From Chiloscyllium plagiosum (lineage: Eukaryota), in the NCBI RefSeq assembly GCF_004010195.1, contig NC_057749.1, positions 16,555,634 to 16,575,633 on the forward strand: 20,000 nt of DNA. The letters run 5' to 3'. This document shows, piece after piece, positions 1 to 20,000 of the stretch. The notes below the pieces were generated by a model. It saw only the letters and a list, made by a program, of their open reading frames with translations. It was not told the origin of the DNA and did no database searches. Each line of letters opens with the position of its first letter. Position 1 is the first letter of the stretch. A program made the translations under genes and the position numbers.

Positions 1-2970
1 TCCCAACCTACTGTTTATTTCACCAGAGGTAACTAAACTCCAAATGACCTGCCACTCTTTACATCAATTAAACTCTGTTGCCTTAAAATGTCATTTGTCT
101 ACTTCATCAAAATACACCATGATATGACATATCACCATCCTCAACTTCATCCAATATCCTCTCCTATTCAGTACTTCACCAAAAATGATTCAATGCAGGA
201 ACTGTTTAGTTGATTTGTTTTAAAATTTTAAGCGTGATATTCGTCCCCCATCCTCCATCACTTTTAGAATTCACCAAGGTCCAAAATTACCACATATACA
301 TTTTTTTTGACCTGGAGAAACATCTATGTCTAGGTAGTTTTTGCAATAAACCATCCACCTTAAAATGAAAATTTATTCAATGTGACTACACAAATTTATT
401 TCAAAAAATCTGACACTTAATTGATTTGTTGTTAACAGATTTTAGAATTAGTCACACTGACAGCTGAACGCAGTGTAATCGCTCATGTCCATGTAAACCA
501 TGTCAGCACCCTGACAATTTCAAGGTCTTAAAATAAAAGAGTAAAGTGTCATTGGCTGACACTTGGCAATAGGCCACAATTAGCACTGAAAGCATCTACA
601 GTTCAAAATGCAGAAGACAAAAGGTACGGTTTTAATCACAGAAGCCTGCTAATACAGAACACCTTGGCTGCATGGTTGTTATTCATCGATTTCTGCACTG
701 GTGGGACAGCTTGTATTATGGGAATGCTAACTGAACCTCAATGACTACAGCACAGAGTAACCTACACCATGATCAGTACCTTCTTCCAATCCCTCCCTCA
801 AACTTGCTATGCTCCAAACATTTTTGCATTTCATATTAGCTCACTCACCCACTGTGGCTAAAATGCTTCATCTTGCTACAACCCTCCCATTGGCATTTAG
901 CTATTCTGAACATCTACTTTTAATTACCCTTTGCACTATGGGCATTGGCTCATCAACTCAGCTAATTGCACAGCGCTTTTAGGCACAAAAGGGCCTCCTG
1001 TGCTGTATCATTCTGATTCAGTAAGTGGGTAGTACTTTGAAGAACACTGAATCTGTTAGCTATGAATACAAATGAAAGGTCAGACGTACTTCCCTGGAGA
1101 GGAAAATTAGAAGTAGGTGTTCCAAAGGAAGGACGGACAATACAGATCACAGAACTTTGAGAGAGGTCTACATAGATGAAGATGTGTTCCAGCTGACTGA
1201 CAAGTTTCAATTTGTGAATAATTCTGGTCCATTTAACAGACAGCATGAGGGACAGCTACATTAACTAATCTCTTACCTTTCCTATACATTATCCACAGCA
1301 ATTTGCTACGTTAAAAAAAATCAGCAGTGTGATTATTCAGACTCTCAAACAAACATTTAATTACACAAAGCCAGTACAGTATGAAAATTGGATATCGGCT
1401 CCACTGCATGAAGAGTAAATTCATTAGGGTGAACACCAGGACAACAAAATGCTGAACCTGGAATATAATAATGGACATCAGCATCAACACCTGATTCGTA
1501 AAGTCATGCTTGGTGCAGCACAAACAATACGGGCTGGAACACAACTCAGTTCCTGGATTGTGATGCATCAATCTGATATGAAAACTAGCCTCAGCGCACA
1601 TTAGGTAAAATTAGTTACGCAGTAACTCCCAAGTCGTAATACCTCCTACTCAGTCCGTTGAAATTTACTGTCAGATCACACAGTGTTCACATAGACAAAG
1701 TATAGGAGGGTGGAAGGTGGGTGAAAATTGTCTGAGAATTGGTGACAGTTGGAAACTTGAGGCTCATCATGCATTATTACAGTGTGATAATGGGTGTACA
1801 AATCTATATCAGAAACACTGAAGGCAAGAGTGTTTTTACAACTGTTAAAGTACAACCATTTTTATTTAAGGACATCCTGTACTAACAGATTTATTGAAGT
1901 GCCACTGTTTGTGTCATTACATTAGCGAAGGACCAACTGTTTTGTTAATACAGTGCACCTTTGCAACTGTGTTGCTAAGGTTCAAGGATAAATGGCCCAC
2001 ATAATGAAGCACTGAGTCACACTCATTTCAAATCTTATGTGATCTTGTCAGATGCCATGGACAGATATGTATACATAACACACCTAAGTCAACAAGTAAA
2101 AGCAGCCCAATACTCTACAGCAAGCTGGGGCCCATACACAATGCCCGCAAGGCTCAGAGTTATAAGAGAATCAGCACTTGGACAGTTTTATTAGGTGTAT
2201 TATCTCATTCTAAACTTCAGGGAAAGGCAAAACAAAAAGAAAATAAATGGGGAAAGAAGAAATATTTTCCTTTATCTGAGGAATACTGCAATGATACTGC
2301 GTATGCCATCATTCCTTTGCTTTCCTCAAGTTTTAATTAGAGTTCAGAATTGTTTTACACTCCTGGTGAAATGAGCTGTCTTACAGCATTTGCAACTTTG
2401 GTTTAAAAGGTAAGAAATTGCTACTGGCGATGCACTAATCAGATAACAATATTTACAAACTTCATCTGTTTACTCTCTCAATAAGAAAGACTTTGCACTA
2501 TAAACATACCAAATATTGCATTGCAAGAATGATACAGCACAGGAACTACTTCAGTCCACCAGGTCCTGCCAGCTCAGAGCCAAAAATTCCACTTGGCCTT
2601 TTCCCATTGCCAGAGAAAGTTTTCCACATCAACTATTAATCCAAACCTTTTGTACTACTGAACCTGTGCCAGAGTGCCTTTTAGGCAGAGCAATGTTAAT
2701 CACAACAGGTTGCTATACAAAATATTGTTGACATATTTAAGCAGTTGATTAATATTAAAAACATGTAAAAAAAACCACACTTTAATTATGTTATTCAACA
2801 CTGGCCTCCATGGAGACTTACTGCAAACTGCTGCTGAAAACATTCCTAATGCTGAGCCAGTCCTGCTCCCAAATACATCCTGGGATACTGTGACAGAGTC
2901 TTAGATCTCCATGTCCCATTTTTCCCCAAGGTCTCCTTGCTATCTCACCACACTGCAGCCATGCTGGTTT

Positions 2971-3225
2971 CTCAGGAGAGAAGGTACAGAAGCCTGAACA
3001 CATACACCAGACGGTTTCGTAACAGTTTCTACCCTAATGTTGTAAGAATACAGAATGGTCTCATAAACTCTTAACATTTGCCTGTACCTGTGTTTTTGTT
3101 TTTACCGCTGTTTACCTATTATTTACTATCTACGCTACTTAACTATGTGATCTACCTGTATTGCTCGCAAGACAAAGCTTTTCATTGTGCCTCGGTACAC
3201 GTGACAATAAATTCAACTCAATTCA
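2971..3225 (+). mobile_element. Rex1/Babar-type LINE 3' end remnant
   Basis: Translates as GEKVQK / RRYRSLNTYTRRFRNSFYPNVVRIQN-like text resembling the Rex1 ORF C-terminus (RRYRS..TR..NSF.P..IR.LN). This is followed by a 3'UTR ending gtgacaataaa plus degenerate (ATTCA)n tail. Confidence 0.65.
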
Positions 3226-3689
3226 TGTCCTTACATTCATCCCTATATCTCCAATCCCATCCAGCCTAGATCTCCCTCGCTCCTTTCTCTGTGACATTCC
3301 CCTTCCAAACTCCGTAACTCTCTCAGCATCTCCTTTTTTCACATCCTCCCTGCTGACGGTGGTCTGATTTCTTTACCACACCGCCCGAGAGGAGGCTGTG
3401 GGGGGGAGGATCTCACTCACACTCTGGCTCTCAGCTCCAGGAACAATCTTTCCCTCATCCTGAAGATACTTCTTCGTCTCTTCTCCCGGGGTCTTGTCAC
3501 CTTTCCCACTCCTGCTCCGCTGCTCCCTGCCCTCTTGGGGGCGGGGGGGGTCTTCATCCTCTCCTTCCCCTGAGGGTTTCCCTCCACTCCCTCCCGACTC
3601 CAACATCCCCATCACAGGTCGCCCTCTCCTACTCTTTCTCGGGGGGTGGGAAGTCTCCTCCCTCCCCCTGGGGGAGGGGGCGGGAGAAA

Positions 3690-4215
3690 GGTCGTTCTTA
3701 CCCTGGGGAAGCTGACTCCGCTCTGCCGCCGCTCCGGTTCGTGCTGTACGCGGTCCAGCATCAGGTAAAGCGAGAAAACGGCCACGCAGAAAATGGCGCC
3801 GCCGCACACCGTCACCTGCTTCTTCAGCTTCATCCTGCGGGTGTCCCGGCTTCCCGCACTCCCGCCGCCGCCGCCTCCACCCCGCGGGCCCGGTCTCAAC
3901 GGCCGCATACCAGCACCCAGCCTCGCAGCAGCATGGTTTCCCCCCCGCAAGCCCCAGAGGCTCCCCTACAGCTCGAGGCCAGGCCACCAGGCTGCTCCCT
4001 GTGTCACCGCGCCCGGGCTCAGGACAGACGCGGTCTCGAGGCCTGGAGACACGGACACCCCGTCACCTCAGCGACGCGACTTCTGTTGGGGCCGGCACCG
4101 AGACTGCGTACTAAGAACCCAGCCTCGCGCCCCTATCGGTTTGCAGGAGATGCTCTTTAACTGACAGGACTTGCATTTACCTAACGCCGCGCACCATCCC
4201 GGGCTATCTCGAAGG
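3690..4215. promoter_or_regulatory. CpG island / probable MAN2A2 promoter and 5'UTR
   Basis: Sharp rise in GC and CpG density over and upstream of the MAN2A2 start codon, against a CpG-depleted AT-rich background. Confidence 0.8.
3702..3833 (-). CDS. MAN2A2: Alpha-mannosidase IIx (Golgi GH38, type II membrane protein), first coding exon
   Basis: 132 nt, [44 protein letters not shown], then a GTAAG donor at 3701-3697. Nearly identical to the human MAN2A2 N-terminus as recalled ([31 protein letters not shown]), unlike MAN2A1 (MKLSRQFTVFG). Lies downstream of FES as in human. Exon 2 was not found in the window. Confidence 0.95.
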
Positions 4216-4582
4216 ATAAGACTGCTAATAGAAGTTTTTTTTTTCGATTATGTAATTATTATAGCAAACGAAATGGCCGATCTACGTACAGCGAATTTCA
4301 CAACAATCAAACGAAAAATGACCAGGTAATTCTTTTAATATAGTTTCCTGGGAAGATAATTACGGGCAGGCCACAAGGAAGAACTCAGCATTGATAACAG
4401 TACCATGGACAATCACAAGCAATTGGAGTCTCAGTTCCGTGTCTCAGCGAAAAGATGGCACTTCTGACAGTACAACACCCCCTTCGTAACCTCATCGGGA
4501 ATATTTTCTGTCCTTGTTTCTGACCTACGATCAGTCCGAACTGAGGAGCAGGAATCTTACCCACTGAACCTTGGTTAATGCC

Positions 4583-4811
4583 GGTCATGATTTGGAGATG
4601 CCGGTGTTGGACGGGGGTGTACAAAGTTTTTGTAAAAAATCACACAATACCAGGTTATAGTCCAACTGGTTTAATTGGAAGCACTAGCTTTCACAGCACT
4701 GCTCCTTCGTCACGTCGTTATCACACTCCTGATGTAGGAACAGCACTCCGAAAGCTAGTGCTTCCAATTAAAACTGTTGAACTATAACCTGGTGTTGTGT
4801 GATTTTTACCT
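4583..4811 (+). mobile_element. Penelope-derived fold-back element with degenerate hammerhead motifs
   Basis: Imperfect ~60-bp inverted arms 4632-4692 / 4750-4809. Hammerhead-like CTGATGTaggaacagcactccGAAAgctag at 4729-4758 and a decayed mirror copy on the minus strand. Flanked by ttggttaatgcc (4571-4582) / ttggctaatgcc (4812-4823). Confidence 0.7.
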
Positions 4812-4867
4812 TTGGCTAATGCCCATTATGTAGGATAGAGTTAATCAGTAGCTGTCCCTCAGTCTAG

Positions 4868-5230
4868 GTTTGAGCTATAGGGGGAGGCTGAGGAGTGACC
4901 TTAAGGAGTTTATAAAATCATGAGGGGCATGGATAGGGTGAATAGTCAAGGTGTTTTCTCCAGGGTAAGGGAGTCCAAAACTAGAGAGCATAGGTTTAAG
5001 GTGAGAGGGGAAAGATTTAAGAGAGACCTAAGGGCAACTTTTTCACACAGACAGGAAGTGCCAGAGACACCATTTAAAAGGCATCTGGATGGGTACATGA
5101 ATAGGAAGGGTTTAGAGGGATATTGAGCAAATGCTGGCAAATGGGATTAGATTAATTTTGAAAATCTGGTTGCCATGGACGAGTTGGATTGAAGGGTCTC
5201 TTTCCATGCTACACATCTCTATGATTCATG
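4868..5230 (+). mobile_element. CR1 LINE 3' fragment
   Basis: YKIMRGMDRVNSQGVFSRVRESKTREHRFKVRGERFKRDLR and FKRHLDGYM are typical CR1 ORF2 C-terminal motifs; ends in a ctctatgattc-type tail. Confidence 0.85.
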
Positions 5231-5650
5231 ACATTCTGCAATGGGTCTTTGTGGGATTGACCAGACGCATCCTCGACCTGAAGATCTTTGGGGCAGAAAT
5301 CCTATGAGGACCTTGATCCAAATAGGAGAGTGCAGGATTTGCTTCATTTCCCTTTCTTCTCTACTGCCATTCTGCTTCCTCATGAAGGTGTTTGGACTCA
5401 AAGTGTAACACAGTTTGAAGCTCTAGCTTTTCCTGAGTTAAATTGGGAAGAAGCTCCTCTTAGCCATTAAGGAAATGCTGGCACACTTTCAAAGATAACT
5501 GTGGTGCCTTCTTTAAACATTTCCTTTGTTCTTCCCTGGAAGGTTGACTACAGGGGAGTTGAAAAAACAGGACCTAGCAGGGGAGATACCTTTCAGCCAT
5601 TTGGATACATTGTCAAGTTAATTTTTCAGGAGTTTTGCTTGAGTACTCAG

Positions 5651-5838
5651 AGTTGAAACTTTATTGCTGGAACAGCACAGCAGGTCAGGCAGCATCCAGG
5701 GAACAGGAGATTCGACGTTTTGGGCACAGGCCCTTCTTCAGGAAGCATCCTGTTCCCTGGATGCTGCCTGACCTGCTGTGCTGTTCCAGCAATAAAGTTT
5801 CAACTTTGATCTCCAGCATCTGCAGACCTCACTTTCTC
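5651..5838 (-). mobile_element. Penelope-derived fold-back element, perfect 58-bp inverted repeat, 16-bp flanking direct repeat
   Basis: Arms 5651-5708 and 5748-5805 are exact reverse complements. The loop carries a minus-strand hammerhead-like core CTGAAGAagggcctgtgcccAAAACGTC (5741-5714). cttgagtactcagagt occurs at 5638-5653 and 5839-5854. Confidence 0.8.
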
Positions 5839-7284
5839 CTTGAGTACTCAGAGTGCTGACTTCAAGTAGGACACTAGCGTTTGTTCAATAGTGCTCAGAT
5901 TGAATCTGGAGGATCCAGCAAAAATGTGGCTGAGGGAATTTTTTTTCACTCTCTAATGTATTGTTAATGCACAGACCAGGTCTCACTGCAGTACAGGAGT
6001 GTGCTGACAACAATAGGCCTGTATGCTATGACTGTTGATTTGCAGACAAACACTCGGAAGTTGTTTGTAAATGACTGAGGATTGGGTTAACACACATGTA
6101 CTAGTTAATTTCCCATACCAATGCACACATGTCCAAGTGCTGTCTTTTAGTATAGCAGTTCCAGGATATCTGGATCAAGGCGAGTCTATCTAATTCAATC
6201 ACAATTTTAAAGTCATTTTTATCTTTCTATCATAAAGTCTTATGATCATGTTTAGGAGGGTAACTGCAGGTTTGTCTGATTGTGATGACTCTGCAATACC
6301 CTCTCACCGATGGAGGACAGTTACAATCTGACAGTTTACATAGATGTTTTCCATTATCAGTGTGAACATAAGAATTTAGAAGGAAAAATGAAAACGTGGA
6401 TATAGACATGAGATTTTTAAAAATATGTTGTAGATGCATGGAGCATTATTCAGTCATTCAACACCCCTCAGGTGAACTCAATGGTTTGCTTCTTGTTTTG
6501 TTCCTGCGAATCTAGGTTGTAAATAGCCTGAAATTGGTATCACAACCAATTTGACAAACAGAGAGAGAATCTCTTGGGAAATATCTTGTTGTGCTTCACT
6601 TTAGCATTACCTAGGATTTTTTTTTGATACTTACTTTACACTCTGGTAGTTTATCAAGTGTAAAATCTACATTGCTTCATTGCCACATTAACTTGTCATG
6701 TGCACTGCCTAAAGGACCTCACAAACAGTAAATTGGTTTTTGGATTATAGTGAAACAAAGCAACTATTTACATCCAGCCACTTATTACAAATAATGATGA
6801 GTTTATTAGAGGTGATTTTAGCCTTCATGAAAGGCCTGTTTGTTAGGTCATGGTAGATGTTCTAGAGCTTCTTGAACAAAGAGTTGAACCTGATGCAGAA
6901 ATGTAGCACCTCTCTGATAGATGGGCTGAATGGTCTCCCTGAAGTGTATCTGATCACTGAAGTGGAGACTCTCAATCCACTCCATTTTATCAGTATAACT
7001 GGTCTGAAGTAGAGGTTAATAACTCATATCTCAGTTCTCAAAAGCATTAGATATCAACTTAGAGAACAAAATAACTAATTAGTCCATTGCAATTTATTTC
7101 ACTCTACACTACAATAAACCATTTCCATGTAAAAGCTAAATAATTTATAGTCCAACTTAAGCTTTATTACACAGCAATACTTGGTAAATATTTCTGTGGT
7201 GCATTTTCACAGTGGAATGCAAATGGCAGTGGATTTGAAATTTCTATCACCATATCCCAAATTGCCACAAAGCTTGCCAGAGAC

Positions 7285-7390
7285 CACATGACTGCAGCAG
7301 TTCCAAGGTAGCTCACCACCACCTTCTAATGAGTAATAAAAGCTGGCCTAGCCAGCAACGTGCAAAGTCACATTCCATGAAAGAACAAAA
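7285..7390 (+). mobile_element. CR1-like LINE 3' tail remnant
   Basis: aaggtagctcaccaccaccttct...gctggcctagccagc...cacattccatgaaagaa; a related copy is at 10575-10800. Confidence 0.55.
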
Positions 7391-7454
7391 ATAATTAGGA
7401 GGCCACCAAGTTTCAGTCATGTTCCCATAAAATTTCAACACATGCAAACAGACC

Positions 7455-7773
7455 TAGATTAGATTAGATTAGATTACTTACAGTGTGGAAACAGGCCCTT
7501 CAGCCCAACAAGTCCACACCGACCCGCCGAAGCGCAACCCACCCATACCCCTACATTTACCCCTATTAACCTAACACTACGGGCAATTTAGCATGGCCAA
7601 TTCACCTAGCCCGCACATCTTTGTGGGAGGAAACCAGAGCACCCGGAGGAAACCCACGCAGACACGGGGAGAATGTGCAAACTCCACACAGTCAGTCGCC
7701 TGAGTCGGGAATTGAACCCGGGTCTCTGGCGCTGTGAGGCAGCAGTGCTAACCACTGTGCCACCGTGCCGCCC
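7455..7773 (-). mobile_element. HE1-type tRNA-derived V-SINE, full length
   Basis: Minus strand starts GGGCGGCACGGTGGCACAGTGGTTAGCACTG (A box) ... GGGTTCAATTCCC (B box). V-domain TGTGTGGAGTTTGCACATTCTCCCCGTGTCTGCGTGGGTTTCCTCCGGGTGCTC, and an (AATCT)n tail at 7455-7475. Confidence 0.9.
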
Positions 7774-7975
7774 ACCTGTGTTCTGATTTTGACATCAATA
7801 AGCTAAATGGAATTAAAAACAGATCTTTTATAATCTTCAGCACTTTAAAATCTAAATAGTTCAAGCAACCTAAGCACGAATGTAACAAAGCTGCCTGAAC
7901 TGGTTTGCTAGGATTGAAGGGTCTGGGGCCATATTTTGAACATCCCTGAAGGTTGCAGTTTGAACAAAGGAGATA

Positions 7976-8325
7976 CAGTAGCGACTCGACATACAAACGA
8001 CCCCGTTCACGAACAAATTGGTTTACGAACAGGATTGTACATAAAATTTTGCTTCAACATACATACAAAATTCAAGGTACGAGCGAAGGTATGAGCGCAA
8101 AAAGCCCGTGTGCGACGACGTGGTTTCATTGTTCTGCTTTCCTATGCGCTTGTTGAACGCAAAAGCTCTCAGGCCCCGCGTGATCTCATTCAGTTCATCT
8201 TTGATGCATGCGCAGTTCGTCTTTGGAGCGTGCGCTGTGAACGCTATCTGAACAATGGGAAAAATTGATTCAGTTCGCGAACTGGGTCCCAGAACGGATT
8301 AAATTAATAAATCGAGGCGCTACTG
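7976..8325. mobile_element. Tc1/mariner (Tigger-like) non-autonomous DNA transposon / MITE, 350 bp
   Basis: Terminal inverted repeats CAGTAGCGACTCGA ... TCGAGGCGCTACTG, flanked by TA (7974-7975 and 8326-8327); no transposase ORF. Confidence 0.85.
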
Positions 8326-8329
8326 TAAT

Positions 8330-9276
8330 TAATTCCAAAATAATTCAACATCAGTTAGCATGGACATTAGAATTGTTTGCAATCAGGTTTGGCAATGACA
8401 AACTTTTCCAGTTTAACAAGGAATTGAGCAATTTGAAAATTTTGAAAGAAATTTGGAATCCATTCTGTAATAGCCAATTAGAAGGAAGAGTGAACGATGG
8501 TGAGAATGAGGATATCGAGGGGATTGAAGAGTATTGCTGTAAAAATTATTCGAAATGGAGAAATGTGGAATTGCAAAAATGAATGGCTCTGCCTAGCCAG
8601 ACGGCAGGCATTCATTATTTTAAAAATGATCAAATCTCTAATAATTGGTTAAATAAGATGCATTATATGAAAACATCAAAAGTAATAAATACAATCCTCT
8701 TACAAACAAATTTGTACCCAACTAGATCATAGTTATCATACGGAACGCCCTTTAACACCAAGAATTGTAGGAGGTGCAACAATGCCATCGAGACAATCGC
8801 CCACATATCGGGCTGGTGCCTGTATGTGAAAAATATGCGCATTAAAAGACACAATAGGATTGCTGAGGAACTAATTAAATACGTTAAAACTAAAGGATGG
8901 ACCACATATATTGAACCTCGTATAAAGGACAATACAGGAAAACTCTGGATCACACATTATATTTAAGAAAGACAATCGTATTATTGTTGTGGATGTCACA
9001 ATTTGGATGGAAAACCAAGAAAATTCGCCAGAGCAGGCTTGGGAGGAGAAGGTGGAGAAATGTAAACATTTAGAGAAAGAAATCATGGATTCTATTAAAG
9101 GAACCAATATTTCTTTTTATGGATTCGTGATGGGGTCCCGAGGTAAATGGTTCAACAAGAACAGTGACCTGATGAAGGATTTCAGGATCGAAAAGTATAA
9201 GATATTTGCTCAACACATCACAAACCTGGTTATATCCCTGACCCTCGAGTTGTTAAGAATTTTTATGGATTCATAA
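8330..9276 (+). pseudogene. R2 ORF remnant: linker, CCHC zinc knuckle, PD-(D/E)xK restriction-like endonuclease
   Basis: KWRNVELQK*MALPSQTAGIHYFKNDQISNNWL...NLYPTRS*LSY...CRRCNNAIETIAHISGWC (8766-8819)...RIKRHNRI...KGWTTYIEPRIKDNTGKLWI / frameshift ~8950 / IIFKKDNRIIVVDVT...EKVEKCKHL...GFVMGSRGKW...LLRIFMDS*. In-frame stops at 8580-8582 and 8730-8732. Confidence 0.9.
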
Positions 9277-9687
9277 TGGACTCTTTTAGCTTCTCTATTT
9301 TGGACATTACTAAAACAATCGATTTAAAAATTAATTAAATAATGTTAATTTTAGGTAGAATTTTAACTTATTTTAGAATTTTAAATTTTATAATAATTTT
9401 GGTAATAAAGGTTTTTGTTTTTTAGCTCACAGTAAAGGTGGAGAGTAGTTAGGGTGAATAAAATTAAAACTGCACTTGCCAACACAACAGGTGATGAGCT
9501 AGAGAAGTAATTTGTTAGTTGAATAATCCTAGCTGAATCCTCGCTTGGTCTCTGCTTTACAGTGAATATTCCCGTTCCCTTAACATCATCTGGCCGTGGT
9601 TAGCGAGATAAGGGTGTCTTTTACGTCGACGAGTAATGAGAAAAAACTCGAAATGGACACAATCCGTTCAGATGGTGAGAGAGATAA
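8330..9687 (+). mobile_element. R2 non-LTR retrotransposon, 5'-truncated decayed copy (ORF C-terminus plus 3'UTR)
   Basis: Encodes R2 linker, zinc knuckle and RLE endonuclease motifs. ORF stop at 9274-9276, then ~410-nt 3'UTR joined directly to TAGCCAAATGC of 28S at 9688. The 5' boundary is uncertain (about 8330-8450). Confidence 0.92.
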
Positions 9688-10041
9688 TAGCCAAATGCAT
9701 CATCATCTAATTAGCGACGCGCATGAATGGATGAATGAGATTCCCACTGTCCCTACCTACTATCTAGCAAAACCGCAGCCAAGGGGACAGGCTTGGCAGA
9801 ATTAGCGGGGAGAGAAGACCCTGTTGAGCTTGACTCTAGTCTGGCACTGTGAAGAGACATGAGAGGTGGAGAATAAGTGGGAGGCTTCAGCCGCCGGTGA
9901 AATACCACTAATCGTTTTTTTCGCTTACCCGGTGAGGCGGGGAGGCAAGCCCTGAGGGGCTCTCACTTCTGGTCGGAAGCGCCCGGGCGCGACCTACTCC
10001 AAGGACAGTGGCAGGTGGGAAGTTTGACTGGGGCGGTACAC
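9688..10041 (+). pseudogene. 28S rRNA fragment (sequence immediately downstream of the R2 target site), non-functional
   Basis: TAGCCAAATGC..CATCTAATTAG.GACGCGCATGAATGGATGAA.GAGATTCCCACTGTCCCTACCTACTATCTAGC ... GAAGACCCTGTTGAGCTTGACTCTAGTCTGGCAC ... GGTGAAATACCACTA ... GAGTTTGACTGGGGCGGTACAC-like are conserved LSU rRNA blocks. Carries substitutions and an apparent ~5-nt deletion near 9910. Confidence 0.95.
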
Positions 10042-10214
10042 TCTTAAGTGGGGGCAGAGTGGGGTGAATGACTGGTATACCTTCACAGTTGAGTAGCCTT
10101 AAAGTGCAAAGTCCTATGACCAATCAGGATGAGGTAACAGATTGGGATCGTTGCCTATATCTCCCAGTCGGGAGTAGAAAAAGTGGGTTGGATGAGATTG
10201 CAGGAGGGAGGACA

Positions 10215-10325
10215 TTTAATAGGAAAGCAGAAGAATGGCATTTAGTGTGATGCTCATTTGGAGAGCCAGCCGAGACACAATAGGCTGAACACCTCCTCAG
10301 TGTTGTAACAATTCTATGATTCTAT
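10215..10325 (+). mobile_element. CR1 3' tail remnant
   Basis: ggagagccagccgagacacaataggctgaacacctcctcagtgttgtaacaattctatgattcta, a CR1-type 3' end with ATTCTRTG-like tail. Confidence 0.6.
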
Positions 10326-10574
10326 TTTGCTTGGGCCAATGGAATAAAATTTGTATGTGTAAGCAATGGGAAGAAAATTACCAAAATATTCAAAATTATT
10401 CCAAAATAACAGTAAATCCTTTTAAAAGTTATATCCAATTGCCTTCTTGTAGTAAAGACTACATGCTGGGGAACAGAAACATTGGTGGAGAGATTTCATT
10501 TGATATCATTAATAATTTCCACCCTGAGAGACACTGTCATACAGTGCTAATTGGTAACTGAATCTAAGAATTCC

Positions 10575-10800
10575 CCTCCAAGGCACTCACCATCCTCGGA
10601 TATATATTGCCGTTTCTTCAGTGTCACTGAGTCAAAGTCCTGGAACTCCCTCCCCTGAGCAGCATCACCTGGCTACCTAAACCAGTTGGGCTGCAGTGGT
10701 TCAAGAAGGCAGCTCACCACTAGCACCACCTCCTCCATGAGCAATTAGGAATGGACATTAATTGCTGGCCCAGCTAGTGAAGCTCACACCCTATGAATTA
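10575..10800 (+). mobile_element. CR1-like LINE 3' fragment
   Basis: ttcttcagtgtcactgagtcaaagtcctggaactccctccc (WNSLP motif) ... ggttcaagaaggcagctcaccac ... gctggcccagctag. Confidence 0.65.
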
Positions 10801-11174
10801 CGTTTTTTTTTATTCCCCTTGTCTGTTAAGGGCACTTTGAGTTGTGTGGGTGGCCTCATTCCAGTTCCTACTAGGGATGGAAGATTGGGAAAATATCATG
10901 CCTGTAATTGGCATTTCATCAGAAGCAAAGTTTGGGTTAGCATAAAGGGATCATTAGTCTCTAGTAATCCCCTGTGAGATGTTGATGCTGCTTACCTGGT
11001 GGTTTTGGTGTTTGGATGGTGGAAATATTTTGTTAATTCATTCTTTGGATATGAACATAGCTAAAAAGGCTAGCCATCCCTCAGGTAATAGTTTAAATAT
11101 ATGGTGTTACTCCCTATCTCTGTTAACAGTGATGGGAGTCAGAACATGATTTACAAAAGCAATTGTTTCCAGTT

Positions 11175-11317
11175 TCACTTCCATTTTTTCCTGAGAGTCA
11201 CAAGCTCCTGGTGAATGGTGCTGAAATTTGGGCGCTTCTTCGGATCATACTGCCAACAGCGACACATTATACCGTAAATCTCATCTGGGCAAGAATCAGG
11301 GGCACCGAGTCGATAGC
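11175..11317 (-). CDS. FES: Tyrosine-protein kinase Fes/Fps, last coding exon
   Basis: 143 nt; (G)YRLGAPDSCPDEIYGIMCRCWQYDPKKRPNFSTIHQELVTLRKKWK*; AG acceptor at 11319-11318; TGA at 11177-11175. Confidence 0.92.
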
Positions 11318-11706
11318 CTAGGGACAAGGAATAAATCTATTAGTGAATCAGTAGTCGATTACCCCATCTCCCAATAATGTTTTTCCATGTGTCCTATAGG
11401 AGCTATTTCTGGAGTCTGCAAACCTGGTAGCTCACTCCCCTCACAGACATCCTCCAATTTTCAGACTAGGAGACAGCATTCCTCACCAATAACACAGGAA
11501 AATGGAACAATTCTCATTTTGGCCTTTCCAGTATCTTGACCAAACACTCTCGGGACATGTGCAACATGAGATTAGATACAGAGTAAATTTGCCACTACTT
11601 TGTCCAAAACAACAGAAAGGAGGAAGTGTCCAGGGAGTCAGGCTTTTTTTTTGTTTAAATGGAAAAGACTTATTTATTGTGTCCAGTGTATTTTTATATA
11701 TTCTTA

Positions 11707-11949
<243 letters not shown>

Positions 11950-12004
11950 TTAGGCTCAAAGTTTCAATTATAGAATCTCCTTTGCTTTTTCAAATGTTGA
12001 TTGA

Positions 12005-12480
12005 TCTAGGAATATTAGAAGGTCCTTGAACCCCTCAAACCTGTTCTCTGCTCTATTAAGCCATGTGAAATCTGCATCTTAATTCCATCAATCCTGGTTC
12101 AGTTAACACTAAATCTCCTCAGGTGAAAGTGAGGACTGCAGATGCTGGAGATCAGAGTCAAGATTAGAGTGATGCTGGAAAAGCACAGCAGGTCAGGCAG
12201 CATCCAAGGAGCAGGAAAATCGACGTTTGTCAATTTTCCTGCTCCTCGATACTGCCTAACCTGCTGTGCTTTTTCAGCACCACTCTAATCTTAACAAAAT
12301 CTCATCAGCTAATCCATCCATCTTAGTTTTAAAATTTTCAATTGCACCTGCCTCCAGAGTTTTTTTTGCGGAGATAGAGATTTTAGATTTCAATCCACTT
12401 CCCTTTGTGAGAAGAAAGACTTCCCAATATTACCCCCACTTGATTGCTCTAACTGTAAGATATCACCTCCTTGTTTTGGG
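12005..12480 (-). mobile_element. Old CR1 3' fragment interrupted by a fold-back element
   Basis: Reverse-strand CR1-like text on both sides of 12123-12296 (e.g. ccatccatcttagttttaaaattttcaattg...gcctccagagt...gtgagaagaaagacttccc). Confidence 0.5.
12123..12296 (+). mobile_element. Penelope-derived fold-back element (same family as 5651-5838)
   Basis: Head aaagtgaggactgcagatgctggagatcagagt matches the reverse complement of 5800-5836. Imperfect arms 12157-12220 / 12233-12295, collapsed loop cgacgttt. Flanks aaatctcctcag (12111-12122) / aaatctcatcag (12297-12308). Confidence 0.75.
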
Positions 12481-12507
12481 CACGCATGCACACACACACA
12501 CATGCAC
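12481..12507. repeat. Imperfect (CA)n microsatellite
   Basis: cacgcatgcacacacacacacatgcac. Confidence 0.7.
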
Positions 12508-12519
12508 AAATTGGAGTGA

Positions 12520-12757
12520 GACATGACACTCATCCACAGATTCTATCAACAAACACATTGACCTGGACCCAATATACCGGCCACTGCAGTGGACAGCTGG
12601 AATGGACAACCGGAAGCGGCAGAGACAAACCACTATAAATGCCGGAGGAAACATCACAGAAGCGCTTCACAGGAGGCTCCCAAGCACTGAGGATGTCACC
12701 GAGACAGGGGACGAAACGTCTGCAACACAAATTTCCAGCTCGGCGAACAGAACCACA
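12520..12757 (+). mobile_element. Penelope-like element 3' fragment (GIY-YIG C-terminus plus pLTR)
   Basis: Translates HSSTDSINKHIDLDPIYRPLQ, resembling PLE ORF C-termini. Followed by a TATAAA (12634) and a hammerhead motif. Confidence 0.8.
12684..12723 (+). ncRNA. Minimal type I hammerhead ribozyme motif (PLE type)
   Basis: gca-CUGAGGA-u-GUCACC-gagaca-GGGGAC-GAAA-C-GUC-ugc. Core boxes intact, stem II has one mismatch, palindromic ACGU stem III, predicted cleavage after C12720. Confidence 0.75.
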
Positions 12758-12989
12758 ATATTTAAATGGAATTTATATCAATGGGTCAGAATGTCTTGGT
12801 TCAAGACTTTGTGTTGTAACATGCCATGGTGGGATTTGAACCCATGTCCCTAGAATATTATCCAGGGTTGGTCCAATTACACTACCGCTATGCTATTATT
12901 TTTCCAGATTGCATGGTTGGTTAGTTTTTGAACACTTTTTGTAGTGTCAGACTAACATACCTTAGTTCACACAATCATTCTCACCCTCA

Positions 12990-13214
<225 letters not shown>

Positions 13215-13314
13215 TCAACATTTATTTGTGTTTGTGCACAGAAAGGTAACACAAACACCTGTTAATTAAAGGACCATGACTGTTTGTGTAGTATCAGTTT
13301 GAGGGAGGACAGTA

Positions 13315-13475
13315 GGGAGAAATCCCTTGTCCTGCTTCAGAATAATGCTGTGAGATCTTCTATATTCACCTGTCAGAGCACAGCAGGGCCTAGATTTAAT
13401 GTCTCATCTAAAAAAAAGGCATTTCCAAGTGTTGCATTTCATAAGCACTGCCCAGAAGTGTCAGCCAAGATTCTG
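13315..13475 (-). mobile_element. Deu-domain SINE remnant (SacSINE1/AmnSINE1-like)
   Basis: gagatcttctatattcacctg...gggcctagatttaatgtctcatct...aagtgtcagccaagatt resembles the reverse complement of the Deu core as recalled; highly diverged. Confidence 0.6.
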
Positions 13476-13988
13476 AAGTTTAATAAATTCCACCAGTCGA
13501 AGTAATTGTCCTTCTCTTGTGCCTCTATATCCTTTTCCTAACAGAGATGAGACCTGTGAACAATCCTCAGTTAGGTCGTCAACAGAAAGTGGCTGTATAA
13601 ACTAATATTGACTCCCAGTATTCTGGGAGTAGGAAAATGGATTGAGATTTTGCCTAAATTCCCACTGTTACTTTCAGGCTGCAGTCACACAAGAGAGTAG
13701 GGCTGGTGTTGACCGTTAAGTTTACAGTAATTGGACAACTAGCCTTCATTTGAATGTCAAATCTCTTCGATGGAGAACAATCATTATGGGGAAGGTACTA
13801 GAGAGAATCCATCTGAATTCATTCTCTACCTATCAGCCTTCTCTATCAGGTCAATATCTTCAGGAGTCTGACAGGATAAAGGAATAAACAGAATGATAGA
13901 TACCAACAATCAAATTACCAATAAACCCATTCCATGACTCCATGCCACCATATAGTCAGAGCTGTTTTTAAATACTTTTCTGAACTCA

Positions 13989-14129
<141 letters not shown>

Positions 14130-14215
14130 TTAGTCAAAAGTTTTTTTCTCCTTGAAGTGCAAATGATTTGCTAGTATAATCAACACTTTGATTACATCTC
14201 TAACATCTTACAATT

Positions 14216-14315
14216 CTGATAAGGTAATTGACCTGAAACATTAACTCTCGTTCCCTCTCCATTGCTGCTGCCTGATCTTCTGAGTATTTCCAGCATGGTC
14301 CAATATTCAGATTTT
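14216..14315 (+). mobile_element. Old Penelope-derived repeat with decayed hammerhead
   Basis: ctgataaggtaattgacctgaaacatt...gctgctgcctgatcttctgagtatttccagca is related to the arm sequence of the fold-back elements (gatgctgcctgacctgctg...ttccagca). Confidence 0.55.
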
Positions 14316-14459
14316 ACTGCTTACAGTACAAATGGGCTAGGTTTTCTGAAAACTGACAAAGTCACGCAGAGGCAGATCCAAATAGGGGAAATGGGGAGTC
14401 ATTCAGAGTAAGGAAAGGGTTGAGGTGTTTGGTCTAGATCAGGGCAACAGTATTTGGTC

Positions 14460-14640
14460 CTGAGGATGTTGATAGTGGGGGATTCAGGGATGACAATCCC
14501 ATTGAATGTTAAGGAGTGATGGTTAGACCCTCTCTTGCTGGAGAAATTCATTGCCTGGAATTTGTGTACCACAAATATTATTTGCCATTTGTCAACTATA
14601 ACATGGATATTGTCCAGGACTTGCTGTATTTGAACATGGA
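14460..14640 (-). mobile_element. Diverged CR1-like LINE internal fragment
   Basis: gatgttgatagtgggggattcag...ccattgaatgttaagg...cattgcctgg...ttgtccaggacttgctg resembles antisense RT-region text of a shark CR1-like family; low identity. Confidence 0.4.
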
Positions 14641-14811
14641 CAGCTGAGCATGGATTGTACTACTGACAGCCAGAATATACTTGAAGGGTCGAATGGTGTT
14701 CTAATGTGCCATGATGTCAGAAATGATGGAGCAGATTGTGGACAATCTGTGAGAAATGGATTTGAAGGGTGAAACATCTTTATCTACTCCACTTTCTGTC
14801 ACAGTTAGCTA

Positions 14812-14967
<156 letters not shown>

Positions 14968-15725
14968 TTAACAGCTTTTAGAAACTGAACTGTCAGTCAG
15001 AACTGTTTGTTTGTATTTTATCTTCATGCACCTAATTTCCCTTTGAGGAACATTAGGAGAGTGATGGGAGCATTCCTGGGCTTATCAGTGTGTTAAACCA
15101 CCTTACAAACACTCCTTTCATAGCCAACACGTGTTGGAATGCAACTGGAATCAAGTTTTTCGGACTTAGAGTCACCACCTATCGAGTCACAAGTATATCC
15201 CTCATTCCTCCTTTGCTCAATCATTATCCTTCAGTATTGACACAATCTCTGTTTCAATCATTGACTCGACATTTGTGTCTAAGGAAGGTTCTCATCTCCT
15301 CTGTGTTAAATGTCTGCTCTTGTATCTAGATACTCGTTATCGACCCCTTGATGGCTAGAAATAGACGGTTTCCTCTTATCTCTGTAAGATCTATTGGATC
15401 ACTCCATAAAGTCTCCCATTCAGATTAAAACAGTTCCAATTGGTTATATTTTTGCTAGGCAACAATGATTGGTCACTTCCAGTGTTGAACAGTAAAAGAT
15501 TTCTTTGGTCTGTTGGACCCAGTCTTCAGTAAAGCACTAAACCATTGATGGTGAACACACAATGACAAACCTTGTTCTAAACTGTATTAAACATCACTAA
15601 GATAGCTTCACTCAGGCACTCCTGCAGCAGCTTTGATAACTGCACTGTATAAAGGGCTAATCAAGGAGCTAGCCTGCCACTTTGTCATTATTTTTGTGTC
15701 ACTATTTGTTCAGACTATGATCCTA

Positions 15726-15887
<162 letters not shown>

Positions 15888-15994
15888 TCAGTTTAATTAA
15901 GGGCATTGTTTAAAAATAGGAGTCTTCAATTTAAGATGGAGCTATGGAAAAAGTTATTTTCTGAAAAGGGTTGTTACAAATAAGCATGGTCTAT

Positions 15995-16250
15995 TATTCA
16001 ATAAGATCATGCTGATCTGATTACTCCACATTCCTGCCTGTCCTCATAATTCTTTCATTCCCTTAATGATCAGAAGTCTAACCACCACTGCCTTAAAAAT
16101 ATTCAAGAGCTCTGCTTCCATTGTCATTTGAGGAAGAGAATTCCAAAGATTCATGGCTCTCTGTGAAAAATACATTCTCACTATTTCTGAATAAATGGGT
16201 GTTCCCTTATTTTGAAGCAATGACCACTGGTTTCCAAATATTTGGAAATC
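15995..16250 (-). mobile_element. CR1 LINE 3' fragment
   Basis: Minus-strand ORF YFSQRAMNLWNSLPQMTMEAELLNIFKAVVVRLLIIKGMK is the CR1 C-terminal motif. Confidence 0.8.
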
Positions 16251-16289
16251 TCTCCCACAAAAAGCAATGGAGTCTGGGTCCCCCAATCT

Positions 16290-16455
16290 ATTCAAGCCTG
16301 AGTTAGAAAGATCTTTGATCTACAAATTAATCAAGGGTGACAGATGGACAGACAGGAAAGTGGGGTTACGGCTATGATCAGGTCAGCTATAATTTTATTG
16401 AAAGACAGAACATCCTCAAAGGGCCAAATGGTCTACTTCTGGTCCTATTTCTTAT
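16290..16455 (+). mobile_element. CR1 3'UTR remnant
   Basis: gagttagaaagatctttgatc...gatcaggtcagctataattttattgaa...gggccaaatggtctacttctggtcctatttcttatg. Confidence 0.6.
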
Positions 16456-16559
16456 GGCTGATGAAAGATGGATGAAAGCCATCAACACCCAACCACTCAC
16501 CTCTCCTTCCACCACTAGCTAAAATAATGCATTCAAAGGCAGAAAAATCCATTCCACCA

Positions 16560-16990
16560 AGAATAGCTTGCATTTAGATAGCACTTTTAAAGTAGTAAAA
16601 GTTCCCACAGGATTGTTATTAGACAAAATTTAATATATGAACCACATAAAGAAGCATTCTTTTGGTATAACATGTTTGTCAAAGTAGTAGTTTTTAAAGA
16701 GCAACACAGAGGAGGAGATGAGGGTGAAGGAGGGAATTTGAGGCACATCTGCCAATGGTGAAGAGAATTGGTAGATGACGACTCGATTGGAATAGTGCAA
16801 AAACGTGAGAGTGTTGAGGGTTTGGAGGTGGTTAGAGAGATAGATGAATCCATGGGCAGATTTGAAAAAAGGATGGGAATTTTAATATTGAGGGTCCTGA
16901 CTCAGGATCAATGTTGGTTAGAGAGCACAAGGATAATGGGTGAAGGGAATATGGTGCATATTAGGATACACATGAGCAACATGTCAGATG
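16560..16990 (-). mobile_element. Diverged L2-like LINE 3' fragment
   Basis: Starts cttgcatttagatagcactttt (antisense of an L2-type gcgctatataaatgcaag tail); purine-rich antisense body. Confidence 0.45.
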
Positions 16991-16999
16991 AGATTAAGT

Positions 17000-18735
17000 C
17001 AGGGAGGGTGGTAAAGGAAAAGGTGGTGGTCAGGAGCAATGTTGGCTCACTGAAGACTGGAAGTGAATGTATTGTCAGTGACTATGGGGAAATGGCAGAC
17101 ATACTGAATAAATACTTTGCTTCAGTATTTACACTAGAAAAGGACAATAGTTTACTGAAAATCCTGAGGAAATTGATAATGGATTGGGAACAAAGATTGA
17201 ATAAAATTAACATTAAATAAAACATTGATAATGGAACTAAAGAGTGACAAATCCCCAGGGTCCATTTGACAGTTGTTAAAGGAACTAGGGGATCACATTG
17301 TAGACACCCTAACTATAATCTTTCAGAGTTCCCTAGATACACAAGTCACCCCTCTGGATTAGAAAATTACATATGCCACTTTTTTTTTAAGAAAGGATGT
17401 TCGAGGAAATTGAAGGAATTACAGACCAGTAAGCCTAACGTTTATGGTGGGGAAATTGTTGGAGTCTGTAACTTGAATTTTTTAATTAATTAGGATGAGC
17501 CAGCAAGGATTCACGACAGGTAGGTCATGCCCAAAAAACCTCAGTGAAGTTTTGGAAGAGATGATTAAAGTAGTAAAGGGGAATGTCTATCGATGTTGTT
17601 TATATGTACTTTCAGAAGGCATTTGATAAAGTTCCACATATGAAACTGTTAACAAAGATAGAAATCCACAGTGCTGATAGCAAATTACTGACATGGCTGA
17701 GAAGTTGGCTGTGTGGCAGACAACAAAGTAGGGAAAATGGATAGTTACTCAAATTGGCAGGATGAGACTAGTGGTGTCCCACAAGGATCTGAGTTCGGGT
17801 CTCAATTATTCACATTATTTACTAATGACTTGGATAATGGCATAGAAAATCATATATCCAAATTTGCTGATGACAGAGTTAGGCAGCATTGTAGACAGTG
17901 TAGGTGACAACATAACATTGCATGAGGATATTGATAGTATAAGTGATTGTGCAGGATTGTGGTAGATGGAGGTCAATGTAAGTAAGTGAAAGATTATTTA
18001 TTTTGGAACAACAAAGCATAGAACCTTCTATATGGTATGCAGTTAAATACAGTGGCTATCCAAGGAGACTAGTGACTTAATGTGCATTGATCCTTAAAAC
18101 GTCATGAACAGGTGCAGAAAGTAATCAAGAAAGTTAATGGAATGCTGGCCTTTATATCTAGAGGACAGGAGTACTAGGATGCAGAAGTTATGCTGCAGTT
18201 ATACAAAACCCGAGCTAGACCCCACGTCAAGTACTGAGAACAGGTTCTGGGTACCACACCTTAGGAAGGACATATTGACCTGAGAGGGAAGACAACATAG
18301 CTTTACAATAATGATACCTGGACTTCAGGGATTAGTTTATGAGGAAAGATTACACAAATTAGGCCCTTTTCAAAGTCTTCAGGACAGTAACAAAAAAAAA
18401 AGAGTAGATAAAGGTAAATTATTTCCACTGGCTGGCAATTCTAGAACTAAGGGTTATAGTCTGAGAATTAGGGCCAACCATTCAGGAGAGATGCTAAGAA
18501 GCACTTCTACACACAAAGAGTGGTAACTGTTTGGAACCCTCTGCCACAAATGATAGTGGATGCTAGATCAGTTGTTAATTTTAAATTTGAACTGGATAAA
18601 AGTTTTGTTAATCAAAAATATTAAGGGGTATGGGCCAAAAGCAGGTATCTGGAGTTAGGCCATAGATCAGCCGTGATCTCACGAATGGTAGAACAGGCTC
18701 GAGGGACTGAATGGCCTGCTCTGTTCCTATGATTT
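17000..18735 (+). mobile_element. CR1 LINE, 5'-truncated, degenerate reverse transcriptase to 3' tail
   Basis: Broken frames give EMADILNKYFASVFT, KSPG, DVVYMYFQKAFDKVPH, SGVPQGSEFGSQLFTLFTNDLD, SKFADD, YEERLHKLG and LFPLAGNSRTKGYSLRI; the 3' end is gactgaatggcctgctctgttcctatg. Confidence 0.92.
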
Positions 18736-19011
18736 CCAATCTTGTAATGGAACAGTCCCTGAGGCATCAAGAATGTGTTCAGGGGCCCGAGTGTACATAC
18801 ATGACAGCTCCAAACAAACCAGCAGCTCTCTTCACCCACATAGCAATGTGTGAAGCTGGACAGTGAGCAGCAGCAGCAGGCATTTTATCTGTGGGATCAT
18901 CATTGGGTCCTTCCTTTCTGCAAAGCAATGCTGTAATTTGTAACTGCTTTTGGGAAAGGAAGGCACAGGTATCCAGGCGAATGAGATTCTGTAAGTCATG
19001 TAGATACTTAC

Positions 19012-19065
19012 CCGACCAATGCGATCCCCTATCAGAACATCTTCATGGTCCAGTACCCATTTATC
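19012..19065 (-). CDS. FES: Fes exon at the start of the kinase domain
   Basis: 54 nt; DKWVLDHEDVLIGDRIGR; AG acceptor 19067-19066 and GTAAG donor; splices in phase to GNFGEV. Confidence 0.92.
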
Positions 19066-20000
19066 CTGTAACGAAAAGTGCAGTATCAGAACAGAGGTCA
19101 CAGCTGTTGCTCCTGTGCTTTACTCAAGTGTTTATATGGAAGATTAAGTTGTGAGGGTCTCCAAATTTGTCAACTGCAAAGACCATAACATTTTGCCCAA
19201 TTCACAGTTGTAAAACAGTGGTTAGGAGTGGGGCCACTGTGAAATTATTCTTGTTCCTAATGCAGGAATTATTAAGCCAGCTGTAATCTCCACCCAGTAC
19301 CATTAGTCCAAATTCAGATCACTTAACTTCGTGGAGAGTCAATCAAACCACGAGGACTTGTGTGTGTTTGGCTGACAGCTACACCAGACAGTTTCTTTAC
19401 CTCTTCATTCAATGTGGTAAGTTCTAAATGGTTATAACTAATAAAGTACATTGCTTCAAGATTGAAGGGAAAGGGCAGAGAACAAGAGAAAGAGGAATTG
19501 ATATAGTGAGAGAAGTGACTGTTCTTTGAGAAAGAGCAGGATGAACAGGGAGTTCTTCTATAACGCAATGGTTGTGTTCTTGTGTGACTCCACACCATAT
19601 AAAAATCATGCATTAAAAACAGCACTTATTATTGGCGACTCAATCGTGTTATAGTCAACACATATTTTAAAAGTCTGTGTTTTAGAAATAGCACCCCCAT
19701 TCCTCAATTGCATTGTAGCCAATTTGCATTGATGAAAGTTGCATTAGAGCAGAACAACCTGTATTTAGGGTGAGAAAGAGGTTAAATGTGAGAAAGCAAT
19801 GGATCTAGGACAAATTAAATGAGACAGAGAGCATGCGAACATTAGACATGGCACAGGAGGTGGTTGGATTTTTTAAAAATGATCATGAGAGGGTGATAGC
19901 AAAAAACTGTGACAGAAAAAGCACAAGAAAAGGAAGAATACAAGAAAATGACAGAGCGAGGCAAAGTGTGACAAACAGTAGTAAGAGATGGGGGGGGGGA

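Follow-up and report, generated by a model that had tools for sequence, protein, structure and literature searches.

Positions 8418-10041 of the analysed stretch of Chiloscyllium plagiosum DNA (20,000 nt, hereafter the window) are a single dead insertion, consisting of the 3'-terminal 1270 nt of an R2 retrotransposon and of the 28S rRNA sequence that follows the R2 target site. The insert is real, but strays of this kind are numerous in this genome. Most likely it originated from an R2-28S co-transcript that was reverse transcribed at a non-rDNA site, a reading to which we assign a probability of roughly 55%. The features of the insert and its surroundings are:

7974-8327, no strand: MITE-like insertion with 16-nt terminal inverted repeats (arms 7974-7989 and 8312-8327, 94% complementary)
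8328-8417, no strand: left flank, single-copy, not R2 (only the self match in the 3.56-Gb genome)
8418-9276, plus strand: R2 ORF remnant, last 284 codons, with linker, CCHC zinc knuckle and restriction-like endonuclease (tblastn, solved R2 proteins, ORF list)
9277-9687, plus strand: R2 3' untranslated region with the terminus ...GAGAGAGATAA (alignable with R2 copies L002-L020 at their 3' ends)
9688-10041, plus strand: 28S rRNA tail, +1 to +366 past the R2 site, 6.8% diverged, with two small deletions (Rfam LSU, the genome's own 28S)
10042-10061, plus strand: unexplained 20-mer just 3' of the tail, 15/20 bases identical to the 28S(-7..-1)/R2 5' junction
10042-10222, no strand: right flank, single-copy (only the self match genome-wide, query positions 1-181)
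10223-10332, plus strand: 5'-truncated LINE 3' end of an abundant family with a TTCTATG-like tail (39 other genomic matches)
11175-11336, minus strand: putative last coding exon of a Fes/Fps-type tyrosine kinase gene, stop codon at 11175-11177 (ORF list, by eye)

The insert contains the decayed 3' part of an R2 element

R2 homology was delimited by tblastn with the near-intact R2 ORF of locus L021 as query, which lies on one of the rDNA contigs of this genome and comprises 915 + 361 codons separated by one in-frame stop. The homology spans 8418-8963 and 8956-9273 and corresponds to residues 78-361 of the 361-codon piece with 61% and 60% identity, all sequence upstream of residue 994 of about 1277 being absent. 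The earlier note had described the C-terminal ~300 codons of an RLE-type element beginning at 8330; the C-terminal R2 remnant was recovered, its extent, however, is 284 codons from 8418. The start had been set 88 nt too early, as the R2 frame of the closest copy, L002, goes on upstream and is unrelated to window positions 8328-8417.

Searches against solved R2 proteins matched the window pieces to 9dou (named R2Tg) and 9nl3 with E-values of 2e-11 and 2e-14 and also to 9nl2 (1e-8) and 8gh6/8ibw (8e-5), whereas no Pfam family reached the cut-off on the window R2 protein. Like the vertebrate R2s 9dou, 9nl3 and 9nl2, the window copy has a CCHC zinc knuckle (C-x2-C...H...C) followed by a C-terminal restriction-like endonuclease, but unlike them it is broken, lacks its 5' part and lies outside 28S. 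The RT domain and the N-terminal zinc finger/Myb region are missing, RVT_1 matches nearby are likewise absent, and the R2 5' end, which in R2 elements carries an HDV-like self-cleaving ribozyme, is not present. These absences result from the truncation at 8418 rather than from membership in another family; R2 relatives elsewhere in the genome possess RT and zinc fingers together with a canonical 5' junction. By sequence comparison the window element is most probably an R2; close relatives of it on rDNA contigs occupy the 28S site TTAAG(G)^TAGCC. The solved RLE-type proteins available for the comparison were all R2s; over R4, NeSL, Utopia or CRE, assignment to R2 is favoured by the target site and by 61% identity to the R2 that occupies the canonical site in this genome.

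The reading frame is interrupted by in-frame stops at 8580-8582 and 8730-8732 and by a +1 shift near 8956-8963 before it reaches its natural stop at 9274-9276. The insert is decayed, its coding capacity is nil, and none of the runs listed as containing it is an RNA data set; we propose no function for it. Judged by eye, the frameshift near 8956 coincides with the PD motif of the rDNA copy (IPDLI).

The 28S tail starts at the canonical R2 junction and ends abruptly

The 28S sequence begins at TAGCCAAATGC (9688), giving the junction ...GAGAGAGATAA^TAGCCAAATGC at 9687/9688. This junction (GATAA^TAGCCAAATGC) is the same as that of the rDNA-borne copy (...GCAATAAC^TAGCCAAATGCC), i.e. TTAAGG^TAGCC, and the vertebrate R2s share this 3' junction in 28S as well. 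As the 3' junction is canonical, the piece must come from an R2-occupied 28S gene or from its transcript. This ancestry, which had been suggested before, agrees with the relatives at TTAAG(G)^TAGCC on rDNA contigs.

Rfam LSU_rRNA_eukarya matched positions 9833-10023 with 95 bits and gave 197 bits in a looser run. Aligned to the genome's own 28S, the tail at 9688-10041 mismatches at 24 of the 354 bases aligned; 19 of the changes are transitions (10 of CpG type), and two stretches, of 4 and 8 nt, are deleted. Past the base that matches 10041, 14 of the 14 other loci examined continue in 28S with CTGTCACACC, whereas the window reads TCTTAAGTGG. The tail of ~354 nt with its abrupt stop is therefore just as the earlier note had reported, but the endpoint at 10041, for which sharing with other copies had been considered, is not shared by these loci. 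Similarly, we found neither upstream 28S nor any other rDNA part within the 20-kb window, no poly(A) at the insert and no target site duplication (TSD), the flank-versus-flank alignment being equalled by 1051 of 2000 shuffles, in agreement with what had been stated from the sequence alone. A search for recurrence of the +354 join with a 22-mer returned 5 other matches with 2-3 mismatches compared with 8 for the reversed control, as expected by chance, and the flanks of the four matches fetched were unrelated.

The insert is located in single-copy DNA between two genes

The DNA around the insert is single-copy, with a Fes-type kinase gene on one side and a GH38 mannosidase gene on the other, in line with the placement between FES and MAN2A2 given earlier. 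Minus-strand exons of a Fes/Fps-type kinase occupy 11707-11949 and 12990-13214; they match Fes/Fps in the PDB with 98 bits (next kinase 58 bits) and also Pfam PK_Tyr_Ser-Thr, and the insert is located 1.1 kb past the FES-type stop codon on the opposite strand. On the other side, Glyco_hydro_38N exons are found on the minus strand at C40:16549603-16551791, 3.8-6.0 kb ahead of the window start; on grounds of synteny, this mannosidase gene is putatively MAN2A2. Since neither immediate flank has a second copy in the genome, a paralogous empty site does not exist. The R2-28S junction outside the rDNA array is real. The MITE-like insertion, which by direct reading of the sequence has TA on either side, is separate from the R2 piece and interrupts the left flank.

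The LINE 3' end downstream is oriented like the R2 piece and was detected by nhmmer at 10223-10315 (E-value 1e-9) and 10224-10328 (7e-9). By eye, 10052-10222 and 8328-8417 had appeared to be the C-terminus of a LINE ORF; this idea, which would have supplied a paralogous empty site, was rejected, as nhmmer LINE profiles match only 10223-10328, and tblastn of a clean LINE C-terminal peptide against the flanks gave a best E-value of 0.15. An origin of 10049-10222 from an R2 5'UTR was rejected as well: a profile of four R2 5' ends had no matches, and global alignments to R2 5' ends scored 1-6 (null about 5), whereas three 5' ends of other R2 lineages scored 76-97 against each other. This rejection applies to 10049-10222 as a whole and does not extend to the first 20 nt past the tail. 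Matches of at least 15/20 to the 28S/R2 5' junction occur twice in the window, counting both strands, with 0.19 expected per shuffled window.

The genome contains many related strays

The first genome search with the window piece returned at least 45 matches on many chromosomes (163 candidates, 40 scored), so that the insert is not a lone orphan. Among the 40 copies scored, the closest is L002 with 88.5% identity over 8418-9690, followed by L003 with 84%; window, L002 and L003 group together and are all orphans, and the other copies scored, rDNA ones included, are at most 76% identical to the window copy. Among the copies scored, the window's own lineage thus appears to be present as orphans only. 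The window copy and its two closest relatives suggest an R2 lineage active about 7% divergence ago; the insert is a fossil whose age can be given only roughly, from the 7% divergence of its tail against conserved 28S.

On rDNA contigs of the same assembly a near-intact R2 is found at the canonical 28S site, the kind of copy for which the earlier note had suggested a search in rDNA reads. Its ORF is nearly open and matches RVT_1 (E-value 3e-34) and R2Tg (1e-141), and with such contigs at hand the insert is not needed as proof of R2 in this genome. R2 in sharks and rays is not new either: an angel-shark R2 is named in a figure legend of PMC5035012, and a passage of PMC12247875 reports an R2 expansion in Chondrichthyes.

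Two full-length R2 copies lie outside 28S, at C2:64.18 Mb and C33:42.92 Mb. Both have the 5' end of the rDNA copy (ATG^TGACT..) and exact 3' ends. At the two junctions of the copy at C2:64.18 Mb there is an imperfect repeat of 13 nt, which was equalled by 131 of 2000 shuffles, and blastn of the flanks of the two copies against the collected loci, run for contiguity, gave no matches. L002 terminates at the R2 3' end and lacks 28S. Other chromosomal R2 copies have 28S tails of about 0, 3, 4, 51, 263, 533 and 539 nt, and longer ones of 562, 598, 741, 840 and 942 nt (reference coordinates); these graded tails are anchored on the R2 3' end rather than being random cuts. The mature 3' end of 28S forms the terminus of three chromosomal 28S pieces. 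In one of them, L038, an A-rich stretch and the 3' end of a sense LINE come next, making it a LINE/28S chimera. At C26:15.86 Mb, C1:98.95 Mb, C2:146.3 Mb and C20:12.3 Mb, 28S is found on both sides of R2 or extends into spacer repeats, and dozens of stray 28S pieces from either side of the R2 site are spread across the chromosomes.

As rDNA with insertions is difficult to assemble, rDNA-derived reads might have been misjoined to the FES locus, but we consider such an assembly artefact highly improbable. Both parts of the insert are old, the tail with 24/354 mismatches and two deletions relative to the genome's 28S and the R2 part with at most 88.5% identity to any other copy scored, and because both are diverged, the insert cannot consist of live-array reads. 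Moreover, 17 of 24 listed runs contain at least half of the 31-mers sampled from 8150-10350, with a top share of 0.90 (20 entries from 8 studies contain any of them), a share that measures words and not individual junctions. In runs of the organisms coded B and C the word share is 0.76-0.79 and 0.22-0.23, respectively. For annotation it is of note that chromosomal 28S/R2 matches here are mostly old pseudogenes and not misplaced arrays.

Reverse transcription of an R2-28S co-transcript is the most likely origin

R2 has no terminator of its own, being part of the rRNA transcript; it is co-transcribed with 28S, and R2 RNA can therefore bring along downstream 28S. The insert would accordingly have arrived via RNA, with an R2-28S RNA ending within 28S at about +366 as template. 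Reverse transcription would have taken place at a nick or break without 28S to pair with, so that the tail would have been copied as well, and an early stop of synthesis would have produced the 5' truncation at 8418. Candidate enzymes are the R2 protein, working away from its target, and the RT of an abundant genomic LINE; the data favour neither.

Several observations argue for this RNA route. The R2/28S 3' junction is preserved in its canonical form, 28S is represented by its downstream part only, and the 5' truncation lies within the ORF, as in dead-on-arrival non-LTR copies. R2 retrotransposition outside 28S occurs in this genome, as exemplified by the two full-length copies and L002, the 28S tails are graded and anchored on the R2 3' end, and 28S itself has been copied via RNA here (the three pieces with mature 3' ends, among them L038). 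There is also a precedent in R1, for which 28S-tailed transcripts are inferred as templates in a passage of PMC2718515. On the other hand, neither TSD nor poly(A) is present and no LINE tail touches the insert, the nearest being 181 nt off across sequence that LINE profiles miss. The full-length off-target R2s carry 0-4 nt of 28S, indicating that the R2 enzyme usually copies no long tail.

The missing TSD and poly(A) would also be explained if a piece of R2-occupied rDNA, from the array, an orphon or extrachromosomal DNA, had been captured at a break, or if a larger orphon had been trimmed on both sides. A DNA route is available, since the genome holds DNA-type rDNA pieces (the four loci with 28S flanking R2 or reaching spacer repeats), and it is also in keeping with the dispersal of 28S pieces that originate on either side of the R2 site. 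Capture, however, requires two unrelated breakpoints, one in R2 and one in 28S, whereas a 5'-truncated retrocopy requires one event, random fragments would not yield a series of tails of 0-942 nt anchored on the R2 3' end, and no further rDNA is found within the 20-kb window. We regard a DNA-level origin as possible but rather unlikely; read-through retrocopy and DNA capture, the two origins put forward in the earlier note, are still the live options.

Another reading starts from the LINE 3' end located 181 nt downstream in the shared orientation: a LINE RT would have started on its own RNA (10223-10332), switched template and ended on an R2-28S RNA, giving a composite of 8418-10332. L038 is a clear case of 28S, A-rich stretch and sense LINE in this genome, the LINE profile match of L004 begins where its 51-nt tail ends, and by eye the DNA following the tails of L003, L005 and L016 resembles a sense LINE ORF. 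LINE-1 joined to other RNAs, and tripartite chimeras produced by double template jumps, are described in 10.1101/2025.02.02.635956 and PMC2104539. In the window, however, the parts do not abut, because 10042-10222 was not recognised as LINE by nhmmer in max mode or by tblastn and is no copy of another locus. The left flanks of L005 and L003 are LINE-like by eye, so insertion into an existing LINE fits equally well, and the sense orientation in 4/4 cases gives p = 0.06 only. Altogether, we think that such a chimera is improbable here.

The 20-mer at 10042-10061 may be a scrap of a second 28S/R2 5' junction, a reading that we consider doubtful. End-to-end template jumping is a known property of the R2 enzyme, and the insert could have begun head-to-tail: on reaching the 5' end of one R2 RNA, the enzyme would have jumped to an R2-28S RNA and copied it, with integration off target and later loss of most of the second unit.

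Discussion

Stray pieces of rRNA genes outside the arrays are known as rDNA orphons, and the window piece, which is rDNA-derived, has unique non-rDNA flanks (8328-8417 and 10042-10222) and decays as a pseudogene, has the properties of one. It differs from a plain orphon in that it contains an R2/28S junction and solely downstream 28S, which ties it to an R2 transcript or an R2-occupied unit. In L1 3' transduction, transcription past the end of the element brings the downstream flank along. The window piece likewise has the downstream flank of its element attached, but poly(A) and TSD are absent. In LINE template-switch chimeras of the U6/L1 and tripartite types the parts share one orientation and the 3'-most of them is a 5'-truncated LINE; L038 matches this arrangement, whereas the window has no abutting LINE tail, poly(A) or TSD, as a processed or chimeric LINE retrocopy would.

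A published parallel comes from Drosophila, where, according to passages of Stage and Eickbush (2009, PMC2718515), R1 and R2 insertions outside 28S lie outside rDNA and are often incomplete, like the window copy, and where R1 insertions may carry downstream 28S, the template RNA being inferred as 28S-tailed. In those passages the R1 tails comprise up to 14 nt, whereas here the element is R2, the tail is 354 nt long (366 in reference terms) and sister copies reach 942 nt.

Taken alone, the insert is a dead piece of a transposon, and no effect is expected from it. Its value is modest and that of a marker: since the ancestral sequence is known, the 28S tail works as a built-in clock. If the head-to-tail reading were true, an R2 lineage would be preserved as orphans only, datable through their 28S tails, and the genome, with its graded tails, off-target copies and LINE/28S chimera, would be a natural record of the mobilisation of rRNA co-transcripts. 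The series of sister copies could reveal how R2-28S co-transcripts get copied off rDNA by an R2 or a LINE enzyme, which is of relevance for the off-target behaviour of R2 systems under development for gene insertion.

Protein remnant and 28S rRNA tail of the R2 piece

The piece under study lies on the plus strand and has three parts:

8418-9276, plus strand: R2 ORF remnant (tblastn, ORF list, solved R2 proteins)
up to 9687, plus strand: R2 3'UTR
9688-10041, plus strand: 28S rRNA tail

The window is C40:16555634-16575633 of an assembly of 3.56 Gb. As tblastn query we used the ORF of L021, a near-intact R2 on an rDNA contig of this assembly (915 + 361 codons, one in-frame stop). Window 8418-9273, plus strand, aligned with the last 284 residues of the R2 protein, covering residues 78-361 of the second ORF piece in two frames, at 61% and 60% identity, with an overlap at 8956-8963. 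The ORF list shows two in-frame stops, 8580-8582 and 8730-8732, and the terminal one at 9274-9276. A Pfam scan of the remnant returned no family at or above cut-off, and its two largest pieces matched the solved R2 proteins 9dou (named R2Tg) and 9nl3 (E 2e-11 and 2e-14), followed by 9nl2 (E 1e-8) and 8gh6/8ibw (E 8e-5).

The 28S sequence starts at 9688 with TAGCCAAATGC, directly after the 3'UTR as the earlier note had claimed, and the join is identical to that of the rDNA copy. Rfam detects LSU rRNA at 9833-10023 (95 bits; 197 bits in a looser run). Alignment to the genome's own 28S places the tail at +1..+366. Of the 354 aligned bases 24 differ (19 of these are transitions, 10 of CpG type; K2P 0.072), and the tail has lost 4 and 8 nt in two deletions. 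The R2/28S junction shows that the source of the piece was a 28S gene occupied by R2, or the transcript of such a gene.

Both ends of the piece

R2 homology begins at 8418; the start at 8330 proposed previously is merely the end of a MITE-like insert with 16-nt inverted repeats at 7974-7989 and 8312-8327. Upstream of the match the closest copy, L002 on C10 (88.5% identical over 8418-9690), keeps the R2 frame and is unrelated to window 8328-8417, a unique 90-nt stretch matching nothing else in the genome. Past the base matching 10041, 14/14 other loci examined continue into CTCTCACACC-type 28S (CTGTCACACC) whereas the window reads TCTTAAGTGG. The next 181 nt are likewise unique in the genome, and 10223-10332, oriented like the piece, comes from the 3' end of an abundant LINE. 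In agreement with the initial reading, neither upstream 28S nor any other rDNA part was matched within the 20-kb window, poly(A) is absent from the window sequence at the piece, and the flanks show no target-site duplication (TSD) beyond chance (observed score reached by 1051/2000 shuffles). Misassembly is very improbable, as both parts of the piece are old and diverged and hence not live rDNA reads; moreover, 17/24 listed runs contain half or more of the 31-mers sampled from 8150-10350, and some of them are present in 20 rows from 8 studies (word share among listed runs).

The R2 enzyme is known for end-to-end template jumps, and such a jump may have left the 20 bases that follow the tail, TCTTAAGTGGGGGCAGAGTG, as a remnant of a second junction: they match the 28S(-7..-1)/R2 5' junction of the rDNA copy at 15/20 positions. 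On both strands of the window there is only one other match of equal quality, with 0.19 expected per shuffled window. The match was noticed after the fact and may also be due to chance. The tail/20-mer join was found nowhere else in the genome. By eye, the first bases of three R2 lineages in the genome can pair with bases some 45 nt further downstream, which would put cleavage at the R2 end. A passage of PMC3774820 describes 9-36 nt of upstream 28S as retained on processed R2 RNAs in certain species. The rest of the right flank was rejected as R2 5'UTR, having no R2 5' profile match and alignment scores at null level.

Gene surroundings

The piece is in the spacer between a Fes-type kinase gene and a Glyco_hydro_38N gene, as had been proposed, since kinase exons follow it and the window is preceded, at a distance of 3.8-6.0 kb, by Glyco_hydro_38N exons of the same (minus) strand:

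11707-11949, minus strand: Fes/Fps-type kinase exon
12990-13214, minus strand: Fes/Fps-type kinase exon (98 bits to Fes/Fps vs 58 for the next kinase)

By eye, a frame resembling the kinase C-terminus has its stop at 11175-11177. The mannosidase gene is presumably MAN2A2, by synteny. Long open frames of up to 267 codons on both strands of 3357-4161, with no Pfam match, may be its CpG-rich 5' end. A SINE-like element at 7458-7775 is common to L002, L008, L009 and L016 (86-94% identical); further repeats lie at 4635-5230, 16009-16464 and 18415-18724, with several more copies of the LINE 3' end described above. At 17701-17904, plus strand, RVT_1 matches weakly (E 5e-5, under the Pfam threshold); this is probably a further LINE in decay, with no relation to the R2 piece.

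Other R2 copies in the genome

The first genome search gave 45 matches (40 scored of 163 candidates), and the piece is not a lone orphan. On the rDNA contig C101626 a 4.65-kb R2 (RVT_1 E 3e-34; R2Tg match E 1e-141) lies between 28S sequences with the junctions CTCTTAAG/TGACTACAG (5') and GCAATAAC/TAGCC (3'). Other R2 3' ends are followed by 28S tails of various lengths.

28S tails after R2 3' ends, in reference coordinates
L002, C10: about 0 nt
L005, C2: 3 nt
L008, C33: 4 nt
L004, C39: 51 nt
L013, unplaced contig: 263 nt
window copy, C40: 366 nt
L016, C8: 533 nt
L015, C37: 539 nt
L040, C1: 562 nt
L017, unplaced contig: 598 nt
L009, C26: 741 nt, then SINE
L014, C16: 840 nt
L003, C2: 942 nt

After L002, the window copy is closest to L003 (84%), with at most 76% identity to every other copy scored. 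The tails of L003 and the window copy are 92.4% and 93.2% identical to the genome's 28S (the latter at aligned sites), so that the 16% difference between the two copies is roughly the amount expected if both had decayed independently from one source. This lineage was not seen in rDNA contigs among the best candidates scored, a lower bound given the incompletely assembled arrays.

Two full-length R2 copies reside in non-28S DNA, L042+L005 (G000:C2:64180900-64187916) and L043+L008 (G000:C33:42919900-42926931), both with exact 3' ends and the 5' end of an rDNA copy (ATG/TGACT..). At its two junctions L042+L005 has an imperfect 13-nt repeat (TAGAGGGGGGAAT / TAGAAGGGCAAAT; reached by 131/2000 shuffles), which faintly resembles the 28S target (TAG..CAAAT); by eye, both flanks belong to one LINE ORF. 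L003 (G000:C2:110657443-110661772) is a 5'-truncated R2 that lies, with its 28S tail, in the reverse-transcriptase ORF of a LINE of like orientation; ~100 LINE codons are missing there, reflecting either insertion with target deletion or a double template switch.

At L023/L019 (G000:C99392, about 22450-22900) an R2 3' end adjoins 28S at a point 151 nt before the canonical site, which the 28S then passes uninterrupted. This resembles the apparent insertion-site shift of ray-finned fish R2 through a 28S-derived 3'UTR, as described in part of PMC5035012. In L017 (C89898), sequence starting CTGCCAGGCCCGCCC and then an R2-like 3' end come after 28S at about +598 from the R2 site; L040 (G000:C1:3796400-3798300), whose canonical site holds an R2 stub of about 57 nt, has the same start after 28S bases matching those of L017. 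This sequence may represent a non-autonomous R2 derivative of small size that has a second target in 28S.

Route of arrival

We put the probability that the piece arrived by reverse transcription of an R2-28S co-transcript at a non-rDNA site, by whichever enzyme, at roughly 0.55. Its 5' truncation and the presence of the downstream part of 28S alone argue for this route, as do the off-target R2 retrotransposition in this genome, the series of 28S tails anchored on the R2 3' end and the reverse transcription of 28S itself. In a section of their paper Stage and Eickbush inferred 28S-tailed templates for non-28S R1 insertions carrying up to 14 nt of downstream 28S (PMC2718515). However, the piece has neither a TSD nor a poly(A) or abutting LINE tail. 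The full-length off-target copies start precisely at the R2 3' end, meaning that a long tail is usually not copied by the R2 enzyme.

A DNA route also clearly exists in the genome: in DNA-type rDNA pieces at C26, C1:98.95 Mb, C2:146.3 Mb and C20, 28S flanks R2 at both ends or the piece extends into spacer repeats, and dozens of short stray 28S pieces, derived from the upstream or the downstream side of the R2 site, are spread over chromosomes. Capture of an rDNA piece as DNA, or a trimmed rDNA orphon, is therefore a possible, if less probable, origin.

Three stray pieces terminate at the mature 3' end of 28S, which in L038 (G000:C9:87398596-87402325, minus) is 1138 nt past the R2 site. L038 runs from -13 through the uninterrupted R2 site to this end, followed by ~40 A-rich bases and the 3' end of a sense LINE that has a (TTCTATG)n tail, and looks like a LINE/28S template-switch chimera. 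For the window piece a LINE chimera in the strict sense is improbable: a sense LINE tail is present at 10223-10332, but the intervening 181 nt are not LINE sequence and have no second copy in the genome. Reverse transcription of the co-transcript remains our preferred reading.

An angel-shark R2 appears by name in a figure legend of PMC5035012, a passage of PMC12247875 describes R2 expansion in Chondrichthyes and co-existing lineages in one shark, and R2 copies outside rDNA appear for Drosophila in part of PMC2718515; we found no report in the open-access literature of R2 copies outside 28S with long 28S tails. The window piece is a real but ordinary fossil, and the family-level pattern of R2 in this genome is of some interest for transposon specialists.
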